Part shown: positions 1 through 64,000 of the stretch, piece by piece
Numbering within the stretch: the stretch's first letter is position 1
Layout of the letters: each line of letters begins with the position of its first letter
From: Escherichia phage slur02
Direction: 5' to 3' (one strand)
Sequence record: NC_028927.1
Length of the DNA: 64,000 nucleotides
Position numbers and translations under genes: made by a program
Notes under the pieces: generated by a model
The model's input: the letters and a program-made list of their open reading frames with translations, nothing else
Database searches by the model: none
What the model was told of the DNA's origin: nothing

Positions 1-2
1 GT

Positions 3-848
3 GCCGGTGAATCTTTAGAAACAGCATCTACTGTCCAAAAACACGTCGTTTCAATTGGTGATGCTCGTCAAGATTGCTTAGTATTGTGCTCACCACCACG
101 TGAAACTGTAGTTGGAATTCCTGTAACTCGTGCAGTAGATAATTTAGTTAACTGGAGAACTGCAGCAGGTTCATACACTGATAATAACTTTAATATCAGT
201 TCAACCTATGCAGCAATTGACGGCAACTACAAATATCAGTATGACAAATATAATGATGTGAATCGTTGGGTTCCATTAGCAGCTGATATTGCTGGTTTAT
301 GCGCAAGAACTGATAACGTATCTCAGACTTGGATGTCTCCAGCTGGTTATAATCGTGGCCAAATTTTGAACGTTATTAAACTTGCTATTGAAACTCGCCA
401 GGCTCAGCGCGACCGTTTATACCAAGAAGCTATCAACCCAGTAACTGGTACAGGTGGTGATGGTTACGTATTGTATGGTGATAAAACAGCTACTTCTGTT
501 CCTTCTCCATTTGATCGTATTAACGTTCGTCGTCTGTTTAATATGTTGAAAACGAATATCGGACGTAGTTCAAAATATCGTTTGTTCGAATTAAACAACG
601 CGTTTACTCGTTCATCGTTCCGCACAGAAACTTCCCAGTACTTGCAGGGAATTAAAGCTCTCGGTGGAATTTATGAATATCGTGTAGTTTGCGATACAAC
701 AAATAACACTCCGTCAGTAATTGATAGAAATGAGTTTGTTGCAACATTCTACATTCAACCGGCTAGAAGCATTAACTACATTACCTTAAACTTCGTAGCA
801 ACTGCTACTGGTGCAGATTTCGATGAGTTAACTGGTCTTGCAGGTTAA
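3..848 (+). CDS. 18: tail sheath protein gp18, C-terminal part (5' end outside window)
   Basis: Reading frame is open from the window start to the stop at 846-848; the track start at 84 is a TTG caused by the window edge. Followed by a late promoter and the tail tube gene as in T4. Confidence 0.85.
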   Translation, partial: AGESLETASTVQKHVVSIGDARQDCLVLCSPPRETVVGIPVTRAVDNLVNWRTAAGSYTDNNFNISSTYAAIDGNYKYQYDKYNDVNRWVPLAADIAGLCARTDNVSQTWMSPAGYNRGQILNVIKLAIETRQAQRDRLYQEAINPVTGTGGDGYVLYGDKTATSVPSPFDRINVRRLFNMLKTNIGRSSKYRLFELNNAFTRSSFRTETSQYLQGIKALGGIYEYRVVCDTTNNTPSVIDRNEFVATFYIQPARSINYITLNFVATATGADFDELTGLAG

Positions 849-942
849 TACGGTGCATTCTAAAGGCCTGTTTCGGCAGGCCATATAAATACACTATATC
901 CTTAATTCTTTAATTCTATATGCCCTAGGTTAAACATAGGGA

Positions 943-950
943 TATAAATA
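943..950 (+). promoter_or_regulatory. T4-type late promoter (TATAAATA) for gene 19; a second copy lies at 884-891
   Basis: Exact TATAAATA 15 bp before the gene 19 start. Confidence 0.6.
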
Positions 951-964
951 CTACAGAGGCTAAT

Positions 965-1456
965 ATGTTTGTAGATGATGTAACACGAGCGTTTGAATCT
1001 GGTGATTTTGCTCGACCTAACTTATTCCAAGTAGAAATTTCTTATCTTGGACAAAATTTTACGTTCCAATGTAAAGCTACTGCTCTACCAGCTGGTATTG
1101 TAGAAAAAATTCCAGTCGGATTTATGAACCGTAAAATTAACGTAGCAGGCGATCGTACATTCGATGACTGGACTGTTACAGTAATGAACGATGAAGCTCA
1201 TGATGCTCGCCAGAAGTTCGTTGATTGGCAAAGCATTGCTGCAGGACAAGGAAACGAAATTACTGGTGGAAAACCTGCAGAGTATAAAAAGAGCGCTATC
1301 GTTCGTCAATATGCTCGTGACGCTAAAACAGTAACAAAAGAAATTGAAATTAAAGGTCTGTGGCCTACTAACGTGGGTGAACTTCAATTAGATTGGGATT
1401 CAAATAATGAAATCCAAACCTTTGAAGTAACTCTTGCTCTCGATTATTGGGAATAA
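965..1456 (+). CDS. 19: tail tube protein gp19
   Basis: 163 aa, same length and position as T4 gp19; late promoter TATAAATA 15 bp upstream. Confidence 0.9.
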   Translation: MFVDDVTRAFESGDFARPNLFQVEISYLGQNFTFQCKATALPAGIVEKIPVGFMNRKINVAGDRTFDDWTVTVMNDEAHDARQKFVDWQSIAAGQGNEITGGKPAEYKKSAIVRQYARDAKTVTKEIEIKGLWPTNVGELQLDWDSNNEIQTFEVTLALDYWE

Positions 1457-1488
1457 AATGAATGGGGAGAAATCCCCATCCTGCTTAA

Positions 1489-3113
<1,625 letters not shown>

Positions 3114-3114
<1 letters not shown>

Positions 3115-3362
3115 TGGAAGGTTTAATTGAAGCTATTAAATCAAACGACCTCGTAGCCGCTCGTAAATTATTTGCTGAAGCCATGGCTGCAAGAACGATT
3201 GATTTAATTAAAGAAGAAAAAATCGCTATCGCTCGTAATTTCTTAATCGAAGGTGAAGAACCTGATGACGAGGATGATGACGAAGACGAAGATAGTGATG
3301 ATAAAGACGACAAAAAAGACAAAGACTCTGATGAAGATGACGAAGACGAGGATGATGAATAA
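3114..3362 (+). CDS. 67: prohead core protein gp67 (acidic C-terminal tail)
   Basis: 82 aa with a poly-Asp/Glu C-terminus; ATGA overlap with gene 20 stop; T4 gene order. Confidence 0.8.
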
Positions 3363-3787
3363 TGCTTCTGATCCCTGAAACTCATGAATTAGTTCTCGAG
3401 AATGTCGAAGCACTTATTCCTGAAGCACAGGGTCGCTTTGACGAATTGTCTTCTGCTTTAAATAAAGACGATATAAATACAATTGTCGAGAATATGCTTG
3501 ATGATGAAACTGATTTAGCGGTTGCATTAGCTTCTATTAATGAAAATATGCCGCTAAATGAATTTATCGTTAAACATGTTTCCGCCCGTGGTGAAATTAC
3601 ACGTACCAAAGATCGCAAAACGCGTGAACGTAATGCATTTCAAACCACCGGGCTGTCTAAAGCAAAACGTAGACAAATTGCTCGTAAAGCTACCAAAACG
3701 AAGATTGCCAATCCAGCAGGTCAATCTCGTGCTCAGCGTAAGCGTAAAAAAGCTCTTAAACGCCGTAAAGCATTAGGATTAAGCTAA
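3362..3787 (+). CDS. 68: prohead core protein gp68
   Basis: 141 aa with a basic C-terminus, between 67 and 21. Confidence 0.75.
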
Positions 3788-4425
3788 TGAATGAACCCCA
3801 ATTACTAATTGAAACTTGGGGTCAACCTGGCGAAATTATTGATGGCGTACCAATGCTTGAATCTCATGATGGAAAAGACTTAGGTTTAAAACCAGGTTTA
3901 TACATCGAAGGAATATTCATGCAAGCGGAAGTCGTCAATAGAAATAAACGTCTTTATCCAAAACGCATATTAGAAAAAGCGGTAAAAGACTATATTAATG
4001 AGCAAGTTTTAACTAAACAAGCTCTCGGAGAATTAAATCATCCTCCACGCGCTAATGTTGACCCGATGCAAGCCGCTATCATTATAGAAGATATGTGGTG
4101 GAAAGGAAATGACGTATACGGACGAGCTCGTGTTATTGAAGGTGACCATGGTCCTGGAGATAAATTAGCAGCTAATATTCGTGCCGGATGGATTCCAGGA
4201 GTTTCTTCTCGTGGATTAGGTTCATTGACTGACACAAATAAAGGTTATCGTATCGTAAACGAAGGATTCAAATTAACTGTAGGTGTTGATGCTGTATGGG
4301 GTCCAAGTGCTCCAGATGCATGGGTAACTCCTAAGGAAATTACCGAATCACAGACGGCGGAAGCCGATACAAGTGCCGATGACGCCTATATGGCTCTCGC
4401 AGAGGCCATGAAAAAAGCGTTATAA
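3787..4425 (+). CDS. 21: prohead core protease gp21
   Basis: 212 aa; start overlaps gp68 stop; position as in T4. Confidence 0.9.
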   Translation: MNEPQLLIETWGQPGEIIDGVPMLESHDGKDLGLKPGLYIEGIFMQAEVVNRNKRLYPKRILEKAVKDYINEQVLTKQALGELNHPPRANVDPMQAAIIIEDMWWKGNDVYGRARVIEGDHGPGDKLAANIRAGWIPGVSSRGLGSLTDTNKGYRIVNEGFKLTVGVDAVWGPSAPDAWVTPKEITESQTAEADTSADDAYMALAEAMKKAL

Positions 4426-4428
4426 ATA
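4421..4428 (+). promoter_or_regulatory. late promoter for gene 22
   Basis: TATAAATA overlapping the gene 21 stop codon. Confidence 0.6.
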
Positions 4429-4455
4429 TTATTATCTAAACAACAGGACTACAAA

Positions 4456-5265
4456 ATGCTTAAAGAACAACTGATTGCTGAAGCGCAAAAAATTGATGCT
4501 TCCGTTGCTCTTGATAGTATTTTCGAATCAGTTAATATTTCTCCGGAAGCAAAAGAAACTTTCGGCACTGTATTCGAAGCTACCGTCAAGCAGCACGCCG
4601 TTAAATTAGCTGAATCTCATATCGCTAAAATTGCTGAAAAAGCAGAAGAAGAAGTAGAAAAAAATAAAGAAGAAGCCGAAGAAAAAGCTGAGAAGAAAAT
4701 CGCTGAGCAAGCTTCTAAATTCATCGACCATCTTGCAAAAGAATGGCTCGCTGAAAATAAATTAGCAGTTGATAAAGGCATCAAAGCCGAACTGTTTGAA
4801 TCCATGCTTGGTGGATTGAAAGAGCTCTTCGTTGAACACAACGTTGTTGTTCCAGAAGAATCAGTTGATGTTGTAGCTGAAATGGAAGAAGAACTGCAAG
4901 AACATAAAGAAGAATCAGCTCGTCTGTTCGAAGAACTCAATAAGCGTGACGCATATATCAATTATGTGCAGCGTGAAGTGGCATTGAGCGAAAGTACTAA
5001 AGATCTGACTGAGTCTCAAAAAGAAAAAGTCTCTGCTCTGGTCGAAGGTATGGATTATTCAGATGCATTCTCAAGTAAATTGAGTGCAATCGTAGAAATG
5101 GTGAAGAAATCTAATAAAGATGAAAGCACTATTACTGAGAGTATAAATACTCCTGATACTGAAGCAGCCGGACTGAATTTCGTCACTGAAGCTGTAGAAG
5201 ATAAATCTGCACAAGGTGCAGAAGATATTGTAAGTGTATATGCGAAAGTCGCATCTCGTTTCTAA
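4456..5265 (+). CDS. 22: prohead core scaffold protein gp22
   Basis: 269 aa, highly charged coiled-coil-type protein; late promoter at 4421-4428. Confidence 0.9.
   Translation: MLKEQLIAEAQKIDASVALDSIFESVNISPEAKETFGTVFEATVKQHAVKLAESHIAKIAEKAEEEVEKNKEEAEEKAEKKIAEQASKFIDHLAKEWLAENKLAVDKGIKAELFESMLGGLKELFVEHNVVVPEESVDVVAEMEEELQEHKEESARLFEELNKRDAYINYVQREVALSESTKDLTESQKEKVSALVEGMDYSDAFSSKLSAIVEMVKKSNKDESTITESINTPDTEAAGLNFVTEAVEDKSAQGAEDIVSVYAKVASRF
5142..5149 (+). promoter_or_regulatory. late promoter for gene 23, inside the 3' end of gene 22
   Basis: Exact TATAAATA. Confidence 0.6.
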
Positions 5266-5283
5266 TTTTAAAGGTTAACACAA

Positions 5284-6849
5284 ATGACTATCAAAACTAA
5301 AGCTGAACTTTTGAACAAATGGAAGCCATTACTGGAAGGTGAAGGTTTACCGGAAATTGCTAATAGCAAACAAGCGATTATCGCTAAAATCTTTGAAAAC
5401 CAGGAAAAAGATTTCCAGACAGCTCCGGAATATAAAGACGAAAAAATTGCTCAGGCATTCGGTTCTTTCTTAACAGAAGCTGAAATTGGTGGTGACCACG
5501 GTTACAATGCTACCAACATCGCTGCAGGTCAGACTTCTGGCGCAGTAACCCAGATTGGCCCGGCTGTTATGGGTATGGTACGTCGTGCTATTCCTAACCT
5601 GATTGCTTTCGATATTTGCGGTGTTCAGCCGATGAACAGCCCGACTGGTCAGGTATTCGCACTGCGCGCAGTATATGGTAAAGACCCAATCGCTTCCGGC
5701 GCTAAAGAAGCATTCCACCCAATGTATGGTCCAGATGCAATGTTCTCTGGTCAGGGTGCTGCTAAGAAATTCGCTGCTTTGAAAGCAAGTGATACTCTTG
5801 AAGTCGGAACTATTTACACTCACTTCTTCCAGGAAACTGGTACAGTATATCTGCAAGCTACAGAAGTTAAACAAATTGATTCAGGCGCATCTGACGCAGA
5901 CAAATTAGATGCTGAAATTAAGAAACAAATGGAAGCTGGTGTACTGGTAGAAATCGCTGAAGGTATGGCTACTTCTATCGCTGAACTTCAGGAAGGTTTT
6001 AACGGTTCTACCGATAACCCATGGAATGAAATGGGCTTCCGTATCGATAAACAAGTTATCGAAGCTAAATCTCGTCAGCTGAAAGCTGCTTACTCTATTG
6101 AATTAGCACAAGACCTTCGCGCTGTTCACGGTATGGATGCTGATGCTGAACTGTCTGGTATTCTGGCTACCGAAATTATGCTGGAAATCAACCGCGAAGT
6201 TGTTGATTGGATTAACTACTCCGCTCAGGTTGGTAAATCTGGTATGACCCTGACTCCGGGTTCTAAAGCTGGTGTATTTGACTTCCAGGACCCAATCGAT
6301 ATTCGTGGTGCTCGCTGGGCAGGTGAATCCTTTAAAGCTCTGTTGTTCCAGATTGACAAAGAAGCAGTTGAAATTGCTCGTCAGACCGGTCGTGGTGAAG
6401 GTAACTTCATTATCGCTTCCCGTAACGTAGTTAACGTTCTGGCTTCAGTTGATACCGGCATTTCTTATGCTGCACAAGGTCTGGCTACCGGCTTTAACAC
6501 TGATACTACCAAGTCAGTATTTGCTGGTGTTCTGGGTGGTAAATACCGTGTATATATCGACCAGTATGCTAAACAGGATTATTTCACTGTAGGTTATAAA
6601 GGTCCGAACGAAATGGATGCTGGTATTTACTATGCTCCATATGTAGCTCTGACTCCGCTGCGTGGTTCCGATCCGAAGAACTTCCAACCGGTAATGGGAT
6701 TCAAAACTCGTTACGGTATCGGTATCAACCCATTTGCAGAATCCGCTGCTCAGGCTCCGGCTTCTCGCATCCAGAGCGGTATGCCTTCTATTCTGAATAG
6801 CCTTGGTAAAAACGCTTACTTCCGCCGTGTATATGTTAAAGGTATCTAA
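5284..6849 (+). CDS. 23: major capsid protein gp23
   Basis: 521 aa, matching T4 gp23 length; strong codon bias; terminator hairpin downstream. Confidence 0.95.
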   Translation: MTIKTKAELLNKWKPLLEGEGLPEIANSKQAIIAKIFENQEKDFQTAPEYKDEKIAQAFGSFLTEAEIGGDHGYNATNIAAGQTSGAVTQIGPAVMGMVRRAIPNLIAFDICGVQPMNSPTGQVFALRAVYGKDPIASGAKEAFHPMYGPDAMFSGQGAAKKFAALKASDTLEVGTIYTHFFQETGTVYLQATEVKQIDSGASDADKLDAEIKKQMEAGVLVEIAEGMATSIAELQEGFNGSTDNPWNEMGFRIDKQVIEAKSRQLKAAYSIELAQDLRAVHGMDADAELSGILATEIMLEINREVVDWINYSAQVGKSGMTLTPGSKAGVFDFQDPIDIRGARWAGESFKALLFQIDKEAVEIARQTGRGEGNFIIASRNVVNVLASVDTGISYAAQGLATGFNTDTTKSVFAGVLGGKYRVYIDQYAKQDYFTVGYKGPNEMDAGIYYAPYVALTPLRGSDPKNFQPVMGFKTRYGIGINPFAESAAQAPASRIQSGMPSILNSLGKNAYFRRVYVKGI

Positions 6850-6864
6850 TCTTTGACGATTTAA

Positions 6865-6890
6865 GGGACCTTCGGGTCCCTTTAGTTGTT
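6865..6890 (+). terminator. rho-independent terminator after gene 23
   Basis: GGGACC-UUCG-GGUCCC hairpin followed by a U-run. Confidence 0.7.
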
Positions 6891-6897
6891 TTTATGG

Positions 6898-6905
6898 TAT
6901 AAATA
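6898..6905 (+). promoter_or_regulatory. late promoter for gene 24
   Basis: Exact TATAAATA 28 bp before the ATG, after the gene 23 terminator. Confidence 0.6.
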
Positions 6906-6932
6906 AATCATATAAACCAAAAGGAAAGCGCA

Positions 6933-8216
6933 ATGGCTAAAATCAACGAACTTCTGCGCGAATCAACCACAACGAATAGCAACTCAATCGGTCGCCCAAA
7001 TCTCGTTGCTTTGACTCGCGCTACCACTAAATTAATATATTCTGACATTGTAGCAACGCAAAGAACTAATCAACCTGTTGCTGCTTTTTATGGTATCAAA
7101 TACCTTAACCCAGACAATGAATTTACATTTAAAACTGGTGCTACTTATGCCGGCGAAGCTGGATATGTAGATCGAGAACAAATCACAGAATTAACAGAAG
7201 AGTCTAAATTAACTCTCAATAAAGGCGATTTATTCAAATATAATAATATCGTTTATAAAGTATTAGAAGATACACCATTTGCTGATATTGAAGAAAGCGA
7301 TTTAGAATTGGCTCTTCAGATTGCAATTGTTCTTTTAAAGGTTCGTCTATTTTCTGACGCAGCGTCAACAAGCAAATTTGAAAGCTCTGATAGTGAAATT
7401 GCGGATGCTAGATTCCAGATTAATAAATGGCAAACCGCAGTTAAATCTCGCAAACTTAAAACTGGTATCACAGTTGAATTAGCACAAGATTTAGAAGCAA
7501 ATGGATTCGATGCTCCTAATTTCTTGGAAGATTTGCTTGCAACTGAAATGGCAGATGAAATCAATAAAGATATTCTGCAGTCTTTGATTACAGTATCAAA
7601 ACGTTATAAAGTTACAGGAATTACTGATACTGGATTCATTGATTTGAGTTATGCATCTGCACCTGAAGCTGGTCGTTCATTATACCGAATGGTATGCGAA
7701 ATGGTTTCGCATATCCAAAAAGAATCAACTTATACAGCAACGTTCTGTGTTGCTTCTGCTCGTGCCGCCGCGATTCTTGCTGCATCAGGTTGGTTAAAAC
7801 ATAAACCAGAAGATGATAAATATCTTTCACAAAATGCCTATGGGTTTTTAGCTAATGGTTTACCACTTTATTGCGATACTAACAGCCCATTAGATTATGT
7901 AATCGTTGGCGTAGTAGAAAATATCGGTGAAAAAGAAATTGTTGGATCAATTTTCTATGCTCCGTATACAGAAGGTCTCGACTTAGATGACCCTGAACAT
8001 GTAGGTGCATTTAAAGTTGTTGTTGATCCAGAAAGCTTGCAACCGTCTATCGGTTTATTAGTTAGATATGCTTTATCTGCAAATCCTTACACCGTAGCAA
8101 AAGATGAAAAAGAAGCAAGAGTAATTGATGGTGGAGACATGGATAAAATGGCGGGTCGTTCAGATTTGTCTGTTTTATTAGGTGTTAAGCTACCAAAAAT
8201 TATCATTGATGAATAA
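6933..8216 (+). CDS. 24: capsid vertex protein gp24
   Basis: 427 aa, gp23 paralog-type sequence with shared motifs such as ELAQDL; late promoter upstream. Confidence 0.9.
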   Translation: MAKINELLRESTTTNSNSIGRPNLVALTRATTKLIYSDIVATQRTNQPVAAFYGIKYLNPDNEFTFKTGATYAGEAGYVDREQITELTEESKLTLNKGDLFKYNNIVYKVLEDTPFADIEESDLELALQIAIVLLKVRLFSDAASTSKFESSDSEIADARFQINKWQTAVKSRKLKTGITVELAQDLEANGFDAPNFLEDLLATEMADEINKDILQSLITVSKRYKVTGITDTGFIDLSYASAPEAGRSLYRMVCEMVSHIQKESTYTATFCVASARAAAILAASGWLKHKPEDDKYLSQNAYGFLANGLPLYCDTNSPLDYVIVGVVENIGEKEIVGSIFYAPYTEGLDLDDPEHVGAFKVVVDPESLQPSIGLLVRYALSANPYTVAKDEKEARVIDGGDMDKMAGRSDLSVLLGVKLPKIIIDE

Positions 8217-8222
8217 AACAAA

Positions 8223-8245
8223 GGGACCTTTCGGTCCCTTTTTAT
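8223..8245. terminator. bidirectional terminator between gene 24 and rnlB
   Basis: GGGACC-UUUC-GGUCCC hairpin flanked by an A-run and a T-run. Confidence 0.65.
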
Positions 8246-9250
8246 TTAACTTACCAATTCAATCCAAGCCGGACGAAGTACATCTTGTACCATTTTAACT
8301 AATTCCTTTTTAATCAAAGAAGGATTATCCGCTTGAGTTAGAGTAATACCTTCACGAGAAGTTTCTTCCAAAATATCTTGAACAGTTAGTCCCATCACCT
8401 TTCCAAAATCTTTTGGACCAATTTCGCCAATTTTAGAAATAACGTTATTTACTCGGTTTAGTGTAACGTAACAAGCTAAAATCCCCACCAATTTGTTATC
8501 AGCTTCTGACAGTTCAACTTTAGCTTTAATAGGCTTATCAGACTTTTTCTTTTCACTAAATTTAGAATTCTTGCATTTGATGGCTACACGATTGCGATTA
8601 GGCAGCCAAGAAGGATAACAAGGTTTCAATACATATCCTTCAGCGGTAAATACTTCGCCTTTGGCTTCAGCTTTCCAAACACATTTGTTAGCGTCAATTA
8701 AACCTGCATTATCTACGGTAAAATTATAAGACGGAACAACAGAATCCAAATCATTTGGAAGTTTAATAAGATCTTCAAATTTACCACGACCCAAAAGTGG
8801 AGCGATTTTAAACCCAAATGAATTACAAAACGATTCCATCATGTAATCATCAACATAAGTTACATCACCACTTTCGGTAGTGACAATAATGTCAAATACA
8901 TAAAAATCTTTATCGCCATAATCAACATTCTTCTGAATGCCAGGTCCAGCGAATTCGCCAAAAACTTGATAAGTCACAACAGCTGAAGTTTCCATAATTT
9001 CTTGGACAGCTTTAATAGAATCTTCGTAATTCTTTAAAATAATTTCATAACCGAAGAAATCTTCAGCAGGAAGAATCGGTCCAGTACGTTTAGCGCAAGT
9101 TACTTTATCACGCTCAATAATCAATGAGAAATTTGTGCCGTGAATCTTTTCACGAGCTACCCATTCGCCGCCAGTCAATCCTAAGCTATAAAGTTTTTCA
9201 ATAAATTTAGAGTTGTAATGATTTTCAAGACTGCTATACTTTTTAAACAT
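8246..9250 (-). CDS. rnlB: RNA ligase 2 (Rnl2)
   Basis: 334 aa; nucleotidyltransferase motif I KIHGTN; position after gene 24 on the opposite strand as in T4. Confidence 0.9.
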
Positions 9251-9259
9251 AATTAATCC

Positions 9260-9538
9260 TCAAAATGTAATTTCTAACCAATCACCATCACGCTGATCAC
9301 TATTGACTTTAAAGCTGAATCCCTCTTTTCTCAGCCAATCACCAATTTCTTCAGTAATCAATTTATCGCGAGCAGTACAATAATAACTAAAATATGTTTT
9401 ACCTTGTTCAGCTGCTTTATTAGCAAGTTCTGAAAAATCTTTAATAAAACACTCTAGCTTAAACTGTTTACTTTTTAATGCTTTTTCACGTAATTGATTA
9501 GCAAAAGATTCATTTTCATAAAGATCATACTGTTCCAT
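9260..9538 (-). CDS. hypothetical protein (24.2-like)
   Basis: 92 aa ORF in the T4 24.2 position. Confidence 0.6.
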   Translation of the reverse strand: MEQYDLYENESFANQLREKALKSKQFKLECFIKDFSELANKAAEQGKTYFSYYCTARDKLITEEIGDWLRKEGFSFKVNSDQRDGDWLEITF

Positions 9539-9740
9539 TTTTCACCTTTTTATTGATATGTCTTTTTCTATAGACAACTTTTTCTCGAGTTTTAAATTTA
9601 TTCTTAGCAGTCATAGCTCGAGCCCATAATACAGCCACTTCTTTCGCCTGTAAGTTTAATTCACGAGCAATTTCAATGAATGACTTTCCAGACTCATGAA
9701 GAGTAAACACCACAACCTCAGTTCTCATAATCAATCTCAT
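9525..9740 (-). CDS. hypothetical small basic protein (24.3-like)
   Basis: 71 aa ORF overlapping the start of the 24.2-like ORF. Confidence 0.55.
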   Translation of the reverse strand: MRLIMRTEVVVFTLHESGKSFIEIARELNLQAKEVAVLWARAMTAKNKFKTREKVVYRKRHINKKVKNGTV

Positions 9741-9802
9741 GTTATCGAGTTGGTGCCATTATATACATCATTTTCTGATTGTGTTTGTGTGCTTTCAAAA
9801 TG

Positions 9803-9822
9803 AAGAAAGGGGCCGAAGCCCC
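9803..9822 (-). terminator. terminator downstream of hoc
   Basis: GGGGC-UUCG-GCCCC hairpin followed by UUUCUU on the minus strand. Confidence 0.55.
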
Positions 9823-9834
9823 TTATGATTATGA

Positions 9835-11253
9835 TTATGGATAGGTATAGATGATACCAGTTTCTAAAGCAGTTTTATGAATGATGTATCCATTACGTGA
9901 TTCTTGAACATCAACTTCTGGATAGTCTTTCATCATCTTCTGGAGAGTGTAACGATGCAAGTAGTACTTACTATCTGGATCGTCAGTTTTCCAATCTTTA
10001 CCTTCTTCAGTCATTTTTTGGATTTCATCCATAACCCACCAACCGCACCAGATGTAAGCTGAAGTACGATGTGGAAGAGGATGAACATAAGGCAATTCAC
10101 CTTCTGGCTCTGGAGCAACTTTATCAGTCACTTGAACTTGACCTTCTGCTGTAGTAGTTTTGCTATCATAATCAGCAGCAGTAACAGTTGCAGTAACTTC
10201 AATAGTTTGACTTCCAATAGATGAGGTATCAACGGTATACACGTTAGTTGACCCTTCTACAGGAGAAGAATCTTTCTTCCATGAATAAGCAATTTGTGCT
10301 TCTTCTGGTGCATCAGTGACATTAGCAGTAAATGTAGCCGAAGCATCTTGTTGAACGTTAATAGAAGGAGGAGTCAATGTAACCTGTGGATTCATTGTCT
10401 TCTTATTAACCGTTAATGATACTTCATTCGAAGTAACTTCCTTTTCATTGTAATTTTCAGCAGTTACTTGGGCTACGCATTTAATTCTTTTTACTCCACT
10501 TGTAGTTGGAGTATAGTTAAATGTAGAGTTAGTTTCTCCACCAACTTGTGAATCATCTACATACCACTGATACGTAGCAGACGCTCCAACGGGTTGAGAA
10601 GCTAAGGCAGCAGTAAATTGAACTAGTGTTCCAATTACTCCAGCTGAAGGACTATCAGGAGTTACTGCCAAAGTAGTTGTCTGTGTCTTTTTATTAACAG
10701 TCAGTGACACTTCATTAGAAGTAACTTCTTTTGCATCATAATCTGTCGCGGTTACTTGAGCCACACACTTAATTGTTTTAACTCCGCTTGTGTCAGGAGT
10801 GTAATTGAATGTAGCGCTAGTCGCTTCGCTCACAGGAGAACCGTCAACGTACCATTGATACGTAGCAGATGCGCCTGATGGCTGCGAAGCCAAAGCAGCG
10901 GTAAATTCAACAGCTGTTCCAATTACTCCAGCTGAAGGACTAGCAGGAGTTACAGCTAAGGTGGTCGTTTGTGTCTTATTTTGAACTGTGATAGTTGTAG
11001 TAGCTTCTGCTGTTTCAGCTTCAGTATCAGGAACTGGATTTGTTGCAACTACCTTAATAGTCTTTTGACCGGCAGGACCTTTTAGTACATAACTAAAAGT
11101 TGCAGACGTTTCTTCCTGTGGTGCATCATCAACAGTCCAAGCATATGTAATAGGTCCATCTCCAGTTTGACCACTGGGCGTAGCAGTAAACTGCTGAGTC
11201 TGATCTATAACTCCAGTAGGTGTTTTAGGAGTTATATCAACTGTAAAAGCCAT
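9835..11253 (-). CDS. hoc: Hoc outer capsid decoration protein with an extra tandem Ig-like domain
   Basis: 472 aa; Thr/Ser-rich Ig-like repeats plus a Trp-rich C-terminal capsid-binding region; two 96-aa units in perfect tandem. Confidence 0.85.
   Translation of the reverse strand: MAFTVDITPKTPTGVIDQTQQFTATPSGQTGDGPITYAWTVDDAPQEETSATFSYVLKGPAGQKTIKVVATNPVPDTEAETAEATTTITVQNKTQTTTLAVTPASPSAGVIGTAVEFTAALASQPSGASATYQWYVDGSPVSEATSATFNYTPDTSGVKTIKCVAQVTATDYDAKEVTSNEVSLTVNKKTQTTTLAVTPDSPSAGVIGTLVQFTAALASQPVGASATYQWYVDDSQVGGETNSTFNYTPTTSGVKRIKCVAQVTAENYNEKEVTSNEVSLTVNKKTMNPQVTLTPPSINVQQDASATFTANVTDAPEEAQIAYSWKKDSSPVEGSTNVYTVDTSSIGSQTIEVTATVTAADYDSKTTTAEGQVQVTDKVAPEPEGELPYVHPLPHRTSAYIWCGWWVMDEIQKMTEEGKDWKTDDPDSKYYLHRYTLQKMMKDYPEVDVQESRNGYIIHKTALETGIIYTYP
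10402..10689 (-). repeat. hoc internal tandem repeat, unit 2 (aa 189-284)
   Basis: Second 288-nt unit, about 82 percent identical in protein to unit 1, in frame and head to tail. Confidence 0.85.
10690..10977 (-). repeat. hoc internal tandem repeat, unit 1 (aa 93-188)
   Basis: 288-nt unit encoding KTQTTTLAVTPASPSAG...SLTVNK. Confidence 0.85.
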
Positions 11254-11262
11254 AAGTTATCC

Positions 11263-11943
11263 TTATTTTAATGTTACGAAAGAAGAATTGCGTGTTTCAC
11301 GAATTAAAACTGATCCGTCACGGTTAATGTAATAAATTAAGCTAAATAATGTTTGGTGTGCAGAAGCATGCTCAAAACTAGTTGGGTGAGATTTCCAATC
11401 CGGAGTTTCAGCGATCCATTGATAAATCCACCAAGGAACAGTACAGAATCCTGGATTTTTTCCAATCAACTGAAGATTCGGGCTAAAGTTTTCCGGAAGA
11501 GTAAATACACACGGCTTTTCAGATTCAATAATCTCAGCTACAGCCTGTTCGAATTTTTCTTCAACAAAAGGAGTATCTTCAATCAAAACATCGGTATTTT
11601 CAGGAATTTTATCCGTTTCTACTACTTCAATTTTAATGTCAGATTTAACTGGAGAATCAATCAAAAGTGCTGCTTCTGGATTGACTTCTTCATCGTCATA
11701 TTTTAATCCCTCTGCAGCATCAGCAGCATCAATTAAGTCTTTAATAGATAACCCATCAGTCTCTGGCATAGGTTCACTAGCGAGCTTCTGGAGGGCTTCT
11801 TCAATATCAACAACGATATTATCAAAAGATTTATTCTTTTTGACCTTTATACCAAACTGTTCAGCATATTCAGCTAATTTAGCTTTAGCTTCTTTATTAT
11901 CATCAAGAGCCTTCAGCTCTGCAATATAATCTTTATCTATCAT
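11263..11943 (-). CDS. inh: Inh, inhibitor of prohead protease (internal head protein-like)
   Basis: 226 aa acidic protein immediately after hoc, as in T4. Confidence 0.7.
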   Translation of the reverse strand: MIDKDYIAELKALDDNKEAKAKLAEYAEQFGIKVKKNKSFDNIVVDIEEALQKLASEPMPETDGLSIKDLIDAADAAEGLKYDDEEVNPEAALLIDSPVKSDIKIEVVETDKIPENTDVLIEDTPFVEEKFEQAVAEIIESEKPCVFTLPENFSPNLQLIGKNPGFCTVPWWIYQWIAETPDWKSHPTSFEHASAHQTLFSLIYYINRDGSVLIRETRNSSFVTLK

Positions 11944-11956
11944 AATATTTCCTCAG

Positions 11957-11964
11957 TATAAATA
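11957..11964 (+). promoter_or_regulatory. late-type promoter upstream of the seg endonuclease gene
   Basis: Exact TATAAATA 29 bp before the ATG at 11993. Confidence 0.5.
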
Positions 11965-11992
11965 TAGATATATTTATTACTCGGAAAATAGT

Positions 11993-12610
11993 ATGTACCA
12001 CTTTGTATATGAAACAACAAATCTAATAAATGGTAAAAAGTATATAGGAAAACACTCTACTGATGACTTGAATGATGGTTATCTTGGTTCCGGTAAGGCA
12101 ATTCAGCAGGCTATAAAGAAATATGGTGAAAACAATTTCTCTAGAACAATACTAAAAGAGTTTAAAACTTCCGAAGAAGCGTACATGTATGAAGAAAAAA
12201 TTATAACTCCTGAACTAATAAAAAGCAAAAATTACTATAATATGAAACCTGGTGGAATTGGTGGAATTGTTATGACTACAGATGTTATAGCAAAGATGAA
12301 AGAATCTTCCGCTAAAAGATTTGAAAACTCACCGGGCACGGTATTAGGTAAAACTTGTTATACTAATGGAACTAAAAATATTTTTATTAAACCTGGAGAA
12401 CTTGTTCCAGAAGGATTTGTAAAAGGGATGGTTCATCCTAATAGAAAGTCCAGAAAAGGATGTAAAGTCAAACCGACTACCACAGGAACTTTTTGGGTCA
12501 ATAATGGCGCAATAAATAAATTAATACAACCAGACGGTATTATTCCCGACGGATTTATTAAAGGTCGTCTCATGAAAAGAGATTCTAAAGGCAAATTTAG
12601 TAAGGCATAA
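11993..12610 (+). CDS. GIY-YIG homing endonuclease, Seg family
   Basis: N-terminal GIY-YIG module (YHFVYETTNL...GKKYIGKHS), 205 aa; sits between inh and uvsW where T4 carries a seg gene. Which seg ortholog it is cannot be decided from memory. Confidence 0.8.
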   Translation: MYHFVYETTNLINGKKYIGKHSTDDLNDGYLGSGKAIQQAIKKYGENNFSRTILKEFKTSEEAYMYEEKIITPELIKSKNYYNMKPGGIGGIVMTTDVIAKMKESSAKRFENSPGTVLGKTCYTNGTKNIFIKPGELVPEGFVKGMVHPNRKSRKGCKVKPTTTGTFWVNNGAINKLIQPDGIIPDGFIKGRLMKRDSKGKFSKA

Positions 12611-12612
12611 TT

Positions 12613-14121
12613 ATGGATATTAAAGTACATTTTCACGACTTCAGTCATGTACGCATCGATTGTGAAGAGAGCACGTTCCACGAATTAAGAGATTTCTTTT
12701 CGTTTGAGGCCGATGGATATAGATTTAATCCTCGCTTCAGATATGGCAACTGGGATGGACGAATCCGTCTTTTAGATTATAATCGTCTTCTTCCATTCGG
12801 CTTAGTCGGGCAAATTAAAAAGTTCTGTGATAACTTTGGCTATAAAGCCTGGATTGACCCACAAATTAACGAAAAAGAAGAATTATCAAGAAAAGATTTT
12901 GATGAATGGATTTCTAAATTAGAAATCTATTCAGGAAATAAAAGAATTGAACCACACTGGTATCAAAAAGATGCAGTGTTCGAAGGATTAGTCAATCGTC
13001 GTAGAATTCTTAATCTTCCAACATCCGCTGGTAAATCGTTAATTCAAGCTTTGCTTGCGCGATATTATTTGGAAAATTATGAAGGTAAAATTCTTATCAT
13101 TGTTCCAACAACTGCTCTAACAACTCAGATGGCTGATGACTTCGTCGACTATCGTCTATTCAGTCATGCAATGATAAAGAAAATTGGTGGCGGAGCATCA
13201 AAAGATGATAAATATAAAAATGATGCACCAGTCGTTGTTGGTACATGGCAAACTGTAGTAAAACAACCGAAAGAATGGTTCTCACAGTTTGGAATGATGA
13301 TGAATGATGAATGCCATCTTGCTACAGGAAAAAGTATTTCATCTATCATATCAGGTTTAAATAACTGCATGTTCAAATTTGGTCTATCTGGTTCATTACG
13401 TGATGGAAAAGCCAATATCATGCAGTATGTTGGAATGTTTGGTGAAATATTTAAGCCAGTAACGACTTCTAAGTTAATGGAAGATGGACAAGTAACTGAG
13501 CTAAAAATTAATAGTATTTTTCTTCGCTATCCCGATGAGTTCACTACTAAATTAAAGGGAAAAACTTATCAAGAAGAAATAAAAATTATTACTGGGCTTA
13601 GTAAAAGAAATAAATGGATCGCTAAATTAGCTATTAAGCTTGCGCAAAAAGATGAAAACGCTTTTGTCATGTTTAAACATGTATCGCATGGTAAAGCTAT
13701 TTTCGATTTAATTAAAAATGAATACGATAAAGTTTATTACGTATCAGGGGAAGTTGATACCGAAACCCGCAATATAATGAAAGCCTTAGCTGAAAATGGT
13801 AAAGGAATAATTATAGTAGCTAGTTATGGTGTATTTTCTACTGGTATTTCAGTTAAAAATCTGCATCACGTTGTTTTAGCGCACGGTGTTAAATCTAAAA
13901 TTATTGTATTGCAAACAATCGGTCGTGTATTACGTAAGCATGGTTCTAAGACAATAGCAACAGTCTGGGACCTCATAGATGATTGTGGTGTTAAGCCAAA
14001 ATCTGCTAATACGAAAAAGAAATATGTTCATTTGAACTATCTTTTAAAACACGGCATTGATCGTATTCAGCGCTACGCAGATGAAAAATTCAATTACGTA
14101 ATGAAAACAGTTAATTTATAA
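12613..14121 (+). CDS. uvsW: UvsW helicase
   Basis: 502 aa; Walker A-like PTSAGKS and DExH-like MMNDECH motifs; T4 position. Confidence 0.9.
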   Translation: MDIKVHFHDFSHVRIDCEESTFHELRDFFSFEADGYRFNPRFRYGNWDGRIRLLDYNRLLPFGLVGQIKKFCDNFGYKAWIDPQINEKEELSRKDFDEWISKLEIYSGNKRIEPHWYQKDAVFEGLVNRRRILNLPTSAGKSLIQALLARYYLENYEGKILIIVPTTALTTQMADDFVDYRLFSHAMIKKIGGGASKDDKYKNDAPVVVGTWQTVVKQPKEWFSQFGMMMNDECHLATGKSISSIISGLNNCMFKFGLSGSLRDGKANIMQYVGMFGEIFKPVTTSKLMEDGQVTELKINSIFLRYPDEFTTKLKGKTYQEEIKIITGLSKRNKWIAKLAIKLAQKDENAFVMFKHVSHGKAIFDLIKNEYDKVYYVSGEVDTETRNIMKALAENGKGIIIVASYGVFSTGISVKNLHHVVLAHGVKSKIIVLQTIGRVLRKHGSKTIATVWDLIDDCGVKPKSANTKKKYVHLNYLLKHGIDRIQRYADEKFNYVMKTVNL

Positions 14122-14134
14122 GGGCTTCGGCCCT

Positions 14135-14377
14135 TTGGAGAAAAAGATGTTACTAGAATTTAAACAATTTCTTTATGAAGCTTCTATTGATGAATTTATG
14201 GGTAAAATTGCCTCTTGTCAAACATTAGAAGGTTTAGAAGAACTTGAAGCTTATTATAAGAAAAGAGTCAAAGAAACTGAATTAAAAGATACTGATGACA
14301 TCTCTGTGAGAGATGCTTTGGCAGGAAAAAGAGCTGAATTAGAAGATTCAGACGATGAAGTAGAAGAAAGCTTTTAA
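14135..14377 (+). CDS. uvsW.1: UvsW.1 small acidic protein
   Basis: 80 aa ORF directly downstream of uvsW. Confidence 0.7.
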   Translation: MEKKMLLEFKQFLYEASIDEFMGKIASCQTLEGLEELEAYYKKRVKETELKDTDDISVRDALAGKRAELEDSDDEVEESF

Positions 14378-14380
14378 ATT

Positions 14381-14413
14381 AAAAAAGGCCCAACCAAAAA
14401 GGAAGGGCCAAAA
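14381..14413. terminator. possible bidirectional terminator between the convergent uvsW.1 and uvsY.-2-like genes
   Basis: GGCCC ... GGGCC stem with a 13-nt loop, flanked by A-runs; weak. Confidence 0.35.
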
Positions 14414-14432
14414 CTATAGACTAAAGGTCACA

Positions 14433-14600
14433 CTATAGCAAAAGTTGTGTTTCATTTAATTGTTCTTCCGAACTTTCTGAAACTGGTAGTTCTTTAATGT
14501 AATTATAGCAAGGCCCAGGATGTACAGGACCTTTGTCTGTTTCAACAACCAATGCAGAATCGATTGGAGTTTTACAGACAACACAAATCTTATCTGACAT
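14433..14600 (-). CDS. small Cys-containing protein (uvsY.-2-like), 55 aa
   Basis: Hand-translated as MSDKICVVCKTPIDSALVVETDKGPVHPGPC...; below the 60-aa track threshold; start codon follows the stop of the next gene. Confidence 0.5.
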   Translation of the reverse strand: MSDKICVVCKTPIDSALVVETDKGPVHPGPCYNYIKELPVSESSEEQLNETQLLL

Positions 14601-14628
14601 GATTGTCTCCTCTGAATTATATATCTAT

Positions 14629-14853
14629 TTATACAACTCTCATATGCATATCAATGCCCATATCTTTAGAATAAAAATATTCATCAAGATATCCGGCAAA
14701 TTTTCCTTTAATATAAAGGACATCTTCACCACATGGGTGATCGGCCAGGATACGAATATCCTGACGCTTAAGATTATGCTTTTTCATTAAGAATTGAATT
14801 TCCGTTTCAAATTCTTCTTCATAATTAAAAGCATCATCAATGCTATATCTCAT
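14629..14853 (-). CDS. hypothetical protein (uvsY.-1-like)
   Basis: 74 aa; ATGA overlap with uvsY stop. Confidence 0.65.
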   Translation of the reverse strand: MRYSIDDAFNYEEEFETEIQFLMKKHNLKRQDIRILADHPCGEDVLYIKGKFAGYLDEYFYSKDMGIDMHMRVV

Positions 14854-15266
14854 TATTTTCCAGCCTCAAATGCTCGCATGTCTTGAATATGCTTAATAGC
14901 AAATCCACGTGATTTAATAGCATCAAGAGCTCCGCTACAGAAATCTAATAAAATCCCCCAATACTGTAACGAGGTATCAACTTTTAAAACATCCTTATCA
15001 GCTGATAGAACTGTCTTCATTTCTGATTTCTCGTAACGATCCATACTAAATTCATCACCATCTCCTCGTCCCGAGTAGTAGTCTAATTTAGCTTTAAGAG
15101 CAACTTTTTTCTGTGCTTCAATTCTAAGCATTTCCTTTTTAATACTTGAATGCTTATTAAGCCATTTACTATATAACATCACATTATTAGCTGCTTCATA
15201 CTGTAATTTAGTCGAATCTATAAACACATCTTTCTTCAATTCTTCTTGAAGATCTTCTAATCTCAT
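14853..15266 (-). CDS. uvsY: UvsY recombination mediator
   Basis: 137 aa as in T4 UvsY; position before gene 25. Confidence 0.9.
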   Translation of the reverse strand: MRLEDLQEELKKDVFIDSTKLQYEAANNVMLYSKWLNKHSSIKKEMLRIEAQKKVALKAKLDYYSGRGDGDEFSMDRYEKSEMKTVLSADKDVLKVDTSLQYWGILLDFCSGALDAIKSRGFAIKHIQDMRAFEAGK

Positions 15267-15332
15267 ATTGTTCTCTATTCAATTGTTATTGGATGGACTT
15301 AGATTCATTATACCACGTTTATACGTGAAGCA

Positions 15333-15731
15333 TTATACTCTATTACTGGAAGCCAGTTGCAATTTTATCTGCTCAATATCATCAGGATTATCGATGACCG
15401 AAAAGCGTATTTCTACTATCAGAGTATAATCATCATAAACGGGTATCACATTAACTGATAATTTATCAATACGTGGCTCATAGTTTCTTACTGCGCTTTC
15501 AATGTTACGCTCAACAGTATCAGCAGTAAGAGGAGTCATATTCTCAAAAAGCTGGTCAGATAAATCGCATCCAAATTCTGGGTCAAATGGCCTTGACCCT
15601 TTTCTGGTTGTAATAATTCCCAAAAGGCTATTTTTAATTGACCTTAATCCAAGAGATCTGGAAACGTCTTTGTCCCAGTCCATTTTCATTTCTGGGTCGA
15701 TGTCAGAATAAAGCTTATTAATATTTGCCAT
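15333..15731 (-). CDS. 25: baseplate wedge protein gp25
   Basis: 132 aa; T4 position and length. Confidence 0.9.
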   Translation of the reverse strand: MANINKLYSDIDPEMKMDWDKDVSRSLGLRSIKNSLLGIITTRKGSRPFDPEFGCDLSDQLFENMTPLTADTVERNIESAVRNYEPRIDKLSVNVIPVYDDYTLIVEIRFSVIDNPDDIEQIKLQLASSNRV

Positions 15732-16357
15732 TATAATAGCTCAAAGAATTCTTTGAGTCCTCTTATTACATGAGCATGGGTTTTTCCACACTCTGGACAT
15801 TTAATTGGAACAGCCAAATAAACAGTAGGCTTTAAAAGCATATCTTTTATAGCTACAATATCTGACTCTGTGATGATAGAGTATAAATCTTCCAGCTCTT
15901 TTTCATTTAAGTCTTCAACTGGAATGCTTTCCCCGTTAGCGTGAATCGTTTCTATACATGATACTATCATGTGGGCTATATTTTTATCATCAAAAATTTT
16001 AGGGTATCGGAATTTAATTTTAATGTCACCCAGTGTATACCAGAGGTCTTCTGGTGCATCTATTTGTGTATGTAATAGATTTATATGGGTTGGTATTTCA
16101 GTTCCACAGGTGCACTTCCAGGAGTTTTCGTGATTAACTTCTCCAAGAGAATGCGCCCATAAATGAATCAACAATAGCTCTGATTCTTGGCGGTTTAAAT
16201 CTTTTGCATTTGTGCAGTCTTTGATTAGCTTTTTAACAATTACTTCTACGGAACCATTATTTTTGGCAGTAATAAGTTCTAGATATTCTTTAAGCGTGAA
16301 TGCGCGACAATTGATTATTTTAGAACCAACTCTCACATCAAATTTGTATTCATACAT
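15731..16357 (-). CDS. 26: baseplate hub protein gp26
   Basis: 208 aa; ATGA overlap with gene 25; divergent from gene 51. Confidence 0.85.
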
Positions 16358-16378
16358 ATTTAGCTCCTTTATTTATCA

Positions 16379-16390
16379 TATTTATAAATA
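16379..16390. promoter_or_regulatory. overlapping divergent late promoters for genes 26 (minus) and 51 (plus)
   Basis: The plus strand reads TATTTATAAATA: TATAAATA on the plus strand at 16383-16390 and on the minus strand at 16379-16386. Confidence 0.55.
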
Positions 16391-16407
16391 GAATAAAAGG
16401 AGCATCT

Positions 16408-17157
16408 ATGGCAAACATTATTCGTTGTAAATTACCAGATGGTGTTCATCGTTTTAAACCATTTACGGTAGAAGATTATCGAGATTTTTTGTTAGTTCGA
16501 AACGATATAGAACATCGGTCACCACAAGAACAAAAAGAAGTAATTGCTGATTTAATTGCTGATTATTTTGGAGACTATCCAAAGACTTGGCAACCATTTA
16601 TATTTTTGCAGGTATTTGTAGGGTCTATAGGTAAAACTAAAGTACCGGTCACATTTGTATGTCCAAAATGTAAAAAAGAAAAGACAGTTCCATTTGAAAT
16701 ATATCAAAAAGAATTAAAGGAACCTATTTTTGATGTAGCTAATGTTAAAATTAAATTAAAGTTTCCTTCTGAGTTTTATGAAAATAAAGCAAAGATGATT
16801 ACTGAAAATATTCATTCTGTTCAAGTAGATGAAACTTGGTATGATTGGAAGGAAATTAGCGAGTCCAGTCAAATAGAACTAGTTGACGCCATCGAGATAG
16901 AAACATTAGAACAAATTCTCGATGCAATGAATCCTATTAATTTAACTCTACATATGTCATGCTGTAATAAGTACATTAAAAAATACACTGATATAGTAGA
17001 TGTGTTTAAGCTATTAGTTAACCCAGATGAGATATTTACTTTTTATCAAATTAATCACACACTTGTAAAAAGTAATTATAGCTTAAATTCAATAATGAAA
17101 ATGATTCCTGCCGAGCGCGGATTCGTATTAAAACTGATTGAGAAGGATAAACAATAA
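16408..17157 (+). CDS. 51: baseplate hub assembly protein gp51
   Basis: 249 aa; late promoter upstream. Confidence 0.85.
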
Positions 17158-18332
17158 TGAGTATGTTGCAACGCCCCGGATATCCAAATCTCAGCGTTAA
17201 ATTATTTGATAGCTACGACGCTTGGAGTAATAATAGATTTGTTGAATTAGCTGCTACTATTACCACATTAACTATGCGGGATTCTCTTTATGGCCGAAAT
17301 GAAGGAATGCTGCAGTTTTATGATTCTAAAAACATCCATACAAAAATGGATGGAAATGAAATAATTCAGATTTCTGTAGCTAATGCAAATGATATTAATA
17401 ATGTTAAAACACGAATTTATGGATGTAAGCATTTTTCCGTGTCAGTAGATTCAAAAGGTGATAACATCATTGCTATTGAATTGGGAACTATTCATTCTAT
17501 AGAAAATCTTAAATTTGGTAGACCATTTTTCCCTGATGCAGGTGAATCTATAAAAGAAATGCTTGGTGTCATTTATCAAGATCGCACATTATTAACTCCA
17601 GCGATAAATGCTATAAATGCTTATGTTCCTGATATTCCATGGACTAGCACATTTGAAAACTATTTGTCATATGTAAGAGAAGTTGCTCTAGCTGTAGGAA
17701 GCGACAAATTTGTATTTGTATGGCAAGACATCATGGGAGTTAACATGATGGACTATGATATGATGATAAATCAAGAACCATATCCAATGATTGTCGGTGA
17801 GCCATCTTTAATAGGTCAATTTGTCCAAGAATTAAAATACCCATTAGCATATGATTTTGTTTGGTTGACTAAATCGAATCCTCACAAACGTGACCCAATG
17901 AAAAATGCTACTATCTATGCTCATTCATTTTTAGATTCTTCACTGCCAATGATTACTACAGGAAAGGGCGAAAACTCTATTGTGGTGTCAAGGTCAGGTG
18001 CTTATTCTGAAATGACTTATAGGAATGGATATGAAGAAGCTATTCGTCTTCAAACTATGGCACAATATGACGGCTATGCTAAATGTTCTACTGTCGGTAA
18101 TTTTAACTTGACTCCTGGTGTTAAAATTATTTTTAATGATAGTAAAAACCAATTTAAAACAGAATTTTACGTTGATGAAGTTATCCATGAATTATCAAAT
18201 AATAATTCAGTAACTCATCTATATATGTTCACTAATGCAACGAAACTGGAAACAATAGACCCAGTTAAGGTTAAAAATGAATTTAAATCTGATACTACCA
18301 CTGAAGAAAGTAGTTCTTCCAATAAGCAATAA
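17157..18332 (+). CDS. 27: baseplate hub protein gp27
   Basis: 391 aa; T4 length and order. Confidence 0.9.
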
Positions 18333-18810
18333 AGAAGTTTCTATTCCTAAAATGGGTCTTAAACATTATAACATTTTAAAAGATGTTAAAGGTCCTGATG
18401 AAAATTTAAAACTTCTTATTGATTCTATTTGTCCGAATTTATCACCGGCAGAAGTTGATTTCGTTTCTATTCATTTATTGGAATTTAATGGAAAGATTAA
18501 ATCTCGTAAAGAAATAGATGGCTATACTTATGACATTAATGATGTCTATGTATGCCAAAGATTAGAATTTCAATACCAAGGAAATACATTTTATTTTAGA
18601 CCTCCTGGAAAATTTGAACAATTTTTAACGGTGAGCGATATGTTATCTAAATGCTTGCTTAAGGTCAACGATGAAGTTAAAGAAATTAATTTTCTTGAGA
18701 TGCCAGCATTCGTTTTAAAATGGGCAAATGATATTTTTACAACTTTAGCAATTCCTGGCCCTAATGGTCCAATAACCGGAATTGGCAATATTATTGGATT
18801 ATTTGAATGA
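18277..18810 (+). CDS. 28: baseplate hub distal subunit gp28
   Basis: 177 aa; overlaps the 3' end of gene 27. Confidence 0.85.
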
Positions 18811-20579
18811 AAAAGCCACAAGAAATGCAAACGATGCGTAGAAAAGTTATTTCAGATAATAAACCAACGCAGGAAGCGGCTAAATCCGCTTCCAACACTT
18901 TATCTGGACTTAATGATATATCTACGAAATTGGATGATGCCCAAGCTGCTTCTGAATTAATAGCTCAAACTGTCGAAGAAAAATCGAATGAAATAGTTGG
19001 AGCAATTGGTAACGTAGAAAGCGCAGTGAGTGATACTACTGCCGGTTCTGAGTTAATTGCTGAAACTGTCGAAATTGGCAACAATATTAATAAAGAAATC
19101 GGTGAATCGCTCGGAAGCAAATTAGATAAATTAACAAGTTTACTAGAGCAAAAAATCCAGACAGCTGGAATTCAACAGACTGGAACTAGTTTAGCCACGG
19201 TTGAAAGCGCTATTCCTGTTAAAGTTGTTGAGGATGATACTGCTGAATCTGTGGGTCCTTTATTACCGGCTCCCGAAGCAGTTAATAATGATCCTGATGC
19301 TGATTTTTTCCCGACTCCTCAGCCAGTTGAACCCAAACAAGAATCGCCAGAAGAAAAACAGAAAAAAGAAGCATTTAACTTAAAATTATCTCAAGCTTTA
19401 GATAAATTAACAAAGACTGTTGATTTTGGATTTAAGAAATCCATTTCAATTAGTGATAAAATATCAAGCATGTTATTTAAGTACACCATAAGTGCTGCTA
19501 TTGAAGCTGCTAAAATGACTGCAATGATATTGGCTGTTGTTGTTGGAATAGACCTGTTGATGGTTCATTTTAAATACTGGTCAGATAAATTTTCAAAAGC
19601 CTGGGATTTATTTAATACTGACTTTACTAAATTCTCTAGCGAAACCGGAACATGGGGTCCTTTATTACAGAGCATCTTTGATTCTATTGATAAAATTAAA
19701 CAACTTTGGGAAGCGGGAGATTGGGGTGGATTGACAGCAGCTATTGTTGAAGGACTCGGAAGTGTTCTTTTTAATTTAGGTGAACTTATTCAATTAGGTA
19801 TGGCTAAATTATCTGCAGCAATTCTTCGAGTCATTCCTGGTATGAAGGATACTGCTGATGAAGTAGAAGGAAGAGCATTAGAAAATTTCCAAAATTCTAC
19901 TGGAGCATCTCTCAATAAAGAAGACCAGGAAAAAGTTGCAAATTATCAAGATAAACGAATGAATGGAGACCTTGGTCCGATAGCAAAAGGATTAGATAAA
20001 ATTGCTAATTGGAAAACTCGTGCATCTAATTGGATTCGTGGGGTTGATAATAAAGAAGCACTAACTACCGACGAAGAACGCGCAGCAGAAGAAGAAAAAT
20101 TAAAGCAACTTTCACCTGAAGAAAGAAAAAATGCTTTAATGAAGGCTAATGAAGCCCGTGCCGCAATGATTCGTTTTGAAAAATATGCCGATTCAGCTGA
20201 TATGAGTAAAGACTCAACGGTTAAATCAGTTGAAGCTGCCTATGAAGACCTTAAAAAACGGATGGATGACCCGGATTTAAATAATTCACCGGCAGTTAAA
20301 AAAGAACTTGCTGCTAGATTTTCTAAAATTGATGCTACTTATCAAGAGCTCAAGAAAAATCAGCCTAATGCCAAACCTGAAACTTCTGCTAAATCACCAG
20401 AAGCGAAACAAGTCCAGGTGATTGAAAAGAACAAAGCACAGCAAGCTCCTGTTCAACAAGCATCTCCTTCGATCAATAATACTAATAATGTTATTAAGAA
20501 AAATACTGTCGTTCATAATATGACACCTGTCACAAGCACAACTGCTCCTGGTGTATTTGATGCGACTGGAGTTAATTAA
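18807..20579 (+). CDS. 29: tail length tape-measure / baseplate hub protein gp29
   Basis: 590 aa, extended helical protein with a hydrophobic segment; T4 position. Confidence 0.9.
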   Translation: MKKPQEMQTMRRKVISDNKPTQEAAKSASNTLSGLNDISTKLDDAQAASELIAQTVEEKSNEIVGAIGNVESAVSDTTAGSELIAETVEIGNNINKEIGESLGSKLDKLTSLLEQKIQTAGIQQTGTSLATVESAIPVKVVEDDTAESVGPLLPAPEAVNNDPDADFFPTPQPVEPKQESPEEKQKKEAFNLKLSQALDKLTKTVDFGFKKSISISDKISSMLFKYTISAAIEAAKMTAMILAVVVGIDLLMVHFKYWSDKFSKAWDLFNTDFTKFSSETGTWGPLLQSIFDSIDKIKQLWEAGDWGGLTAAIVEGLGSVLFNLGELIQLGMAKLSAAILRVIPGMKDTADEVEGRALENFQNSTGASLNKEDQEKVANYQDKRMNGDLGPIAKGLDKIANWKTRASNWIRGVDNKEALTTDEERAAEEEKLKQLSPEERKNALMKANEARAAMIRFEKYADSADMSKDSTVKSVEAAYEDLKKRMDDPDLNNSPAVKKELAARFSKIDATYQELKKNQPNAKPETSAKSPEAKQVQVIEKNKAQQAPVQQASPSINNTNNVIKKNTVVHNMTPVTSTTAPGVFDATGVN

Positions 20580-20587
20580 GGAATAAT

Positions 20588-21682
20588 ATGGCAATTGTTA
20601 AAGAAATAACTGCTGATTTAATTAAAAAGTCCGGTGAGAAAATTTCAGCCGGACAGAGTACTAAATCAGAAGTAGGAACTAAAACATACACTGCCCAGTT
20701 TCCAACTGGGCGTGCTAGTGGTAATGACACTACAGGGGACTTCCAGGTAACAGATCTATATAAGAATGGATTATTATTTACTGCATACAATATGTCATCT
20801 AGGGATTCTGGAAGTCTTAGATCGATGAGATCTAACTACTCTTCTTCATCTTCGAGTATTTTACGTACAGCCAGAAACACTATTAGTAGTACAGTATCAA
20901 AACTATCAAATGGATTAATATCAAATAATAATTCAGGAACAATAAGTAAATCTCCTATCGCAAACATTCTTTTACCGAGATCTAAATCTGATGTTGATAC
21001 ATCATCACATAGATTTAATGATGTTCAAGAAAGCCTTATCAGTAGAGGCGGAGGTACTGCTACTGGTGTGCTAAGTAATATTGCTTCAACCGCAGTATTT
21101 GGGGCGCTGGAAAGTATAACACAAGGTATAATGGCTGATAATAATGAACAGATTTATACGACAGCCAGAAGTATGTATGGTGGTGCTGAAAATAGAACTA
21201 AAGTGTTTACATGGGATTTGACTCCACGTTCAACAGAAGATTTAATGGCTATTATTAATATCTATCAATATTTTAACTATTTTTCTTATGGTGAAACGGG
21301 TAAATCTCAATATGCTGCTGAAATAAAGGGATATTTAGATGATTGGTATCGTTCTACGTTAATTGAACCTTTATCTCCGGAAGACGCAGCTAAAAATAAA
21401 ACACTATTTGAGAAAATGACATCGAGTTTAACTAACGTTCTAGTAGTTTCAAACCCGACAGTTTGGATGGTGAAAAACTTTGGTGCAACATCTAAGTTTG
21501 ATGGAAAAACGGAAATATTCGGTCCATGTCAAATCCAGAGTATCAGATTTGATAAAACACCTAATGGTAACTTTAACGGATTAGCTATTGCTCCAAACCT
21601 CCCTAGTACATTTACTCTTGAGATTACTATGAGAGAAATTATCACGTTAAACCGTGCTTCTTTATATGCGGGGACTTTTTAA
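20588..21682 (+). CDS. 48: baseplate-tail tube junction protein gp48
   Basis: 364 aa; T4 position. Confidence 0.9.
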   Translation: MAIVKEITADLIKKSGEKISAGQSTKSEVGTKTYTAQFPTGRASGNDTTGDFQVTDLYKNGLLFTAYNMSSRDSGSLRSMRSNYSSSSSSILRTARNTISSTVSKLSNGLISNNNSGTISKSPIANILLPRSKSDVDTSSHRFNDVQESLISRGGGTATGVLSNIASTAVFGALESITQGIMADNNEQIYTTARSMYGGAENRTKVFTWDLTPRSTEDLMAIINIYQYFNYFSYGETGKSQYAAEIKGYLDDWYRSTLIEPLSPEDAAKNKTLFEKMTSSLTNVLVVSNPTVWMVKNFGATSKFDGKTEIFGPCQIQSIRFDKTPNGNFNGLAIAPNLPSTFTLEITMREIITLNRASLYAGTF

Positions 21683-22647
21683 TGTATTCTTTAGAGGAAT
21701 TTAATAATCAAGCAATAAACGCAGATTTCCAACGTAATAATATGTTTAGCTGCGTTTTTGCGACAACTCCATCAACTAAAAGCTCTTCGTTGATAAGTTC
21801 AATTAGCAACTTTTCTTATAATAACTTGGGCCTAAATTCAGATTGGCTAGGATTAACTCAAGGTGATATTAATCAGGGAATTACCACGCTAATTACAGCT
21901 GGCACACAAAAACTGATAAGAAAATCAGGGGTTAGTAAATATCTTATTGGTGCCATGAGTCAACGTACAGTTCAAAGTTTATTGGGCTCATTTACAGTTG
22001 GTACATATTTAATTGACTTCTTTAACATGGCATATAACTCATCTGGATTGATGATATACTCTGTAAAAATGCCAGAGAATAGATTATCCTATGAAACTGA
22101 TTGGAACTATAATTCTCCTAATATTCGTATAACTGGGAGAGAATTAGACCCTTTGGTTATTTCATTTAGAATGGATTCAGAAGCTTGTAACTATCGTGCA
22201 ATGCAAGACTGGGTTAACTCCGTTCAAGACCCAGTAACTGGACTGCGTGCTTTGCCACAAGATGTCGAGGCAGATATTCAGGTTAATCTTCATTCTCGTA
22301 ATGGATTGCCTCATACTGCGGTGATGTTCACCGGATGCATTCCAATATCAGTGAGCGCTCCTGAGTTATCATATGATGGAGATAACCAAATAACTACATT
22401 TGATGTTACTTTTGCGTACAGAGTGATGCAGGCTGGAGCAGTTGATAGGCAAGCTGCGCTTGAATGGCTTGAATCTGCTGCTATAAATGGTATTCAAAGC
22501 GTTCTCGGAAATAGTGGAGGTGTTACTGGACTATCTAATTCGCTTTCACGACTCAGTAGATTAGGAGGAACTGCAGGAAGCATTTCAAACATTAATACTA
22601 TGACAGGAATTGTCAATTCGCAAAGTAAAATATTAGGAGCAATATAA
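21682..22647 (+). CDS. 54: baseplate-tail tube initiator gp54
   Basis: 321 aa; terminator hairpin downstream. Confidence 0.9.
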   Translation: MYSLEEFNNQAINADFQRNNMFSCVFATTPSTKSSSLISSISNFSYNNLGLNSDWLGLTQGDINQGITTLITAGTQKLIRKSGVSKYLIGAMSQRTVQSLLGSFTVGTYLIDFFNMAYNSSGLMIYSVKMPENRLSYETDWNYNSPNIRITGRELDPLVISFRMDSEACNYRAMQDWVNSVQDPVTGLRALPQDVEADIQVNLHSRNGLPHTAVMFTGCIPISVSAPELSYDGDNQITTFDVTFAYRVMQAGAVDRQAALEWLESAAINGIQSVLGNSGGVTGLSNSLSRLSRLGGTAGSISNINTMTGIVNSQSKILGAI

Positions 22648-22651
22648 CAAT

Positions 22652-22677
22652 GGGGACCGAAAGGTCCCCATATTTTT
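22652..22677 (+). terminator. terminator after gene 54
   Basis: GGGGACC-GAAA-GGUCCCC hairpin followed by a U-run. Confidence 0.7.
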
Positions 22678-22966
22678 ATTTACGGAATGAAATGAAAGCA
22701 GAAACTGAAGCAACTAAACTGTCTTCAATATAAACTTCAATTTTTACCGGAGCTTCTGACTCAAATTTACCTGTTACTACACCTTGGAAAATGCTTTCAG
22801 TCTGTTCTGGTTTTGAAAAATTTTCAGAAGGAAAAATTCCGAACTTTTTATCTGTTCCAAAAATTTTAATAAATTCATCGTAAACTGCTTCATTAAAAGC
22901 ATTATCAGCAGGAATAACGCCTTCAACTACAAGTTCTTGACCTAAAAAGCGCAAAGAAGATTTCAT
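22676..22966 (-). CDS. hypothetical protein (alt.-3-like position)
   Basis: 96 aa ORF with SD GAGGA and an early-type promoter upstream. Confidence 0.6.
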   Translation of the reverse strand: MKSSLRFLGQELVVEGVIPADNAFNEAVYDEFIKIFGTDKKFGIFPSENFSKPEQTESIFQGVVTGKFESEAPVKIEVYIEDSLVASVSAFISFRK

Positions 22967-22997
22967 TTTGTGTTCCTCATGTTATGTCAGTAAGACT

Positions 22998-23027
22998 ACT
23001 ATAACACAACATGAGGAACTTGTAAAC
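22998..23027 (-). promoter_or_regulatory. early sigma70-type promoter (-35 GTTTAC, 18-nt spacer, extended -10 TGTTATAGT)
   Basis: Read on the minus strand; -35 overlaps the stop of the alt-like paralog; leader carries GAGGA before the ATG at 22966. Confidence 0.5.
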
Positions 23028-25084
23028 TACATTTTGAACTTTTTAGACATTCCGTTAATGTTAACCAAAGAAGCTAAGATTTGAGAAACTTCGTTTTCCT
23101 CTTCTTTTGATTCTTCTACAAGGAATTGATTAAATCCAGCCATTGGACGAACTTCACCAGTTTCCATTAAATGGTCGCCATCATATACTGATTCTTCTAA
23201 TTGTTCAGAAGGAGGAACGATTGTACCTTCGATTAGATACTTGTTATAAGCAGTTTCTTTCATAAAGTACGTACTTACTTTATTAATCTTCAGTAAAATT
23301 CCACGCGGTAGAATAACTTCAGCTTCTGATGGAAATCCTGTTAAATGACCTGGAACGATAACTTTGATTCGCTCAGCTCCTTTAATTACCATACCCACGC
23401 TAGTTTCAGCATTTTCATTAGCGTATGTAGAATGACTACCCATATGCATCAAATCTTCTGCATCAACAGAACCTTCTCCTTCGCCAGAAAATACTGCGCC
23501 GGAATCATCTAGAGCCATATAGTTTTTACCATGCTCACCGAAGATATTTGGTTTAAGCGATGTAGATACGAAGTTCTTGAAATAGAACATTTTGTTTTCA
23601 ATGTTATGACGCAAAGTTTTAAAGGTAACTTCTTGTCCACGATAAAGCGTAGTTCCTGGAGGAAGAACTGAACCTTTAGCGAATGCAGAATCTAACGTCT
23701 CGATGTGCTTAATAGCTCGTTCCATATATTCTTCACGGGTAGAATCTGGTTTACCCAAAAGGAACGAGTTCATTTCAACATATGAATCTGCACAATAATC
23801 TTCAATTACATCAGATTCAGCTTGAGTTAATCCTTTTGGAGTTACTTCAGTACTTGCATATTCATATGCCTGGGCAGCAGATTCATTAATCAATTTATAA
23901 ATGCCATTCATGACAAATTGAATAATAGCTGTCTTTTCATCTGGCGTGGCTTTAGAACCTTTAACCAAATCATTGATAATTTTCTTAATAACATCAAAGC
24001 TATTAGAAATATTAATATCAGCAAGATCACTTAAAATTTTATCAGTTTTATAATCAAAGAATTCTTTATTCTTTAAATATTCTTGAGAACCTTGATATGT
24101 TATATCGCTCTGCAACTTGATGGATGGATCACGTAAACGTGCATGGGCTAATGCAATATGATTTCGGAAGTTTTCTAGTTCATAATCGCTAGATTTAAAA
24201 CGAGAAGCACTCCTCATACCACCGATAGCTCCTTTGCTGAAGTTTGAACCAATCTGAATAACGCCAGAGTTCATTGGTCCTTCTGCTTTATATACCGGAA
24301 CTTTAGATTCAAACTCTTGATATTTCTTGGCAGCGAAGCTATCACCCTGAAGTGAAGCATCAACAGTAGAATATTGAGCTTGTGCTGCTAATCGACGACT
24401 AATTTTAGTTTTCTGAATAACAGCTTGGTCAGTACGTTTATCATTTTCTAAAGCAATAGAAGCAGCAACAGCGACAGCTTTAGGAACAGCATTACCTGTT
24501 TTAACGTCTACATAAACATCACCAACCTTTGATTCAACTTTTGTGAATAACTCAGTTGAAATAGGAGGTACGCCTGGAATGTCTTCTAAATTGGCATTTT
24601 TACGGTAAACCATAATATATGCATACTTTTTATCATAGTCCCAGATTTCCTTTAAAAGAACATATCGACCTGCTCCTTTAGTACGTACTAAACGGTCAGC
24701 AATAACTTGCATTTGACGAGCAGCGCCATTTGTTTTACTCTTTAGTACGCGGAATAGGCATGCGTCGATTTTATACTGCTTCATTGTTTGAAGAGCAGTA
24801 TCAAAAACAGCACTAATGACGCCAATTGGATTTCCACCCAAGTTTCTAAGCTTAACCAGCGATAATTTCTCGTTGACACCTATCATTACGATATGCATCA
24901 TTTTATCGCCCGGCTTAACGTTTTTATTCGTATCACCGCCAGAGGTGTATGTACAAAATCTAAATCCAGGAAGCACGCTTTCTTCGCCGGCTTGAATAGC
25001 AAAAATTTGTGGTATTTTATGCTTAGGATTTAAGTTAACAACCGGCGCCGAAGCGCCGTCAAATAATTCTGTAATAAGTTCCAT
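23027..25084 (-). CDS. Alt-like ADP-ribosyltransferase paralog (685 aa)
   Basis: N-terminal 230 aa closely similar to the adjacent alt ORF; C-terminal half has R / S-T-S / E-x-E ADP-ribosyltransferase motifs (YRGQ, FVSTSL, SEAEVILP). Confidence 0.85.
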   Translation of the reverse strand: MELITELFDGASAPVVNLNPKHKIPQIFAIQAGEESVLPGFRFCTYTSGGDTNKNVKPGDKMMHIVMIGVNEKLSLVKLRNLGGNPIGVISAVFDTALQTMKQYKIDACLFRVLKSKTNGAARQMQVIADRLVRTKGAGRYVLLKEIWDYDKKYAYIMVYRKNANLEDIPGVPPISTELFTKVESKVGDVYVDVKTGNAVPKAVAVAASIALENDKRTDQAVIQKTKISRRLAAQAQYSTVDASLQGDSFAAKKYQEFESKVPVYKAEGPMNSGVIQIGSNFSKGAIGGMRSASRFKSSDYELENFRNHIALAHARLRDPSIKLQSDITYQGSQEYLKNKEFFDYKTDKILSDLADINISNSFDVIKKIINDLVKGSKATPDEKTAIIQFVMNGIYKLINESAAQAYEYASTEVTPKGLTQAESDVIEDYCADSYVEMNSFLLGKPDSTREEYMERAIKHIETLDSAFAKGSVLPPGTTLYRGQEVTFKTLRHNIENKMFYFKNFVSTSLKPNIFGEHGKNYMALDDSGAVFSGEGEGSVDAEDLMHMGSHSTYANENAETSVGMVIKGAERIKVIVPGHLTGFPSEAEVILPRGILLKINKVSTYFMKETAYNKYLIEGTIVPPSEQLEESVYDGDHLMETGEVRPMAGFNQFLVEESKEEENEVSQILASLVNINGMSKKFKM

Positions 25085-25087
25085 GAT

Positions 25088-27184
25088 TTATCCTTGAACG
25101 AACTTGTAAGGCATGTTTGTAATATCTATGCAAGACGCAATAATTCCAAGAGATGATTCTACTTTCTGTTTAACATTTGATGAAACAAATGATGCAAAGT
25201 CAACTCTGTCTTCTACTTCAATATCACCTGTCATTGCAACTACTTCGCCGGTTTCCATTAGATGGTCACCGTCATAAATTACCGATTCGGTGAGTTCTTC
25301 TGTGGTCATAACTTCAGCTTGAATAAGTTTTGTATTATTAGATGTTGTTCCGTCATTATTAGAAGCATCAGTTATTTTATTAACTTTAACCATCAATCCG
25401 CGCGGTAGAATAACTTCAGCTTCTGTTGCTATTCCGAGACTTCCTGGATATACAACATTAACTTTATGAGCTCCATCAATTGCCCATCCTATTTGAACTT
25501 TAACGTATTCAGGATTTTCTTTATACGCTCTTATTTCGTTTGGATTAATAGTTATTCCTTCTTCATTTTTATCAACTGTTAATTCATTGCGAGCTTCTGG
25601 TTCTAAAAGACCAATACCAGCATGTGTAATTCCAAAACGTCCAAAAATGATAGGAGTTAAAGAAGTAGATACAAAATTTCTGAAATAGAACACTTTATTT
25701 TTAACTAGCGCTTCGTATATAGGAGCAGTCATACTTTGAGCACGATAAACTGTAATGCCTTCCGGTATGCGGTCACCATTTTCAAAAGCTGAATCTAAAT
25801 TATTTATAGCAGATTCAATTTCTTTTTCACTCATTACATCATATCGTTCTGGATTGTAACGACCTAAAAGAAGATTATTGATGTCAGTATATCCTGAACC
25901 ACAATACTCTCTAATGCCGCGCTTTTGTGATGGAGTATATTTAGAACCATCACGGGCAATAGTAATATCAATCATTGGACCTGCACCAATTCCAGAAAAA
26001 CTATAAATCATTCTTTTGAGGAATTTAGTTTTTGCTGCGTTCCAGGAATTTTTAGTTATTTCTTCCCAGACTTCATCTGGTTGTCCTTTACGATTTTTAT
26101 TATGATTAGCAAGCCATTTATCTTTATAATCTTCAAAGAATTGATTTACAGCTGCTGCGTATTTCTCTAAACATTTTATTGAAGTAGTTGGTTCATTTTT
26201 AATTGCATTAAAAATTACTTCTTTAATTTTTTCTGAAACTTCACCGACTTGACTCATTGGAAAGAATTTATAATCATAGTGAAGTTCATCTGCCGTTCCT
26301 TCAGCAATAATTTTTGCTGCCTTAGTTTTAGAAGCTAATGAATTAATTCCAAGCTTCATTTCTTCTGCTTCGGGAATTAAAGGAGCGGTAGCAGGTTTAT
26401 TGAAATTAGCTGCGGTAGATTCATACTTCTGGAATAATTCACTTTCAAATCTAGAAGATTCCAATGACTGACTTTGCGCAATTGCTCTACGTGAAATTTT
26501 AACTTTAACGATTACAGCTTGGTCAGAACGTTTATCATTTTCTTGCGCAATAGATGCTGCAATTGCCTCATTTTTAGTTACTTGAGCTCCAGTATCTTTA
26601 TTGATATAAACATCACCGACCTTCGATTCAACTTTAGTAAAGAGCTCGGTACTAATTTCCGGAACCCCTGGAATGTCTTCTAGTGATACATTTTTGCGAT
26701 GTATAAGAATATATGCATACTTTTTATCGTAATCCCAGAGTTCCTTAAGAAGGACGTATCTGCCACCTGAACGACTACGGATAAGTCTATCAGCAATAAC
26801 TTGAATTTGTCGAGCTTGACCAGCGGTTTTAGACTTAAGAATACGGAGCATACAAGCATCAATTTTATATTGACGCATTGTTTGCATTGCAACAGTAAAA
26901 ACTGAATTGATATAATTAATTGGGCTTGGACCAAGACCTTTCAATTTAGCAATTGAACCTTTAGCAGTTAATGTAAAAGGAACAATATGCATCATTTTAT
27001 CGCCCATTTTTAAATCGCGATTAGTATCACCTCCAGATGTATAGGTACATAAACGAAAGCCTGGTTGTTCAATTGCATCATCAACATGAACTGAAAAAAT
27101 TTGTGGTATTTTCTTCTTTGGGTTTAAGTTTGTAATCGGAAGAGTAGTATCTTCGTCAAATAATTCTGTAATGAGTTCCATCAT
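25088..27184 (-). CDS. alt: Alt, capsid-packaged ADP-ribosyltransferase (698 aa)
   Basis: Alt-type N-terminus MELITELFDEDTTLP...; ADP-ribosyltransferase motifs YRAQ, FVSTSL, EAEVILP; adjacent to gene 30 as in T4. Confidence 0.85.
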   Translation of the reverse strand: MMELITELFDEDTTLPITNLNPKKKIPQIFSVHVDDAIEQPGFRLCTYTSGGDTNRDLKMGDKMMHIVPFTLTAKGSIAKLKGLGPSPINYINSVFTVAMQTMRQYKIDACMLRILKSKTAGQARQIQVIADRLIRSRSGGRYVLLKELWDYDKKYAYILIHRKNVSLEDIPGVPEISTELFTKVESKVGDVYINKDTGAQVTKNEAIAASIAQENDKRSDQAVIVKVKISRRAIAQSQSLESSRFESELFQKYESTAANFNKPATAPLIPEAEEMKLGINSLASKTKAAKIIAEGTADELHYDYKFFPMSQVGEVSEKIKEVIFNAIKNEPTTSIKCLEKYAAAVNQFFEDYKDKWLANHNKNRKGQPDEVWEEITKNSWNAAKTKFLKRMIYSFSGIGAGPMIDITIARDGSKYTPSQKRGIREYCGSGYTDINNLLLGRYNPERYDVMSEKEIESAINNLDSAFENGDRIPEGITVYRAQSMTAPIYEALVKNKVFYFRNFVSTSLTPIIFGRFGITHAGIGLLEPEARNELTVDKNEEGITINPNEIRAYKENPEYVKVQIGWAIDGAHKVNVVYPGSLGIATEAEVILPRGLMVKVNKITDASNNDGTTSNNTKLIQAEVMTTEELTESVIYDGDHLMETGEVVAMTGDIEVEDRVDFASFVSSNVKQKVESSLGIIASCIDITNMPYKFVQG

Positions 27185-27215
27185 ATCCTCTCTAGTGTTT
27201 ATTCTATTTATAAAA

Positions 27216-27233
27216 TTAAAGGCCCGAAGGCCT
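27216..27233 (-). terminator. terminator between the small ORF after gene 30 and alt
   Basis: AGGCC-UUCG-GGCCU hairpin followed by a U-rich tract on the minus strand. Confidence 0.5.
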
Positions 27234-27422
27234 TTAATAATCTATTGGTAAGAGAGTACGATATATTTCAAACTTTGGACCTTTTTCATAAGCATCAAAA
27301 GTTTCTGTGAATTTATTATAAGCATATGCATCTATAAATTCAATCATGATTTGTGATACAGAAGTAGAAACATCTCCACCTTCTTTTTGAGCCACGACAA
27401 TTGTTTCTAAGTAAGCTTTCAT
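27234..27422 (-). CDS. hypothetical small protein
   Basis: 62 aa ORF overlapping gene 30 stop; terminator hairpin downstream. Confidence 0.5.
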   Translation of the reverse strand: MKAYLETIVVAQKEGGDVSTSVSQIMIEFIDAYAYNKFTETFDAYEKGPKFEIYRTLLPIDY

Positions 27423-28882
27423 AAACCAGTTACCTCATGAAAATCACCAAATACATCTTCGAATGTATTAGCTTTAGTTTTATCTTCACGTAAACGAATC
27501 GCAATCGGAAGAAATAATTTAACGTAATCAGTGCGGCCATCAGATTTTAACCAACCGTTGCATTCGCACTCTAGAATTTTTCCAATATAATAATTTTGGT
27601 TTTCCATAATGCGAGTACGGTCAAGTTCATGCGATTTTACACCGGCTTTATCTTTTAAGCCTGAACCAGCATTTACTTTAATTTTTCCACACTCTGACTC
27701 AAGAATAAATCCACCTGCTTTAGTAGGGTCTTTACGGTGAGGATAAATTCCTACAATTTTTAAATCAACATCAATTACTTCTTTAAATTTATAGAGATTT
27801 TTTGAACGAGCATTTTCCCATAATCCATCGATATTTTTGAGAATAATACCTTCAAGACCTTGGTCAATATACTTTTTATAAATTACCTTAGCTTCATCTA
27901 GGTTATTTACTACTTGGTTTTCAATTAAAATTACTTTATCATATCCTGATGTCATTTGTTCTAATTTAGAAAAACGTACATCATATTTTAAACGAAATGC
28001 TGGAAGACCGTATATTTCTACCAACGGAACATAATCCCAGACCTGAAACTTCATGCATTGAGCTTCTTTTTCTGAAATAGTTCCCTTTAAAGATTTATTA
28101 GCGATTCCATTAGAAGTAGTACGTGATTCAGCTACTTCAGCAAACTCTTTAGCTTTACTAATTTCAGGATAAGCATCAAAAAGAAAATCTAGGCCTTCTG
28201 GCTCCTTTTTAACTTGCTCATGGTATACCAATTCGCCATCAATTAACACGCCTTCTGGATGAATCTGGCGGGCTTCAGCGGTCATTTTGATTAATTCTTC
28301 CTTAAGAAGATCTAATCCTAGATACTCATTACCGGCTCGTGATAAAAGACGAACATCATCTAATTCATCACCTCTGACTTCGGCAAAGCACCGAGCCCCA
28401 TCAGCTTTTAACTGGGCAAAGGCTGGAAATTTGATATTCTTATTAATGCCTTTTTCATCATAAGAACTTGCCAGCATTTGAGGTTGTTCAGGAATTAAAC
28501 CTGGCCAAACTTTGTTTGCAATAGATACTGAAGCACCACATTCAAGGTCTCGCATCATCACTCGACGCAAAACTTCAACATCATCTTTTTTACCATCGGT
28601 GATATATCCAGATAATTCCTCAATTGCCGCATTTCCGGTCAATTTCCGAGTAGCTAACGTGAATTCAATGAAGTCAAGCATATCGGTAAGAGTCAACATT
28701 CCAAAACTCTGGGTAGCAATACCAGATTTAGGCCATTTCTTGATATAATACTGCAACCCACGAGAATAAGTCAGACGATATACTCGTTTAAGCAATTCAT
28801 TATCTTTATTCTTTTCAAGAATTGCTTGCTTCTGCTTAGTTGAACCAATAGATGCTATTTCGTTCAGAATTTTAAGAATCAT
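27419..28882 (-). CDS. 30: ATP-dependent DNA ligase gp30
   Basis: 487 aa; adenylation motif KADGAR; T4 length. Confidence 0.95.
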   Translation of the reverse strand: MILKILNEIASIGSTKQKQAILEKNKDNELLKRVYRLTYSRGLQYYIKKWPKSGIATQSFGMLTLTDMLDFIEFTLATRKLTGNAAIEELSGYITDGKKDDVEVLRRVMMRDLECGASVSIANKVWPGLIPEQPQMLASSYDEKGINKNIKFPAFAQLKADGARCFAEVRGDELDDVRLLSRAGNEYLGLDLLKEELIKMTAEARQIHPEGVLIDGELVYHEQVKKEPEGLDFLFDAYPEISKAKEFAEVAESRTTSNGIANKSLKGTISEKEAQCMKFQVWDYVPLVEIYGLPAFRLKYDVRFSKLEQMTSGYDKVILIENQVVNNLDEAKVIYKKYIDQGLEGIILKNIDGLWENARSKNLYKFKEVIDVDLKIVGIYPHRKDPTKAGGFILESECGKIKVNAGSGLKDKAGVKSHELDRTRIMENQNYYIGKILECECNGWLKSDGRTDYVKLFLPIAIRLREDKTKANTFEDVFGDFHEVTGL

Positions 28883-29148
28883 TGTTCATCCTTTAGAGTT
28901 TGGTTTACAGCTCTATTATAAATCAATTCATCATTAAGCTCAGTCAAAGACCTATGGTACGTGGTTCTAACTTTATTTCCTTGCATCCAGTGTTTGACGT
29001 AAATGAAACCTTGCTCTACACATTTTTTAAAAATTCGTTCGTCTTTTTGAGCTCGGAATTTTGGATTGCATCTAAAAAATTGATTTACGTGACCGTAATC
29101 ACGTGTAGTATTACCTTCATTTTCATAAATAGTGTGAACAACAAACAT
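28879..29148 (-). CDS. hypothetical protein (30.1-like)
   Basis: 89 aa; ATGA overlap with gene 30 start. Confidence 0.6.
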   Translation of the reverse strand: MFVVHTIYENEGNTTRDYGHVNQFFRCNPKFRAQKDERIFKKCVEQGFIYVKHWMQGNKVRTTYHRSLTELNDELIYNRAVNQTLKDEQ

Positions 29149-29984
29149 TAGAATGCTCCTTGGAAAATATTATCACCACTAGTAGGTCTATTATACAAAT
29201 ACTCTATGCCACCAGGTTTAATATAGTTCCATGTCTGAAACGGATGTGTCTGATATGGATGATATGGATTATAAGGATTAAATCCAGGAGTTCTCCAGGT
29301 AGTGTTCCAACGAAAAGAATCATTTTTAATCATCTTTTCAATTACATCTTTTATAGCTTTTTCACTATCAAAACTTTCTTTATTTTCCTTCGGTGAAAAA
29401 AGCTTATTCTCTACATCGTTCCATGTATAAACTCGCTGAGCGGTTTTTGGAATACTGTCACGTTCCCCTCGAGCCATCCAATAAACAGGAACATTTAATA
29501 TTTCACTCGCGTGATCGCAGTGGTGAGCGAGATCGTCAATATAACAAATTACGTTATATTTCTCTTTTGCCTTTTTGAACAACTCTTCTTTTGAAGAATC
29601 ATGACCACACATCATTACTTCTGAGAAGGCACCAGGAAAAAGAGCATTCAAATTAAATTGACGATTCAGCAGAGCGTCAATAGAATCACCCAGTGCTGTA
29701 ACAGCTACAAAATTATAATCTTCTTTTAATTTGTTAATTACACACAGGGCATCTTTATACGGAGACAAGTAACGAATAAAATCTGAACGATTGTATTTTT
29801 CAATTAACTTGACGCCAAGTTCTTCATCACAATTAAAAAGTTTACCTGGAGAAATAAATTTCTCATCTTGGATCATTTTTAAAATATGTTCCAACGGAAG
29901 ATTATATTTCTGAGCAAAATAAGGAAGGCCTGATTGCCAGCTTAAACATACTCCATCAATATCAGTTAAAATAGTAGGCTTCAT
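29148..29984 (-). CDS. hypothetical protein (30.2-like)
   Basis: 278 aa; conserved T-even ORF position. Confidence 0.65.
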   Translation of the reverse strand: MKPTILTDIDGVCLSWQSGLPYFAQKYNLPLEHILKMIQDEKFISPGKLFNCDEELGVKLIEKYNRSDFIRYLSPYKDALCVINKLKEDYNFVAVTALGDSIDALLNRQFNLNALFPGAFSEVMMCGHDSSKEELFKKAKEKYNVICYIDDLAHHCDHASEILNVPVYWMARGERDSIPKTAQRVYTWNDVENKLFSPKENKESFDSEKAIKDVIEKMIKNDSFRWNTTWRTPGFNPYNPYHPYQTHPFQTWNYIKPGGIEYLYNRPTSGDNIFQGAF

Positions 29985-30445
29985 AGAGAGTCTCTTAATA
30001 GGTTTAACACATCAATAAATTCAGCTTCTGTTAGTATTGTATCATCTTTTGTTAGACCACTAGCCATGCTGTGCTTCAAAACTTTTCCTTTCGAGGCTTG
30101 TAATGCATCGCGAAAGCCCTTGTTTTGGATCGCTGCTTCAAAATATGCATTTGTGTATAATTCTTTCCACGCTGGGGAGTATCTTGAAAACGGAACTCCA
30201 AGCCAAAAGAGGGTCCCACGGTCCTGAGCTCTTGCATAAGACCTTCCAGCTTGTTGGGCGGCAAGACCGGATAACCAAAATATACGACGTTGTTGTTCAA
30301 CATTTTTCACCTTACACCCTTGGAGGAATCCTTCGAGACCTCCAAATTGGATACCATCCATAACAAAAGGCCATTGGGCGAAATTACTTAATGCACATGA
30401 TGGCCATCTAAAATTACTTCTTATCTCTAGCTCAAACATTTTCAA
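29981..30445 (-). CDS. hypothetical protein (30.3-like), possibly NADAR/YbiA family
   Basis: 154 aa; family assignment is from memory of the T4 30.3 annotation and is not verified by motif here. Confidence 0.6.
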   Translation of the reverse strand: MKMFELEIRSNFRWPSCALSNFAQWPFVMDGIQFGGLEGFLQGCKVKNVEQQRRIFWLSGLAAQQAGRSYARAQDRGTLFWLGVPFSRYSPAWKELYTNAYFEAAIQNKGFRDALQASKGKVLKHSMASGLTKDDTILTEAEFIDVLNLLRDSL

Positions 30446-30638
30446 TACTTATAATTTCAACATCAGCCCAATGACCATAGCAAGGAAGACGAAATTCAAC
30501 TGGCCAGTTAGGGTCCTTTTCTAATATAATAGACTTAACTTGTGGTTCTTCATGTTCATCGGTATACGGACCTTTATACGTTACTTTATATGTGACCTTA
30601 ATGTACTGAATTCCAAAAATCTTATTAATTATATTCAT
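30432..30638 (-). CDS. hypothetical small protein (30.x cluster)
   Basis: 68 aa ORF in the packed minus-strand array. Confidence 0.5.
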   Translation of the reverse strand: MNIINKIFGIQYIKVTYKVTYKGPYTDEHEEPQVKSIILEKDPNWPVEFRLPCYGHWADVEIISIENV

Positions 30639-30832
30639 ACTAATTCCTTTAATCCATAGATAGGAGATAATTCATCACCCATACGAAGGTCTTCATTTCC
30701 ATCTACCCAGAAAACAATATAAGCCTCTTTTATTTGAATACCACTCCATTTAAATGGAGGTAGAACCTTAGAAATTAATCCAGGTATACCAACTCCCTTT
30801 AATTCAACAGTTTGACCTAAAAAGAATTTCAT
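30635..30832 (-). CDS. hypothetical small protein (30.x cluster)
   Basis: 65 aa; ATGA-type coupling with neighbours. Confidence 0.5.
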   Translation of the reverse strand: MKFFLGQTVELKGVGIPGLISKVLPPFKWSGIQIKEAYIVFWVDGNEDLRMGDELSPIYGLKELV

Positions 30833-31119
30833 TAGAACCTCATCTGAAAACCGTGCGATTTAACATTACCGCCGCCAATATCAGAAATGTTAATTTCGCG
30901 CGCAATTGAAGGGTCAATGTCAATTTCACGATTGAGTTTAGTGATAGCTAAAGTATCGCGCCCATTTACTGTACGGAATTTTAAAGGACAAACCACATCA
31001 ACGTAGTTTTTAATCGATTCACTGGTAGGCTGCAAATGAGCAGGAAGGTCTTTAGGTGCCTTTGAGAAAACAACTTCACAGAAATTTTTGCGGGTGTCAA
31101 AATAAGTAGTCATAAACAT
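30832..31119 (-). CDS. hypothetical protein (30.x cluster)
   Basis: 95 aa; SD GAGGA upstream. Confidence 0.6.
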   Translation of the reverse strand: MFMTTYFDTRKNFCEVVFSKAPKDLPAHLQPTSESIKNYVDVVCPLKFRTVNGRDTLAITKLNREIDIDPSIAREINISDIGGGNVKSHGFQMRF

Positions 31120-31160
31120 AATATTTTCCTCAGTAAGGGGCTAAAGCCCCTCATTTTATT

Positions 31161-31538
31161 TTAAATATCAAATTCATTAAGAACTACATCAAAGATTGCT
31201 TCAAGATGCTCAGATTTGGCTTTGTTACTCAGAATATGACGAATCCAAGTTTTAACTAAGAGTTTACGATTAACGCCATTCCAGCAAGGATGAGTCCCTA
31301 AATCGCGTTGACGGAAATCATCATCCAGAGCGATTTTAAAGTTGGAACCTTCCATTGTGATTGAAACCGTGATACCGTTTTCAAATCGCATATAAACGTA
31401 ATTAGGAGTCATATACTGATCGATTTCGCATACTGATCCGTTTTGATGTTTCCAGAGGCAAATAGTATCAATAGAACCTGCAATACCATTAGAAACATAT
31501 TTACGTTCAAAGTTGATGTAGTTCATTTTATTCTCCAA
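31161..31538 (-). CDS. hypothetical protein (30.x cluster)
   Basis: 125 aa; early-type promoter upstream. Confidence 0.6.
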   Translation of the reverse strand: MENKMNYINFERKYVSNGIAGSIDTICLWKHQNGSVCEIDQYMTPNYVYMRFENGITVSITMEGSNFKIALDDDFRQRDLGTHPCWNGVNRKLLVKTWIRHILSNKAKSEHLEAIFDVVLNEFDI

Positions 31539-31562
31539 GATGTTTAATTGCGGTACAGGTAT

Positions 31563-31591
31563 ATAATATCATATCCTGTACCAAAGTAAAC
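31563..31591 (-). promoter_or_regulatory. early sigma70-type promoter
   Basis: Minus strand GTTTAC, 17 nt, TGATATTAT, ahead of the ORF starting at 31538. Confidence 0.45.
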
Positions 31592-31593
31592 AA

Positions 31594-31926
31594 TTATTTT
31601 ACTACTTTCCAATGCTGCATGTCAAGTTTACCAACTTTTTTCATCTTCTCAATTAAGCGTTCGGCACGTTGGCGAGCTGTAACATAATGCCATTCGCCTA
31701 ATTCATTTTGTTCAATTTTTCCAACGATTACTGTATTCAATTCATAAATCCAACCAGTAAAGAAATTATGAACTTGAATTGTAAAGGTGAAATCTGTTCC
31801 CATACCTTCTGTTGTTTCTACTTCAATAATATCACCTTCAACTGCCATTAAGAACCACATAGTTTCATCATATTTACCATTGAAGCATTTAGTTTTAACT
31901 GTAGCGTTCAGATTAATCGTTTTCAT
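31594..31926 (-). CDS. hypothetical protein (30.x cluster)
   Basis: 110 aa; early-type promoter upstream. Confidence 0.6.
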   Translation of the reverse strand: MKTINLNATVKTKCFNGKYDETMWFLMAVEGDIIEVETTEGMGTDFTFTIQVHNFFTGWIYELNTVIVGKIEQNELGEWHYVTARQRAERLIEKMKKVGKLDMQHWKVVK

Positions 31927-31953
31927 TTTATTCTCCTTTGTTTGTGTAAGATA

Positions 31954-31983
31954 ATACTATCACAAAGGAACCGTACTGTAAAC
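31954..31983 (-). promoter_or_regulatory. early sigma70-type promoter
   Basis: Minus strand GTTTAC, 18 nt, TGATAGTAT, ahead of the ORF starting at 31926. Confidence 0.45.
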
Positions 31984-32002
31984 AACTTTGTGCAATCTTT
32001 GG

Positions 32003-32031
32003 AAAATAAAAAAGGACTCCCGAAGGAGTCC
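32003..32031 (-). terminator. strong terminator downstream of the 30.9-like ORF
   Basis: GGACUCC-UUCG-GGAGUCC hairpin followed by UUUUUUAUUUU on the minus strand. Confidence 0.7.
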
Positions 32032-32036
32032 TCAAC

Positions 32037-32213
32037 TTATGCTTTCTGCTTACCAAAACGAGAAGCATCATCTCGAAGAACCGCACGTGCTCGGCGCATG
32101 ATCTTCTCAACAGTTTGATTGATACGAGAGTTCGACCCACGCTTGTAACCAGCGCGTTTAGAATCACCAACTTTCTTTTCAACTGCTTTCTTTGCTTTAG
32201 CTTGTTTTGCCAT
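32037..32213 (-). CDS. small basic protein (30.9-like)
   Basis: Likely start at MAKQAKAKK (58 aa); the track ORF 32037..32255 extends further 5'; strong terminator downstream. Confidence 0.5.
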   Translation of the reverse strand: MAKQAKAKKAVEKKVGDSKRAGYKRGSNSRINQTVEKIMRRARAVLRDDASRFGKQKA

Positions 32214-32226
32214 TATAAATTCTCTT

Positions 32227-32370
32227 TTAAATGAAAATGCAGGACTTATTGGCATTGCCTGCGCAAGCCCTCAAAGGGGTACTTAGGTTTTGAATATTTA
32301 CCGACAGGATAACCATAAACCTCGTCATCATACCACCAAGACTTACACAGATAACACTTTTCTGACGCAT
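32227..32370 (-). CDS. possible 47-aa Cys-containing small ORF
   Basis: Hand-translated MRQKSVICVSLGGMMTRFMVILSV...; below track threshold; weak RBS; ends 13 nt before the 30.9-like start. Confidence 0.3.
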   Translation of the reverse strand: MRQKSVICVSLGGMMTRFMVILSVNIQNLSTPLRACAGNANKSCIFI

Positions 32371-32501
32371 GATAGTAACATTCAAGAGGTACACCGTAAA
32401 ACTGCCGGGGTCTTAAAACTATAATGATTTGCGAATCATTAATCAGACAGTTCGACGGCTCCTCGATTTAGCTCACACTAAGGCAGTGAATCTCCAATAA
32501 A

Positions 32502-32750
32502 TTACTTCAATGTTACCACAAAGTGACGAACTGCTTTTCGTGCAGCAGAAGCCAGAGGCTTAGCATACTTAAGTTCATCTTTTTCCTGAAGCTCAGCAGC
32601 TAATGCAGTTTGAGCAGGATTCAGATGTTTGAAATAACGCAGGATTTCAAGAGCTTCGGCTTCAACATCAATAGATGCGCCATAGTTTTCGTGACCATTA
32701 TTCCATGCGTTTCGTTGCAGTTCAAGAGCGTGTTGTAATTGTTTAATCAT
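32502..32750 (-). CDS. rIII: rIII lysis inhibition accessory protein
   Basis: 82 aa (MIKQLQHALELQRNAWNNG...); position upstream of gene 31 as in T4. Confidence 0.8.
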   Translation of the reverse strand: MIKQLQHALELQRNAWNNGHENYGASIDVEAEALEILRYFKHLNPAQTALAAELQEKDELKYAKPLASAARKAVRHFVVTLK

Positions 32751-32876
32751 TTAAAAATTCTCGTTAGAGATTAAAACTCGGTAGTCACGTTCTTCTGAAT
32801 TTCATCTTCTTTCGACAGATCTCTCAGTTGTAGACTACCACATAGAATTGAAACTCAATTCATATTATTATTTATA

Positions 32877-33212
32877 TCACTTATAAAGACACGGAATAGC
32901 TTTATAGTGACAGGTAACAAATTTTTGTTTAATTTCTTTTGGCTGCTTAAGACCCAGAGCTACAAAAGGATGCGGAACATTTCGAATTTGACCAACTGGG
33001 AGAGAAGTCAAATCACCAACTTCGCAGAAACCTTCAGGAACATCAGGACCGACAGAGTGAATTACACACAGTTCAGGAACTTCACCTTGAACACGTTTAC
33101 CGATAATAAGTCCTGATTCTGTAACTTCTTCATCACCGGCTTGTGCAGGTTCAGAAACTAAAATAACATATTCACCGACAGCACGAATTGGTAGCTGTTG
33201 TACTTCAGACAT
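32877..33212 (-). CDS. 31: co-chaperonin gp31 (GroES-like)
   Basis: 111 aa ([21 protein letters not shown]...); T4 gp31 length and sequence pattern. Confidence 0.9.
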
Positions 33213-33268
33213 CGTTTTTCCTTTTTGTTAACAGATGAGTTAATAATAACAAATAATTCTTAAAGCAT

Positions 33269-33577
33269 TTATTTACCAATAAATTGAAGCAAATGCTCAA
33301 CTTTCATACCATTAACAGAAATCAATTTGTCAATAGAAAAACCTCGCCATGCACCGAGCTCAACATCAAATACTGGAATCATATCCGTAGATTCTTTCCG
33401 AGTAGATTCAGTCAATTTACCGGTTTGCATGGTTGGCATAAAGTCTGCATCACGAGTACCTTTCATAGTACGAATAGTACCATCAGACTTTTCAAAAACT
33501 ACGTTTGAAACACCCATGGACAGTTTAGTTTTCAAAATTTCACGAATTGCTACTTTCTGCTCAGTTGTCAGTTTCAT
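33269..33577 (-). CDS. hypothetical protein (31.1-like)
   Basis: 102 aa ORF. Confidence 0.6.
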   Translation of the reverse strand: MKLTTEQKVAIREILKTKLSMGVSNVVFEKSDGTIRTMKGTRDADFMPTMQTGKLTESTRKESTDMIPVFDVELGAWRGFSIDKLISVNGMKVEHLLQFIGK

Positions 33578-33814
33578 TTATTTACCTATCACAGTTTTAA
33601 TATGAGTTGTTCCACGTTCTTTAAGGGTGGAAAGTAATTTTTGGCATTTTTCTAAATCAGATTTCCAACTATATGGTCTATCAATACTAGTCCAATCAGT
33701 TTTATAATACTGTTTCCATTTAGAGAAAAAATACTTCTTATACTCTACAGCAAATGAAATGTTCTCGTTAGAATAAGAACTAATTGCTGTGAGCTGTACC
33801 AAACGAAATTTCAT
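33578..33814 (-). CDS. hypothetical protein (31.2-like)
   Basis: 78 aa ORF abutting cd. Confidence 0.55.
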   Translation of the reverse strand: MKFRLVQLTAISSYSNENISFAVEYKKYFFSKWKQYYKTDWTSIDRPYSWKSDLEKCQKLLSTLKERGTTHIKTVIGK

Positions 33815-34395
33815 TATTCACCACAGAATTCGTTGATATTTTCCCAATTTAACTTATTCAAGTTTTTCTTAGGAACATTAAACACTTCAATACCTGCATT
33901 TCGCAGAATATCATCCCAGCCAGGTTTATTTTTATCGTATGTTTCACAATAAACCAGCTTTTTAATTCCAGATTGAGCTATCGCTTTTGCACAATCTGGG
34001 CAAGGAGAAAGTGTTACATACATAGTAGCACCTTCAATAGAAGAACCATTTCGTGCAGCAAACAAAATCGCATTTAGTTCAGCGTGAATTTCATTTTTAG
34101 ACGACCATTCAGAGTGAGCGCTACGGTGTTCTTTCGCCAAGACAAAACGATCAGTTGAACCAAACGATACGCATTCAGGCTTATGACCTTGAATGATAGT
34201 ATGTTTAGGCTTGTTCAACAACCAGCCTTGTTCAGCAGCATAATCACAGCAATTCACACCACCAGCAGGTGAACCATTATATCCGGTAGAAATAATACGT
34301 CCATTCTTTTCAATTACTGCTCCTACCTTCCAGGAGCAGCATTTTGATTCTTGCGATACTAAATATGCAATTTGAAGTACTGTACTCGCTTTCAT
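33814..34395 (-). CDS. cd: dCMP deaminase
   Basis: 193 aa; zinc-binding motifs HAELNAI and PCPDCAKAI. Confidence 0.9.
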   Translation of the reverse strand: MKASTVLQIAYLVSQESKCCSWKVGAVIEKNGRIISTGYNGSPAGGVNCCDYAAEQGWLLNKPKHTIIQGHKPECVSFGSTDRFVLAKEHRSAHSEWSSKNEIHAELNAILFAARNGSSIEGATMYVTLSPCPDCAKAIAQSGIKKLVYCETYDKNKPGWDDILRNAGIEVFNVPKKNLNKLNWENINEFCGE

Positions 34396-34730
34396 TTCAT
34401 AATCACCAGATAAGCAGATTTAGCAGTTTCTACACGATAAATTTCGTGACGAAGTTTAGTTATACTTTTAATAACAGAACTAATTATATTCTGCCCATCT
34501 TTAAAGCGGTTTTTCTTATCAATAAAAATTGCGCCAACCAGCTTTTTGTGAAGCTCAACTGGATACTTCGTCACAATAATAGCATCATACACAGAAGGAT
34601 GAATACTATTCACTAGAGTGTCATTCATTAAAGTTATTCTAATGAACTGTGCTGTTTCAGAGTCAAGCGCTCTATGATCGCCAGTATCATTTTCAAGACA
34701 ATTATCAATTATATCAGTTAAATTCATCAT
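34392..34730 (-). CDS. hypothetical protein (cd.1-like)
   Basis: 112 aa; ATGA overlap with cd. Confidence 0.6.
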   Translation of the reverse strand: MMNLTDIIDNCLENDTGDHRALDSETAQFIRITLMNDTLVNSIHPSVYDAIIVTKYPVELHKKLVGAIFIDKKNRFKDGQNIISSVIKSITKLRHEIYRVETAKSAYLVIMK

Positions 34731-34963
34731 AGTACGCCATACACCCTTTGTGCTTCAACTAATCCATCAAAATCCAATTTGAGATGTGTTATTTGATCAC
34801 CATCACCTGGATTCACAATTACTAATACTGAACGAGGAGTTTCGGTAATAACGCGAACCGATGTTTCTGGAAATCGTTCAGAAACCTTATTTACCAATTC
34901 CTGAGCAAATAGTTTAACTTTTTCTTGGAATTCTTTAACAGTAATTGGTTTTTCACTTAGCAT
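34727..34963 (-). CDS. hypothetical protein (cd.2-like)
   Basis: 78 aa. Confidence 0.55.
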   Translation of the reverse strand: MLSEKPITVKEFQEKVKLFAQELVNKVSERFPETSVRVITETPRSVLVIVNPGDGDQITHLKLDFDGLVEAQRVYGVL

Positions 34964-35487
34964 GTTGATCCCAGCTCCTTACTTTCAACGTTTTTAACTA
35001 ATTTGACAGAAACTAATTCGGCATCTTGGGTAATCATTACCGGGCCTTCTTCATACTCTTCAAGATATTCTAGAGCTTTCTTTTTAGCTTCTTCCTTCGT
35101 ATCAGTTTGAGCATAGATATAAAACATGCAACCACCAGTAATACCTACTACTTTCCACTTAATTTCTTTATCAGTTTTAATTTCAAATTTACTGACAGAA
35201 TCATCTTTTTGAACTTCTTCGAAAAAATAATATTCTGACATATAAGTAATTGAAAATAGCGGGCTATCTTTATAGCATTCGCCCATTACATCAACAGCTT
35301 TATACCAGCAGTCATCAATTTCGCGTTTAATGCTAATAACATTCTTCGCGGGATCAATTTTTACTTTAAATGAATTTTCATCAATAAACTGGGCAATTCG
35401 TTTATTAGCCCCACAAGTTTCATTAAAAATATCTTTATATCCAGCTTTAAAGCGATAAACCTTATCTTCTTCAAACCATTCGCTCAT
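34957..35487 (-). CDS. hypothetical protein (cd.3-like)
   Basis: Likely start at MSEWF with SD GAGGA; the track extends to 35502; early-type promoter immediately upstream. Confidence 0.6.
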   Translation of the reverse strand: MSEWFEEDKVYRFKAGYKDIFNETCGANKRIAQFIDENSFKVKIDPAKNVISIKREIDDCWYKAVDVMGECYKDSPLFSITYMSEYYFFEEVQKDDSVSKFEIKTDKEIKWKVVGITGGCMFYIYAQTDTKEEAKKKALEYLEEYEEGPVMITQDAELVSVKLVKNVESKELGSTC

Positions 35488-35517
35488 TTTCAATTTCCTC
35501 ATTTGTTTGGTAGAGCT

Positions 35518-35547
35518 ATAATATCACAACTCTACCGTAAAGTAAAC
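35518..35547 (-). promoter_or_regulatory. early sigma70-type promoter upstream of the cd.3-like ORF
   Basis: Minus strand GTTTAC, 18 nt, TGATATTAT. Confidence 0.45.
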
Positions 35548-35549
35548 TG

Positions 35550-35825
35550 TTAAATTGCTTTGAATTCTGATGTCTGTGATTCAAAGCGAATATCGCCTTT
35601 GATGACTAGCTCAGCATCAAGACCAAATACGACAATGATATGCGCAGAACCTGGATACAGCGTAATGGCAATAGAATCCACCTGGTCTGGAAGCAAAGTG
35701 TTCAATACATGAGTCACTTGAGCATGAATTCGAAGCTCGGCTGCGTTATCAAGCTTTTCAAACATATTATTAGCGATAATTTGGCTAAAAACTACTTCTA
35801 CGATTTTAGAATAAGTCGGAAACAT
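35550..35825 (-). CDS. hypothetical protein (cd.4-like)
   Basis: 91 aa. Confidence 0.55.
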   Translation of the reverse strand: MFPTYSKIVEVVFSQIIANNMFEKLDNAAELRIHAQVTHVLNTLLPDQVDSIAITLYPGSAHIIVVFGLDAELVIKGDIRFESQTSEFKAI

Positions 35826-35827
35826 AT

Positions 35828-36028
35828 TTACCTCACATAATTTTCTTCAAGCCAATCAATAACATCCAACGCATTATCAAAAGTTGAACCATCTACTTTT
35901 TCTTCTGTTTCATAATCAAGAACATCTAAGCCTAATCTTCCGTTAACAATAGGCCATAAACAAAATAGATATTTCTTTTCTTTTTCAATTTTATCACAAA
36001 GACGATAAATCTTTTCTAGATTATTCAT
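35828..36028 (-). CDS. hypothetical protein (cd.5-like)
   Basis: 66 aa. Confidence 0.5.
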   Translation of the reverse strand: MNNLEKIYRLCDKIEKEKKYLFCLWPIVNGRLGLDVLDYETEEKVDGSTFDNALDVIDWLEENYVR

Positions 36029-36217
36029 AAGTTTTCCACGGTAAAGGCAGTTTAGTTTTCTTTACTGTTAGTTCAACATCGGGATTCTTTTCTCTTAATT
36101 TAAGACATTCCTCCCAAGCTCTGATTTCACTAGTGAAAACACAAAATTGACCATTACTAGTACCAACTAAACCGCTATTTACAATAACAATAGCCCAAGT
36201 TTCATGATGCAAAGCCA

Positions 36218-36218
<1 letters not shown>
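36021..36218 (-). CDS. hypothetical small protein
   Basis: Likely start at MALHHETW, coupled to pseT stop; the track ORF extends to 36248. Confidence 0.5.
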
Positions 36219-37443
<1,225 letters not shown>

Positions 37444-37677
37444 TTATTTTTTCTCAACCAATGATTGAATATAATCATGCAGGTCTTTAGATGCTTTACC
37501 CCACTTATTTTGATATTCATTTTTGAGATTAGCGCGTGATTGAGCTAATAAAACATCATTAGTTGGAGGTAAAGATTCTAATCGCTGAATCTGGCGTCCA
37601 TAAATCATTGCAGCCATCTCGGATTCATAAATCAATCCTTTAAGATGTTCAAATTGATGCCATGAAATCATTTGCAT
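37444..37677 (-). CDS. hypothetical protein (pseT.1-like)
   Basis: 77 aa. Confidence 0.5.
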   Translation of the reverse strand: MQMISWHQFEHLKGLIYESEMAAMIYGRQIQRLESLPPTNDVLLAQSRANLKNEYQNKWGKASKDLHDYIQSLVEKK

Positions 37678-37967
37678 TTATCCTCTTTTAACTCTTGACG
37701 ATAATAACATATCATAGTTTTCTGGTCATGTACATATCGTTTTACATCATTAAGCCAAATACGAAATTCCTGGGAATCTTCAAATGGCATACCGACCCAA
37801 GCTTTACCATCAATAACTTTAACTTGCCAAGATAGTTTAGCTTCATCATATGACTTTATCTGCACAGGCCAATTAGGATGAACTGTTTCTTTCTTTACTT
37901 CTAGAGGCTTTGTCGAACAACCAACTAGAAGACCAATAGATAATATTACTGCTGATAGTCTAATCAT
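37668..37967 (-). CDS. outer-membrane spanin lipoprotein (Rz1-like, pseT.2-type)
   Basis: 99 aa; signal peptide plus lipobox LLVGC. Confidence 0.7.
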   Translation of the reverse strand: MIRLSAVILSIGLLVGCSTKPLEVKKETVHPNWPVQIKSYDEAKLSWQVKVIDGKAWVGMPFEDSQEFRIWLNDVKRYVHDQKTMICYYRQELKEDKCK

Positions 37968-38317
37968 TTAGAAAGGTCCTGGATGTCTTCTACGAACTTG
38001 TTGAAGGAGTTATTGATTTGTTTTTCAACCAATCCTGGCTTATGAGCCACCACATCCGCCTTCTTTGCGTCTTTGCGCAGTTTTTCATTTTCACGCTCAA
38101 TAGCAGCAATTGCCTCACGATTTTTATTATTCATCGCATCAATATAATTATACTGAATTCGCAAATTATTTAATGCTAAAGCGTTTTCATTGGCCGTTTT
38201 TGTAATTTCTACAACAGACGTTTCTAATCTTTCAATTTTGTTTTTTAAAATTAAAGAAGTTCCGCCCAATGCAATTACAATTAATAGCAAGCCTGTTGTC
38301 ATATTACTTAATTGCAT
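37964..38317 (-). CDS. inner-membrane spanin (Rz-like, pseT.3-type)
   Basis: 117 aa; N-terminal transmembrane helix (TTGLLLIVIALGG) then coiled-coil; adjacent to the lipoprotein gene. Confidence 0.7.
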   Translation of the reverse strand: MQLSNMTTGLLLIVIALGGTSLILKNKIERLETSVVEITKTANENALALNNLRIQYNYIDAMNNKNREAIAAIERENEKLRKDAKKADVVAHKPGLVEKQINNSFNKFVEDIQDLSK

Positions 38318-38814
38318 AAAGTTTTAATAACCTCTATAATATCGTCTTGAGAAAGACCATTAATTAAAATATGATGTTCAGCCGGAGATTTAGAAATTTT
38401 AAAGCATGCCTCAACATCTTCTGCCATATCCGATGCGCTACGATTTGGATTACTAATTCCAAGACGATGTTTTCCCGTTAAAGGATTAACGATGATATAG
38501 CATTTACAGCTATTGATATGAACATTAGGTTGAGTCTGATTAATGAACACTTCACAATCATACTTAGCGAGTTGATTTTCTAAAAAGACTTTCATCTCTT
38601 CAACCGCATCAGGAAGCATATCACGGGCTTGCTCAAGACGACGATTTCGATATTCTTTAATGGTCGTTTTCCGCTTGACTTGCTTAGCTAAATCTTTCTT
38701 AAGATCGGTGATATATCCAACTCGACGATTTCCTTTAAATACAGAAATCCCATCTGTAGTATCACCGTATGCTTCAACGACCATTTCAGTAGTAATAAGC
38801 TGCAAATCCATCAT
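38308..38814 (-). CDS. alc: Alc, host transcription unfolding/termination protein
   Basis: 168 aa; position between the spanins and rnlA as in T4. Confidence 0.8.
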   Translation of the reverse strand: MMDLQLITTEMVVEAYGDTTDGISVFKGNRRVGYITDLKKDLAKQVKRKTTIKEYRNRRLEQARDMLPDAVEEMKVFLENQLAKYDCEVFINQTQPNVHINSCKCYIIVNPLTGKHRLGISNPNRSASDMAEDVEACFKISKSPAEHHILINGLSQDDIIEVIKTLCN

Positions 38815-38842
38815 AAAGTCCTCATGTTATGTCAGTAAGATT

Positions 38843-38872
38843 ACTATAACACAACACGAGGGACTTGTAAAC
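38843..38872 (-). promoter_or_regulatory. early sigma70-type promoter upstream of alc, near-identical to the element at 22998-23027
   Basis: GTTTAC, 18 nt, TATAGT; 51 of 54 surrounding bases identical to the other copy. Confidence 0.5.
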
Positions 38873-38875
38873 AGC

Positions 38876-40463
<1,588 letters not shown>

Positions 40464-40471
40464 AATAAAAT

Positions 40472-40485
40472 GGGCCTTGCGGCCC
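40472..40485 (-). terminator. hairpin between nrdB stop and denA start (terminator or attenuator)
   Basis: GGGCC-GCAA-GGCCC followed by AUUUUAUUAUG, which includes the denA start codon. Confidence 0.5.
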
Positions 40486-40490
40486 ACTCC

Positions 40491-41669
40491 TTAAAAATAT
40501 TTTTTAAAACTCATCATAACTTTATCATCAACGTCATTATCAATCTGTGCTACAAGATAAGATGACAGTTCTACTTCTTGCGGCGCGGATTGAACATTAT
40601 CAGAATTAAGATATTCACGAATCCAAGGATATGGATGTTTAACCGGAGCATCGGTAATTGGGCATGGAAGACCACACTGTTTCATACGAGATACAGTTAA
40701 GTAATCAATAAAGCTCCACATGCTATTTGTATTTAATCCAGGAACATCGCCATCTTTAAATAAATGAACTGCCCAATCTTTTTCTTGGCGGTTAACTTCC
40801 ATGAAAATATCAACTGCTTCTTGTTCACACTCTTTGGCAATTTTAACCCATTCATCACCATCCGTGCCAAGTTGAAGTTGACGAATAATATATTGTGTAC
40901 CTTTAAGATGAAGCTGCTCATCACGTGCAATGAACTTCATAATCTTGGCATTACCTTCCATGATTTCCATGTTCTTATGGAAGTTAAAGGTACATGCGAA
41001 AGATACATAAAAACGAATAGCTTCCAATGCGTTGATTACGTGTAGGCAGAGGTAAAGAGAGCGCATTAGTTCACGTTTCCAATACATTTCATGCTCTATG
41101 GCATCTTTAATATCATCTTCGTCTGCATTAATTTCTTTTTGGTATTCGATATCAGCTTTAGCGTTTTCCCAATAACGAGTTTTAATCAGAACATCATCAT
41201 AATAACGTCCAATGGATTCAGCACGTTTCATAATAGCTTCATCTAATACAATTTCATCAAATACCTTCGATGGATCAGTATAAAGATTTCGCATGATATG
41301 TGTATATGAACGACTGTGAATAGTTTCACTAAAAGTCCATGTAGCAACCCATGTATCAAGACTTGGGTCTGAAATTAACGACATAAGTACAGCAGATGGT
41401 GCACGACCCTGAATGCTATCCAAAAGTGATTGATACTTCAGGTTATTAGTAAAAATATCTTGCTGATATTGAGGAAGCTTGTTAAATTGCGCAGCATCCA
41501 TCATTAAGTTTACTTCTTCGGGACGCCAAAAAAATGATAAAGATTTCTCAATAAGTTCTTCAAATACTCTATGTCGTTGAATATCATATCGAGCTAAACC
41601 CAATCCAGAACCAAAAAACATCGGCTCAGTCAAAATATTAACAGGGGATGTATTAAAAACTGTACTCAT
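40491..41669 (-). CDS. nrdB: ribonucleotide reductase small subunit, uninterrupted
   Basis: 392 aa continuous ORF with ferritin-like di-iron features; no intron-sized interruption. Confidence 0.9.
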   Translation of the reverse strand: MSTVFNTSPVNILTEPMFFGSGLGLARYDIQRHRVFEELIEKSLSFFWRPEEVNLMMDAAQFNKLPQYQQDIFTNNLKYQSLLDSIQGRAPSAVLMSLISDPSLDTWVATWTFSETIHSRSYTHIMRNLYTDPSKVFDEIVLDEAIMKRAESIGRYYDDVLIKTRYWENAKADIEYQKEINADEDDIKDAIEHEMYWKRELMRSLYLCLHVINALEAIRFYVSFACTFNFHKNMEIMEGNAKIMKFIARDEQLHLKGTQYIIRQLQLGTDGDEWVKIAKECEQEAVDIFMEVNRQEKDWAVHLFKDGDVPGLNTNSMWSFIDYLTVSRMKQCGLPCPITDAPVKHPYPWIREYLNSDNVQSAPQEVELSSYLVAQIDNDVDDKVMMSFKKYF

Positions 41670-42307
41670 TTAGAATCCTTAAATTTACATTTATCATAAT
41701 GCCATCTTAAAGCATTGCCTTTATTAACTTTCTTGCCACAATGCGGACAAGGCGGATACTCTGTACCTTGCTTAGTTCTCAAAGAAATCAAATCACGGGT
41801 TTCTTTAGTATGAGGAACATCTCTTGTCGGAGAGATTGTACCATACATCGGATTAAGCACGCCGACTTTAGCAGCAGCTATATTCTTTTTAGCTTCTTCG
41901 GTTTTAGGTTTTCTCATGCGAGCTAAATGCTCTTTGGTAAATTTCCTTCCTTTAAGGGCTCTACTTATCTTTTCTCTGGTTTCCATAGAAACTTCACGTC
42001 CTGTAGCAGCTTCAGATAAACGTCGTCTACCTAATTCGTACAGTTGAGAAGAAATTTTATATGAGCGATTTTTACCAGTCAAGCACATTAAACCAAAAGC
42101 TTTCTTTAATCCTGGGGTGTCATATATTTTACATAAAAGCCAATGAGCTATAAAATGCTCTCTACCTGTTAATTCAACTAAATTTTCTTTATCATCAGAA
42201 CCTCCCATACATCTAGGGATTATATGATGTGTCTCTTTATATTCAGATAAAGGTTCCCGAGCCTGAGCTCGGGAAATTAGGTCATTATAGATTTTTTGAT
42301 AATTCAT
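41666..42307 (-). CDS. mobE: HNH homing endonuclease (MobE-like)
   Basis: 213 aa; HNH motif HHIIPRCMGGSDDKENLVELTGREHFIAHW; lies exactly between nrdA and nrdB. Confidence 0.8.
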   Translation of the reverse strand: MNYQKIYNDLISRAQAREPLSEYKETHHIIPRCMGGSDDKENLVELTGREHFIAHWLLCKIYDTPGLKKAFGLMCLTGKNRSYKISSQLYELGRRRLSEAATGREVSMETREKISRALKGRKFTKEHLARMRKPKTEEAKKNIAAAKVGVLNPMYGTISPTRDVPHTKETRDLISLRTKQGTEYPPCPHCGKKVNKGNALRWHYDKCKFKDSK

Positions 42308-44571
42308 TACAATTTACACGCTGCACAATCTTCAGCTTTTGGAGTTTCTATTTCATAATCATCAGTACCAGAACCATCGCGGGTATTATGATAATAGAAA
42401 TTTTTTCCGCCAAAATACCAAAAATACAAAAGGTCATCAATCATTATTGACATTGGAACCTTGCCTTTAGGGAAGATTTGGGGGTCATAGTATGTATTCG
42501 CCGAAGCTGATTGACAAACCCATTTCAGCATAATAGCTACCTGCGTAAGATAAGGTTTATTACCTTTCTTAGCTAATTTCCATGTATAGTCGTAAAGGTC
42601 TATGTTATGCTCAATATTGGGCACGACTTGATTAAAGGAGCCCTCTTTTGATTCTTTAACAGAGACTGGTCCACGTGGAGGCTCGATACCGTTTGTACTG
42701 TTAGAAACTTGGGAAGATGACTCACATGGCATAAGTGCTGATAATGTGCTATTACGGATGCCAAAGAGCTTAAGGTCTTCCCGCAGCGACGACCAGTCAC
42801 AAACGTATTTTGGAGCTGCGATTTGGTCAATCTTTTTATTGTACCAGTCGATAGGTAATTCGCCTCGAGACCAACGAGTGTCTGAATAATATTCGCAAGG
42901 TCCTTTTTCTTTGGCGAGCTTAATGGATGCTTTAATGAGTCCATACTGTAATCTCTCAAATAGTTCATGTGTTAAATCGTTAGCATCTTCATAAGAAGCA
43001 AAGTTACTTGCCAGCCAAGCTGCATAGTTAGTAACACCTACACCAAGGTTTCGACGCTTTTTAGCTTTTTCTGCTTCAGGAACTGGATATCCTTGGTAAT
43101 CCAAAAGATTATCAAGAGCACGAACTTGAACTTCTGCTAATTCATTAATTTTATCTTGGTCTTGCCAATCGAAGTTATCCAGCACAAATGCAGATAACGT
43201 GCACAATCCAATTTCAGCATCAGGGCTATTCACATCATTTGTTGGAATAGCAATTTCACAGCACAAGTTACTCTGACGAATAGGTGCCTTTTCACGAATA
43301 AACGGAGTATAGTTATTCGTATTATCAATGAACTGCACATAAATCCTTGCTGTTCCTGAGCGTTCAGTCATGAGCAATTCAAATAGTTCACGGGCTTTAA
43401 TACGCTTTTTGCGAATATTAGGGTCTTTTTCTGCTGCTTCGTATAATTCACGGAAACGGTCTTGGTCTTTAAAATAAGAATAATAAAGCTCGCCACCCAT
43501 TTCATGCGGACTGAACAAAGTAATGTAGTCGTTCTTTCCAAAACGTTCCATCATTAGATCATTCAGTTGAACACCATAATCCATATGACGAATGCGGTTT
43601 TCTTCTACACCTTTGTTATTTTTCAAAACAAGAAGATTTTCAACTTCCAAATGCCAAATAGGATAATAAGCAGTAGCAGCGCCGCCACGAATTCCACCTT
43701 GTGAGCATGATTTAACAGCAGTCTGAAAATGTTTCCAAAAAGGAATAACACCAGTATGGCGTACTTCACCCATGCCAATCTTAGAACCTTCGGCACGAAT
43801 CATACCAACGTTAATACCAATTCCAGCACGTTTGGAGATATATTCAACAATTGAAGCGGAAGCCTTATTGATAGACTTTAATGAATCACCTGCCTCAATA
43901 ACAACACATGAACTAAACTGTCGAGTCGGAGTACGACAACCAGCCATAATAGGAGTTGGTAATGAAATCTGTCGAGTAGATACTGCTTCATAAAAACGGA
44001 TAACGTGTTTTAATCTATCAACAGGTTCATCTTGATGCAGTGCCATTCCAATAGTCATAAATGCAAACTGTGGAGTTTCATAAATTTGACCAGTGGTTTT
44101 ATCTTTAACTAAATATTTTTCTTTTAATTGCATCGCCCCGGAATAAGTAAATTCCATATCCCGCTCGTGCTTAATTTTTGATTCTAAAAATGTAATTTCT
44201 TCTGCTGAATATTTTGACAATAATTCAGGGTCATATTTACCTGCATTTACACAATAAGAAATATGGTCAATAAATGAACGTGGTTCATACTGCCCATAAA
44301 CATGCTTACGAAGAGCAAACATTAAACAGCGTGCAGCTACATATTGATAATCAGGCTCTTCAACCGAAATAGAATTCGCAGCAGCCTTAATGACAATAGT
44401 CTGAATATCATCAGTTGTCATTCCATCACGGAGATAAGATTTAATATTTTCATATAATTCATAAGGATCTACTGATGTTCCTTCAGCTGCCCAAGATAAA
44501 ACTTTAATAATTTTTTGTGGGTCAAAGCTCTGAGAAACACCACTACTTTTGATAACATTAATTAATTGCAT
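42307..44571 (-). CDS. nrdA: ribonucleotide reductase large subunit
   Basis: 754 aa; class Ia large-subunit features including the C-terminal Cys pair. Confidence 0.95.
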   Translation of the reverse strand: MQLINVIKSSGVSQSFDPQKIIKVLSWAAEGTSVDPYELYENIKSYLRDGMTTDDIQTIVIKAAANSISVEEPDYQYVAARCLMFALRKHVYGQYEPRSFIDHISYCVNAGKYDPELLSKYSAEEITFLESKIKHERDMEFTYSGAMQLKEKYLVKDKTTGQIYETPQFAFMTIGMALHQDEPVDRLKHVIRFYEAVSTRQISLPTPIMAGCRTPTRQFSSCVVIEAGDSLKSINKASASIVEYISKRAGIGINVGMIRAEGSKIGMGEVRHTGVIPFWKHFQTAVKSCSQGGIRGGAATAYYPIWHLEVENLLVLKNNKGVEENRIRHMDYGVQLNDLMMERFGKNDYITLFSPHEMGGELYYSYFKDQDRFRELYEAAEKDPNIRKKRIKARELFELLMTERSGTARIYVQFIDNTNNYTPFIREKAPIRQSNLCCEIAIPTNDVNSPDAEIGLCTLSAFVLDNFDWQDQDKINELAEVQVRALDNLLDYQGYPVPEAEKAKKRRNLGVGVTNYAAWLASNFASYEDANDLTHELFERLQYGLIKASIKLAKEKGPCEYYSDTRWSRGELPIDWYNKKIDQIAAPKYVCDWSSLREDLKLFGIRNSTLSALMPCESSSQVSNSTNGIEPPRGPVSVKESKEGSFNQVVPNIEHNIDLYDYTWKLAKKGNKPYLTQVAIMLKWVCQSASANTYYDPQIFPKGKVPMSIMIDDLLYFWYFGGKNFYYHNTRDGSGTDDYEIETPKAEDCAACKL

Positions 44572-44888
44572 AAGTCCTCAACTTGAAAATCGTCTTTAAA
44601 CAATCGGTTAACTATATGAGCTATTATATCACCATGACACGGCTTTGGTTTACATGTGCATCCTAGCCTCATTCCACGTAAAGGCTCTAAATGTGCTTTA
44701 GTTATTTCTCCGGATTTAATTCGACGTATAAAATCTTTTTTGAATAATTCAATGGCAGCCTCCCGGCTGCCAGCATCTTTACCGACGTGATTTCCCCAAA
44801 ATGTACCGCGGTGAATATTAACATCAAAGTCGGATTTGTATTTATTCACTACCCGGCATAGACGGCCCGGTTGGTAATAATTCTTCAT
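44562..44888 (-). CDS. hypothetical protein (nrdA.1-like)
   Basis: 108 aa ORF overlapping the nrdA start. Confidence 0.6.
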
Positions 44889-45105
44889 ATTGTTTTTCCG
44901 TTAATACAGTAATATCATAGTAACAATCGGAAGAAGTTTTAACTGTGGAAATTTTATTGTCAAAATACTCACGAGTCATTTTATGAGTATAGTATTTTTT
45001 ACCATAAATGGTAATAGGCTGTTCTGGTCCTGGAACTTCTAACTCGCTTGGGTTAGGAAGTGTAAAAAGAACGGCACCAGAAGTATCTTTAAATCGTAAA
45101 ATCAT
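44842..45105 (-). CDS. hypothetical protein (nrdA.2-like)
   Basis: 87 aa. Confidence 0.55.
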
Positions 45106-45962
45106 ATTGCCATTTTCCCTTTAATTGCTGGATGCGATTCATAATTTTCAAGGATAAAATCTTTCGGTTTCATGTATTCAGTTAACCAGTAAAGCTGTGT
45201 TTCGGTGTCACAATTTCCAAACTCTATAGGCCAATCAATTTTAAGTTCACACAGTTCTTTAGGCTCACGACGTAAAATTTCTTTACATTGCTCAGTATGA
45301 TTCATATAGATGTGAGTATTACCACCAGAAAATATCAAATCTCCTGGGATAAGATTACACATCTTAGCCACAATATGCGTCAAGGCAGCGTACGAGGCAA
45401 TGTTGAATGGCAAGCCCAAGAAAACATCTACACTTCTTTGGTACCATTGTAAATCAAGATAACCATTACGCACATTAAACTGATAGAACATATGACAGGG
45501 CGGTAATGCCATTTGATTGATTTCAGCTGGATTCCATGCTGAAACGATTTGACGTCGATCAGTTGGTAATTTTTTAATACGATCAATAGTTTCAACTAAT
45601 TGATCCACACCACCGAAATCACGCCATTGTTTACCGTATATAGGACCAAGTTCACCACTATGATATCCTAGGTCTTTAGCCTGGTTTTCATAGTTATCGT
45701 CCCAAATAGTTTTACCTTGAATAAGACTACCATGAGTGCGAAGACGTAAATCATTAACATTGGTAGAACCGGAAATAAACCATAAAAGCTCAGCAACGCA
45801 TGCATTCCAGGCGAGCTTCTTAGTTGTTACTGCAGGAAAACCTTTGGTTAAATCCCAACGCAATTTAGTACCGAACAGAGCAATTGTTCCTGTGCCCGTT
45901 CGGTCATCGGTTTCATAGCCATTTTCAAAAATGTCTTTAATTAAATCTTGGTATTGTTTCAT
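45102..45962 (-). CDS. td: thymidylate synthase, uninterrupted (no group I intron)
   Basis: 286 aa continuous ORF with the active-site region [11 protein letters not shown]. Confidence 0.95.
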
Positions 45963-46006
45963 TTAGTACCTTATATAAATTATAATACATTTTATGAAGC
46001 TAATAA

Positions 46007-46354
46007 TTAATACGGTTTAGCATCAAATTTTCTCTCAATTTCAGGCGTGAAATATAATTCTTTACCGCGTTTGGAAAAGCGACCAATAATATGATAATTA
46101 TTCTCATCAAACGTAATATTACCAATATCCATAGCTTTCAACCAAATATCGATATTTCTATCCAGCTTTATGTCAAAATTCCAATACGGAGAACTATTAC
46201 CGAAAATACTACAAGCGGATTCAGTGAAACAGCTACTATAAATCTTGTCTTTAGGAACTACTAATTGATAGACACCTTTAATAAACTGAGGACCTTGCCA
46301 TTTTGGCTGTTTCTCGTCTTTTTCTAATAGAATAGGGTAATAATTAAAATTCAT
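46007..46354 (-). CDS. hypothetical protein inserted between frd and td
   Basis: 115 aa ORF with no recognisable motif. Confidence 0.6.
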   Translation of the reverse strand: MNFNYYPILLEKDEKQPKWQGPQFIKGVYQLVVPKDKIYSSCFTESACSIFGNSSPYWNFDIKLDRNIDIWLKAMDIGNITFDENNYHIIGRFSKRGKELYFTPEIERKFDAKPY

Positions 46355-46373
46355 ATTTCCGCCACGCGTTATT

Positions 46374-47200
<827 letters not shown>

Positions 47201-47211
47201 ATTATCTCCTA

Positions 47212-47544
47212 TTAAAAAGGATCAGGAACATATCCGCTAGCTTTAATCATTTTAATTAACGTTAACATTCCTTTGTTAACTGCTCGTGAGATTTCATCAA
47301 AAACTTCATCACTAAAAAGTTCTAACACGCCCTTCTGAACTTTTAATTTACAGCCAACAATTTCTTCATCGCCTATAGTAAATTCATTACCACCAATTCC
47401 ACCGAAAAACTTAATTACACCAGTTAACTGTCTTCCACGAGAATATGGGTCGTGTGATAAAGTAATATGAGTCACCCCGGGTACAGTTTTAAATTGGCAG
47501 CGAATATTTACTTGTGAAATTCCAGTTACATGAATATCAGACAT
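47212..47544 (-). CDS. hypothetical protein (frd.2-like)
   Basis: 110 aa. Confidence 0.6.
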   Translation of the reverse strand: MSDIHVTGISQVNIRCQFKTVPGVTHITLSHDPYSRGRQLTGVIKFFGGIGGNEFTIGDEEIVGCKLKVQKGVLELFSDEVFDEISRAVNKGMLTLIKMIKASGYVPDPF

Positions 47545-47554
47545 AATATTTTCC

Positions 47555-47797
47555 TCAAATAGACTTTTTCACAATTTTCCAATCAGCTTTAAACTGATCG
47601 ACGTCAGAGTGATAAATCCAAAATCCTGCGCTTTCTCCGTCTTCATAAAGAGGACATCCATCGCATTCATCTTCCCACCCCATATCGCGTAAAAGGTGTT
47701 CAGCTTTTTCAACAAGCTCAGAATCTTTACCGATGATATTAAAATACCATTTACCTCTAACTTCTGAATCTTTGATGCTCTGGCGTTGTAATCTCAT
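47555..47797 (-). CDS. hypothetical protein (frd.3-like)
   Basis: 80 aa; early-type promoter upstream. Confidence 0.55.
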   Translation of the reverse strand: MRLQRQSIKDSEVRGKWYFNIIGKDSELVEKAEHLLRDMGWEDECDGCPLYEDGESAGFWIYHSDVDQFKADWKIVKKSI

Positions 47798-47906
47798 TTT
47801 ATTCTCCTTAGCAAGCTTTAATCAAAAGATATAAACAGACCAACATAACTGCTGCCATAATATAAGGTGCGAACATTTTCTTTTCTCCATTAGTTTTGAT
47901 AGGGTA

Positions 47907-47936
47907 ATAGTATCACACTACTACCCTTCTGTAAAC
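47907..47936 (-). promoter_or_regulatory. early sigma70-type promoter
   Basis: Minus strand GTTTAC, 18 nt, TGATACTAT; -35 overlaps the stop of the upstream ORF. Confidence 0.45.
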
Positions 47937-48316
47937 TACTTTTTGAAAGTTTTTCGCAAAAGTTCAATGATTTCATCTACATTGTTTTCGTCAACAACGC
48001 AGTGAATTTTTGTTACGCCAGAAACCTTGTCTTTGACTTCATCTTCTTCAGAAGTCGGTTCTTTATACTCACGAAAACAATGAAATTCATCTTCGCAAAT
48101 TTCTAAAAGTCTATCTTTGAGGTAAAAATGCTTTCCATTTGCGCATTCAATGTGTTTTACTGCTTTATATCCATTAGCGACGGAAACTTCTTTAACTTCA
48201 AACCATCCGCCATTCTCTCGAATGGCTTTAACTATTGATGAATTAGAACGTGGGCTATAATTAATAAATGTATCAATAAGTCTTGGAACAAGTTCATACT
48301 TTTTACCGGTATACAT
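47936..48316 (-). CDS. hypothetical protein
   Basis: 126 aa ORF. Confidence 0.6.
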   Translation of the reverse strand: MYTGKKYELVPRLIDTFINYSPRSNSSIVKAIRENGGWFEVKEVSVANGYKAVKHIECANGKHFYLKDRLLEICEDEFHCFREYKEPTSEEDEVKDKVSGVTKIHCVVDENNVDEIIELLRKTFKK

Positions 48317-48360
48317 TACGGTTTCCTCATTTTAATAGGGGCTTGATAGCCCCTTGATAA

Positions 48361-48654
48361 TTATTGTTCAATCAGTCCCATGTAAAATTCTGCGTCTTCA
48401 GAATCCATGCCATCACAATATTCATTAGCCATAAAGCGGGTGAGGTCTTCAAGAGGACCTTCAATGACAATAGAAAAATTGCAATAATTGGGATCATCGT
48501 GAATACTTGTGATACTAAGCTCAGGATAACGATTACGAATAATTTCTTCAATATATTCAAAATCAACAATGTCAATATCAACTTTAGCCATATTATTTTC
48601 CTCTTTAATCATCAGCAGTATTGCCGATAGTTGTATAGTACCATGGAAGGACAA
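48361..48654 (-). CDS. hypothetical protein
   Basis: 97 aa ORF (start may instead be the internal MAKVDIDIV); downstream of gene 32. Confidence 0.5.
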
Positions 48655-48694
48655 GGATGTAAACCGTTTTGTGAAAAAATTTTTGAAATAAAAA

Positions 48695-48724
48695 AGGGGA
48701 CCTCTAGGGTCCCCAATTAATTAG
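48695..48724 (-). terminator. terminator downstream of gene 32
   Basis: 7-bp GGGGACC stem with a 5-nt loop, followed by UUUUUUAUUU on the minus strand. Confidence 0.7.
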
Positions 48725-48736
48725 TAATGTAATCTA

Positions 48737-49645
48737 TTAAAGGTCATTCAAAAGGTCATCTAGGTCCGTGTCATCAGCACTAGATGAACTACCAGAGCTT
48801 GAGCTCATAAAATCATCTTCAGTTTTTGTATTGAAGTCATCAACATTGAATGCATCCAAATCATCAGCAACTTTATCAGCTTTCTTAGCAGCAGTTGCAG
48901 CAGCACCGCCCATCACAGCAGTTCCCATAACTTGACCAAATTTAGTGCTCAGTTCTTCAAACGATTTGAATTTATCTTTAGAAGTCATTTCAGAAAGGTC
49001 AACCATTTGTTCGAACAGTTCTTTCTGGAAAGATTCATCATCAATGTTTGGAATCGCAGATTGATTCAGGAATTTAGATTCGTCGTAGTTACTAAATCCA
49101 GAAACTTGTTTAACTTTCAGTACAAAGTTAGCACCTTCCCACGGACAAGTTACATCAACTGGAGTTTCACCCATTTCAACATCAACCGCAATCATTGCAT
49201 TGATTTTATCCCAGATTTTCTTACCGAAACGGTATTTAAATACTTTACCTTCGTTTTCTGGAGCAGCTGGGTCTTTTACTACAAGAATGTTAGCCCAGTA
49301 AGAAGTTTTACGTTTAACAAGACTGTACTCTTTATTGTCAGTGTTGTACAGATCATTTTTACTGATGTACTGACATACTGGGCAAGAATCGTAATCACCG
49401 TGGGTAGATGAACAGTTTTCAATATACCATTTACCATTTTTCTTGAAACCGTGATTTACAAGAATTGCGAATGGTGCTTGTTCATCATTTTTAGACGGAA
49501 GAAAACGAATTACTGCTTGACCATTACCCGCATTGTCGAGTTTCAGTTTCCACTCGCCTTTATCTTCAGAAGAAAAACCACCTTTATTTCCAGCCAGTTT
49601 AGCCATTTGTGCAGCGAGTTCAGCAGTAGATTTACGTTTAAACAT
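48737..49645 (-). CDS. 32: single-stranded DNA-binding protein gp32
   Basis: 302 aa; zinc site [14 protein letters not shown]; acidic Ser/Asp-rich C-terminus; strong terminator downstream. Confidence 0.95.
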
Positions 49646-49744
49646 TTTTATTTCCTTTTTAATTTAATTAACAGTTGGTGCTATGACGATGTATGACCTC
49701 ATAGCTGGTCAGTGAGATAATTATAATCTATTTATAATAAGCAA

Positions 49745-50398
49745 TTAATACTTGCAAGATTTCACAGTTTCAATGAAAACATTTTTAGCTTTCTGTGAAT
49801 CAATATTTAAAATTTTTCTATAAGCCTTTAACTTTATAGAATAATTATTCCAGACTAAATTATCAGTCTGTTCATCATGTTTATCAATTATATTTAAAAA
49901 CGAATCAAGCAAGATAAACGTCTCAAACGAAATTATGTTCGATTGCAGAAGTTTAAAAATATAACTTGACTGAACTTTTGGATTATATTCAAAGATTTCT
50001 TTAAAAGCAGAAACTTCAACTTTTTTACTAAAATAATAAATGTTGCGAATATCTTCTTCAAACTTAAATTTAATTTGCTTTAAGCGTCCGATATATTCAC
50101 GATAAAACACAAGTGCATCAGCGTCAGAGATGTCACCAATCCAAGCATCTTGGTTAGCAACAAGATTGCTTATAAAGATTAAAGCAAGTTCCTTTAATTT
50201 ATATTTTTCTGATAACTTCTGGAAAAAATACTTATCCCTTCGCTTTTGATAAGCGGCATCAGACACCCGCATGCACCAATTATACTTAATAACATCATAC
50301 TTTCCATTCATATGCTGTTTTATCATTAAGTATAATTTATAAACTGATTTACCATCAATGTATCTTTCACCACCAGCAGGCATGCGGAGTTTAATCAT
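49745..50398 (-). CDS. 59: helicase loader gp59
   Basis: 217 aa; directly adjacent to gene 32 (no seg gene between them). Confidence 0.9.
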   Translation of the reverse strand: MIKLRMPAGGERYIDGKSVYKLYLMIKQHMNGKYDVIKYNWCMRVSDAAYQKRRDKYFFQKLSEKYKLKELALIFISNLVANQDAWIGDISDADALVFYREYIGRLKQIKFKFEEDIRNIYYFSKKVEVSAFKEIFEYNPKVQSSYIFKLLQSNIISFETFILLDSFLNIIDKHDEQTDNLVWNNYSIKLKAYRKILNIDSQKAKNVFIETVKSCKY

Positions 50399-50733
50399 AG
50401 TAGAAAATCTAATGTATTAGTTTTTTCACAACGAACAACAGAAGGACGTAAAAGATTTTCGTCGATAGCTTCTGACTGAATTTTTTCAATTATACCCGAA
50501 GGAATAAATTTAGCAAATTGAGTTTCAGGAATAGAGTTTTCTTCCAAGAATGCTGTCGTAGCTTCAAGATAACTCATTCCAAACTCTTCTACCATTTTTT
50601 CAATAATAAATCCATTTTCTTGGCGGTCAAGAAGCTTTGCAATTTCATCCTTTTCTTTCTTAATTGAAAGTTCTTTTTCTGAAAGACCGGTCTCATCGAC
50701 CGGACGAATATCATTTAGAGAAAACTGTGTCAT
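50395..50733 (-). CDS. 33: late transcription co-activator gp33
   Basis: 112 aa from MTQFSLNDIR; the track extends 3 codons upstream. Confidence 0.8.
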   Translation of the reverse strand: MTQFSLNDIRPVDETGLSEKELSIKKEKDEIAKLLDRQENGFIIEKMVEEFGMSYLEATTAFLEENSIPETQFAKFIPSGIIEKIQSEAIDENLLRPSVVRCEKTNTLDFLL

Positions 50734-50980
50734 AAAGTTCAACTACCTCTTCAGTTTCAGCTTCAAACACATCACGGTTATCTTTATGATACAAAGCTAA
50801 TAGACGATTAAACATCTTACCATCAACACCAAGTTCATCTTTGGCACGAATTCGAATATCTTTAATCAGTTCATTATAACCGGAAATTTTCAGTTTATGA
50901 TCAGATGCTTCTTTAATAAATTTAGCCAAGTCTTCGCCGTGGATAGCTTCATCAAATTCAACCATTTCTTTTTTAGCCAT
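50711..50980 (-). CDS. dsbA: dsDNA-binding protein DsbA
   Basis: 89 aa; position between rnh and 33. Confidence 0.8.
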   Translation of the reverse strand: MAKKEMVEFDEAIHGEDLAKFIKEASDHKLKISGYNELIKDIRIRAKDELGVDGKMFNRLLALYHKDNRDVFEAETEEVVELYDTVFSK

Positions 50981-50988
50981 TATTCACC

Positions 50989-51906
50989 TCAAAATTCATT
51001 AATGCTATTAGTTAATTTAGAAAGACCCGCTTTTACAAAATATGAATAAATTTTGCCACGCGGTGGTAATTTATATGAATTATAGTAATTCACAATGTTT
51101 GAAGCAATATTATCAGGAATATAATCAAAATCAATTAGAACTAAATTTTCTTTATAACGATTATATTCAGATTCTGTGAGAAGCACCTTAGCTTGCTCAC
51201 GGTCATTAGCAATAGCTTCAACGATTGAAGTTTTCATTGAAGGAGTTCGTTCACCTTCAACTCTGGTAAACCAAAAGTCAGATCGTACTTTAACTGAAGC
51301 AACGTTATCCTTTTTGTCGCCTTTAAGGATTTTAGTCATACAGTCAATTTCAGCAGAACCGCTTTTAATTTTAACCCATTTCTTATGCATCGGTGACCAT
51401 TGCTTAACATTTGGGTATTTGTGAAGCTGTGTAAAGTCACCATCCGATGAAATGATTAAAATCTTGTGTCCTTCTAAAGAGAACTTTTTAACAAGAACAG
51501 CAATGTGGTCATCTGCTTCATACTTATCAATATCCATAACAATGTATGGCATATAAGCTTTCAATTCATCTATAACTTTATGACTAGATTCAAAATAACC
51601 TTCCCAGTCCCAAGTCGATTCTTCTCGTGCTTTTCCACGGTTTTTCTTATAATAATAAGCAAAATCACGGCGCCAGTATCCAGATTTCGCGTTATCAATA
51701 CACAGTACAATTTTAGTGTATCCAAGCGTTTTTGCTTTTTTGACATTAAACTTAATTGAGTTCAATATCAAATGACGAACCATTGATAAATTAATTTTTT
51801 CTTTATCTGGGAAGTTTACCAAAGCAGTTGAAAGCGCAATTTGACTAAAGTCAATAAAGCAAATTCCTTCTTTGTAATCTTCATCCAGCATCATTTCTAA
51901 ATCCAT
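50989..51906 (-). CDS. rnh: RNase H (5'-3' exonuclease / flap endonuclease)
   Basis: 305 aa from MDLEMMLDEDYKEG; the track extends 5 codons upstream. Confidence 0.9.
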   Translation of the reverse strand: MDLEMMLDEDYKEGICFIDFSQIALSTALVNFPDKEKINLSMVRHLILNSIKFNVKKAKTLGYTKIVLCIDNAKSGYWRRDFAYYYKKNRGKAREESTWDWEGYFESSHKVIDELKAYMPYIVMDIDKYEADDHIAVLVKKFSLEGHKILIISSDGDFTQLHKYPNVKQWSPMHKKWVKIKSGSAEIDCMTKILKGDKKDNVASVKVRSDFWFTRVEGERTPSMKTSIVEAIANDREQAKVLLTESEYNRYKENLVLIDFDYIPDNIASNIVNYYNSYKLPPRGKIYSYFVKAGLSKLTNSINEF

Positions 51907-51968
51907 ATGAACCTCGTTCAATTAGTGAGATTTCTATTATATACCATCCAAATCTTAAAGTAAACAAG

Positions 51969-51976
51969 TATAAATA
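51969..51976 (+). promoter_or_regulatory. late promoter for gene 34
   Basis: Exact TATAAATA 35 bp before the ATG. Confidence 0.6.
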
Positions 51977-52010
51977 CTTATTATTGAAAACACAATAGGA
52001 GCCCGGGAGA

Positions 52011-55000
52011 ATGGCCGAGATTAAAAGAAAGTTCAGAGCAGAAGACGGTCTGGACGCAGGTGGTGATAAAATAATCAACGTAGCTTTAGCTGATCGTACC
52101 GTAGGAACTGACGGTGTTAACGTTGATTACTTAATTCAAGAAAACACAGTTCAACAATACGATCCAACTCGTGGATATTTAAAAGATTTTGTAATCATTT
52201 ATGATAACCGCTTTTGGGCTGCTATAAATGATATTCCAAAACCGGCAGGAGCTTTTAATAGCGGACGCTGGAGAGCATTACGTACCGATGCTAACTGGAT
52301 TACGGTTTCATCTGGTTCATATCAATTAAAATCTGGTGAAGCTATTTCAGTTAACACCGCAGCTGGTAATGATATTACATTTACTTTACCATCTACCCCA
52401 ATTGATGGTGATACTATCGTTCTCCAAGATATTGGAGGAAAACCTGGAGTTAACCAAGTTTTAATTGTAGCTCCGGTGCAAAGTATTGTAAACTTTAGAG
52501 GTGAACAGGTACGTTCAGTACTAATGACTCATCCAAAGTCACAGCTAGTTTTAATTTTTAGTAATCGTCTGTGGCAAATGTATGTTGCTGATTATAGCAG
52601 AGAAGCTGTAGTTGTAACACCAGCAAGTCTATATCAGGCGCAATCTAATGATTTTATCGTACGTAGATTTACTTCTGCTGCACCGATAAATATTAAACTT
52701 CCAAGATTTGCTAATCACGGCGATATTATTAATTTCGTCGATTTGGACAAATTAAATCCACTTTATCATACAATTGTTACTACATACGATGAAACTACTT
52801 CAATACAAGAAGATGGAACTCATTCTATTGAAGGCCGTACATCGATTGACGGTTTCTTGATGTTTGATGATAATGAGAAATTGTGGAGATTGTTTGACGG
52901 GGATAGTAAAGCACGTTTACGCATTATAACGACTAATTCTAATATTCGTCCAAACGAAGAAGTTATGGTATTTGGTGCGAATAACGGAACAACTCAAACA
53001 ATTGAGCTTCAGCTTCCAACTAATATTTCTGTTGGTGATACTGTTAAAATTTCCATGAATTACATGAGAAAAGGACAAACAGTTAAAATCAAAGCTGCAG
53101 GTGAAGATAAAATTGCTTCTTCAGTTCAATTGCTGCAATTCCCAAAACGTTCAGAATATCCGCCTGAAGCTGAATGGGTGACTGTTCAAGAATTAGTTTT
53201 TAACGGTGAAACTAATTATGTTCCAGTTTTACAACTTGCTTATATAGAAGATTCTGACGGAAAATACTGGGTTGTACAACAAAACGTTCCAACCGTAGAA
53301 AGAGTTGATTCTTTAAATGATTCTACTAGAGCAAGATTAGGCGTAATTGCTTTAGCTACACAGGCTCAAGCTAACGTCGATTTAGAAAATTCTCCACAAA
53401 AAGAATTAGCAATTACTCCAGAAACATTAGCTAACCGTACTGCTACAGAAACTCGTAGAGGTATCGCAAGAATAGCAACTACTGCTCAAGTGAATCAGAA
53501 CACCACATTCTCTTTTGCTGATGATATTATCATCACTCCTAAAAAGCTGAATGAAAGAACTGCTACAGAAACTCGCAGAGGTGTTGCAGAAATTGCTACT
53601 CAGCAAGAAACAAACGCAGGAACAGATGATACAACCATCATTACTCCTAAAAAGCTTCAAGCTCGTCAAGGTTCTGAATCATTATCTGGTATTGTAACTT
53701 TTGTATCTACTGCAGGTGCTACTCCAGCTTCTAGCCGTGAATTAAATGGTACGAATGTTTATAATAAAAACACTAATAATTTAGTTGTTTCGCCAAAAGC
53801 TTTGGATCAATATAAAGCTACTCCAACGCAACAAGGTGCAGTAATTTTAGCAGTTGAAAGTGAAGTAATTGCTGGACAAAGCCAAGAAGGATGGGCAAAT
53901 GCGGTTGTAACGCCAGAAACGTTACATAAAAAGACATCAACTGATGCAAGAATTGGTTTAATTGAAATTGCTACGCAAAGTGAAGTTAATACAGGAACTG
54001 ATTATACTCGTGCAGTCACTCCTAAAACTTTAAATGACCGTAGAGCAACTGAAAGTTTAAGTGGTATAGCTGAAATTGCTACACAGGTTGAATTCGACGC
54101 AGGCGTCGACGATACTCGTATCTCTACACCATTAAAAATTAAAACCAGATTTAATAGTACTGATCGTACTTCTGTTGTTGCTCTATCTGGATTAGTTGAA
54201 TCAGGAACTCTCTGGGACCATTATACCCTTAATATTCTTGAAGCAAATGAGACACAGCGTGGTACACTTCGTGTAGCTACACAAGTTGAAGCTGCTGCAG
54301 GAACATTAGATAATGTTTTAATAACTCCTAAAAAGCTTTTAGGTACTAAATCTACTGAAGCACAAGAAGGTGTTATTAAAGTTGCAACTCAGTCTGAAAC
54401 TGTGACTGGAACGTCAACAAATACTGCTGTATCTCCAAAAAATTTAAAATGGATTGTGCAGAGTGAACCTACTTGGGCAGCTACTACTGCAATAAGAGGT
54501 TTTGTTAAAACTTCATCTGGTTCAATTACATTCGTTGGTAATGATACAGTCGGTTCTACACAAGATTTAGAACTGTATGAGAAAAATAGCTATGCAGTAT
54601 CACCATATGAATTAAACCGTGTATTAGCAAATTATCTGCCGTTAAAAGCAAAAGCTGTAGATAGTAATTTATTGGATGGTCTAGATTCATCTCAGTTCAT
54701 TCGTAGGGATATTGCACAGACGGTTAATGGTTCACTAACCTTAACCCAACAAACGAATCTGAGTGCCCCTCTTGTATCATCTAGTACTGCTACGTTCGGT
54801 GGATCAGTCACAGCAAATAGTACATTAACTATTTCTAATACTGGTACGTCTTCTTCTCGATTTACATTTGAGAAGGGTCCTGCTTCTGGTAGTAATGCTG
54901 ATTCTGCACTGCATGTTCGTGTATGGGGTAATAAGTACAGCGGCGGTTCTGATGTAACTCGCGCAACGATTATAGAATTCTATGATGCATCCGGCACTCA

Positions 55001-55883
55001 TTTCTATTCTCAAAGAGATACGTCAAATAATGTGTTGTTCAACATTTTAGGTACGATGCAATCAGTCCATGCTAACGTTCGTGGTGTTCTGAACGTTACA
55101 GGTGTCTCAACGTTTAATAGTTCAGTTACTGCTAATGGCGAATTTATCAGTAAATCGTCGAATGCTTTTAGAGCAATAAATGGTGATTATGGATTCTTTA
55201 TTCGCAATGATGGATCAGTAACGAATTTTATGCTTACTGCATCCGGTGATCAGACCGGTGGATTTAATGGATTACGTCCTTTATCTATTAATAATGCATC
55301 TGGTCAAGTAACGATTGGTGAAAGCTTAATCATTGCCAAAGGTGCTACTATAAGTTCAGGTGGTTTGACTGTTAACTCGAGAATTCGTTCTCAAGGTACT
55401 AAAACTTCTGATTTATACACTCGTGCGCCAACGTCTGATACTGTAGGATTCTGGTCAATCGATATTAATGATTCAGCTACTTATAACCAGTTCCCAGGTT
55501 ATTTTAAAATGGTTGAAAAAACTAATGAAGTGACTGGGCTTCCATACTTAGAACGTGGCGAAGAAGTTAAATCTCCTGGTACATTGACTCAGTTTGGTAA
55601 CACACTTGATTCGCTTTACCAAGATTGGATTACTTATCCAACGACTCCAGAAGCACGTACCACTCGCTGGACACGTACATGGCAGAAAACCAAAAACTCT
55701 TGGTCAAGTTTTGTTCAGGTATTTGATGGAGGTAACCCTCCTCAGCCGTCTGATATCGGTGCTTTACCATCTGATAATGCTACAATGGGGAATCTTACTA
55801 TTCGTGATTTCTTACGAATTGGTAATGTTCGCATTATTCCTGACCCAGTGAATAAAACGGTTAAATTTGAATGGGTTGAATAA
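52011..55883 (+). CDS. 34: long tail fibre proximal subunit gp34
   Basis: 1290 aa; late promoter at 51969-51976. Confidence 0.95.
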   Translation: MAEIKRKFRAEDGLDAGGDKIINVALADRTVGTDGVNVDYLIQENTVQQYDPTRGYLKDFVIIYDNRFWAAINDIPKPAGAFNSGRWRALRTDANWITVSSGSYQLKSGEAISVNTAAGNDITFTLPSTPIDGDTIVLQDIGGKPGVNQVLIVAPVQSIVNFRGEQVRSVLMTHPKSQLVLIFSNRLWQMYVADYSREAVVVTPASLYQAQSNDFIVRRFTSAAPINIKLPRFANHGDIINFVDLDKLNPLYHTIVTTYDETTSIQEDGTHSIEGRTSIDGFLMFDDNEKLWRLFDGDSKARLRIITTNSNIRPNEEVMVFGANNGTTQTIELQLPTNISVGDTVKISMNYMRKGQTVKIKAAGEDKIASSVQLLQFPKRSEYPPEAEWVTVQELVFNGETNYVPVLQLAYIEDSDGKYWVVQQNVPTVERVDSLNDSTRARLGVIALATQAQANVDLENSPQKELAITPETLANRTATETRRGIARIATTAQVNQNTTFSFADDIIITPKKLNERTATETRRGVAEIATQQETNAGTDDTTIITPKKLQARQGSESLSGIVTFVSTAGATPASSRELNGTNVYNKNTNNLVVSPKALDQYKATPTQQGAVILAVESEVIAGQSQEGWANAVVTPETLHKKTSTDARIGLIEIATQSEVNTGTDYTRAVTPKTLNDRRATESLSGIAEIATQVEFDAGVDDTRISTPLKIKTRFNSTDRTSVVALSGLVESGTLWDHYTLNILEANETQRGTLRVATQVEAAAGTLDNVLITPKKLLGTKSTEAQEGVIKVATQSETVTGTSTNTAVSPKNLKWIVQSEPTWAATTAIRGFVKTSSGSITFVGNDTVGSTQDLELYEKNSYAVSPYELNRVLANYLPLKAKAVDSNLLDGLDSSQFIRRDIAQTVNGSLTLTQQTNLSAPLVSSSTATFGGSVTANSTLTISNTGTSSSRFTFEKGPASGSNADSALHVRVWGNKYSGGSDVTRATIIEFYDASGTHFYSQRDTSNNVLFNILGTMQSVHANVRGVLNVTGVSTFNSSVTANGEFISKSSNAFRAINGDYGFFIRNDGSVTNFMLTASGDQTGGFNGLRPLSINNASGQVTIGESLIIAKGATISSGGLTVNSRIRSQGTKTSDLYTRAPTSDTVGFWSIDINDSATYNQFPGYFKMVEKTNEVTGLPYLERGEEVKSPGTLTQFGNTLDSLYQDWITYPTTPEARTTRWTRTWQKTKNSWSSFVQVFDGGNPPQPSDIGALPSDNATMGNLTIRDFLRIGNVRIIPDPVNKTVKFEWVE

Positions 55884-55891
55884 GAGGTATT

Positions 55892-57007
55892 ATGGAAAAA
55901 TTTATGGCAGAGTTTGGACAAGGATATGTCCAAACGCCATTTTTATCGGAAAGTAATTCAGTAAGATATAAAATAAGTATAGCGGGTTCTTGCCCGCTTT
56001 CTACGGCAGGACCATACGTTAAATTTCAGGATAATCCTGTCGGAAGTCAAACATTTAGCGCAGGTCTTCATCTAAGAGTTTTTGACCCTTCCACCGGAGC
56101 ATTAGTTGATAGTAAGTCATATGCTTTTTCGACTTCAAATGATACTACATCAGCTGCTTTTGTTAGTTTCATGAATTCTTTGACGAATAACAGACTTGTT
56201 GCTATATTAACTAGCGGAAAGGTTAATTTTCCTCCTGAAGTAGTATCTTGGTTAAGAGCTGCAGGAACGTCTGCTTTTCCATCTGATTCTATATTGTCAA
56301 GATTTGACGTATCATATGCTGCTTTTTACACTTCTTCTAAAAGAGCTATTGCATTGGAGCATGTTAAACTAAGTAATAGAAAAAGCACAGATGACTATCA
56401 AACTATTTTAGATGTTGTATTTGACAGTTTAGAAGACGTTGGAGCTACCGGGTTTCCAAGAAGAACATATGAAAGCGTTGAGCAATTTATGTCGGCAGTT
56501 GGCGGAACTAATAACGAAATTGCACGTCTACCAACTTCAGCTGCGATAAGTAAATTATCTGACTATAATTTAATCCCTGGTGATGTTCTTTATCTTAAAG
56601 CACAGTTATATGCTGATGCCGATTTACTTGCGCTTGGAACTACAAATATATCTATCCGTTTTTATAATGCATCGAATGGATATATTTCCTCGACACAAGC
56701 TGAGTTTACCGGGCAAGCTGGGTCTTGGGAATTAAAGGAAGATTATGTGGTTGTTCCAGAAAACGCTGTCGGATTTACGATATATGCACAAAGAACAGCA
56801 CAAGCGGGTCAAGGCGGTATGAGAAATTTAAGCTTTTCTGAAGTGTCAAGAAATGGTGGCATTTCAAAACCTGCTGAGTTTGGCGTCAATGGTATTCGAG
56901 TTAATTATATCTGTGAATCTGCTTCACCTCCGGATATAATGGTACTTCCTACACAAGCATCGTCTAAAACTGGTAAAGTGTTTGGGCAAGAATTTAGAGA
57001 AGTATAA
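55892..57007 (+). CDS. 35: long tail fibre hinge protein gp35
   Basis: 371 aa; terminator then late promoter downstream. Confidence 0.9.
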   Translation: MEKFMAEFGQGYVQTPFLSESNSVRYKISIAGSCPLSTAGPYVKFQDNPVGSQTFSAGLHLRVFDPSTGALVDSKSYAFSTSNDTTSAAFVSFMNSLTNNRLVAILTSGKVNFPPEVVSWLRAAGTSAFPSDSILSRFDVSYAAFYTSSKRAIALEHVKLSNRKSTDDYQTILDVVFDSLEDVGATGFPRRTYESVEQFMSAVGGTNNEIARLPTSAAISKLSDYNLIPGDVLYLKAQLYADADLLALGTTNISIRFYNASNGYISSTQAEFTGQAGSWELKEDYVVVPENAVGFTIYAQRTAQAGQGGMRNLSFSEVSRNGGISKPAEFGVNGIRVNYICESASPPDIMVLPTQASSKTGKVFGQEFREV

Positions 57008-57012
57008 ATTGA

Positions 57013-57039
57013 GGGAGCCTTCGGGTTCCCTTTTTCTTT
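57013..57039 (+). terminator. terminator after gene 35
   Basis: GGGAGCC-UUCG-GGUUCCC hairpin followed by UUUUUCUUU. Confidence 0.7.
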
Positions 57040-57046
57040 ATAAATA
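57039..57046 (+). promoter_or_regulatory. late promoter for gene 36
   Basis: Exact TATAAATA immediately after the gene 35 terminator. Confidence 0.6.
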
Positions 57047-57069
57047 CTATTAAAATAAAGGGGCATACA

Positions 57070-57732
57070 ATGGCTGATTTAAAAGTAGGTTCAACAACTG
57101 GAGGCTCTGTCATTTGGCATCAAGGAAATTTTCCATTGAATCCAGCCGGTGACGATGTACTCTATAAATCATTTAAAATATATTCAGAATATAATAAACC
57201 ACAAGCTGCTGATAACGATTTCGTTTCTAAAGCTAATGGTGGTACTTACGCCGCGACCGTTCGATTTAATGGAGGAGTACATGTTCCTACTATAGGTAGT
57301 AGTCAACAGTGCGGTGTTTATCCAGGTAACGGTGATGCAGCTACTTTTGCTATGGCAAATATTGACATCGTTTCATGGAATGGTATTGGTTTTAAATCAT
57401 CACAAGGTTCAGCAGACCGAACTGTTGTAATTAATGCACGTAATGGTGATATTAGTACAAAAGGCGTTGTGACAGCAGTAGGTCAAATAAGAAGTAATGC
57501 AGTTTCTCCTGTATCAGCAAATGACCTTACTAGAAAGGACTATGTTGATGGAGCAATAAATACTGTTACGGCAAATGCGAACTCTAGAGTGTTACGATCT
57601 GGCGACACTATGACGGGTAACTTAACCGCACCAAACTTTTTCTCGCAGAATCCCGCATCTCAACCTTCACATGTTCCACGATTTGACCAAATCGTAATTA
57701 AGGATTCTGTTCAAGATTTCGGCTATTATTAA
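57070..57732 (+). CDS. 36: long tail fibre distal connector gp36
   Basis: 220 aa. Confidence 0.9.
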
Positions 57733-57740
57733 GAGGACTT

Positions 57741-60700
57741 ATGGCTACTTTAAAACAAATACAATTTAAAAGAAGCAAAACCGCAGGTGCACGTCCTGCT
57801 GCTTCAGTATTAGCCGAAGGTGAATTGGCTATAAACTTAAAAGATAGAACAATTTTTACTAAAGATGATTCAGGAAATATCATCGATCTAGGTATTGCTA
57901 AAGGCGGTCAAATTGATGGAAATGTAACTATCAATGGTCTTTTGAGGTTAAACGGTGATTATGTACAAACAGGTGGAATGACCGTAAATGGACCTATTGG
58001 TTCTACTGATGGCGTAACTGCAAAAGTTTTCAGATCTACACAGGGTTCATTTTATGCAAGAGCAACAAACGATACTGCAAATGCCCATCTTTGGTTTGAA
58101 AATACAAATGGCTCAGAACGTGGCGTTTTATATTCAAAACCGCAGTCTGAAAATGAAGGCGTAATTACAATGCGTGTTCGTCAAGGAACCGCTGCGGGAG
58201 CTCAAAATTCAGAATTTCATTTCATTTCTACTGATGGAGGTATCTTCCAGGCACGTAAGTTAACTGCTTTAACTTCTATTAGTACACCAACTATTAGTGT
58301 TAATTTAATTAATCATGATTCTAAATCATTTGGACAATACGATTCACAATCTTTGGTTAACTATGTTTATCCTGGAACCGGTGAAACAAATGGTGTAAAC
58401 TATCTTCGTAAAGTTCGCGCTAAGTCCGGTGGTACAATTTATCATGAAATTGTTACTGCCCAAACAGGCCTGGCTGATGAAGTTTCTTGGTGGACTGGTA
58501 ATACACCATTATTTAAACTATACGGTATTCGTAACGACGGTAGAATGATTATCCGCAATAGTTTGGCCATTGGTACTGTGACACAAGGGTTTCCGTCAAG
58601 TGATTATGGCAATGTTGGGGCACTAGGAAATATATTTCTTGCTTTAGGTGATAATGGAACTGGTCTAGTTTATAGAAAAACCGGGGTATTTGATTTCGTT
58701 GGTTCTGGTTTATCTTTGGCATCTATTACTCCTGATAGTTTCCGTAGTACCCGTAAAGCAATTTTTGGTCGTTCCGAGGACCAAGGTACAACATGGATTA
58801 TGCCTGGCACTAATGCTGCTTTCTTGTCTGTTCAAACACAAGCTGATGAAAACACTGCTGGAGATGGTCAAACCCATATTGGATATAATTCTGGCGGAAA
58901 AATGAACCACTATTTCCGTGGTAAAGGCAAGACTAATATTAATACTCAAGAAGGCATGGAAGTTAATCCGGGTATTTTGAAATTGGTAACTGGCTCTAAT
59001 AACGTACAGTTTTATGCTGACGGAACAGTATCTTCAATACAAAGAATTAAATTTGATAACGGATTAGTTCTTACTGGTGCTAGACCCGACGGTATTCAAC
59101 TTGACGCTCCTACAACAACAGATGGCACTAAAACTATATTGTGGGCCGGCGGTACTCGCCCAGGTCAGAATAAAAGTTATCTATCTATCAAAGCATGGGG
59201 TAACGCCTTTAACACATCTGGCGATCGCGCTCGTGAATCAGTTTTTGAAGTAGCTGATGGACAAGGTTATTATTTTTATGCGCAGCGTGTAGCTCCTGCG
59301 GCAGGTTCAACAACTGGAGTAGTTCAATTCAGAATTGCTGGAGCATTATTAACTGGTGGGGGTATTACATCATCTGGTTCTATTGTTACTGAATCAAGTT
59401 TAGTTGCCAATAATGGCATGTCAGTAAATGGTCAGGCTAAATTTGGCGGAACAGCAAACGCATTGAGAATTTGGAACGCCGAATATGGCGCTATTTTCCG
59501 TCGTTCAGAAAGTAACTTTTATATTATTCCAACCAATCAAAATGAAGGCGAAAGTGGAGACATTCACAGCTCTTTAAGACCTGTTAGAATAGGATTAAGC
59601 GATGGCATGGTTGGGTTAGGAAGAGATTCTTTTATAGTAGATCAAAATAATGCTTTAACTACTATAAACAGTAACTCTCGCATTAATGCCAACTTTAGAA
59701 TGCAATTGGGGCAGTCGACATATATTGATGCAGAATGCACTGATGCCGTTCGTCCAGCCGGTGCAGGTTCATTTGCTTCGCAAAATAATGAAAACGTCCG
59801 TGCTCCGTTCTATATGAATATTAATCGCACAGATACAAGTACTTACGTTCCAATTGTTAAACAGAGATACGTACAAAATAATAGTTGCTATTCTATTGGT
59901 ACTTTAATTAATGGCGGTAATTTTAGAGTTCATTATCATGAAGGTGGTGATGGCGGTTCAACTGGTGCGATTATAAAGGATTTAGGCTGGGAATTTAACA
60001 AAAATGGTGATTTTTACTCTCCTGGTAAATTAGGTGCTGGAAATATTCGTATCGGAACAGACGGTAATATTACCGGTGGTTCTGGTAACTTTGCTAACCT
60101 AAATACGACTTTAAACCGTAAAGTAACTACCGGCTGGATTAACTATTCTTCTGTAAGCGGTTGGTATAAATTGGCAACAGTAACTATGCCTCAAGGTGTA
60201 GCTACGGTCCAATTTAAAATAACAGGCGGTTCCGGTTTTAACGTTGGTATTTTCGAACAAGCAACAATTAATGAAATTGTATTACGTTCTGGTAATAATA
60301 CACCTAAAGGAATTAACGGTGTTTTGTGGCAACGTGAAACAGATGCTATTAAAGATATTGCGTATATTAATACCTCAGGCGATGAGTATGATGTTTATAT
60401 TAGTTGTGGCACTTATTTAAATAGACTTACCATAGAATATAGCACTTCAGAAAATGCTTCTGTGGTAGTTCATGGATTATATGGGCCTACGCAATCACCG
60501 GTAGAAGAGCTTCCTGTAGATATTGTTAAAGGTCGTGTTTTTAAACTTCTTAATAATAGCTCAGGCGTTTTTGACGCGGGTAGTTCTAATATTTCTACAA
60601 ATGCAACTTTTGTGGCAAATACTACTATAGGATACCGTCACAAATCTAACGGCGACGAAAGTGGCTCTGCAGCTGCTCTGTTTTATAATGATGGTACTAC

Positions 60701-61562
60701 GTTCCACATATTATTAACAGATAAAAATACCGATACTGATAAAACTAAAGCCTCGGGTTCTTATAATAGCTTGAGACCTTTTTCTATCAATATCGCTTCA
60801 GGTAAAGTAACTATTTCAAACTCTATGAGCGTTTCTGGGGTATCAGAGTTTTATAATGGCCTTAACATCAAAAATAATGGAAGCATTAACTTTGATAAGT
60901 CTGGTGCTAACCCGAGAAATATGAGAATATTTCATGCTGGCGATGCTTCTCGCGGTAACCGCATTGAAATTGCAGATGAAACTAACTATATTGCTTACTT
61001 TGAAAAAACTCCAGGTGGAGCTAACCGCTTTGTAGTAAATAATGCTACTGTAGCTGGTGTTAATCAAATGAATTCATTTGGTATTAACATCAATAACGCG
61101 CTTGGTGGAAATAGTATAGCATTTGGTGATAATGACACAGGTATTAAGCAAAACGGCGATGGATTATTAGACATTTATGCGAATGGTGTGCAAACGTTCC
61201 GTTTTCAAAACGGTGATTTGTACTCATATAAAAATATAAATGCCCCAAACGTTTATATTCGTTCTGATATTCGCTTAAAATCTAATTTCAAACCTATCGA
61301 AAATGCACTTGATAAAGTTGAAAAACTCAATGGTGTCATTTATGATAAAGCTGAATACATCGGTGGAGAGGCAATTGAAACTGAAGCGGGTATTGTAGCT
61401 CAAACGTTACAAGACGTTTTACCAGAAGCCGTCCGTGAAACAGAAGACAGCAAGGGTAATAAAATACTCACTGTTTCTTCTCAAGCCCAGATTGCTCTTC
61501 TGGTTGAAGCTGTGAAAACGCTTTCTTCTCGTGTAAAAGAACTTGAATCTAAACTTATGTAA
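57741..61562 (+). CDS. 37: long tail fibre distal subunit gp37 (T2/T6-like long form)
   Basis: 1273 aa; conserved N-terminus ([16 protein letters not shown]); C-terminal region resembles an intramolecular chaperone domain. Confidence 0.95.
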
Positions 61563-61564
61563 AA

Positions 61565-61590
61565 GAGGGCTTCGGCCCTCTAAGGATTTT
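61565..61590 (+). terminator. hairpin between genes 37 and 38 (partial terminator or attenuator)
   Basis: GAGGGC-UUCG-GCCCUC hairpin; the U-run is separated from it by the SD of gene 38. Confidence 0.45.
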
Positions 61591-61592
61591 TA

Positions 61593-62378
61593 ATGGCAAT
61601 TGTAGGTGTTCCTGGCTGGATTGGTGAATCTGCCGTGAATGAAACTGGACAACGTTGGATGGATGCTGCAATGAGAGCAGTCCGTGTTTCAGTTCCCGGT
61701 TGGATGAGCTCAATGGCCGGACAATCTAAAGAAGTATATTATAGCATTGGTGCTAGTAATTCTTATAATAAAGATACATTAATAAACTGGATAAAAGCCC
61801 AAGGCAGTACTCCTGTTGTTATTACTATTACAGGAAATATTGTTTCTCAATCTACTGGTGTTCCATGCTTAGATTTTCCTAGCTCATTAACTAATGCATA
61901 CGTGACACTTAATATCAATTCAGGCGTGCATGTTTGGGGCCGTGGCGGGAATGGCGGAAATAACTCTGCCGGTGGAGCAGGAGGAACTGCAATAAATAAT
62001 GGAATTGGAACTAGATTGCGTATTAACAACAATGGTGTTATCGCAGGAGGCGGTGGAGGCGGTGGAGGCGGATATTATTCTCCTTTTTCACAAATGAAAT
62101 TGACTTTTGGCGGTGGCGGCGGTCGTCCATTTGGTGCTGCTGGCGGGTCTGCTAATATGGAACAGGGCGCTACTGCTGGTACTATTTCTGCACCTGGTAA
62201 AGGGTCTGTCAATGGTATCTATAATGGCGGGAATGGCGGTGATGCTGGTGCCGCAGGTGGTAAATGTAATATTCGTGGGCAAGGATCAGAATATAACGGC
62301 GGTGCGGCCGGTAAAGCTGTTACTGGTAATGCTCCAACTTGGACTAAGGTTGGTACAATATATGGTTCAAGAGTATAA
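61593..62378 (+). CDS. 38: gp38 receptor-binding adhesin (T2-type, glycine-rich motifs)
   Basis: 261 aa with several poly-Gly runs (GGGGGGGGG, GGGGG) separated by variable segments. Confidence 0.9.
   Translation: MAIVGVPGWIGESAVNETGQRWMDAAMRAVRVSVPGWMSSMAGQSKEVYYSIGASNSYNKDTLINWIKAQGSTPVVITITGNIVSQSTGVPCLDFPSSLTNAYVTLNINSGVHVWGRGGNGGNNSAGGAGGTAINNGIGTRLRINNNGVIAGGGGGGGGGYYSPFSQMKLTFGGGGGRPFGAAGGSANMEQGATAGTISAPGKGSVNGIYNGGNGGDAGAAGGKCNIRGQGSEYNGGAAGKAVTGNAPTWTKVGTIYGSRV
62046..62072 (+). repeat. three tandem copies of a 9-nt unit (GGAGGCGGT x2, GGAGGCGGA) encoding the poly-Gly run in gp38
   Basis: Direct reading of the sequence at 62046-62072. Confidence 0.8.
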
Positions 62379-62410
62379 TTTTTGAATAAATATCCTTAAA
62401 AGGAGGGTCT

Positions 62411-63067
62411 ATGGCAGCACCTAGAATATCATTTTCGCCCTCTGATATTCTATTTGGTGTTCTAGATCGCTTGTTCAAAGATAACGCTACCGGGAAAGTT
62501 CTTGCTTCCCGGGTAGCTGTCGTAATTCTTTTATTTATGATGGCGATTGTTTGGTATAGGGGAGATAGTTTCTTTGAGTACTATAAGCAATCAAAGTATG
62601 AAACATACAGTGAAATTATTGAAAAGGAAAGAAATGCACGCTTTGAATCTGTCGCCCTGGAACAACTCCAGATAGTTCATATATCATCTGAGGCAGACTT
62701 TAGTGCGGTGTATTCTTTCCGCCCTAAAAACTTAAACTATTTTGTTGATATTATAGCATACGAAGGAAGATTACCTTCAACAATAACTGAAAAATCACTT
62801 GGAGGATATCCTGTTGATAAAACTATGGATGAATATATAGTTCATTTAAATGGACGTCATTATTATTCTGACTCAAAATTTGCTTTTTTACCAACTAAAA
62901 AGCCTACTCCCGAAATAAACTACATGTACAGTTGTCCATATTTTAATTTGGATAATATCTATGCTGGAACGATAACCATGTACTGGTATAGAAATGATCA
63001 TATAAGTAATGACCGCCTTGAATCAATATGCGCTCAGGCGGCCAGAATATTAGGAAGGGCTAAATAA
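62411..63067 (+). CDS. t: holin T
   Basis: 218 aa; N-terminal transmembrane segment (VAVVILLFMMAIVWY) and large periplasmic domain; follows gene 38. Confidence 0.9.
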   Translation: MAAPRISFSPSDILFGVLDRLFKDNATGKVLASRVAVVILLFMMAIVWYRGDSFFEYYKQSKYETYSEIIEKERNARFESVALEQLQIVHISSEADFSAVYSFRPKNLNYFVDIIAYEGRLPSTITEKSLGGYPVDKTMDEYIVHLNGRHYYSDSKFAFLPTKKPTPEINYMYSCPYFNLDNIYAGTITMYWYRNDHISNDRLESICAQAARILGRAK

Positions 63068-63340
63068 TTATTTGTTCGTATACATCTCTAGATATCGATA
63101 TACACCCTCAAAACCCTCGTTGAATTCGTCGATGAGGGTTTTCTTATCTTCTTGAGTTAATTCAGAAACAATTTTACGGAATGAATTCTGATTTAATTTT
63201 CTACCTTCATGCGTTACTCCAATCTCATTCAGAAATGCAATAAAATTAGCACGATTCTCAACAATATCTTCTCTGGAAAATTTAATCAAAATAGACGCAA
63301 CAGTAATAATTTCACGAACTGTATCAATGTTTTTATTCAT
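63068..63340 (-). CDS. asiA: anti-sigma70 factor AsiA
   Basis: 90 aa (MNKNIDTVREIITVASILIKF...). Confidence 0.9.
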   Translation of the reverse strand: MNKNIDTVREIITVASILIKFSREDIVENRANFIAFLNEIGVTHEGRKLNQNSFRKIVSELTQEDKKTLIDEFNEGFEGVYRYLEMYTNK

Positions 63341-63352
63341 TAACTATACCAC

Positions 63353-63505
63353 TCAATTAGTTGACTTTGTTATAATATCATCAGACGCTTGATTTGTAAA
63401 CTGGTCTGTGTTATTTTCTTCAAAAATTTTTTCTACGAATTCCTTGAACGACTTACGTTCCTGAGCTACATTATGCTCGATTACTTTTTCAAGATTATGA
63501 CTCAT
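63353..63505 (-). CDS. hypothetical 50-aa protein between arn and asiA
   Basis: Hand-translated MSHNLEKVIEHNVAQERKSFKEF...; ATGA overlap with arn stop; below track threshold. Confidence 0.45.
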   Translation of the reverse strand: MSHNLEKVIEHNVAQERKSFKEFVEKIFEENNTDQFTNQASDDIITKSTN

Positions 63506-63780
63506 TCGAAATAATCTTCAATTTCATAATCATGGACGTAAATCATTATAGTTTTTAATACATCATCAATACTTTTTCCTGGAGCTGGAATTACGTAGAA
63601 ATATCCTGCTTTTGAGAGGTCTTTATAAGTTCCAATCAAGAAATCATTATTCTCAAGATGTAGTTCTTCAACTAATTCATTAACAATTGAATGGTATAGG
63701 TTTGGTAGAAACTTATATAGCTTTTCTAGAATATCAATTTTGATTGTGTATTGAACCACGGATTGAGAATCAATAATCAT
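63502..63780 (-). CDS. arn: Arn, anti-restriction (McrBC inhibitor) protein
   Basis: 92 aa acidic protein in the T4 arn position next to asiA. Confidence 0.8.
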   Translation of the reverse strand: MIIDSQSVVQYTIKIDILEKLYKFLPNLYHSIVNELVEELHLENNDFLIGTYKDLSKAGYFYVIPAPGKSIDDVLKTIMIYVHDYEIEDYFE

Positions 63781-64000
63781 AGACCTTCCCCTTATGTTTC
63801 TGTTTGCGATTAGATTCTTTAAACGCTTTCTTCTTATCCTTATGAACAGAAGCTTTATTAAAATTATGTTTTGCGACTAAATTGTTCATAGTGCTGAATT
63901 ACCTCTCTTAAACATTTGCATGTGAATGAGAACTTTTTAGCTACACCACATTCAAATATATGTTCTCTTAAATCACGCGTATCAGTATATCCCATCTCAA

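Follow-up and report, generated by a model that had tools for sequence, protein, structure and literature searches.

Two diverged copies of an Ig-like unit in the Hoc decoration protein of Escherichia phage slur02 and their variable number among Tequatrovirus relatives

The hoc locus and the domain layout of its product

The hoc gene lies on the minus strand of the window, that is, the whole 64,000-nt stretch of Escherichia phage slur02 DNA analysed here (NC_028927.1). According to the ORFs and to the T4T and slur04 annotations, its surroundings read uvsW, segE, inh, hoc, 24.3, 24.2, rnlB, 24, which is the order found in T4, and the rnlB neighbour is represented by an ORF at 8246-9250 with a match to the Pfam RNA ligase 2 family. 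The gene, labelled "Hoc-like head decoration" in RefSeq, is 100% identical in nucleotide sequence to hoc of Escherichia phages slur04, slur11 and slur13 (species Tequatrovirus slur02) and, on the strength of this identity, it is called slur04 hoc in the comparisons that follow. The upstream gene product, Inh, shares 224 of its 226 residues with T4 Inh. Only 9 nt (11254-11262) separate inh from hoc, a gap that contains the ribosome-binding site AAGGA, and because it is so short the two genes are probably co-transcribed. Directly upstream of inh and of hoc, the minus strand holds no exact copy of the late-promoter motif TATAAATA; the sole nearby copy (11957-11964) is on the plus strand and points to segE. 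Sigma-70-like sites were not enriched. Past the hoc stop codon there is a terminator-like hairpin (Table 1), and the annotation of phage DalCa has a rho-independent terminator at the matching position.

Table 1. Coordinates of the features at the hoc locus (positions in the window)
Feature	Position	Strand	Residues	Remarks
hoc CDS	9835..11253	−	472 aa	ORF; head outer capsid (decoration) protein; stop codon 9835-9837
inh	11263..11943	−	226 aa	ORF; inhibitor of prohead protease; immediately upstream of hoc
Domain 1 (D1)	10978..11253	−	aa 1-92	N-terminal, distal, Ig-like; 72/92 aa identical to T4 D1; model beta block 1-91
Unit A	10690..10977	−	aa 93-188	D2-type Ig-like/PKD, class A; Pfam PKD 101-160; beta block 99-187
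Unit B	10402..10689	−	aa 189-284	D2-type Ig-like/PKD, class B; beta block 195-283
Domain 3 (D3)	10114..10401	−	aa 285-380	Ig-like; beta block 290-376, pLDDT about 90
C-terminal domain	9838..10113	−	aa 381-472	capsid-binding, role from PMC10385173
GTAACTCCTG in unit A	10944..10953	−		unit nt 25-34; 10 nt shared with unit B; A-to-B switch site of L012
GTAACTCCTG in unit B	10656..10665	−		partner site of the inferred unequal crossover
Terminator-like hairpin	9807..9824	−		GC-rich, then T run; 10 nt past the hoc stop codon

The product carries the features by which Hoc proteins are recognised: a C-terminal capsid-binding domain that is homologous to about residues 281-376 of T4 Hoc and preceded by an N-terminal string of Ig-like domains, the genomic position, and an acidic isoelectric point. 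Its pI of 4.47, with a net charge of about −25 at pH 7 (4.68 and −15 for T4 Hoc), falls within the range of about 4-5 given for Hoc homologues (PMC10385173). A phmmer search of the PDB matched T4 Hoc only (5vf3, 8t1x and others, E = 4e-222), the alignment joining residues 202-472 of the query to residues 106-376 of the T4 chain.

The middle of the gene is occupied by a tandem repeat. Tandem Repeats Finder reported it at 10396-10977, with a period of 288, 2.0 copies, 78% matches and a score of 710, and a direct-repeat search returned two 288-nt copies at a spacing of 288 nt. These copies, which we designate units A and B, adjoin in frame and head-to-tail, with neither spacer nor indel between them, and are identical at 221 of 288 nt (76.7%) and 79 of 96 residues (82.3%). 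When one unit was shuffled, 73.9 ± 7.4 positions matched, which places the observed match at a z of about 20, and the runner-up in-frame register within hoc gave only 118 matches out of 288. The in-frame comparison therefore agrees with the initial annotation as regards the position of the repeat (10402-10977), its 288-nt unit, the 82% protein identity, the head-to-tail arrangement and a Hoc length of 472 aa against 376 aa in T4.

Pfam placed PKD and BiPBP_C above cut-off in this protein and Ig_2, Ig_3 and I-set just under it, D3 being matched by Ig_3/I-set at 289-373 below the curated cut-offs. The AlphaFold model, built from the single sequence with a mean pLDDT of 72, contains four all-beta blocks of beta-sandwich size, and its confidence dips at residues 94-96 and 189-192, corresponding to linkers; the C-terminal domain is poorly modelled and unreliable in it. 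The homologues available are at least 77% identical to the query, and for T4 Hoc a solved structure exists. Foldseek matched the model to chains of tandem Ig domains, including four-Ig fragments of Dscam, adhesin repeats and the RB49 Hoc fragment 3SHS. Taken together, these predictions describe a protein of five domains, namely four Ig-like domains and a capsid anchor, and support the earlier proposal that the repeat adds one Ig-like domain, in the form of a second copy of D2.

T4 Hoc, as given in the T4T record and in the cryo-EM structures 5vf3, 8t1x and 8t9r, is a 376-aa protein with a single D2 unit at residues 93-188. It shares with slur04 Hoc the position between inh and 24.3, D1, D3, a near-identical C-terminal domain and its acidity, and differs from it in lacking the extra D2-type unit A, so that it has three instead of four Ig-like domains. 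The 92 C-terminal codons of the two genes are separated by about two non-synonymous differences (2.0 by the Nei-Gojobori count; dN 0.009), while D3 shows a dS of 0.32. T4 D2 is closer to unit B (259/288 nt) than to unit A (227/288 nt), but has a block close to the 3′ end that is A-like.

Age and prevalence of the A/B pair

The 67 nucleotide differences between units A and B are distributed as 10, 12 and 45 over first, second and third codon positions. By the Nei-Gojobori method the pair has a pS of 0.63, a dS of 1.37, which is near saturation, a dN of 0.108 and an omega of 0.078, values that point to retention of both units under purifying selection. Orthologous domains of slur04 and T4 Hoc show a dS of only 0.23-0.37 and, therefore, the A and B sequences split long before slur04 and T4 did, with the reservation that dS dates the split of the sequences and not necessarily the moment at which they became neighbours. 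A similar picture emerged across arrays in general: in all 55 unit pairs from 39 multi-unit cluster representatives, within-array identity ranged from 56 to 85% at the amino acid level and no pair was near-identical, so that no array looks newly duplicated.

We then determined how widely the two-unit form is distributed. A tblastn search of 50,697 phage records gave 189 full-length matches at 90% or more amino acid identity, and a megablast search with hoc matched 657 phage records. In an evenly spaced sample of 60 of these 657, in which unit number was taken from the length of the match, 20 records held two units (1419 nt), 34 held one (1131 nt; T4, T6, RB10 and PNJ-6 among them) and one, CCU7, held three (1704 nt); one further record was the published PNJ-9 variant without D3 (852 nt) and the remaining four matched in the C-terminal domain only. 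The two-unit form is thus typical of Tequatrovirus, being present in about one third of records, with some 57% carrying one unit and few carrying three. The best 120 clusters of a protein set grouped at 90% identity, a step that over-represents pairs sharing their flanks but not their arrays, fell into three length groups: 376/379 aa (82 proteins), 468/472 aa (31) and 568/570 aa (8). With an HMM of the unit, exactly one, two and three units, respectively, were detected in these groups, and protein length accordingly tracks unit count.

The 472-aa Hocs of AR1, Yersinia phage PST, PinkRuby, teqhal and Serratia phage PhiZZ30 have an architecture identical to that of slur04, with A followed by B, and at 89-97.5% nucleotide or amino acid identity over the full length they differ from it only by point changes and mosaic unit segments. 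The three-unit Hocs of 568/570 aa (Escherichia phages UGKSEcP1/2 and CCU7) have the same flanks and units of the same family in the order A, B, C; their third unit, mostly of class C, is what slur04 Hoc lacks.

Altogether 168 units could be sorted into three sequence classes, A, B and C, which are best separated by residues 44-69, although 23 of the 168 were called with a margin of less than 3 of 26. Class A is marked by the signature ...GSPVSEATSATF..., class B by ...DDSQVGGETNSTF... and class C by ...GSLVDGETTTTF...VGAKTV...; the middle segment of slur04 unit A matches class A at 25 of 26 positions. The 39 arrays were ordered AB (27), ABC (6), AC (2), BC (2) and ABA (2), and none of them had the order BA, CA or CB, which means that A before B before C was kept in 37. 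Among the 82 single-unit proteins, 63 carried a class B unit, 17 a class A unit and 2 a class C unit. Between phages, the units are mosaic in three variable segments.

These observations bear on the origin of the pair, which the initial annotation had by implication attributed to a recent duplication while naming the same domain count and repeat in close relatives as the sign of a lineage-typical array. A tandem duplication confined to the slur04 lineage, by which a T4-like Hoc with three Ig-like domains gained a further one, would agree with the exact in-frame, head-to-tail 288-nt units without a spacer and with the single unit of the reference phage T4, but it is very improbable: the units are just 76.7% identical in nucleotide sequence, with a dS of 1.37, near-identical units occur in none of the multi-unit Hocs examined, and the A|B array is present in about 200 GenBank records from phages of Escherichia, Shigella, Yersinia, Serratia and Salmonella. 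Neither near-identical synonymous sites nor absence from close relatives, the two marks of a young duplication, is found in the A/B pair, and the 189 full-length matches at 90% amino acid identity or above are relatives of exactly the kind that the annotation had named; with a dS of that size and an array in about one third of Tequatrovirus records, its recent-duplication reading was abandoned. Even less credence can be given to an artefact of assembly or annotation, whether through a wrongly assembled repeat or through the fusion of reads. Short reads can indeed mis-assemble repeats, but units at 77% identity are too unlike for an assembler to collapse or expand them, the same 1419-nt gene recurs in hundreds of independently sequenced genomes, and purifying selection acts on its intact reading frame. 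The sharp differences between arrays of genomes whose flanks are 100% identical (see below) could also bring to mind targeted hypervariation, whether by a diversity-generating retroelement or by way of positive selection for novel specificities of binding, as the source of the A/B differences. Such an origin is scarcely conceivable when these differences are mostly synonymous (45 of 67 at third codon positions, omega 0.08) and the variation looks like existing blocks reshuffled at clean switch points and not like scattered mutagenesis. Because of the deep divergence in dS and the presence of the repeat in close relatives, A and B are best regarded, as far as their sequences tell, as an old paralogous pair typical of the lineage and not as a recent duplication.

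Recombination and the direction of copy-number change

Evidence that unit number changes while the flanks stay the same came from a set formed by vB_Eco_Geo, UoN_LDJ77_1 and two metagenome contigs. In this set D1 (276/276 nt) and D3-D4 (567/567 nt) are identical and the upstream sequence is at least 98.7% identical, yet the number of units is 1, 2, 2 and 3, and the units themselves differ by 4-23% in nucleotide sequence. The single unit of Geo consists of about 80 nt of LDJ77 unit 1 continued by unit 2. When GenBank records were ranked by closeness to the Geo locus, one-unit and two-unit forms were interleaved among the nearest. In the same line, at least 26 changes in unit number were required on a tree of the flanks of 120 proteins, compared with a mean of 34.6 when labels were shuffled, a parsimony count that is only indicative, as the tree is a rough neighbour-joining tree of 280 flanking residues that ignores recombination. 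There is thus hardly any coupling between unit number and the flanks.

The clearest case is a near-isogenic one, a 376-aa Hoc (P0080, encoded at locus L012) whose single unit is identical to slur04 unit B at all 96 residues. Its D1 (92/92 aa) is likewise identical to that of slur04, D3-D4 match at 185 of 188 residues and, at the nucleotide level, the upstream region is identical at 1490 of 1500 positions and D1 at 276 of 276. The first 24 nt of the L012 unit, by contrast with its protein sequence, hold all six of the synonymous variants specific to A found there, and from nt 35 on the unit is that of B, with zero other differences. Between the two segments lies GTAACTCCTG, a stretch of which the 64-kb window has just two copies, one per unit (Table 1). 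Both marks of a copy-number-variable array are therefore present in these phages, that is, differing counts on identical flanks and a chimeric unit with a single switch point. L012 hoc is what an unequal crossover between units A and B of a slur04-like array should leave, with exactly 288 nt deleted. Since a change in the opposite direction could not supply the remainder of unit A, the two-unit hoc is the ancestral form and the one-unit hoc the derived one in the L012/slur04 lineage. The longest stretches without a mismatch between A and B measure 28, 14, 11 and 10 nt, and the synonymous divergence of the units may slow the collapse of the array in a phage whose homologous recombination is very active.

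A different origin of the array has to be weighed at this point, in which it was first joined, perhaps repeatedly, by out-of-register recombination between co-infecting phages carrying diverged allelic D2 units, and would be younger than dS suggests. Classes A, B and C all occur as single-unit alleles (17, 63 and 2 of 82 representatives), the units are strongly mosaic between phages and exchange is heavy, as the 26 or more copy-number changes against 34.6 with shuffled labels indicate, all of which speaks for such a joining. The constant order in 37 of 39 arrays, without BA, CA or CB, is nevertheless better fitted by one ancestral array, and the chimeric single units with an A head and a B tail in L012 and Geo are products of an array and not its precursors. 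We consequently regard the joining of allelic units as unlikely, if clearly less so than the alternatives discussed above. In our judgement it is very probable that D2 of the slur04 Tequatrovirus hoc consists of a pair of old paralogous units, A and B, each maintained separately within a five-domain fibre, and that their copy number changes by recombination. A broader proposal, which we advance tentatively, is that the D2 region descends from an ancestral A-B or A-B-C array and behaves as an evolutionary accordion that unequal recombination has repeatedly collapsed and perhaps re-expanded in genomes identical elsewhere, the three-Ig Hoc of T4 being a collapsed derivative, and that unit number tunes the reach of the fibre and its D2 glycan- or cell-binding surfaces to the habitat. 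Short forms like that of T4 may thus be collapsed ones.

Other Hoc proteins have changed in domain number by different routes. The proteins of Klebsiella phage vB_VIPKPNOM02, at 468 aa, and of Dhakavirus dhabil, at 470 aa, likewise comprise four Ig-like domains and the conserved C-terminal domain. Here, however, it is D3 and not, as in slur04, D2 that has been copied (77% and 60% amino acid identity to the adjoining D3, respectively), so that the duplication in these phages is an independent one; sister phages of the Klebsiella and Dhakavirus groups have forms one domain shorter, of 374 and 375 aa. In the Tequatrovirus DalCa, with a Hoc of 471 aa, the D2 pair is far more diverged than in slur04, at 41% amino acid identity. 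The D3-copy forms together with the diverged D2 pair of DalCa show that gain and loss of Hoc domains is recurrent and involves different domains.

A predicted longer Hoc fibre and its significance

In T4, one Hoc monomer sits at the centre of each gp23* hexamer, bound through its C-terminal domain, and its Ig-like domains form a fibre about 180 Å long (PMC10385173). By homology, the near-invariant C-terminal domain of slur04 Hoc would anchor one monomer at the centre of each hexamer of the major capsid protein, and four Ig-like domains would project outward compared with the three of T4, lengthening the fibre by roughly one domain (~45 Å), from about 180 Å to about 225 Å. Tequatrovirus Hocs in general bear one to three D2 units of three classes in the conserved order A, B, C, and the copy number shifts when units undergo unequal homologous recombination and when phages exchange sequence.

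The additional unit would also supply a second D2 surface, including its S-L-T motif, and could in this way raise the reach or the avidity of weak adhesion. Ig-like domains 2 and 3 are reported to bind E. coli surfaces (PMC10385173). Binding of PNJ-9 Hoc to MUC2 has been mapped to D2 residues S183-L184-T185 (PMC11853027), while that of PNJ-6 Hoc has been mapped to D1 residues E29 and G33 (PMC11150434), D2 of PNJ-6 showing no MUC2 binding despite conservation of the residues (PMC11150434, PMC11853027). In slur04 Hoc an SLT motif is found at 183-185 and again at 279-281, and the positions equivalent to the PNJ-6 site are occupied by Q at 29 and G at 33 (E29/G33 in PNJ-6; PMC11150434). Both SLT copies correspond in sequence to the PNJ-9 MUC2 site (PMC11853027), and we treat them as a candidate mucin-binding motif only.

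Variation in the number of Hoc Ig-like domains has already been published (PMC10385173, PMC11853027, PMC13435897). It ranges from 1 to 10 among 650 Hoc homologues (PMC10385173), and the examples include the Hoc of Serratia phage Muldoon with 10 Ig-like domains (PMC10385173), a five-domain Hoc-like protein of Klebsiella phage PMBT63 (PMC13435897) and the three-domain Hoc of PNJ-9, which lacks D3 (PMC11853027). PNJ-9 and Muldoon Hoc share with slur04 Hoc the principle of a conserved capsid anchor joined to a variable number of Ig-like domains, but the domains gained or lost are others, and neither protein is closely similar in sequence to the slur04 units. Our full-text literature search found no description of the Tequatrovirus D2 A/B/C array or of its copy-number polymorphism, an absence that is not proof of novelty. 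The hoc gene of the window adds little in itself, because it is already annotated and its architecture is common (about one third of the genus). What the comparison contributes is a modest addition, consisting of the ordered A/B/C classes, a polymorphism of one to three copies on identical flanks and a clean crossover product.

Hoc serves as a scaffold for T4 phage display and vaccines and as a model protein for the adherence of phages to mucus, and it is for those who engineer or study it that these results may be of practical use. Recombination can remove tandem Ig units that have been engineered into T4 Hoc, and synonymous recoding, of the kind seen in the natural units, would guard against this. 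Moreover, nature already offers near relatives with one, two and three D2 copies that interconvert by simple recombination, and these near-isogenic length variants are ready for testing how fibre length and domain number relate to mucus adherence.

Hoc forms with additional Ig-like domains

Hoc proteins of 568 or 570 aa, carrying three D2 units, were represented by the protein clusters P0001-P0008 and by PV806175 (H156), and the third unit belonged to sequence class C in most cases. Examples of three-unit Hoc came from Escherichia phages UGKSEcP1/2 and CCU7.

We also found that Klebsiella phages and Dhakavirus phages have their own pairs of four-Ig and three-Ig Hoc. In the four-Ig form of these phages the extra domain copies D3, whereas that of the window Hoc is of D2 type; the duplication in the Klebsiella and Dhakavirus proteins is therefore independent. 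In addition, phage dhabil carries a second Hoc-annotated gene just downstream of its own hoc and in reverse orientation. Two Hoc-like genes each have been described in the Muldoon and PG7 genomes (PMC10385173).

Location of hoc genes, neighbouring genes and the near-isogenic locus
Feature	Location	Strand	Remarks
Klebsiella/Dhakavirus hoc, four-Ig and three-Ig forms	L004:301-1707; L005:301-1713; L006:289-1413; L007:295-1422
Second gene annotated head outer capsid protein (hoc of JS10)	L005:1987-2004 (MN850621 dhabil_241)	opposite to hoc
segE-like GIY-YIG homing endonuclease gene	window 11993-12610	+	between inh and uvsW
24.3-like gene (DUF2774)	window 9525-9740		downstream of hoc; 71 aa
Near-isogenic one-unit locus L012	GCA_042243735.1, contig ABVAJE010000001.1		167,389 bp

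Source labels of the hoc records

Whole T4-like phage contigs were filed within assemblies of bacterial genomes, those of Shigella sonnei and E. coli (L012; Hoc clusters P0031, P0044 and P0080). The source name of P0031, a 472-aa Hoc cluster, is 'endonuclease [Shigella sonnei]', a label that probably reflects phage carry-over together with mis-annotation. Near-identical Tequatrovirus hoc genes were also present in records whose labels name Serratia, Proteus or Pseudomonas as the phage host (PhiZZ30, Isf-Pm2 and vB_PSGBLB0006; H80/H81, H98 and H148), host labels that are atypical for Tequatrovirus.

Sequence context of hoc

The T4 late-promoter motif TATAAATA occurred 18 times in the whole 64-kb window, compared with 8.8 ± 3.0 expected copies, a count that no shuffle reached. 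On the minus strand, scanning of the same 64 kb located no copy immediately upstream of either inh or hoc. The 24.3-like gene adjoining hoc shows a small length polymorphism, its product being 71 aa long in the window and in vB_Eco_Geo (L008) and 67 aa in T4, UoN_LDJ77_1, the metagenome contigs L010 and L011, and L012.

The product of the segE-like gene was identical to T4 SegE at 204 of 205 aa. This gene was missing at the otherwise similar loci L008-L011, where inh directly adjoins uvsW, and was found at L012, indicating that segE presence is polymorphic. Co-conversion of the nearby hoc array could accompany the repair of SegE-made breaks.

Follow-up and report, generated by a model that had tools for sequence, protein, structure and literature searches.

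Overlapping promoters are said to direct divergent transcription in the base plate gene cluster of phage T4, as Scarlato, Storlazzi, Gargano and Cascino reportedly described in 1989 (Virology 171:475). Our own full-text literature search for overlapping or divergent late promoters found nothing on T4. The box of a T4-type late promoter lies at −13 to −6 (PMC1524935), and cryo-EM of the late transcription complex has shown gp55 reading the non-template strand of the opened box, with flipped bases at −12, −9 and −8, while gp33 and the gp45 ring hold the upstream duplex (PMC7892883). The sliding clamp stands at the upstream end and its activation is polarity-specific (strand-polar); the activated complex covers about 13 bp more on the upstream side than the basal complex does and makes contacts near −39 to −35, and supercoiling favours basal gp55 transcription (PMC2988020). 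Among relatives of T4, Nolan et al. (2006) predicted two late promoters in RB69, Pl:118620 (+) and Pl:118672 (−) (PMC1524935, Additional file 5), and both of the late promoters between genes 4 and 48 of the Aeromonas phage Aeh1 (PMC1524935). T4 late promoters have also been reviewed as lying inside hairpins that sequester a ribosome-binding site (RBS), namely those of genes e, soc and I-TevI, with genes 25 and 26 also listed. Finally, Warman, Forrest, Wade and Grainger described bidirectional sigma-70 promoters that result from the symmetry of the −10 element (bioRxiv 10.1101/2020.01.31.928960); the start spacings enriched in their data were 18 most often, and also 29, 23, 12, 10 and 7.

The site described here lies in a stretch of 64,000 nucleotides that was analysed as a whole (the window). 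Over 1.5 kb around the site, the DNA matches Escherichia phage slur04 (Tequatrovirus) at 100% identity and T4 at about 98%. Gene 26 (15731–16357, − strand) encodes a baseplate hub protein of 208 residues (Pfam PF12322) that is 100% identical to T4 gp26, and gene 51 (16408–17157, + strand) encodes a baseplate hub assembly protein of 249 residues (also PF12322) that is 95% identical to T4 gp51. Gene 26 heads a leftward late unit that continues with gene 25 (15333–15731), and gene 51 heads a rightward late unit that continues with genes 27 (17157–18332) and 28 (18277–18810). The T4 record has the same neighbours (25 and then uvsY leftward, 27 rightward) and annotates gene 26 as a baseplate hub subunit (−) and gene 51 as a hub assembly catalyst (+); the GenBank record of T4 contains no promoter features. 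The 50-bp gap between genes 26 and 51 is base-for-base identical to that of T4. The element in this gap is the classical T4 divergent late-promoter pair of the baseplate-hub cluster and is thus already known: compared with the T4 26/51 pair, the promoters do not differ at all, and gp51 differs at 13 of its 249 residues.

Window positions 16379–16390 read TATTTATAAATA, a perfect 12-bp palindrome (its own reverse complement). Each strand carries an exact match to the late-promoter consensus, TATAAATA: the + strand box (16383–16390) belongs to gene 51 with its 27-28-29 cluster, the − strand box (16379–16386, read 16386->16379) to genes 26 and 25. The central TATA (16383–16386) is common to both boxes, an overlap of 4 bp. 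An earlier note on this DNA had reported a 12-bp sequence with the box on both strands in front of the divergent genes 26 and 51, and we found the same, with the two open reading frames (ORFs) flanking the gap. If each box occupies −13 to −6, the late start of gene 51 is predicted at an A, 6 nt past the box (16396, + strand), with a 12-nt leader, and that of gene 26 at an A as well (16373, − strand), with a 16-nt leader. The two predicted starts, 23 bp from each other, face outward. Each box is followed by the Shine-Dalgarno (SD) sequence AAGGAG, at 16397–16402 (+) for gene 51 and at 16364–16369 (−) for gene 26, and ends 18 nt (gene 51) or 22 nt (gene 26) from the start codon. We read the palindrome as a pair of back-to-back T4-type late promoters that overlap by 4 bp and are recognised by gp55, with a probability of about 0.9.

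The behaviour of the box elsewhere in the window provides a measure for the two copies in the gap. The 8-mer TATAAATA occurs 18 times, versus 8.8 expected, and none of 100 shuffles of the window reached 18. Fourteen of the 18 boxes lie between ORFs; all 14 face the next gene on their own strand, 11 of them at 15–35 nt from its ATG. The other four are inside genes, a single one in antisense orientation. The two boxes between genes 26 and 51 have the same spacing as most of the other intergenic boxes. Both strands of the site have the further features of T4-type late promoters, namely the exact 8-bp box, the absence of a −35 element and a short distance to a downstream gene on the same strand. 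A search of the 26/51 gap for a sigma-70-type promoter (−35/−10 pair), an intrinsic terminator or an Rfam family found none. The only Rfam hit, a sub-threshold match to the S15 leader inside gene 51, was set aside as chance. We also considered a − strand box with one mismatch, GATAAATA (16377->16370), as the true promoter of gene 26 and rejected it: its start would fall within the SD of gene 26, and it is present in the T4 group only. This box, which lies just downstream of the − strand promoter, is therefore probably non-functional.

In T4, genes 25, 26, 51, 27, 28 and 29 have late RNA and late protein according to time-resolved RNA-seq and proteomics (PMC9697503 supplements), which is gene-level evidence for late expression of both clusters and comes from a phage whose 26/51 gap is that of the window. 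A T4 dRNA-seq study puts the number of phage start sites at 150 (bioRxiv 10.1101/2024.04.04.588121). Because genes 26 and 51 each head their own unit, are late in T4, and have the overlapping boxes as the only late boxes available to them, both promoters are very probably active, from the predicted starts at 16396 (+) and 16373 (−).

The arrangement resembles the promoters of Warman et al. in that −10-type elements on opposite strands overlap and starts diverge. The 4-bp overlap and the predicted start spacing of 23 bp fall within that class (range 7–25 bp), and 23 is among the spacings enriched in their data. The recognition factor is a different one: the motif at 26/51 is the late box of the phage protein gp55, not a sigma-70 element, a −35 contact is absent, and the activator is a sliding clamp. 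Furthermore, the reciprocal stimulation that Warman et al. ascribe to sigma-70 R451 and position −18 has no established counterpart at 26/51, and the 26/51 pair drives two essential operons rather than pervasive or cryptic transcription. The pair thus works like the Warman class but, with a box that gp55 recognises in place of sigma-70, is not a member of it.

To follow the element through related phages, relatives of gene 51 were collected by tblastn among annotated phage genomes, where gp51 identity ranged between 98% and 26%, and 57 loci were added from IMG/VR; with the window, the set comprises 74 sequences. In 64 of the 74, genes 26 and 51 diverge across a gap of 46–70 bp, and the exact 12-mer is present in 53 of these 64 (the window and 52 gene 51 loci), once per locus and always in the gap. 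Because the two collections overlap, these 53 are more fairly counted as 26 distinct 62-nt contexts, which come from Tequatro-, Mosig-, Karam-, Jiaoda-, Gapriver-, Moon-, Dhaka- and Winklervirus and from Acinetobacter phages, at least nine genera, and the 12-mer is kept where gp51 identity falls to 46% (46–58% among distant carriers). RB69, which was fetched separately from the set of 53, has it too: the promoters Pl:118620 and Pl:118672 lie in its 26/51 gap (gene 26 ATG at 118622, gene 51 ATG at 118670), and contain the 12-mer, with the RB69 promoters being computational predictions and the spacers on both sides differing in sequence from those of T4. Across the 26 contexts, information content is 2.0 bits at all 12 positions of the palindrome versus 0.2–0.5 bits at the four bases on either side, and the spacers from the 12-mer to both SDs vary in length as well as in sequence. 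No base of the 12-mer lies outside both boxes, so this footprint needs no more than purifying selection on two promoters.

There are three other ways to account for the palindrome. It could additionally or mainly be the site of a dimeric DNA-binding regulator of both units, for example DsbA, which is encoded in the window. This explanation would fit the larger symmetry of the locus, because the perfect 12-bp palindrome is embedded in a 48-bp imperfect one (16361–16408, 71% complementary, centred on the 12-mer dyad), and it would also fit the reported properties of DsbA, which binds A/T-rich sites, including sites that overlap two late promoters (PMC2988020). We nevertheless regard it as improbable. 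Any motif that overlaps an inverted copy of itself yields a palindrome, one or both boxes already explain 12 of the 12 positions, and the flanking arms of the larger palindrome are conserved at the SDs only. DsbA itself binds weakly (in the micromolar range) and its gene is non-essential (PMC2988020), and nothing ties it to the 26/51 site.

An explanation that fares somewhat worse, and that we consider very improbable, is that one box alone works and the other is a by-product of A/T-rich symmetry, its gene being transcribed from elsewhere. In its favour, an 8-mer is short, and four of the 18 copies in this window are inside genes. The bases that belong to a single box (16379–16382 and 16387–16390) are, however, all invariant in the 26 contexts, amid variable neighbours. 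TATT precedes none of the 16 other TATAAATA boxes in the window, so the second box does not reflect a general flank preference of late promoters. Genes 26 and 51 both head their units and are late in T4, and the window contains no other exact box upstream of either (on the − strand the nearest is at 25801, on the + strand at 11957). Phages in which the boxes do not overlap still keep a box-like element on each strand (see below). Chance occurrence of the motif on both strands of an A/T-rich intergenic region (the window is 64% A+T and the gap richer still) has next to no probability, given that the 12-mer, found once, is expected 0.07 times per window (mean of 100 dinucleotide-preserving shuffles, 7 of which had at least one copy), and is already refuted by its exact conservation at the same place where gp51 is only 46–58% identical.

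The pair of overlapping late promoters takes other geometries in some relatives, all of which retain a box-like element on each strand. Krischvirus has TATAAATA on the + strand and, 4 nt leftward, the − strand candidate ACTAAATA, which carries C at −12; here the boxes are separated. In the Pseudomonas phage PspYZU05 the boxes are crossed (TATAAATA-ATACTAG-TATTTATA). A 10-bp palindrome, TATTTAAATA, lies in the 26/51 gap of the Aeromonas phages 44RR and 50AhydR13PP, with T in place of A at −12 of the variant boxes. At this Aeromonas-phage site Nolan et al. (2006) did not predict a late promoter (PMC1524935). Given the T at −12 and the missing prediction, dual promoter use is not established family-wide.

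A similar solution is found at a different junction in Aeh1. In the gap between its genes 4 (−) and 48 (+) (NC_005260 122786–122837; 337–388 of our locus L076) lies a perfect 14-bp palindrome, TATTTAGCTAAATA, that consists of two back-to-back copies of the variant late box CTAAATA, with CTCCTT and AAGGAG on its flanks. The 26/51 and 4/48 gaps thus share back-to-back late boxes on a perfect palindrome between divergent late genes, and differ in the gene junction, in the variant box CTAAATA of Aeh1 and in the TAAATA cores, which are 2 bp further apart in Aeh1.

In Slopekvirus and RB43-like phages the order tail-tube initiator -> 51 -> 26 -> 25 runs on one strand, and no box was found upstream of gene 51 in the ten loci of this type. 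At the level of sequence comparison, these genomes are a natural control, in which boxes go with the head-of-unit position. They have a terminator-like hairpin (GGGGC-loop-GCCCC-TTTT) directly before gene 51, about 30 nt upstream.

How two promoters would share 12 bp can be considered in light of the published late transcription complex. RNA polymerase with gp55 and gp33, activated by gp45, would open the DNA from the palindrome centre in one direction or the other. Rightward opening would give mRNA from about 16396 for genes 51-27-28-29, and leftward opening would give mRNA from about 16373 for genes 26-25. In the two promoters, the −12 adenines to be flipped would lie on adjacent base pairs, 16384 (+) and 16385 (−), the upstream duplex of each promoter would be the bubble and downstream DNA of the other, and both complexes would cover essentially the same roughly 40–50 bp. 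With so much DNA in common, we infer that the site takes one polymerase at a time.

This bears on how the earlier note had described the site. Its identification of overlapping divergent late promoters was right, and the comparative evidence and the T4 expression data indicate that both are used. Its term 'head-on' was wrong: the promoters stand back-to-back with predicted starts at 16373 (−) and 16396 (+), and the polymerases diverge. Because they move apart, elongating complexes cannot collide. The competition for gp55-RNA polymerase that the note expected would, in view of published footprint and structural data, be better put as mutual steric exclusion on one DNA segment at initiation.

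The polarity of clamp activation would add a second constraint. Because this activation is polarity-specific, any one clamp-polymerase complex is limited to a single promoter of the pair. Transcription to the left and to the right therefore probably relies on clamp-polymerase complexes of opposite orientation instead of a common pool, and the way in which the incoming complex faces probably determines the direction taken. Mutual stimulation through negative supercoils behind a departing polymerase is conceivable. A more far-reaching proposal is that the fixed 4-bp overlap is under selection for more than the upkeep of two promoters and acts as a coupled switch: the gp45 clamp, loaded at forks and nicks onto either strand, would by its orientation pick the hub operon that fires, negative supercoils from the departing polymerase would help to open the opposite promoter, the output ratio of the two paralog-headed hub operons would be tied to replication, and translation of read-through RNA would be blocked both ways. 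We consider this combination unlikely and offer it as speculation.

The larger symmetry around the 12-mer, the 48-bp imperfect palindrome, takes in the whole gap and involves both ribosome-binding sites. Within it, a perfect 8-bp inverted repeat, GCTCCTTT/AAAGGAGC (16363–16370 and 16396–16403), holds the two SDs. Read-through RNAs are predicted to fold with −14.7 kcal/mol (−) and −13.0 kcal/mol (+) (z-scores −2.3 and −2.5), with the SD paired, and RNAs from the predicted late starts are predicted to be unstructured (0 and −0.3 kcal/mol). Among relatives from 12 genera, 21 of 23 read-through RNAs have the SD paired with a probability of at least 0.73, and in late-start RNAs it is usually much less paired than in read-through RNAs. 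Thus, in the predictions, the SD is paired in long RNAs and free in late-start RNAs, as expected of an RBS-sequestering hairpin. In read-through RNA, the SD of the downstream gene would pair with the antisense of the SD of the other gene; RNAs from the late promoters would start inside the hairpin, lack the 5' arm and leave the ribosome site free.

Such a hairpin would resemble those of genes e, soc and I-TevI, in which long transcripts have a hairpin over the SD and late transcripts lack the 5' arm (a prediction for 26/51). It would differ from them in that one palindrome would serve both directions and in that the 5' arm is the antisense of the SD of another gene. The passage of a review that deals with RBS sequestration by RNA structure names genes 25 and 26 among the T4 genes for which it has been shown, citing Gruidl et al. 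1991 (Virology 184:359), and the proposal from our folding matches this account of T4 gene 26. Two divergent genes that both use GGAG will, however, automatically have SD/anti-SD pairing, so that its conservation is no proof of function. Covariation is unsuited to this hairpin, as SD conservation alone gives pairing and the spacer lengths differ. A function of the hairpin at the 26/51 gap is plausible.

The symmetry extends to the flanking proteins. Both gp26 and gp51 match Pfam PF12322 over the whole profile and align with each other at 19% identity (E = 1e-5), which by sequence similarity makes them distant paralogs, head to head around the palindrome. We considered whether the palindrome arose by inverted duplication and rejected this, because mirror-image similarity of the DNA does not reach beyond the gap despite the paralogy of the proteins. 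The palindrome is explained by functional signals (box, SD and ATG), and ancestry is not demonstrable.

As a discovery the element carries little weight, since the T4 pair is classical and the RB69 equivalent had already been predicted. What is added here is limited to how widely the element is conserved, to its variant geometries and to the symmetry with which the gap pairs the two SDs, all of which leave the overall picture unchanged. The site is nonetheless a clean natural example: 12 bp of DNA serve two essential operons, and the sequence is frozen across many genera because none of its bases falls outside both promoters. It would also make a convenient template for studying how the polarity of the sliding clamp selects one of two promoters when both cannot be occupied at once.

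Several side observations were made in the window. The − strand at 50395–50980 encodes the late-transcription coactivator gp33 (PF16805) and DsbA (PF11126) in overlapping ORFs, as in T4. Genes for gp55 and gp45 lie outside the window, and their presence in this phage is expected from the 100% identity to a complete Tequatrovirus genome. Within 15731–17157, gp26 is 100% and the adjoining gp51 only 95% identical to T4 (13 differences); this contrast in sequence identity hints that the 26/51 gap lies at, or close to, a mosaic or recombination boundary.

Further observations concern other late boxes of the window. Two exact + strand TATAAATA boxes stand in tandem at 884–891 and 943–950, 74 and 15 nt upstream of a gene that starts at 965. 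The box at 39412–39419 (+) is the only exact one antisense within a gene (38876–40000, −). The boxes at 39412 and 57039 have TCTT in front and so differ from the 12-mer by a single mismatch. The window also has two copies, at 49233 and 60414, of the 10-bp palindrome TATTTAAATA that the Aeromonas phages carry between genes 26 and 51. Finally, a second divergent junction between a − strand gene (11263–11943) and a + strand gene (11993–12610) contains a crossed pair at 11957–11978, in which TATAAATA on the + strand (11957–11964) is followed after 6 nt by AATAAATA on the − strand (11978->11971). The predicted transcripts of this pair would overlap by a few nt at their 5' ends, and its geometry is that of the 26/51 gap of PspYZU05.

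Follow-up and report, generated by a model that had tools for sequence, protein, structure and literature searches.

Two intergenic regions of a T4-like phage genome, separated by 15.8 kb, contain nearly the same promoter and leader, which raises the question whether their resemblance exceeds what is common to early promoters and what kind of control it might confer on the genes that follow. Both regions are part of a stretch of 64,000 nucleotides, here termed the window, which corresponds to the record NC_042130.1 of the Tequatrovirus slur04 at 100% identity, with window positions equalling record positions minus 81,684. A previous inspection of this DNA from its letters, the sequence-only reading, had described a near-identical element at the two loci, which is confirmed in our analysis, where the copies upstream of an alt.-3 homologue (copy A) and of alc (copy B) agree at 51 of 54 positions, a match that did not occur in 100 dinucleotide shuffles. 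The loci had been assigned correctly, but their limits require a correction of 1-5 nt, and the minus strand is the coding one at both sites, carrying the copies as direct repeats (Table 1). The search for additional copies proposed at the time was carried out on the complete slur04 genome (167,298 bp), and it retrieved only A and B, with 0 and 3 mismatches. With up to 24 mismatches allowed, neither the window nor the genome contains a copy beyond these two, and the next-best sites in slur04, at 19-24 mismatches, belong to other early promoters. At both sites, the cassette occupies the entire gap between the adjacent genes and the identity stops exactly at its ends, which are bounded by GTTTACAAG and ACATGAGGA, with the 3' limit defined by the Shine-Dalgarno (SD) sequence GAGGA located 5-8 nt ahead of the ATG. 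On its other side, copy A adjoins a difference in gene content, since in slur04 two Alt-like genes for ADP-ribosyltransferases, both of full length, are arranged in tandem (23027-27181, minus strand), where T4 carries alt and the short remnants alt.-1 and alt.-2.

Table 1. Position of the two cassettes, their elements and neighbouring features in the window, and arms of the predicted helices upstream of alc in other genera.
Feature	Position in window	Strand	Description
Copy A, 54-nt cassette	22974..23027	(-)	between stop (TAG) of second alt paralogue and SD of alt.-3 homologue
Copy A, upstream stop		(-)	TAG overlaps GTTTAC, sharing its G
Copy A, -35 TTTACA	23021..23026	(-)	G at 23027 completes GTTTAC
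Copy A, -10 TATAGT	22998..23003	(-)	TG at 23005-23006; predicted start A 22991, from spacing
Copy A, 5' arm GUUCCUCAUGUUGUGUU	23003..23019	(-)	in promoter spacer, before predicted start; anti-SD CCUC
Copy A, 3' arm GACAUAACAUGAGGAAC	22972..22988	(-)	in leader; SD GAGGA 22974-22978
alt.-3 homologue, gene 3' of copy A	22676..22966	(-)	96 aa, Pfam DUF5498; ATG 22964-22966
Late-promoter motif TATAAATA	27205..27212	(-)	just upstream of first alt gene, ~24 nt before alt ATG
Copy B, 54-nt cassette	38819..38872	(-)	between rnlA stop and alc SD
rnlA stop TAA	38876-38878	(-)	3 nt before GTTTAC of copy B
Copy B, -35 TTTACA	38866..38871	(-)	
Copy B, -10 TATAGT with TGn	38843..38848	(-)	predicted start A 38836, from spacing
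Copy B, hairpin	38816..38866	(-)	5' arm 38848-38866, bulged C 38860
Copy B, 3' arm	38816-38833	(-)	SD GAGGA 38819-38823
alc, gene 3' of copy B	38308..38814	(-)	inhibitor of host transcription, Pfam ALC; ATG 38812-38814
Middle-promoter-like site	40027..40052	(-)	upstream of rnlA; MotA-box-like TGCTT, 15 nt including TGG, then TACTAT
Gelderlandvirus alc			spacer arm UCUCCGUUUAGUU; leader arm AACCAAACGGAGA
Karamvirus alc			spacer arm UCUCCAUUUGGUUGUGU; leader arm ACACUAACCAAAUGGAGA
Moonvirus alc			spacer arm UCUCCAUUUGGUUGUGU; leader arm ACACCAACCAAAUGGAGA
Jiaodavirus alc			spacer arm AUCCUCAUCAG; leader arm CUGAUGAGGAU
Dhakavirus alc			spacer arm UCUCCUCAU; leader arm AUGAGGAGA
Roskildevirus alc			spacer arm UCUCCUCAG; leader arm CUGAGGAGA
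Bragavirus alc			spacer arm AACCUCUCAUUUUUA; leader arm UGAAAAUGAGAGGUU
Winklervirus alc			spacer arm UCCUCAUUUCGUUGUG; leader arm CACUAACGAAAUGAGGA

The properties of an early promoter are reflected in both copies. Their initial description as GTTTAC with an extended -10 element is retained, although the spacer, previously counted as 18 nt, comprises 17 nt at both sites if TTTACA is taken as -35 region, and the -10 is extended by TGn. Judged from this spacing, transcription would start at an A located seven nucleotides past the -10 in either copy, whose equivalent in T4 is contained in ACTGACATAAC or ACTAACATAAC. The leader CTTACTGACATAACATGAGGA is identical in A and B and ends in the SD, as had been recognized from the start, and upstream of the -35 lies coding sequence, whose 3' end is rich in A at either site (AAAAAGTTCAAAATG at site A and AAAAATTATAAAAAATTTATC at site B). 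To relate this resemblance to the early promoters of slur04, 32 strong ones with a downstream open reading frame were located and the 31 with a 17-nt spacer were compared position by position. Over 54 nt, their pairwise identity has a median of 26 and a 95th percentile of 35, with the alt.-3/alc pair ranking highest at 51, followed by other cassette pairs at 46, 45, 45, 43 and 43. The element is thus distinct from a mere early-promoter consensus, which had been named as the finding that would deprive it of any special character. The described T4 consensus (GTTTAC, TGn and -10; Hinton, 2010, PMC2988021) is shared by the copies in 10 of 12 hexamer positions and in TGn, but it accounts for only about half of their identity. 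The alt.-3/alc pair is the tightest case among families of cassettes and no singular occurrence. Three other pairs of early-promoter cassettes, at 36046/150690, 53082/147549 and 37485/151415 of the slur04 record and hence outside of the window, match at 45-46 of 54 positions, with many of these cassettes sharing TGGTACTATACAACTATCAAC and the pair 36046/150690 containing in addition a 15-bp helix between spacer and SD. As a separate observation, the spacers of many early promoters harbour a small palindrome around an AAGGA-like core, such as ACACC AAGGAA GGTGT or CCAC AAGGAC GTGG, which was seen in L114, L116-L119 and at 52743 and 155911 of the slur04 record.

The cassette is moreover predicted to form a hairpin. 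An inverted repeat had previously been noted in the element, and it is indeed present, but it is much longer than described, with a stem of 17 bp at site A, formed by GUUCCUCAUGUUGUGUU and GACAUAACAUGAGGAAC, that is followed by an apical stem of 4 bp. The 5' arm of site B has the sequence CCTCGTGTT, in which one position forms a G.U instead of a Watson-Crick pair. Overall, the hairpin comprises about 21 bp at about -24 to -28 kcal/mol, with calculated energies of -27.9 kcal/mol for site A (z = -5.0) and -27.4 kcal/mol for site B (z = -3.8), neither of which was matched by any of 200 shuffles. The -10 and the predicted start are located in the top of this hairpin, the 5' arm coincides with the spacer between -35 and -10, and the 3' arm encompasses leader and SD. 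Since the 5' arm is contained wholly between -35 and -10, it is missing from transcripts originating at the cassette's own promoter irrespective of their exact start. The consequences for the accessibility of the SD are illustrated by predicted probabilities of it being unpaired, which amount to 0.00-0.03 in RNA reading through from upstream and to 0.76 in the own transcript of alc. In the own transcript of alt.-3 the value is 0.11, and the SD would thus be mostly paired, by a structure of only about -4 kcal/mol; in own transcripts generally, competing structures reach at most about -4 to -5 kcal/mol. Owing to its G.U pairs, the sense strand of Tequatrovirus reaches a lower folding energy than the antisense strand (-24.4 vs -15.4 kcal/mol for alc), and in stems from other genera almost all pairs are Watson-Crick, which favours neither strand. 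A comparison with Rfam revealed no family match, with chance hairpins of up to 24 bits at site A, below gathering scores of 50-140, and nothing at site B.

For such a hairpin to be relevant, RNA that contains both of its arms has to be synthesized. Such read-through is expected at either cassette, since neither site contains a terminator between the upstream gene and the cassette. The late-promoter motif TATAAATA ahead of alt is a likely source of late transcripts entering copy A, and the predicted middle promoter ahead of rnlA is likewise a likely origin of transcripts entering copy B. In the region preceding the first alt gene (27205-27240, minus strand), a GC-rich hairpin GGCCTTCGGGCC with a T-run is directly followed by TATAAATA, an arrangement that appears to shield alt from early transcription upstream and to place it under late control.

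Based on these features, we propose that each copy constitutes an intergenic regulatory cassette of the PeSL (promoter-early stem-loop) type, in which a strong T4-type early promoter is nested in an RNA hairpin. RNA initiated at this promoter would begin between the arms and thus lack the 5' arm, its SD being held at most by weak structure, which would permit translation of alt.-3 or alc right after infection. In contrast, RNA arriving from the alt late promoter, from the middle-promoter-like site that precedes rnlA or from early promoters farther away would contain both arms and fold in the cell into the hairpin of about 21 bp, thereby burying the SD and leaving the downstream gene untranslated, with the untranslated stretch of such RNA potentially exposed to Rho. 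The most likely consequence is that ribosomes can translate the own transcripts but not those reading through, and translation of an immediate-early gene would in this way be tied to its own early promoter despite its position behind a middle or late gene. That the hairpin acts as a gate for the translation of read-through transcripts is the account that we consider probable. It preserves the earlier suggestion of a leader-level control in modified form: the conserved leader constitutes the 3' arm, whose partner is the promoter spacer, and the control would thus act on transcripts from upstream rather than by means of the promoter's own leader.

Both copies recur in other genomes of Tequatrovirus. 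T4 carries the same pair of cassettes with 53 of 54 positions identical. A search in a collection of phages yielded 587 records with a match at 1,084 places in total, and nearly all Tequatrovirus genomes among the matches listed, about 500, carry two copies. In 23 copies from 10 or more genomes, the alc and alt.-3 loci share a single 54-nt consensus, with the divergence between paralogous copies not exceeding that between orthologous ones. The 3' arm and the SD are nearly invariant, and variants in the 5' arm mostly preserve pairing by wobble, for example with C replaced by U opposite G and G replaced by A opposite U. In metagenomic data of IMG/VR, a scan with a 14-mer returned 101 stretches, most of them by chance and about 12 being true T4-like copies, and a search with the Alc protein returned six loci only, all from Tequatrovirus. 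In the phage ime09 (L133, 1904-1957 and 17514-17567), both copies contain a T-to-C change in the -10 (TACAGT and TACAAT). This common change might stem from gene conversion between the loci, and it is the only hint of such a process that was found.

The comparison was extended to the region upstream of alc in 11 further genera. In eight of them, the GTTTACA promoter is kept together with a spacer that is complementary to the SD-bearing leader, although the sequences of the arms differ (Table 1). In a ninth genus, Gualtarvirus, it is the -10 and start region that pairs with the SD and the AUG instead. Mosigvirus shows no pairing between spacer and SD upstream of alc, its hairpin being confined to the spacer, and Gaprivervirus contains an additional open reading frame at this location and no such promoter. 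As the arms of ten cassettes fall out of register in a MAFFT alignment, cognate and non-cognate combinations of spacer and leader were compared by permutation, with cognate duplexes averaging -19.5 kcal/mol compared to -11.1 kcal/mol for non-cognate ones (p = 2e-5). The predicted spacer-SD helix upstream of alc is thus upheld by compensatory change. At alt.-3 the relationship is less uniform: in Kanagawavirus, pairing of -23 to -29 kcal/mol is predicted between the spacer and the AUG with its first codons, and the orthologues of Mosig-, Gapriver-, Marfa- and Moonvirus show no pairing between spacer and SD, containing only hairpins inside the spacer. Together with alc of Mosigvirus, these four genera illustrate that the design is dispensable.

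Complementarity between spacer and leader extends to other genes. In 29 early promoters of slur04 with short leaders, seven, including those of alc, alt.-3 and regB, have a cognate duplex of -14 to -26 kcal/mol on a background with a median of -6.5 kcal/mol (permutation of the cognate mean, p = 5e-5). The early promoter of regB, at about 45251 of the slur04 record, contains the spacer UUUCCUCUUGACUGUGG that is complementary to its own SD leader CAGUUAAGAGGAGAA at -22.4 kcal/mol, and its layout matches that of alc and alt.-3. These relationships lead to a wider proposal, which we advance as plausible but tentative, namely that early promoters of Tevenvirinae commonly carry an anti-Shine-Dalgarno sequence in their spacer, as a consequence of which a gene would be translatable solely from RNA of its own promoter. 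Such promoter-autonomous translation would insulate the cassettes from upstream middle and late transcription, compensatory change would have conserved it at alc in at least 10 genera, and in a T4-like genome about one early promoter in four, that of regB included, would make use of it.

The described features might also be reconciled with other functions, the most serious of which is related to transcription. PeSL cassettes of T4-type phages have been described previously (Arbiol et al., 2010, PMC2839356; Comeau et al., 2014, PMC4122927), and following the view of these authors the stem-loop would act as attenuator or terminator for polymerases arriving from alt or rnlA, with the pairing of the SD being incidental. 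We regard this as unlikely in case of the cassettes studied here, despite the fact that one stem-loop of RB49 lowered the expression of downstream lacZ to the same extent as the rrnB T1 terminator (PMC2839356) and that some GenBank annotations mark a terminator under the cassette. The cited lacZ assay would not separate termination from polarity. Moreover, the hairpins are followed by the tails AACACAAAAUG and CUUUAUGAUGG, neither of which contains a U-tract, and a terminator scan flags neither hairpin while detecting a true terminator 300 nt away. Finally, the 3' arm ends on the SD in all genera and is succeeded by an A-rich stretch, although a terminator would not require an SD. An intrinsic (Rho-independent) terminator is not supported, given the missing U-run and the silence of the scan. 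The hairpin detected by the same scan (22650-22671) is a perfect GC-rich stem of 9 bp (ATGGGGACC GAAA GGTCCCCAT) with T-runs on both strands; it is situated between genes 54 and alt.-3, which converge on it, and resembles a bidirectional terminator.

Slightly less probable still is the view that the similarity is nothing but a relic of recombination, where a cassette had recently been copied and both its hairpin and its identity are without function beyond the promoter. It draws on the exact coincidence of the identity with the limits of the cassette, on the documented recombination of PeSL elements (PMC2839356 and PMC4122927) and on the mosaic distribution of its halves across genera. The latter is illustrated in Mosigvirus, where the ndd.1 promoter of Shf125875 (L007 1484-1543) shares the half of the alt.-3 cassette from -10 to ATG (GAGGAACACAAAATG) with a different spacer, and where the alc leader of NHEP10 (AACACGAGGAG, L114) is complementary to the Tequatrovirus spacer, its own spacer being a self-contained hairpin. 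A copying event is indeed the simplest account for the origin of the shared sequence, and we infer that one cassette was transferred onto the other locus, in either direction, by recombination between its conserved ends GTTTACAAG ... ACATGAGGA. Other genera likewise have both motifs at their alt.-3 orthologues, though with a different spacer. The signs concerning the direction are mixed, as an anti-SD spacer prevails at alc, but GTTTACAAG and AACATGAGGAA at the ends are similar to what is found in orthologues of alt.-3. However, a functionless relic is difficult to reconcile with the retention of both copies in about 500 Tequatrovirus genomes, with a paralogous divergence that does not surpass the orthologous one and a 3' arm that hardly varies, and above all with the complementarity between spacer and SD at alc that has survived a complete turnover of sequence in nine other genera, which neutrality would not predict. 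Both copies would instead now be kept by selection, possibly with occasional gene conversion. The earlier notion of a small recombination-prone repeat is thus appropriate in that it agrees with the PeSL concept and explains the presence of one cassette at two loci, but not as a generator of viable variants. In T4, ligase and gene 31 are essential. A crossover between A and B would delete about 15.8 kb including both genes, and the repeat is therefore no source of viable deletions today.

A role of the hairpin in translational coupling or RNA processing appears even less probable. In such a scenario, the stem of about 21 bp would be opened by ribosomes completing alt or rnlA or by RNase III, and only then would the downstream gene be translated from long transcripts. 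The stop codon of the upstream gene is located 7-9 nt before the 5' arm and the stem is sufficiently long to qualify as candidate substrate of RNase III. Unwinding by a terminating ribosome extends only about 5 nt beyond the stop and does not reach the 5' arm, and the distance between stop and arm varies among genera. The weakest alternative, a DNA-level element such as a cruciform or a palindromic protein site that regulates the early promoter itself, is highly improbable, since, even though the inverted repeat flanks the -10 hexamer on both sides, its loop measures 12-20 nt, two to three stem positions in Tequatrovirus are G.U pairs that become C.A mismatches on the opposite strand, and arms that differ entirely between genera while keeping their complementarity suggest a nucleic-acid structure over a conserved protein site.

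Translational gating by the cassette hairpin is thus the account to which we return. T4 already contains the repeat, which does not constitute a new element; what is added here is the pairing between spacer and SD and its preservation by covariation across genera. If real, such gating would explain why the spacers of T4-type early promoters, which are normally unconstrained, are conserved and co-vary with the leaders, and it offers an alternative view of some PeSL stem-loops as translational insulators instead of terminators. It also provides a testable prediction for two genes of T4, the classic host-shutoff gene alc and alt.-3, whose function is unknown, and it defines a natural part of about 60 bp coupling translation to one promoter that could serve in phage engineering. 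Promoter-autonomous translation, if true, would amount to a general rule that is unstated in the PeSL papers and in the 2010 review on post-transcriptional control in T4, as far as the available portions of these texts are concerned. Our literature search retrieved neither a description of a hairpin at the alc or alt.-3 promoters nor a genome-wide map of T4 transcription starts; since older work on T4 (Liebig and Rueger, 1989; Miller et al., 2003, PMC150520) was outside its scope, the former might have been described earlier.

The relationship to known systems emphasizes both aspects of the cassette. On one hand, it fits the definition of PeSLs (PMC2839356 and PMC4122927). The strong sigma-70-type early promoter, which reads TTTACW N17 TAYWAT in the PST/T4 pair, is found here as TTTACA, 17 nt and TATAGT; the stable stem-loop overlapping the promoter here spans spacer, -10 and leader with the energies given above; and in either case copies recur within a genome, their identity being confined to the cassette, whose halves are mosaic between phages. 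In contrast, the published stem-loops end at or before the start of transcription, whereas the 3' arm described here enters the leader and covers the SD. The function ascribed to PeSLs in the texts consulted is termination or attenuation and recombination, with neither a translational role nor a pairing of the SD being proposed, and the alt.-3/alc pair, by its distance and the essential genes that it flanks, is not a shuffling pair.

On the other hand, the mechanism resembles that of the T4 genes e, soc, 49 and I-TevI, where a hairpin hides the ribosome binding site in long RNA and an internal late promoter gives rise to a translatable transcript (Uzan and Miller, 2010, PMC3014915). In both cases, the SD is buried only in transcripts initiated upstream, and an internal promoter yields RNA lacking the 5' arm, which in our case is predicted in silico. 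The two systems differ in that the promoter is an early sigma-70 promoter in the present case, with the spacer between its -35 and -10 serving as 5' arm, and neither cassette contains a TATAAATA late promoter. Neither alc nor alt.-3 is part of the published list of such genes (PMC3014915). The temporal logic, experimentally established for these genes and predicted for the cassettes, would be reversed, from late-only to early-only, and the gating described here, if real, would thus constitute the early-only counterpart of the late-only translational gates of e, soc, 49 and I-TevI.

Follow-up and report, generated by a model that had tools for sequence, protein, structure and literature searches.

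The window, a stretch of 64,000 nucleotides from Escherichia phage slur02 (NC_028927.1), carries on its minus strand two adjoining ORFs at 25088-27184 (698 aa from the first ATG) and 23027-25084 (685 aa), as the initial annotation had read them, with a gap of 3 nt between the two genes. The upstream gene, alt, is the ortholog of T4 Alt and the downstream one, alt.-2 in the RB32 nomenclature, encodes a full-length Alt paralog. The start codon of alt is more likely the second ATG, at 27181, given that the GAGG Shine-Dalgarno sequence (27187-27190) is 5 nt away from it compared to 2 nt from the first ATG at 27184. The gene would then span 25088-27181 and encode 697 aa, which is the RefSeq length, with the MELITE N-terminus of T4 Alt. 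The pair has conserved neighbours on the same strand, alt.1 upstream (27234-27422; 62 aa, Pfam Phage_blade) and alt.-3 downstream (22676-22966; 96 aa, DUF5498), and the gene order 48, 54, alt.-3, alt.-2, alt, alt.1, 30 is identical in T4 and RB32.

A T4-type late promoter box, TATAAATA, is found on the minus strand at 27205-27212, 17 nt upstream of the alt start codon, the same box being matched 18 times in the window for 8.8 matches expected. It comes directly after a GC-rich hairpin, AAAGGCCTTCGGGCCTTT (27218-27235, minus strand), which overlaps the alt.1 stop codon and is followed by T-rich sequence; as read from the sequence, this hairpin would part the upstream transcript, of gene 30/alt.1, from the late transcript of alt. 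The box is likely the promoter of the whole alt / alt.-2 (/ alt.-3) transcript, the 3' end of which is likely a bidirectional terminator-like hairpin (22650-22671; 9 bp stem, 6 GC pairs) located where genes 54 and alt.-3 converge. Between alt and alt.-2, the coding strand showed no terminator-like hairpin and, together with the 3-nt gap, this points to co-transcription of the two genes. Near the alt.-2 start no late promoter box was found, the sole other TATAAATA there lying 717 nt upstream, inside alt. Hence, alt.-2 expression would depend on read-through, and alt.-2 probably shares alt's late promoter.

Both proteins match the ADP-ribosyltransferase (ART) profile PF03496 (ADPrib_exo_Tox) far above its curated gathering cut-off of 23.4 bits, with 129.8 bits for Alt (E = 1e-37) and 70.6 bits for Alt.-2 (E = 1.5e-19). 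The R / S-T-S / E-x-E signature that had been noticed in both C-terminal halves is intact and every residue is present on alignment, with R480 (VYRAQ; 25742-25744), S505-T-S507 (25661-25669) and E587-A-E589 (25415-25423) in Alt, and R482 (LYRGQ; 23639-23641), S507-T-S509 (23558-23566) and E587-A-E589 (23318-23326) in Alt.-2, all on the minus strand. An alignment of 21 family members shows the Arg, both Ser and both Glu as invariant and the Thr as almost invariant; furthermore, the Arg and the E-x-E align with the CDTa/iota-like residues and with the QxE of a C3-like toxin. These signatures and profile matches are far beyond chance. In addition, the 'Alt-like' family phrog_802 covers Alt from residue 1 to 696 (E = 4e-273) and Alt.-2 over its full length, residues 1-685 (E = 8e-255), and the full-length identity to T4 Alt is 71% for Alt and 41% for Alt.-2.

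A structure model was made for Alt.-2, Alt being placed in the ART fold class by sequence. The AlphaFold2 model (pLDDT 78, pTM 0.70) gives Vis, Certhrax, C3bot, CDTa, iota Ia and VIP2 as top Foldseek PDB matches (probability 1.00; E = 2e-7 to 1e-4), with a target-normalised TM-score of 0.6-0.68 for the single-domain toxins. In the R-S-E ART family, E-x-E rather than Q-x-E predicts arginine specificity. By signature and modelled fold, the products of alt and alt.-2 are thus predicted to be intact mono-ADP-ribosyltransferases of arginine type (R-S-ExE), belonging to the C3/VIP2/iota fold class. Each is built in three parts, an N-terminal alpha/beta domain of about 230 aa, a helical middle and the ART core, after which comes a low-confidence C-terminal tail.

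Pairwise BLASTP of Alt with Alt.-2 gives a full-length identity of 42% (E = 7e-159) which is unevenly distributed. Over residues 1-238 (26468-27181 in alt, 24371-25084 in alt.-2, minus strand) 159 of 237 positions are identical (~ 67%), while the identity is ~ 20% over residues ~ 240-420, which amounts to no real similarity, and 35-55% in the ART domain. The initial annotation's picture of a similar N-terminal part of about 230 aa and of divergent C-terminal halves is therefore borne out by the alignment (67% vs 20-55%). The C-terminal motif YDGDHLMETGEV is kept in both proteins. Among the most divergent parts are the helical middle and the residues from STS to ExE, including the segment just before E-x-E and the long stretch leading from STS to that segment. 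In C3-like ARTs, the target-recognition loops lie in the stretch between STS and ExE or just before ExE.

The N-terminal alpha/beta domain is Tevenvirinae-specific. The module of residues 1-238 most likely corresponds to PF26846 (Tevenvirinae_ADPRT), an assignment based on homologs: those that are 98% identical have PF26846 in their records, and N-terminally truncated ones lack it. A PDB search with the predicted fold of this ~ 230-aa domain found no convincing relative and gave no functional clue. To call it the capsid-targeting or processing part of Alt, as had been proposed, goes beyond what is known, since T4 Alt is shown to lose just 6 N-terminal and 63 C-terminal residues to gp21.

Escherichia phage slur04 matches the window with 100% identity, and its two genes both bear the RefSeq name "Alt-like RNA polymerase ADP-ribosyltransferase". 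The gene pair is also found between gene 30/alt.1 and alt.-3/gene 54 in T2, RB32, RB18 and RB33, where the locus has 97.5-97.7% nucleotide identity to the window; RB32 alt.-2 (YP_803136) and the second Alt-like gene of T2, RB18 and RB33 are the same gene at the same position. The RB32 copy, annotated as 'similar to alt' and in RefSeq as an Alt-like RNA polymerase ADP-ribosyltransferase, differs from that of the window by few substitutions, 5 of them non-synonymous, and by nothing substantial. At least 80% of the 4.9-kb locus is covered in 343 of the 538 matching records. The tandem alt pair is real but already known, with annotations in T2, T6, RB32 and a further 340 or so phage genomes; the novelty that the initial annotation had considered possible does not hold, as T2, RB32 and RB18 have both paralogs in the same place. 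Within the genus Tequatrovirus, the two-copy arrangement is the more frequent.

T4 is the exception, most of its second copy being lost. Its ORFs alt.-1 and alt.-2 (NP_049810, NP_049809) align with the 5' 364 nt of the window alt.-2, at ~ 95% nucleotide identity, with a 1-nt frameshift, T4 being without the base at window position 24925, and a 1,699-bp deletion (23047-24745, minus strand). The T4 copy is thereby without the whole catalytic domain, whereas the window alt.-2 is intact. The T4 annotation describes alt.-1/alt.-2 as an ancient duplication of the beginning of alt; the corresponding PHROG families 23015 and 15247 match Alt.-2 with E = 2e-40 and 1e-36, compared to 1e-21 and 2e-19 for Alt. 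The segment missing from T4 is carried by T6 at 97.9% identity and is found with at least 90% nucleotide identity in 400 phage records, including T6, RB3, AR1 and wV7, the C-terminal half of Alt.-2 being at least 95% identical in 400 records. For alt.-2, dN/dS is 0.04 in comparison with RB32 and 0.03-0.06 with ECML-134 and PST, and the gene is under strong purifying selection. T4 shows that a second copy can be lost, and one of the two copies could in principle be a degenerate duplicate, an inactive pseudo-enzyme heading for loss. Nevertheless, the alt.-2 ORF is intact with all catalytic residues present, its PF03496 score of 70.6 bits exceeds the cut-off of 23.4, its ART fold is confidently predicted, and both the dN/dS values and the 400 records of the T4-missing segment speak against decay. 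On alignment, no catalytic residue was lost in either copy. Degeneration is thus strongly disfavoured and we regard it as very improbable.

T4 differs in its alt gene as well. The window alt is the positional ortholog of the gene for T4 Alt (gpAlt, NP_049811; NAD+:arginine ADP-ribosyltransferase), with alt.1/gene 30 upstream, and both proteins have the ITE-6/LTE motifs and R/STS/ExE. They are ~ 99% identical over residues 1-246 and ~ 95% over the C-terminal 90 aa, but just ~ 47% over the central 350 aa, a stretch taking in the helical region and the greater part of the ART core; the identity changes sharply at nucleotide 720 and again near nucleotide 1900 of the gene. The central cassette of the window alt is 'T2-type', with 308 records carrying it at ≥ 95% identity. 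The window Alt is a mosaic relative to T4 Alt, with a swapped central cassette.

In ECML-134 and PST, single-copy hybrids join the Alt N-terminus to the Alt.-2 catalytic half and are the sole Alt at the locus. Clean single-switch hybrids are found at four different crossover points, each being the sole Alt-like gene at its locus. The module of residues 1-238 is a substrate for recombination between the alt paralogs.

In T4, gp21 removes 6 N-terminal and 63 C-terminal residues of Alt by cleavage at ITE-6 and LTE-619, which yields a 68.2 kDa product (PMC5694885); the mass of mature T4 Alt recalculated here, 68.2 kDa, matches the published value. Both gp21 motifs are present at aligned positions in the two window proteins, as ITE-6 (27164-27172) and LTE-632 (25286-25294) in Alt and as ITE-6 (25067-25075) and LEE-631 (23192-23200) in Alt.-2, all on the minus strand. 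The N-terminal propeptide of Alt.-2, MELITE, is identical to that of Alt, and residues 630-685 of the Alt.-2 model have a pLDDT < 50, which fits a propeptide. T4 Alt is packaged in the head (about 40 copies) and ejected into the host with the DNA (PMC9026906), and its targets are given as RNA polymerase alpha and other host proteins by Depping 2005, as cited in PMC9026906 and PMC9503650. The literature search found no experiment on the packaging, cleavage, activity or targets of Alt.-2. With no direct packaging evidence found in that search, Alt.-2 might be left out of the mature head's cargo, acting late inside the producing cell or serving as a structural or scaffold protein of the prohead. 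This we consider improbable, given the shared MELITE, the aligned C-terminal L-x-E site and conserved tail motif, an N-terminal domain 67% identical to Alt's, a late promoter context as in other head proteins, and the fact that ECML-134 and PST fuse the Alt.-2 catalytic half to the Alt N-terminus in their only Alt.

The best explanation overall is that the two genes are the known Tequatrovirus Alt paralogs and that Alt.-2 would be a second packaged and injected arginine-specific ART with different targets, a reading we hold to be likely. Different targets are suggested by the differences in the helical region and in the segments flanking the catalytic residues. Two injected effectors are plausible from the sequence features, that is the gp21 motifs in both proteins, the common late promoter, purifying selection and the divergent target-loop segments. 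Alternatively, Alt.-2 could be a redundant duplicate modifying the same host proteins as Alt, e.g. RNA polymerase alpha at Arg265, for dose or as a back-up. Indeed, architecture, processing motifs and the catalytic signature, with its E-x-E and hence arginine type, are common to both proteins, and the viability of ECML-134 and PST with the Alt.-2 catalytic half alone indicates that either half is enough at the locus. However, the catalytic halves share just 35-55% identity and the helical regions are unrelated, while each half is conserved at 95% or more over hundreds of genomes under strong purifying selection, which fits two separate constraints. Moreover, far closer Alt alleles already differ functionally: under Mokosh type I, plating is rescued by T4 Alt and not by Bas37 Alt (bioRxiv 10.1101/2025.11.20.689424), hence Alt alleles are not interchangeable in vivo. 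Redundancy is therefore an unlikely explanation, though less so than an unpackaged Alt.-2. T4 does well without alt.-2, and alt too is dispensable under laboratory conditions (PMC9026906), so that any function of alt.-2 would be conditional.

We propose that both genes would be expressed late, from the TATAAATA box preceding alt, with alt.-2 being translated from its own AAGGA ribosome-binding site within the last codons of alt. Both proteins would be built into the prohead core, where gp21 would cleave them on the C-terminal side of ITE-6 and of the aligned L-x-E motif (LTE-632 for Alt and LEE-631 for Alt.-2), resulting in mature enzymes of ~ 70 kDa for Alt and ~ 69 kDa for Alt.-2. Both would be ejected with the phage DNA, and each may then ADP-ribosylate arginines in its own set of host proteins. 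Recombination in the common 5' module would let the locus gain, lose and swap catalytic cassettes.

A broader view, to which we give slightly less than even chances, is that the Tevenvirinae alt locus would be a recombination-driven array of effector cassettes, with Alt.-2 as a second injected ART and distinct targets for each cassette. A conserved 5' module and 3' propeptide would flank T4-type, T2-type, Alt.-2-type and Dhakavirus cassettes, and unequal or homologous crossover in these flanks would produce the one-, two- and three-copy states and the hybrids. If so, the host or defence target of ADP-ribosylation would differ from cassette to cassette, and Alt.-2 could be, e.g., a counter-defence enzyme that the model phage T4 happens to be without.

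Alt-like paralogs adjoin alt at the same locus in other genera, although with different cassette sequences. ORF187c/188c of 44RR and ORF183c of RB49 are alt duplications, the 44RR copy being a full-length one with just 54% similarity (Nolan et al. 2006, PMC1524935). Dhakavirus AnYang has three tandem Alt-like genes (681-707 aa) between alt.1 and alt.-3, and the Dhakavirus relative of Alt.-2 is ~ 52% identical. A precedent in the same group is provided by T4 ModA/ModB, tandem R-S-E ART paralogs with diverged specificities (PMC10468400, PMC9503650); the Mod proteins differ in being of ~ 200 aa, expressed early and unpackaged, without the Tevenvirinae_ADPRT module and gp21 propeptides. Finally, C3 exoenzyme, Vis and the iota Ia, CDTa and VIP2 toxins have the ART fold and the R/STS/(E/Q)xE active site in common with the Alt proteins at 15-19% sequence identity. 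In contrast to these toxins, which are delivered by secretion or by a binary B-component, the Alt proteins have N-terminal and helical regions particular to phages as well as a long and variable insert between STS and ExE, and Alt is delivered by ejection from the phage head.

The 64-kb window is a segment of a Tequatrovirus genome whose positions 22600-27500 show 100% identity to Escherichia phages slur04, slur11 and slur13 and 97.5-97.7% identity to T2, RB32, RB33 and RB18. An ORF scan retrieved the two adjacent minus-strand ORFs reported in the initial annotation, namely alt, the T4 Alt ortholog, at 25088-27184 when read from its first ATG (698 aa) and its paralog alt.-2, named as in RB32 and distinct from the T4 ORF also called alt.-2, at 23027-25084 (685 aa). 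Both genes are found back-to-back with a gap of 3 nt, flanked on one side by gene 48, gene 54 and alt.-3 (a 96-aa DUF5498 ORF) and on the opposite side by alt.1 (a 62-aa Phage_blade ORF) and gene 30 (a 487-aa DNA ligase). At the alt start, two in-frame ATGs stand side by side at 27179-27184 (minus strand). The true start is most likely the second one, at 27181, because its spacing from the GAGG ribosome-binding site is 5 nt, against only 2 nt for the first, RefSeq gives a product of 697 aa, and the resulting MELITE N-terminus is that of T4; the length of Alt is hence shifted to 697 aa.

Over their whole length, Alt and Alt.-2 share 42% identity (E = 7e-159). In order to map where this similarity drops, a three-way alignment of Alt, Alt.-2 and T4 Alt was used. 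Identity is ~ 67% over residues 1-238 (159/237), falls to ~ 20% over residues 240-420, which represents no real similarity, and reaches 35-55% in the ADP-ribosyltransferase (ART) domain, in full agreement with the shared N-terminal ~ 230 aa and divergent C-terminal half first described for the pair. The R / S-T-S / E-x-E signature is complete in both copies, with R480, S505-T-S507 and E587-A-E589 intact in Alt and R482, S507-T-S509 and E587-A-E589 in Alt.-2, and the C-terminal motif YDGDHLMETGEV is kept in both as well. Across 21 aligned family members, the catalytic Arg, S-T-S and E-x-E vary little or not at all, and the Arg and E-x-E line up with their catalytic counterparts in CDTa/iota-like and C3-like toxins. 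Furthermore, Pfam PF03496 (ADPrib_exo_Tox, threshold 23.4 bits) matches Alt at 129.8 bits and Alt.-2 at 70.6 bits, and PHROG 802 ("Alt-like RNA polymerase ADP-ribosyltransferase") covers both proteins over their full length; NCBIfam holds no model for either. Together, alignment, PF03496 and PHROG 802 bear out the initial reading of two Alt-family ARTs with a common N-terminus and divergent catalytic halves, while the capsid-targeting/processing role it gave to the N-terminal 230 aa is judged over-stated.

By sequence, Alt.-2 matched no solved structure at E ≤ 0.01 and Alt gave only weak ART-domain matches to CDTa/iota. An AlphaFold2 model of the 685-aa Alt.-2 (pLDDT 78, pTM 0.70) displays three parts, an N-terminal alpha/beta region (~ 12-225), a helical region (~ 230-470) and an ART core (~ 480-625), the latter matching the structures of Vis, C3bot, CDTa, iota Ia and VIP2.

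T4 Alt is present at ~ 40 copies in the prohead core and is ejected with the DNA (PMC9026906). The prohead protease gp21 cuts it after ITE-6 and after LTE-619, taking off 6 residues at the N-terminus and 63 at the C-terminus, to give a mature protein of 68.2 kDa (PMC5694885), in agreement with our calculated mass of 68.2 kDa. The gp21 motifs aligned with these T4 sites are ITE-6 and LTE-632 in the window Alt and ITE-6 and LEE-631 in Alt.-2, with predicted mature masses of 70.1 kDa and 69.2 kDa respectively, and residues 630-685 of the Alt.-2 model fall below pLDDT 50, as expected of a flexible propeptide. A T4-type late promoter box, TATAAATA, is placed 17 nt upstream of alt (27205-27212, minus strand), just after a GC-rich hairpin closing the alt.1 transcript. 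The alt.-2 ribosome-binding site, AAGGA, lies within the last codons of alt, and no terminator-like hairpin was found on the coding strand between the two genes. The next one on that strand after alt is located beyond alt.-3, where genes 54 and alt.-3 converge, and is strong and bidirectional (22650-22671, 9-bp stem with 6 GC pairs). The late box, the narrow gap and the lack of an intervening coding-strand hairpin suggest a late transcript alt / alt.-2 (/ alt.-3), whose two enzymes would be co-packaged and processed by gp21.

A second exact copy of the late box is found at 25801-25808 (minus strand), within the variable region of alt; the alt.-2 start lies 717 nt downstream of it. Considered as a dedicated alt.-2 promoter, it could be an internal late promoter or could occur there by chance. 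Given the sigma-70 / T4-early-like promoter match at 22998-23026 (minus strand; TTTACA, 17 nt, TG-TATAGT; 10/12 positions), alt.-3 may also be expressed independently. This match begins directly behind the alt.-2 stop codon and immediately precedes alt.-3, and its sequence survives in T4 across the junction of the alt.-2 deletion.

In the ART family, an E-x-E signature predicts arginine specificity, which would thus be expected of both Alt and Alt.-2. In C3-like ARTs the stretches that carry the target-recognition loops follow STS and immediately precede (E/Q)-x-E. The differences between Alt and Alt.-2 include the helical middle, the long insert from STS to E-x-E and the residues immediately preceding the latter (GIATEAE in Alt, GFPSEAE in Alt.-2 and APSNEME in T4 Alt). 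Since divergent segments fall where C3-like ARTs hold these loops, the most economical reading by analogy would be that the two enzymes have different substrate sets, and the proposal of two injected effectors with different host targets is plausible from the sequences. An indirect support comes from a recent preprint, in which T4 Alt helps T4 to evade the Mokosh type I defence and brings back plating on a strain with this system, while the sequence-divergent Alt of the close relative Bas37 does not (bioRxiv 10.1101/2025.11.20.689424); the result is taken solely to show that Alt alleles differ in function. No experiments on Alt.-2 itself were found in the searchable literature, and searches on Alt.-2 function, two-Alt virion proteomics and work specific to T2 Alt returned only Nolan et al. 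2006 and general Alt reviews.

The tandem pair is already known, by the very outcome that the initial annotation had named as counting against novelty. Indeed, the same two paralogs are present at this position in T2, RB18, RB33 and many other phages, they have been annotated since the deposit of RB32 (DQ904452) as alt and alt.-2, the latter with the note "similar to alt", and in RefSeq both slur04 genes are annotated "Alt-like RNA polymerase ADP-ribosyltransferase". Among 538 matching phage records, 343 contain ≥ 80% of the 4.9-kb locus as one contiguous stretch. Alt paralogs adjoining alt have been listed for T4, RB49 and 44RR, the last carrying a full-length duplicate (Nolan et al. 2006, PMC1524935). 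In T4, the annotation attributes the small ORFs alt.-1 and alt.-2 to an old duplication of the initial part of alt; by direct alignment they represent the first 364 nt of the window alt.-2 at ~ 95% identity. A 1-nt deletion at window 24925 breaks this stump, and beyond it 1,699 bp (window 23047-24745) are missing, up to a point 20 nt short of the shared stop codon. At ≥ 90% identity, the 1,699-bp segment is found in 400 phage records, T6, RB3, AR1 and wV7 among them.

A second copy of this kind might be taken for a decaying duplicate, which alt.-2 is not: in comparison with RB32, 33 synonymous differences and only 5 non-synonymous ones give a dN/dS of 0.04, the ratio is 0.03-0.06 when ECML-134 and Yersinia phage PST are the reference, and the C-terminal 446 aa of Alt.-2 are conserved at ≥ 95% identity in 400 records.

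The window Alt (25088-27181) is a mosaic relative to T4 Alt (4455-6503 of the T4 comparison locus, L001). Nucleotides 1-720 are 94-99% identical, ~ 810-1440 only ~ 50%, and from ~ 1980 to the 3' end identity is 90-100% again, corresponding to ~ 99%, 47% and 95% for the N-terminal, central and C-terminal parts of the protein. This pattern would fit an exchange of the central catalytic cassette between conserved flanks. At ≥ 95% identity, the T2-type cassette is found in 308 phage records, the T4-type being the other common allele, and combinations vary; Yersinia phage fPS-65, for instance, carries a T4-type Alt with Alt.-2. Some Alt.-2 homologs carry an Alt-type N-terminus. Only one Alt-like gene lies between alt.1 and alt.-3 in the two metagenome contigs P0005 and P0003 and in three complete genomes, those of ECML-134, vB_EcoM_SCS4 and PST. 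Hybrids with an Alt-type N-terminus and an Alt.-2-type remainder were found in ECML-134 (NC_025449, L008 1652-3712), PST (NC_027404, L009 1652-3712) and the comparison loci L006 (5001-7055) and L007 (5001-7061), in each case as the sole Alt-like gene at the locus. Scored at sites distinguishing Alt from Alt.-2, each shows one clean switch of type, at alignment columns 148-159, 99-103, 175-193 and 44-55 respectively. For the metagenome contigs, assembly chimeras were considered and rejected, since the same architecture is present in the complete isolate genomes of ECML-134, SCS4 and PST, and the longest exact run common to the alt and alt.-2 5' modules, 21 nt, is shorter than typical assembly k-mers. 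The hybrids rather look like independent unequal crossovers between tandem paralogs within the conserved 5' module. CLB_P2 has two Alt-like genes and Dhakavirus AnYang (NC_055782, L004 5266-11526) three tandem ones of 694, 681 and 707 aa between alt.1 and alt.-3, hence the copy number at the locus ranges from one to three across Tevenvirinae. Given the mosaic Alt, the hybrid genes and the three-copy array, the alt locus behaves as a small array in which catalytic cassettes recombine, a view that was not encountered in the searchable papers.

Experiments on injected phage ARTs have been done almost entirely on T4, which lost the second enzyme, while T2, T6 and ~ 400 sequenced relatives keep alt.-2 under strong purifying selection; the reference model is without an enzyme conserved by most of its sequenced relatives. 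In light of the Mokosh allele result, finding the target of Alt.-2 is a tractable problem for work on phage-host conflict and on host range in phage therapy. As a discovery the pair itself adds little, being annotated since RB32, and alt paralog duplications were already published in 2006 (PMC1524935). Neither the pair nor the cassette array amounts to a new type of system, the array extending the known plasticity of T4-like genomes.

Follow-up and report, generated by a model that had tools for sequence, protein, structure and literature searches.

The window analysed here, a 64,000-nt stretch of the genome of Escherichia phage slur02 (NC_028927.1), contains a short minus-strand ORF in the same region as genes for Alt-type ADP-ribosyltransferases. 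A preliminary description, made from the letters alone, took it for a possible ADP-ribose-processing gene of the NADAR/YbiA type. Is this assignment right, and if so, what would such an enzyme erase: the ADP-ribose that a host toxin puts on phage DNA, or the one that the phage itself adds with its own transferases?

The slur02 orthologue of T4 gene 30.3

The ORF is orthologous to gene 30.3 of T4, also named adfN (anti-DarT factor NADAR). The gene has already been characterised in T4, a close relative, and the finding is not a new one. The slur02 and T4 proteins align without gaps and are identical at 149 of 152 positions (98%), the exceptions being S2F, G55W and I125M, with no frameshift between the genes. 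All three substitutions sit in variable columns of an alignment of 89 full-length gp30.3 homologues, 35-92% identical to the slur02 protein, which we use throughout as the family alignment: column 125 is mostly I (41 sequences) or M (39), and the six commonest residues of column 55 are K, R, T, S, G and A, with W not among them. A Pfam scan returns PF08010 (Phage_30_3) over the whole model (1-138), scoring 233.9 bits where the cut-off is 36, with an E-value of 5.8e-70, and the protein also matches phrog_652. The genes follow one another as in T4: rIII/31 … 30.9-30.4, 30.3, 30.2, 30.1, DNA ligase (gene 30), alt.1 and alt. The DNA around adfN is 100% identical to that of Escherichia phages slur04 (Tequatrovirus), slur11 and slur13, and shows 97% identity with many other Tequatrovirus genomes. 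Homologues are widespread, since tblastn with slur02 gp30.3 finds 1,509 phage records (1,502 covering at least 80% of the query) from phages of Escherichia, Klebsiella, Aeromonas, Acinetobacter, Vibrio and other hosts; five of them are at least 99% identical to the slur02 protein.

The limits of the gene deserve some attention. The minus-strand ORF opens with a TTG at 30445, has 154 codons and ends in the stop codon 29981..29983; these are the coordinates that the preliminary description had used. We prefer the ATG at 30439 as the likely start because the T4 annotation of 30.3 begins at the ATG and gives the same length, 152 aa. The coding sequence would then run from 29981 to 30439 (minus strand; 152 aa plus stop) and encode a NADAR domain reduced to its core, and the two extra codons, TTG AAA (30440..30445, minus strand), are probably untranslated. 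Upstream lies gene 30.4 (30432..30638, minus strand, 68 aa, phrog_2042), with a stop that this ATG overlaps; its last codons, …GAA AAT GTT TGA, are read ATGTTTGA, an arrangement that suggests translational coupling. At the other end, the stop of adfN shares an ATGA with the start of gene 30.2 (29148..29984, minus strand, 278 aa, phrog_420), which has a HAD-like DxDGV motif at its N-terminus and, to judge from this ATGA overlap, is translationally coupled to adfN.

The pattern of substitutions indicates that the frame is under purifying selection, because synonymous changes outnumber non-synonymous ones against both phages compared. The 16 nucleotide differences between slur02 and T4 amount to 13 synonymous and three non-synonymous codon changes, and the comparison with Shigella phage SP18 gives 48 and 24, respectively. 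With its PF08010 match, this signature of selection and homologues in about 1,500 phage records, the ORF proposed at 29981-30445 is borne out as a real one. The GC content of adfN (41.4%, against 36.2% for the window) ranks at the 93.5th percentile among windows of 459 nt, an excess too weak as an argument for recent horizontal transfer, which we discarded. A pattern scan for promoters and terminators found 26, against 20.2 expected in shuffled sequence; counts being at background, without enrichment, the scan yields no reliable transcription unit. An Rfam search of 27000..33500 found no RNA family.

Other frames overlap adfN. The T4 annotation contains 30.3', a 75-aa frame lying out of frame within 30.3 (30076..30303, minus strand, in slur02), which we rejected as a functional unit because it evolves like non-coding sequence. 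All six nucleotide differences from T4 in the overlap are non-synonymous in the 30.3' frame, whereas five of the six are silent in that of 30.3. The frame is still open in slur02; in Shigella phage SP18 its start is lost and it carries an internal stop. 30.3' is unlikely to be a genuine gene. Nothing speaks for the two plus-strand ORFs within adfN (30066..30227 and 30103..30363), which are mechanical.

The genomic setting of the gene varies with distance. Among the distant T4-like phages compared, only an Acinetobacter phage retains the T4 arrangement. The homologue lies within a tRNA gene cluster in Klebsiella phage KP17 (3001-3450 of the compared locus) and in Aeromonas phage avDM5 (3010-3459 of the compared locus), a setting that may point to an RNA-related role of those homologues, and it stands beside NT5C-type nucleotidase and exonuclease genes in Vibrio phage vB_ValM_R10Z. 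We also came across a 38%-identical PF08010 homologue on a 308-kb ENA contig (6001-6468 of the compared locus) that resembles a jumbo phage, with many small unannotated ORFs and with NUDIX and Thg1 genes a few kilobases from the homologue, which has no DarT-like neighbour on that contig. The same protein is found on a 424-kb contig as well.

A diverged branch of the NADAR superfamily

PF08010 is a diverged branch of the NADAR superfamily. The preliminary description had made its assignment depend on a significant NADAR/YbiA hit in a profile search. Taken literally, as a single-sequence scan, this search goes against it, since Pfam gives PF08010 for slur02 gp30.3 and no match to PF08719 (NADAR) even at E <= 1, whereas the profile of the family and hhalign do reach YbiA. 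Other single-sequence searches were equally insufficient: phmmer with slur02 gp30.3 against the PDB gave no NADAR match, the two matches at E ~1 being noise, and NCBIfam gave nothing. The link therefore emerges only with profiles or structure and, for lack of a direct PF08719 match, membership is to be understood at the level of the superfamily. When the profile of the 89-member family is run against the PDB, its sole match is E. coli YbiA (2B3W; E 0.006), with an alignment that pairs LSNF…F..DG…EGFLQ..K of the family with FSNF…I..DG…EHYFQ..K of YbiA. Individually, 13 of the 89 members match PF08719 at E <= 0.01; the best of them has an E-value of 1.5e-7 and 32.3 bits, under the cut-off of 35.1. 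The reverse search agrees, YbiA matching PF08010 at E 0.004. With hhalign, the comparison of the family with the YbiA sequence of E. coli K-12 has a probability of 93.9% (E 1.6e-7), and a relaxed alignment spanning the whole protein one of 94.8% (E 5e-8). The AlphaFold model of slur02 gp30.3 (pLDDT 93.1, pTM 0.88) has the fold of YbiA, a helical core flanked by small beta-sheets. Profile-profile comparison and fold thus uphold the NADAR/YbiA type proposed for the 30.3-like ORF, and the literature agrees (PMC11543638, PMC11125620, PMC11825919).

The residues that carry the activity are conserved. P13, A16, L17, S18, N19, F20, F25, E36, G37, F38, Q40, Q50, A61, H123, L136 and T137 are found in 89/89 sequences of the family, the SNF motif being invariant across it, and K43 in 87/89. 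Two of these residues are catalytic: Glu36 (codon GAA, 30332..30334, minus strand), which contacts ADP-ribose and aligns with E48 of YbiA, and Lys43 (codon AAG, 30311..30313, minus strand), which coordinates phosphate and aligns with K55. They correspond to E43/K50 of PnNADAR and to E88/K95 of the E. coli C7 NADAR, and their replacement by alanine (E36A, K43A) impairs T4 AdfN (PMC11825919). The third landmark is His123 (codon CAC, 30071..30073, minus strand), in the last beta-strand (120-123 in the model). A histidine at this place is the hallmark of phage-type NADARs, where it replaces the last-strand Glu of the YbiA type or the Asp of the DarG1 type (PMC11125620, PMC11543638). By sequence, H123 aligns with either E125 or H126 in the 'VEHT' of YbiA, the exact register being ambiguous. 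The C-terminal alpha-helix of the model (residues 138-151; 29987..30028, minus strand) is intact. Full activity needs this helix: the RB69 allele has lost it with its final 15 residues and is defective (PMC11825919).

These features place slur02 gp30.3 among the known systems. T4 AdfN, also of PF08010, has the same E36, K43, H123, C-terminal helix and neighbouring genes (PMC11825919), and slur02 differs from it only by the three substitutions given above. E. coli YbiA, of PF08719, is about 20% identical to slur02 gp30.3; its Glu125 stands in place of the invariant His of the phage family (VEHT against KHS in slur02), and it is a housekeeping protein, encoded on the chromosome beside dinG and rhlE. 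Slur02 gp30.3 lacks the last-strand Glu of the YbiA family proper. It also lacks the features of DarG1, the NADAR antitoxin of DarTG1 (BC4488 family; Geobacter lovleyi 8BAT, E. coli C7 NADAR), namely a last-strand Asp, where slur02 has His123, an N-terminal extension (219 residues in 8BAT, against the 152-aa core of slur02) and an adjacent DarT1. Nor can T4 AdfN stand in for DarG1 when cells are not infected (PMC11825919).

Which ADP-ribose would be removed

Work of 2024-2025 identified T4 gp30.3 as AdfN, a guanine-ADP-ribose DNA glycohydrolase (PMC11825919, PMC11125620). Suskiewicz/Schuller and colleagues found that NADARs hydrolyse the guanine-N2-ADP-ribose made by DarT1 or ScARP (PMC11543638). 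In vitro, T4 gp30.3 removes the ADP-ribose of guanosine and not that of thymidine (PMC11125620), and it is also active on ADP-ribosylated guanine in RNA (PMC12945103). Johannesman et al. [quoted passage not shown] AdfN does not bind DarT1; the purified protein strips ADP-ribose from DNA, and its E36A variant does not (PMC11825919). One detail of the published material concerns the construct, as the methods of PMC11125620 give the 'E. coli T4 phage NADAR (gp30.3)' as residues 1-208, against 152 aa for the T4 coding sequence; it may include residues of a tag or vector, or derive from another phage.

Given its orthology to this 98%-identical protein and its intact active site, slur02 gp30.3 is very probably AdfN, a NADAR-core enzyme that reverses the guanine adducts of DarT1 on phage DNA. 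Upon infection of a DarTG1 host, the DarT1 toxin would ADP-ribosylate guanine in the phage DNA and block its replication. AdfN would then hydrolyse the N-glycosidic bond that joins guanine to ADP-ribose. Lys43 would contact the phosphates, and Glu36 and His123 would flank the distal ribose; the unmodified DNA so restored would allow replication to proceed. Such an enzyme would be an orphan type IV antitoxin, acting on the product of the toxin without binding it. Slur02 gp30.3 is indeed an orphan, since there is no DarT1 gene next to adfN, where the neighbours are 30.4 and 30.2, and the Alt proteins belong to PF03496 and not to the DarT family. The earlier suggestion of a counter-measure to DarT-like toxins can thus be kept for DarT1, which targets guanine, as shown for T4 AdfN against DarTG1 (PMC11825919), and has to be dropped for DarT2, which targets thymine. 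T-even phages have another anti-DarT factor, AdfA (T4 61.2), that shares the target of AdfN, DarTG1; the proteins are unrelated and work differently, AdfA by binding the DarT1 toxin and AdfN as an enzyme on the modified DNA (PMC11825919).

The Alt transferases reported in the same region are there. Two full-length PF03496 ORFs lie in tandem just past the DNA ligase gene (23027..25084 and 25088..27184, both minus strand) and encode Alt-type ADP-ribosyltransferases of 685 and 698 aa. T4 has one alt and short duplicate remnants, alt.-1/alt.-2, whereas slur02 keeps the second copy intact and so has two full-length alt paralogues near adfN. T4 Alt modifies arginine in proteins.

The pairing of these writers with gp30.3 as eraser, which the preliminary description had put forward, is not supported. 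The two Alt-type genes are on the same strand as adfN and some 3-7 kb from it, and Iyer et al. noted that T4-like phages express their NADAR genes early, together with the ARTs (PMC9503650), so that gp30.3 could be imagined as part of a phage-internal pair, removing the ADP-ribose added by Alt (or by ModA/ModB). However, the substrates differ. Those shown for NADARs are guanine, and for some also cytosine, ADP-ribose in nucleic acid (PMC11543638, PMC12945103), base adducts unlike the protein arginine targeted by Alt. Also, the phenotype of the T4 adfN deletion is specific to DarTG1 (PMC11825919), and the closeness to alt reflects the usual T4 synteny and is not conserved in more distant T4-like phages, the homologues of KP17 and avDM5 being in tRNA clusters and that of R10Z next to exonuclease genes. 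We think that a pair of this kind has hardly any chance of being the explanation. The settings of homologues in other T4-like phages, within tRNA clusters or near NUDIX and Thg1 genes, are consistent with yet another substrate: gp30.3 could mainly degrade soluble ADP-ribose derivatives, such as immune signals or by-products of RNA repair, instead of DNA adducts, an idea put forward for phage NADARs ahead of the experiments (PMC9503650). This is highly improbable in view of direct evidence on T4 AdfN, which in vitro takes ADP-ribose off DNA and on which, in vivo, the defence against DarTG1 depends (PMC11825919, PMC11125620); a second role is not needed to explain the data. The chance that gp30.3 is a YbiA-like housekeeping N-glycosidase, clearing reactive intermediates of the riboflavin pathway, is practically nil: YbiA is its closest solved sequence relative and is annotated as an N-glycosidase, but gp30.3 has the phage-type His and not the Glu that defines the YbiA family (PMC11125620), it belongs to a separate Pfam family, and there are no riboflavin genes among the neighbours of adfN.

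If the AdfN reading is retained, the slur02 allele might still be inactive or weakened, for instance by G55W, in the manner of the RB69 allele. The three substitutions with respect to T4, the W in column 55 and the scarcity of near-identical records would fit such a decay. Against it, the frame is full-length with the C-terminal helix in place, the invariant residues are all kept, the substitutions fall in variable columns, and the synonymous excess indicates continued selection. A weakened allele is therefore very unlikely, and we infer that the slur02 allele (S2F, G55W, I125M) should be as active as that of T4.

gp30.2 and the phage context of AdfN

T4 AdfN is fully active only during infection by a T-even phage (PMC11825919); without infection it fails to neutralise DarT1, and phages other than T-even gain little from it (PMC11825919, PMC11125620). 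This failure outside T-even infection implies that the mechanism depends on the phage context. The gene that follows adfN could be relevant here. The N-terminus of gp30.2, MKPTILTDIDGV, can be read as motif I of the HAD phosphatases, its C-terminal tail is rich in Pro, Asn and Tyr, and phrog_420 is labelled 'hypothetical'. The orthologue of the Acinetobacter phage (50% identical; 3464-4123 of the compared locus) has weak PF00702/HAD and NT5C matches, and gp30.2 is likely to be an uncharacterised phosphatase or nucleotidase of the HAD family.

The two genes have similar distributions, with 1,509 records of T4-like phages carrying an adfN homologue and 1,451 a 30.2 homologue. They are not always adjacent: in avDM5 they are about 65 kb apart, and the neighbour of the distant homologue on the jumbo-phage-like contig is unrelated to gp30.2. 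We find it very unlikely that AdfN requires a partner encoded by T-even phages (perhaps the HAD-like gp30.2), or that it also erases guanine-ADP-ribose from RNA during infection. As an observation apart, in Vibrio phage vB_ValM_R10Z (3001-3952 of the compared locus) the NADAR homologue overlaps the start of a gene for an NT5C-family 5'(3')-deoxyribonucleotidase, a second case of a NADAR gene directly 5' of a gene for an enzyme of the HAD superfamily. The match between this enzyme and 30.2 is limited to a local one of 19 N-terminal residues, with 37% identity and an E-value of 0.012, spanning its D-x-D motif.

Recognising adfN has some practical value for annotation, as the gene still goes by 'hypothetical protein' or 'GP30.3' in public records. 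Beyond this, AdfN makes a textbook-style case of a phage orphan antitoxin that enzymatically undoes, on DNA, the modification imposed by a host defence. Carrying an intact adfN, slur02 is predicted to resist DarTG1, a prediction that bears on that of its host range.

Follow-up and report, generated by a model that had tools for sequence, protein, structure and literature searches.

The window, a stretch of 64,000 nucleotides that we analyzed as a whole, is 100% identical at the nucleotide level to Escherichia phage slur04 (Tequatrovirus), and we refer to it by that name. We are highly confident that the region described here is the standard frd-td-nrdA.2-nrdA.1-nrdA-mobE-nrdB-denA block, with intronless td and nrdB genes and an HNH gene that is the T6 allele of mobE, and with the proposed homing history and td-intron recipient status set out below. 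On the minus strand, it contains a gene for thymidylate synthase (td, 45102..45962, a continuous reading frame of 286 amino acids and an RB14-type allele), nrdA.2 (DUF5496, 44842..45105) and nrdA.1 (DUF4326, 44562..44888), both assigned by Pfam and positioned as in T4, and a gene for the large subunit of class Ia ribonucleotide reductase (nrdA, 42307..44571, 754 amino acids). These are followed by mobE (41666..42307), a T6-type allele that encodes a free-standing homing endonuclease of 213 amino acids with HNH and NUMOD3 domains, nrdB (40491..41669, a continuous reading frame of 392 amino acids whose 5' end is of T6 type and whose sequence from about nt 180 is mostly of T2 type), and denA for endonuclease II (40053..40487). 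The coordinates that the initial annotation gave for the region (40491-45962) are exact. The configuration of the locus is common, deposited and already described in the T-even literature, and nothing in it is new.

The td product matches the whole Pfam Thymidylat_synt profile (1-266/266, E=9e-96) and the nrdB product matches Ribonuc_red_sm (E=3.6e-36). Both genes align colinearly with the spliced forms of the T4 genes and have no non-coding insertion at the known insertion sites. Relative to slur04, T4 has a 1017-nt insertion after td nt 549 (MAFFT alignment) and a 598-nt insertion after nrdB nt 664, in agreement with the earlier statement that T4 has introns in both. The literature value for the length of the T4 td intron is 1016 nt. 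A search of the entire window against Rfam at gathering thresholds gave zero matches. At E<=10, the interval 40000-46500 gave no group I intron, just seven sub-threshold matches to unrelated families. The annotation of td and nrdB as intron-free, with no ribozyme fold hidden in the reading frames, is therefore upheld.

Intronless td and nrdB are the majority state in the database for the T4-like group: about 200-260 records have the td intron and about 120-190 have the nrdB intron, versus about 680 records that bear td. In slur04 the exons at both insertion sites are naive, of RB14 type in td and of T2 type in nrdB, and exon comparison revealed no T4-like co-conversion scar around either site. 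Both genes are naive intronless alleles, never invaded or fully reset.

The gene between nrdA and nrdB was first described as MobE-like and is a true MobE. Its product matches the Pfam families HNH (residues 21-44, E=3.3e-5) and NUMOD3 (E=1.1e-8) as well as phrog_655, "homing endonuclease" (E=3e-67), and it is 100% identical in amino acid sequence to T6 MobE (AY262134.2) over 213 amino acids. A sequence search against solved structures gave nothing at E<=0.01. The HNH residues are present (HH at 27-28, N42 and H51), as is a C-terminal DNA-binding module with NUMOD3 repeats and a conserved Cys/His tail. Residues 1-55 and 131-213 nearly match T4-type MobE; the central linker is diverged and 19 residues shorter overall, of which 17 form a single gap at the place of one NUMOD3-like repeat of the T4 type. 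The C-terminal 83 amino acids differ by one residue from the T4-type MobE of RB55. We rejected assignment of this reading frame as Hef or as a fusion of two T4 genes (mobE and nrdB.1). The split in the T4 reference results from two single-base insertions that RB55 does not have, which makes the full-length protein the normal form of MobE.

Placement exactly at the nrdA-nrdB junction is also borne out: the mobE reading frame overlaps the nrdA stop codon by one base (TAATGA) and the nrdB start codon by four (ATGA). Across T-even phages, T6 has MobE at the same insertion point, T2 is without mobE, and T4 has a MobE with a divergent linker. The 3' part of mobE contains a TGCTTA motif followed after 13 nt by TACAAT (41835..41859, minus strand), the only exact match in the window and within a stretch that is conserved with T4. 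We take the motif to be a MotA box from its resemblance to the consensus, and infer a candidate MotA-type middle promoter for nrdB inside mobE. At the 5' end of mobE there is a predicted intrinsic terminator hairpin (42254..42275, minus strand) with a 9-bp stem, a 4-nt loop and a short T tract. In the alignment this stretch is almost identical to that of T4, where the hairpin terminates about 30-50% of transcripts (PMC2790892). The overlap of the mobE start with the nrdA stop (UAAUGA) is also known from T4 (PMC2988022).

Two further genes of the window encode GIY-YIG proteins. The gene that the initial annotation placed near uvsW as a seg gene is segE (11993..12610, plus strand), a free-standing GIY-YIG homing endonuclease gene that lies between inh and uvsW, directly upstream of the latter and in the same position as in T4. 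Its product matches SegE_GIY-YIG and is identical to T4 SegE at 204/205 residues (99.5%). The GIY-YIG reading frame immediately downstream of nrdB was considered as a seg homing endonuclease and rejected: it is DenA (endonuclease II), in a T4-like position and with a match to phrog_1111 (E=2.2e-65). This frame has 144 amino acids (40053-40487), and the annotated start gives 136 (40053-40463). The denA product has a GIY-YIG fold and is not a homing endonuclease. Over the interval of the window, T4 also has segD, I-TevIII, I-TevI and segG, and slur04 has none of the four. The initial annotation's view of the region as a snapshot of its selfish elements is a fair reading.

Wilson and Edgell reported in 2009 where MobE lies, its internal terminator and the target that it nicks in nrdB (PMC2790892). 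Strand-specific nicking of mobE-less nrdB and non-Mendelian inheritance were shown for the T4 allele only, the one allele examined in vivo, and endonuclease activity was not detected in vitro (PMC2790892). The nick maps to nt 122-126 of T2 nrdB, and the polymorphic region to nt 114-131 (PMC2790892). By extension from the T4 protein, slur04 mobE would be transcribed from promoters upstream of nrdA, on which T4 mobE depends (PMC2790892); its translation would be coupled to the nrdA stop codon and its expression damped by the internal terminator. In a mixed infection, MobE may nick the 5' part of nrdB (around nt 122-126) in mobE-less phages, and repair templated by the mobE+ genome would copy mobE and short flanks into the recipient. 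SegE, beside uvsW, works in the same general way, via a double-strand break.

The slur04 locus contains a mosaic that may be the trace left by such a transfer. The first 35 informative sites of nrdB (nt 6 to below 180) are all T6-type and the later ones mostly T2-type; the last five informative sites of nrdA, from nt 2248, are T6-type. Informative sites thus delimit a T6-type tract of about 0.83 kb (41491..42324, minus strand) that includes nrdA from nt 2248, mobE, and nrdB nt 1 to about 179, and a sliding identity profile agrees with these limits. The switch from T6 to T2 type in nrdB is sharp and falls between about nt 141 and nt 180, which places it 15-55 nt past the nick site known from the literature. 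At the positions that correspond to the MobE nick region (nrdB nt 114-131, 41539..41556, minus strand), slur04 has the T6-type haplotype, with AAA at codon 42; its sequence here equals that of T6 and is unlike that of T2. Every one of the 34 database records that have the T6-type mobE middle has the T6-type 5'-nrdB haplotype as well. Because the first 180 nt or so of slur04 nrdB carry the mobE-linked polymorphisms, the gene is presumably protected from its own MobE. In laboratory T4 x T2 progeny that were mobE+ and I-TevIII-, the recombination point lay in the first 189 nt of nrdB (PMC2790892). The T6-type tract, followed by mostly T2-like nrdB, looks like a homing footprint, in which the direction and age of the recombination are not readable from the sequence.

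Other histories were weighed against homing. In any case, slur04 nrdA is pieced together from T2-like and T6-like segments, so ordinary homologous recombination could have produced an identical picture if the protected haplotype was also selected for. It is very unlikely that mobE is an inactive or domesticated remnant that is no longer mobile and is kept, for example, only for the nrdB promoter. In the view of Wilson and Edgell, selection disfavors deletion of mobE because the gene contains the nrdB middle promoter, and their failure to detect activity in vitro would fit a remnant (PMC2790892). However, the reading frame is intact at 213 amino acids with its HNH residues, and the allele-specific middle of mobE is 97.6-100% identical at the nucleotide level in 30/34 records and 96.4% in the other four. 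That mobE is always found with the nrdB 5' haplotype that matches it implies that selection against self-nicking continues. We consider it equally improbable that an ancestor of slur04 had introns in td, nrdB or both, lost them, and kept mobE. Lutter, KarlGJung, G2540 and T6, which are close relatives (96-97% identity across this region), carry the td intron, and recombination with an intronless allele could in principle remove an intron precisely. Yet a T4-like co-conversion patch marks phages that have gained the intron, as in Lutter at td nt 505-555, and slur04 is native RB14-type there; its nrdB is T2-like around the insertion site. The intronless state is that of the majority, and T6, with an identical mobE, also has an intron-free nrdB. 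The initial annotation had presented the endonuclease as retained in spite of the missing introns, and this part of it is not supported, since MobE is independent of introns and no scar of a former intron was found.

The td gene of slur04 is about 78% identical at the nucleotide level to the T4 and T2 alleles, about 80% to that of T6 and 96% to the Lutter exons (MAFFT alignment). About 100 database records carry td of this RB14 type at 95% identity or more. The equivalent of the I-TevI homing site (td nt 520-569, positions -30..+20) is at 45394..45443 on the minus strand, with the insertion point between 45414 and 45413. I-TevI recognizes a 5'-CNNNG-3' motif of which C1 and G5 are required (PMC5009752) and cuts 23 and 25 nt upstream of the insertion site. 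In slur04 the motif is CAAAG (td nt 523-527, 45440-45436), with C1 and G5 kept, and its position matches. The td gene of Lutter consists of the slur04-type allele, the intron and a T4-like tract of about 50 nt. Exon differences between Lutter and slur04 lie mainly in the patch at nt 505-555, which includes both the I-TevI cut site and the insertion site, and 12/14 differing sites in it match T4. The RB14-type allele has thus probably been invaded by the td intron in nature.

From the critical C and G, kept at the right distance, and from the probable invasion of this allele in Lutter, we infer that I-TevI would cut slur04 td and that the phage should take up the td intron when crossed. It is unlikely, though less so than the two histories rejected above, that this td is an escape allele that I-TevI cannot cut, in which case td would show no marker exclusion. 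The site has 13 mismatches to intron-deleted T4 between -30 and +20, of which six fall within -1..+12 in the binding region (-1, +1, +3, +6, +9 and +12), and the central triplet of the motif is changed from that of T4 (CAACG to CAAAG). Not every CNNNG triplet is cleaved by I-TevI and many variants are poor substrates; the text of the same paper has no data on the quality of CAAAG (PMC5009752). Against an escape allele, C1 and G5 are at the correct spacing, I-TevI tolerates many substitutions, T2 is the classical recipient with six mismatches in the same span, and in Lutter this same allele contains the intron together with a short T4-like tract over the cut site, which indirectly supports binding.

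The equivalent of the nrdB-intron (I-TevIII) homing site (positions -40..+25) is at 40969..41033 on the minus strand, with the insertion point between 40994 and 40993. It has five mismatches to intron-deleted T4 (-38, -35, -32, -5 and -2) and T2 has four; T4 I-TevIII is annotated as defective. The T4 nrdB intron moves only through nicking by MobE (PMC2790892), and slur04 has the mobE-linked haplotype at the nick site, so exclusion of nrdB markers in a slur04 x T4 cross is doubtful. The predicted marker exclusion in crosses with intron-containing phages is thus plausible for td, with the motif kept and Lutter invaded, and doubtful for nrdB versus T4.

It is quite improbable, if a little less so than a remnant mobE or past intron loss, that T6-type and T4-type MobE are competing alleles with different spacing or target preferences, each able to nick the nrdB of the other's host and neither protecting against the other. 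The linker, in which the two proteins mainly differ, the NUMOD3-like repeat missing from the T6 type and the locked nrdB haplotypes (K-S-L versus R-Q-I at codons 42-44) suggest that the two might compete. If they do, the competition would resemble that between the intron endonucleases of SPO1 and SP82.

Beyond bookkeeping the locus has little value, given the deposited slur04 genome and the named T6 MobE allele. It has modest value as a clean illustration from nature of two textbook processes. One is a mobE cassette whose co-converted flanks are short and whose linked target-site haplotype is presumably protective. For the other, slur04 and Lutter form a before and after pair for invasion of the RB14-type td allele by the td intron, and the locus helps to predict which markers are excluded in crosses of slur04 with T4 or T2.

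Among known systems, the nrdA-mobE-nrdB locus of T6 (AY262134.2; MH550421) shares with slur04 the identical MobE, its insertion point, an intron-free nrdB and the haplotype of nrdB nt 1 to about 179. T6 differs in having a td intron with I-TevI in a T4/T2-like allele, where slur04 td is intronless and RB14-type, and the remainder of slur04 nrdB is mostly T2-like rather than T6-like. T4 MobE (PMC2790892) has the same position between nrdA and nrdB, the TAATGA overlap, the internal hairpin, a nearly identical N-terminal HNH domain (first 55 or so amino acids) and the C-terminal 83 amino acids. Its overall identity to slur04 MobE is 72%, and the slur04 linker is diverged and shorter by 19 residues, with a largest gap of 17. 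T4 also has an nrdB intron downstream of mobE, which slur04 is without, and encodes R-Q-I at nrdB codons 42-44 where slur04 encodes K-S-L. T2 shares with slur04 the intronless td and nrdB, and slur04 nrdB from about nt 180 is 92-100% identical to it in most 60-nt windows; T2 differs in being without mobE and in its T4-like td (95.5%), to which the divergent slur04 allele is about 78% identical. The mobE+ I-TevIII- progeny of the laboratory T4 x T2 cross (PMC2790892) resemble slur04 in having mobE and a donor-type start of nrdB (less than 189 nt) followed by T2 sequence. One of them switched near nrdA nt 2237-2242, and slur04 is T6-type from nrdA nt 2248 at the latest. Unlike these progeny, slur04 is a natural isolate, and its donor type is T6-like, not T4.

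The td-nrdB block of slur04, the phage of this window, lies entirely on the minus strand and contains nrdB (40491-41669, 392 aa), an HNH ORF that we identify as mobE (41666-42307, 213 aa, with Pfam HNH and NUMOD3 matches), nrdA (42307-44571, 754 aa), nrdA.1 (44562-44888, 108 aa), nrdA.2 (44842-45105, 87 aa), and td (45102-45962, 286 aa). These positions are those of the initial annotation, and Pfam upholds the gene assignments. The 6-kb query (40000-46000) matches Escherichia phages slur04, slur11, and slur13 (LN881729 / NC_042130, Tequatrovirus; record position minus 81684 gives the window position) at 100% identity and many further T-even phages at 94-98%. Immediately downstream of nrdB, a GIY-YIG ORF (40053-40487) encodes DenA/endonuclease II and is not a seg gene.

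The spliced exons of T4 (NC_000866) are colinear with both td and nrdB of slur04, which bears out the description of these two genes as intron-free. Relative to slur04, T4 has an insertion of 1017 nt after td nt 549 in our alignment (the td intron is 1016 nt in the literature) and another of 598 nt after nrdB nt 664. A Rfam scan at E<=10 found no group I intron match, and no intron-like RNA in td or nrdB, across 40000-46500, and the entire 64-kb window had no Rfam matches at gathering thresholds. The initial annotation had called the endonuclease gene "retained" beside these genes. That word and the contrast it implies are unsupported, because neither gene carries a scar of a past intron and MobE is independent of the introns.

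The predicted MobE-like HNH gene at the nrdA-nrdB junction encodes the T6 MobE sequence (AY262134.2), with 100% identity across all 213 residues (tblastn). The Lutter protein follows at 98%, and the T4-type MobE of RB55 at 72% (tblastn). T4-type MobE is near-identical to slur04 MobE in the first ~55 residues, which hold the HNH motif, and in the last 83, whereas the central linker has diverged and has a net loss of 19 residues in slur04. Its largest gap (17 residues) falls at one NUMOD3-like repeat of T4-type MobE. The T4 reference has a 141 aa mobE and an 83 aa nrdB.1, while RB55 mobE is one 232-aa ORF. The split is due to two 1-nt insertions in T4 (NC_000866 5717-6417, alignment columns 351 and 438) relative to the RB55 locus (301-999), and probably reflects an artefact of sequencing or annotation, or else a frameshift of that laboratory strain. 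The long single ORF, as in slur04, is therefore the normal form.

The mobE ORF overlaps both neighbours, with its start codon across the nrdA stop (TAATGA) and its stop codon across the nrdB start (ATGA). Within mobE is a terminator hairpin (42275-42254, 9-bp stem, 4-nt loop); the same hairpin inside T4 mobE is a functional terminator (Wilson and Edgell, PMC2790892). The conserved 3′ part of the gene contains a MotA-box-like motif (41859-41835; TGCTTA, 13 nt, TACAAT). The nrdB middle promoter has been placed in the 3′ part of mobE (PMC2790892), and we infer this motif to be a candidate for it.

T4 MobE relies on promoters that lie upstream of nrdA, makes a strand-specific nick in T2 nrdB at nt 122-126, and is inherited at about twice the input frequency of mobE, carrying along its flanks, including the defunct nrdB intron of T4 (PMC2790892). 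Polymorphisms at nrdB nt 114-131 in mobE-containing phages are thought to stop self-nicking (PMC2790892). By analogy with T4, the T6-type MobE of slur04 would act in the same way.

An alignment of nrdB from slur04, T2 (without mobE), T4, T6, and Lutter reveals what looks like the footprint of such an exchange. The first ~120 nt of slur04 nrdB, with the nick region among them (AAA-TCT-TTA at codons 42-44), are 100% T6-type, and from about nt 180 on the gene is predominantly T2-type. Of the 152 sites that distinguish T2 from T6, slur04 has the T6 base at every one of the first 35 (nt 6 to <180) and the T2 base at most of the later ones. At the other end, the final five informative sites of nrdA (from nt 2248) are T6-type, in a gene that is anyway a mosaic of T2-like and T6-like stretches. 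Because the 5′ nrdB sites and the last nrdA sites are T6-type, the T6-type tract spans ~0.83 kb (window ~41491-42324), mobE with minimal flanks. The sequence does not show which way the exchange went or how old it is. The allele-specific middle of T6-type mobE matches 34 records of the phage database at >=96% identity, and the T6-type 5′-nrdB haplotype matches 40 at >=94%, including 34/34 of the mobE-middle records; the next-nearest haplotypes are those of U5 (91.7%) and T4 (89.4%). Such close linkage is expected from self-protection. Aplg8 (KT184308/NC_054902) and SCS4 (ON506924) have the T6-type 5′-nrdB haplotype and are absent among 35 records that match the T6-type mobE middle; they may carry a different mobE allele or have lost the gene.

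Tequatrovirus td is strongly dimorphic, and slur04 has the RB14-type allele (a divergent form), found in about 100 records at >=95% identity; most td-bearing records (>500) fall in the 80-90% band. Nucleotide identity of slur04 td across the full MAFFT alignment is ~78% to T4 and T2 and ~80% to T6 (83% in BLAST local segments), compared to 95-100% for the flanking genes. The last ~140 nt have just 42-65% identity to T2, T4, and T6 in 60-nt windows. The I-TevI cleavage motif is CAAAG instead of CAACG; both of its critical bases, C1 and G5, are preserved and correctly spaced from the insertion point. Across -30..+20, slur04 has 13 mismatches to intron-deleted T4 versus 6 for T2, the classical td-intron recipient. 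The td allele of Lutter is also of this kind (overall identity 96.3%, and 100% in most windows), and it contains the td intron. Differences between the two phages across the 3′ half of td are almost confined to nt 505-555 (-45..+6); Lutter has the T4 base at 12 of the 14 sites that differ there. This T4-like patch covers the I-TevI cut site and the insertion site, and is the co-conversion scar to be expected from I-TevI homing into an RB14-type allele. Given such a scar in the same allele, slur04 is probably a competent td-intron recipient. Another 14 sites differ between Lutter and slur04 at td nt 85-282, with Lutter matching T4 or T6 at most of them; these could represent a further, discontinuous patch of conversion or slur04-specific variation.

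At the nrdB insertion point (-40..+25), slur04 has five mismatches to intron-deleted T4 (-38, -35, -32, -5, -2) and T2 has four. I-TevIII, whose cut sites lie 14 and 16 bp upstream, is intact only in RB3-like phages. The T4 nrdB intron is mobile only through MobE nicking (PMC2790892), and slur04 already has the mobE-linked nick-site haplotype, so the case for the predicted marker exclusion at nrdB, when slur04 is crossed with T4, is weak.

Several small ORFs vary near this block. A 115-aa ORF of unknown function between frd and td (46007-46354, minus strand; phrog_1928, no Pfam match) is found in T2, T6, and Lutter and not in T4, where frd and td overlap. Between frd and frd.1 (46955-47544, minus strand) are two ORFs of 81 aa (phrog_3183) and 110 aa (DUF7247); T2 has only the first and T4 a 71-bp gap alone, making this a variable mini-region. 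Elsewhere, a tandem pair (23027-25084 and 25088-27181, minus strand) is annotated as Alt-like RNA polymerase ADP-ribosyltransferases, where T4 presumably has a single alt gene.

The seg gene reported near uvsW is segE (11993-12610, plus strand), with 204/205 identity to T4 SegE and the same inh/uvsW position as in T4. Over the interval covered by the window, T4 has segD, segE, I-TevIII, mobE, I-TevI, and segG, and slur04 has only segE and mobE. The gene 23/24 gap (6849-6933, 83 bp) and the gene 32/59 gap (~49646-49744, ~100 bp), occupied in T4 by segD and segG, are empty.

The original observation is thus confirmed in full and its identification was essentially right; the locus is a configuration already deposited and explained. 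The td intron of T4 matches 260 records (197 with >=80% coverage) and the nrdB intron 191 (118 with >=80% coverage, some outside Tequatrovirus), compared to about 680 for td itself and about 125 for MobE of either allele at >=60% amino acid identity. Fully colinear loci with intronless td, intronless nrdB, and mobE occur in at least six distinct phages besides slur04/11/13, among them AdolfPortmann, FL08, FelixPlatter, KAW1E185, and Ge15. In the review literature T4 is an outlier with 15 homing endonucleases, and free-standing homing endonucleases are more widespread than intron-encoded ones. To this slur04 adds, with Lutter, a before-and-after pair for td-intron invasion, and a natural mobE co-conversion footprint. 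The latter matches laboratory T4 x T2 crosses, in which mobE+ I-TevIII- progeny recombined within nrdB nt 1-189, and one of them near nrdA nt 2237-2242.
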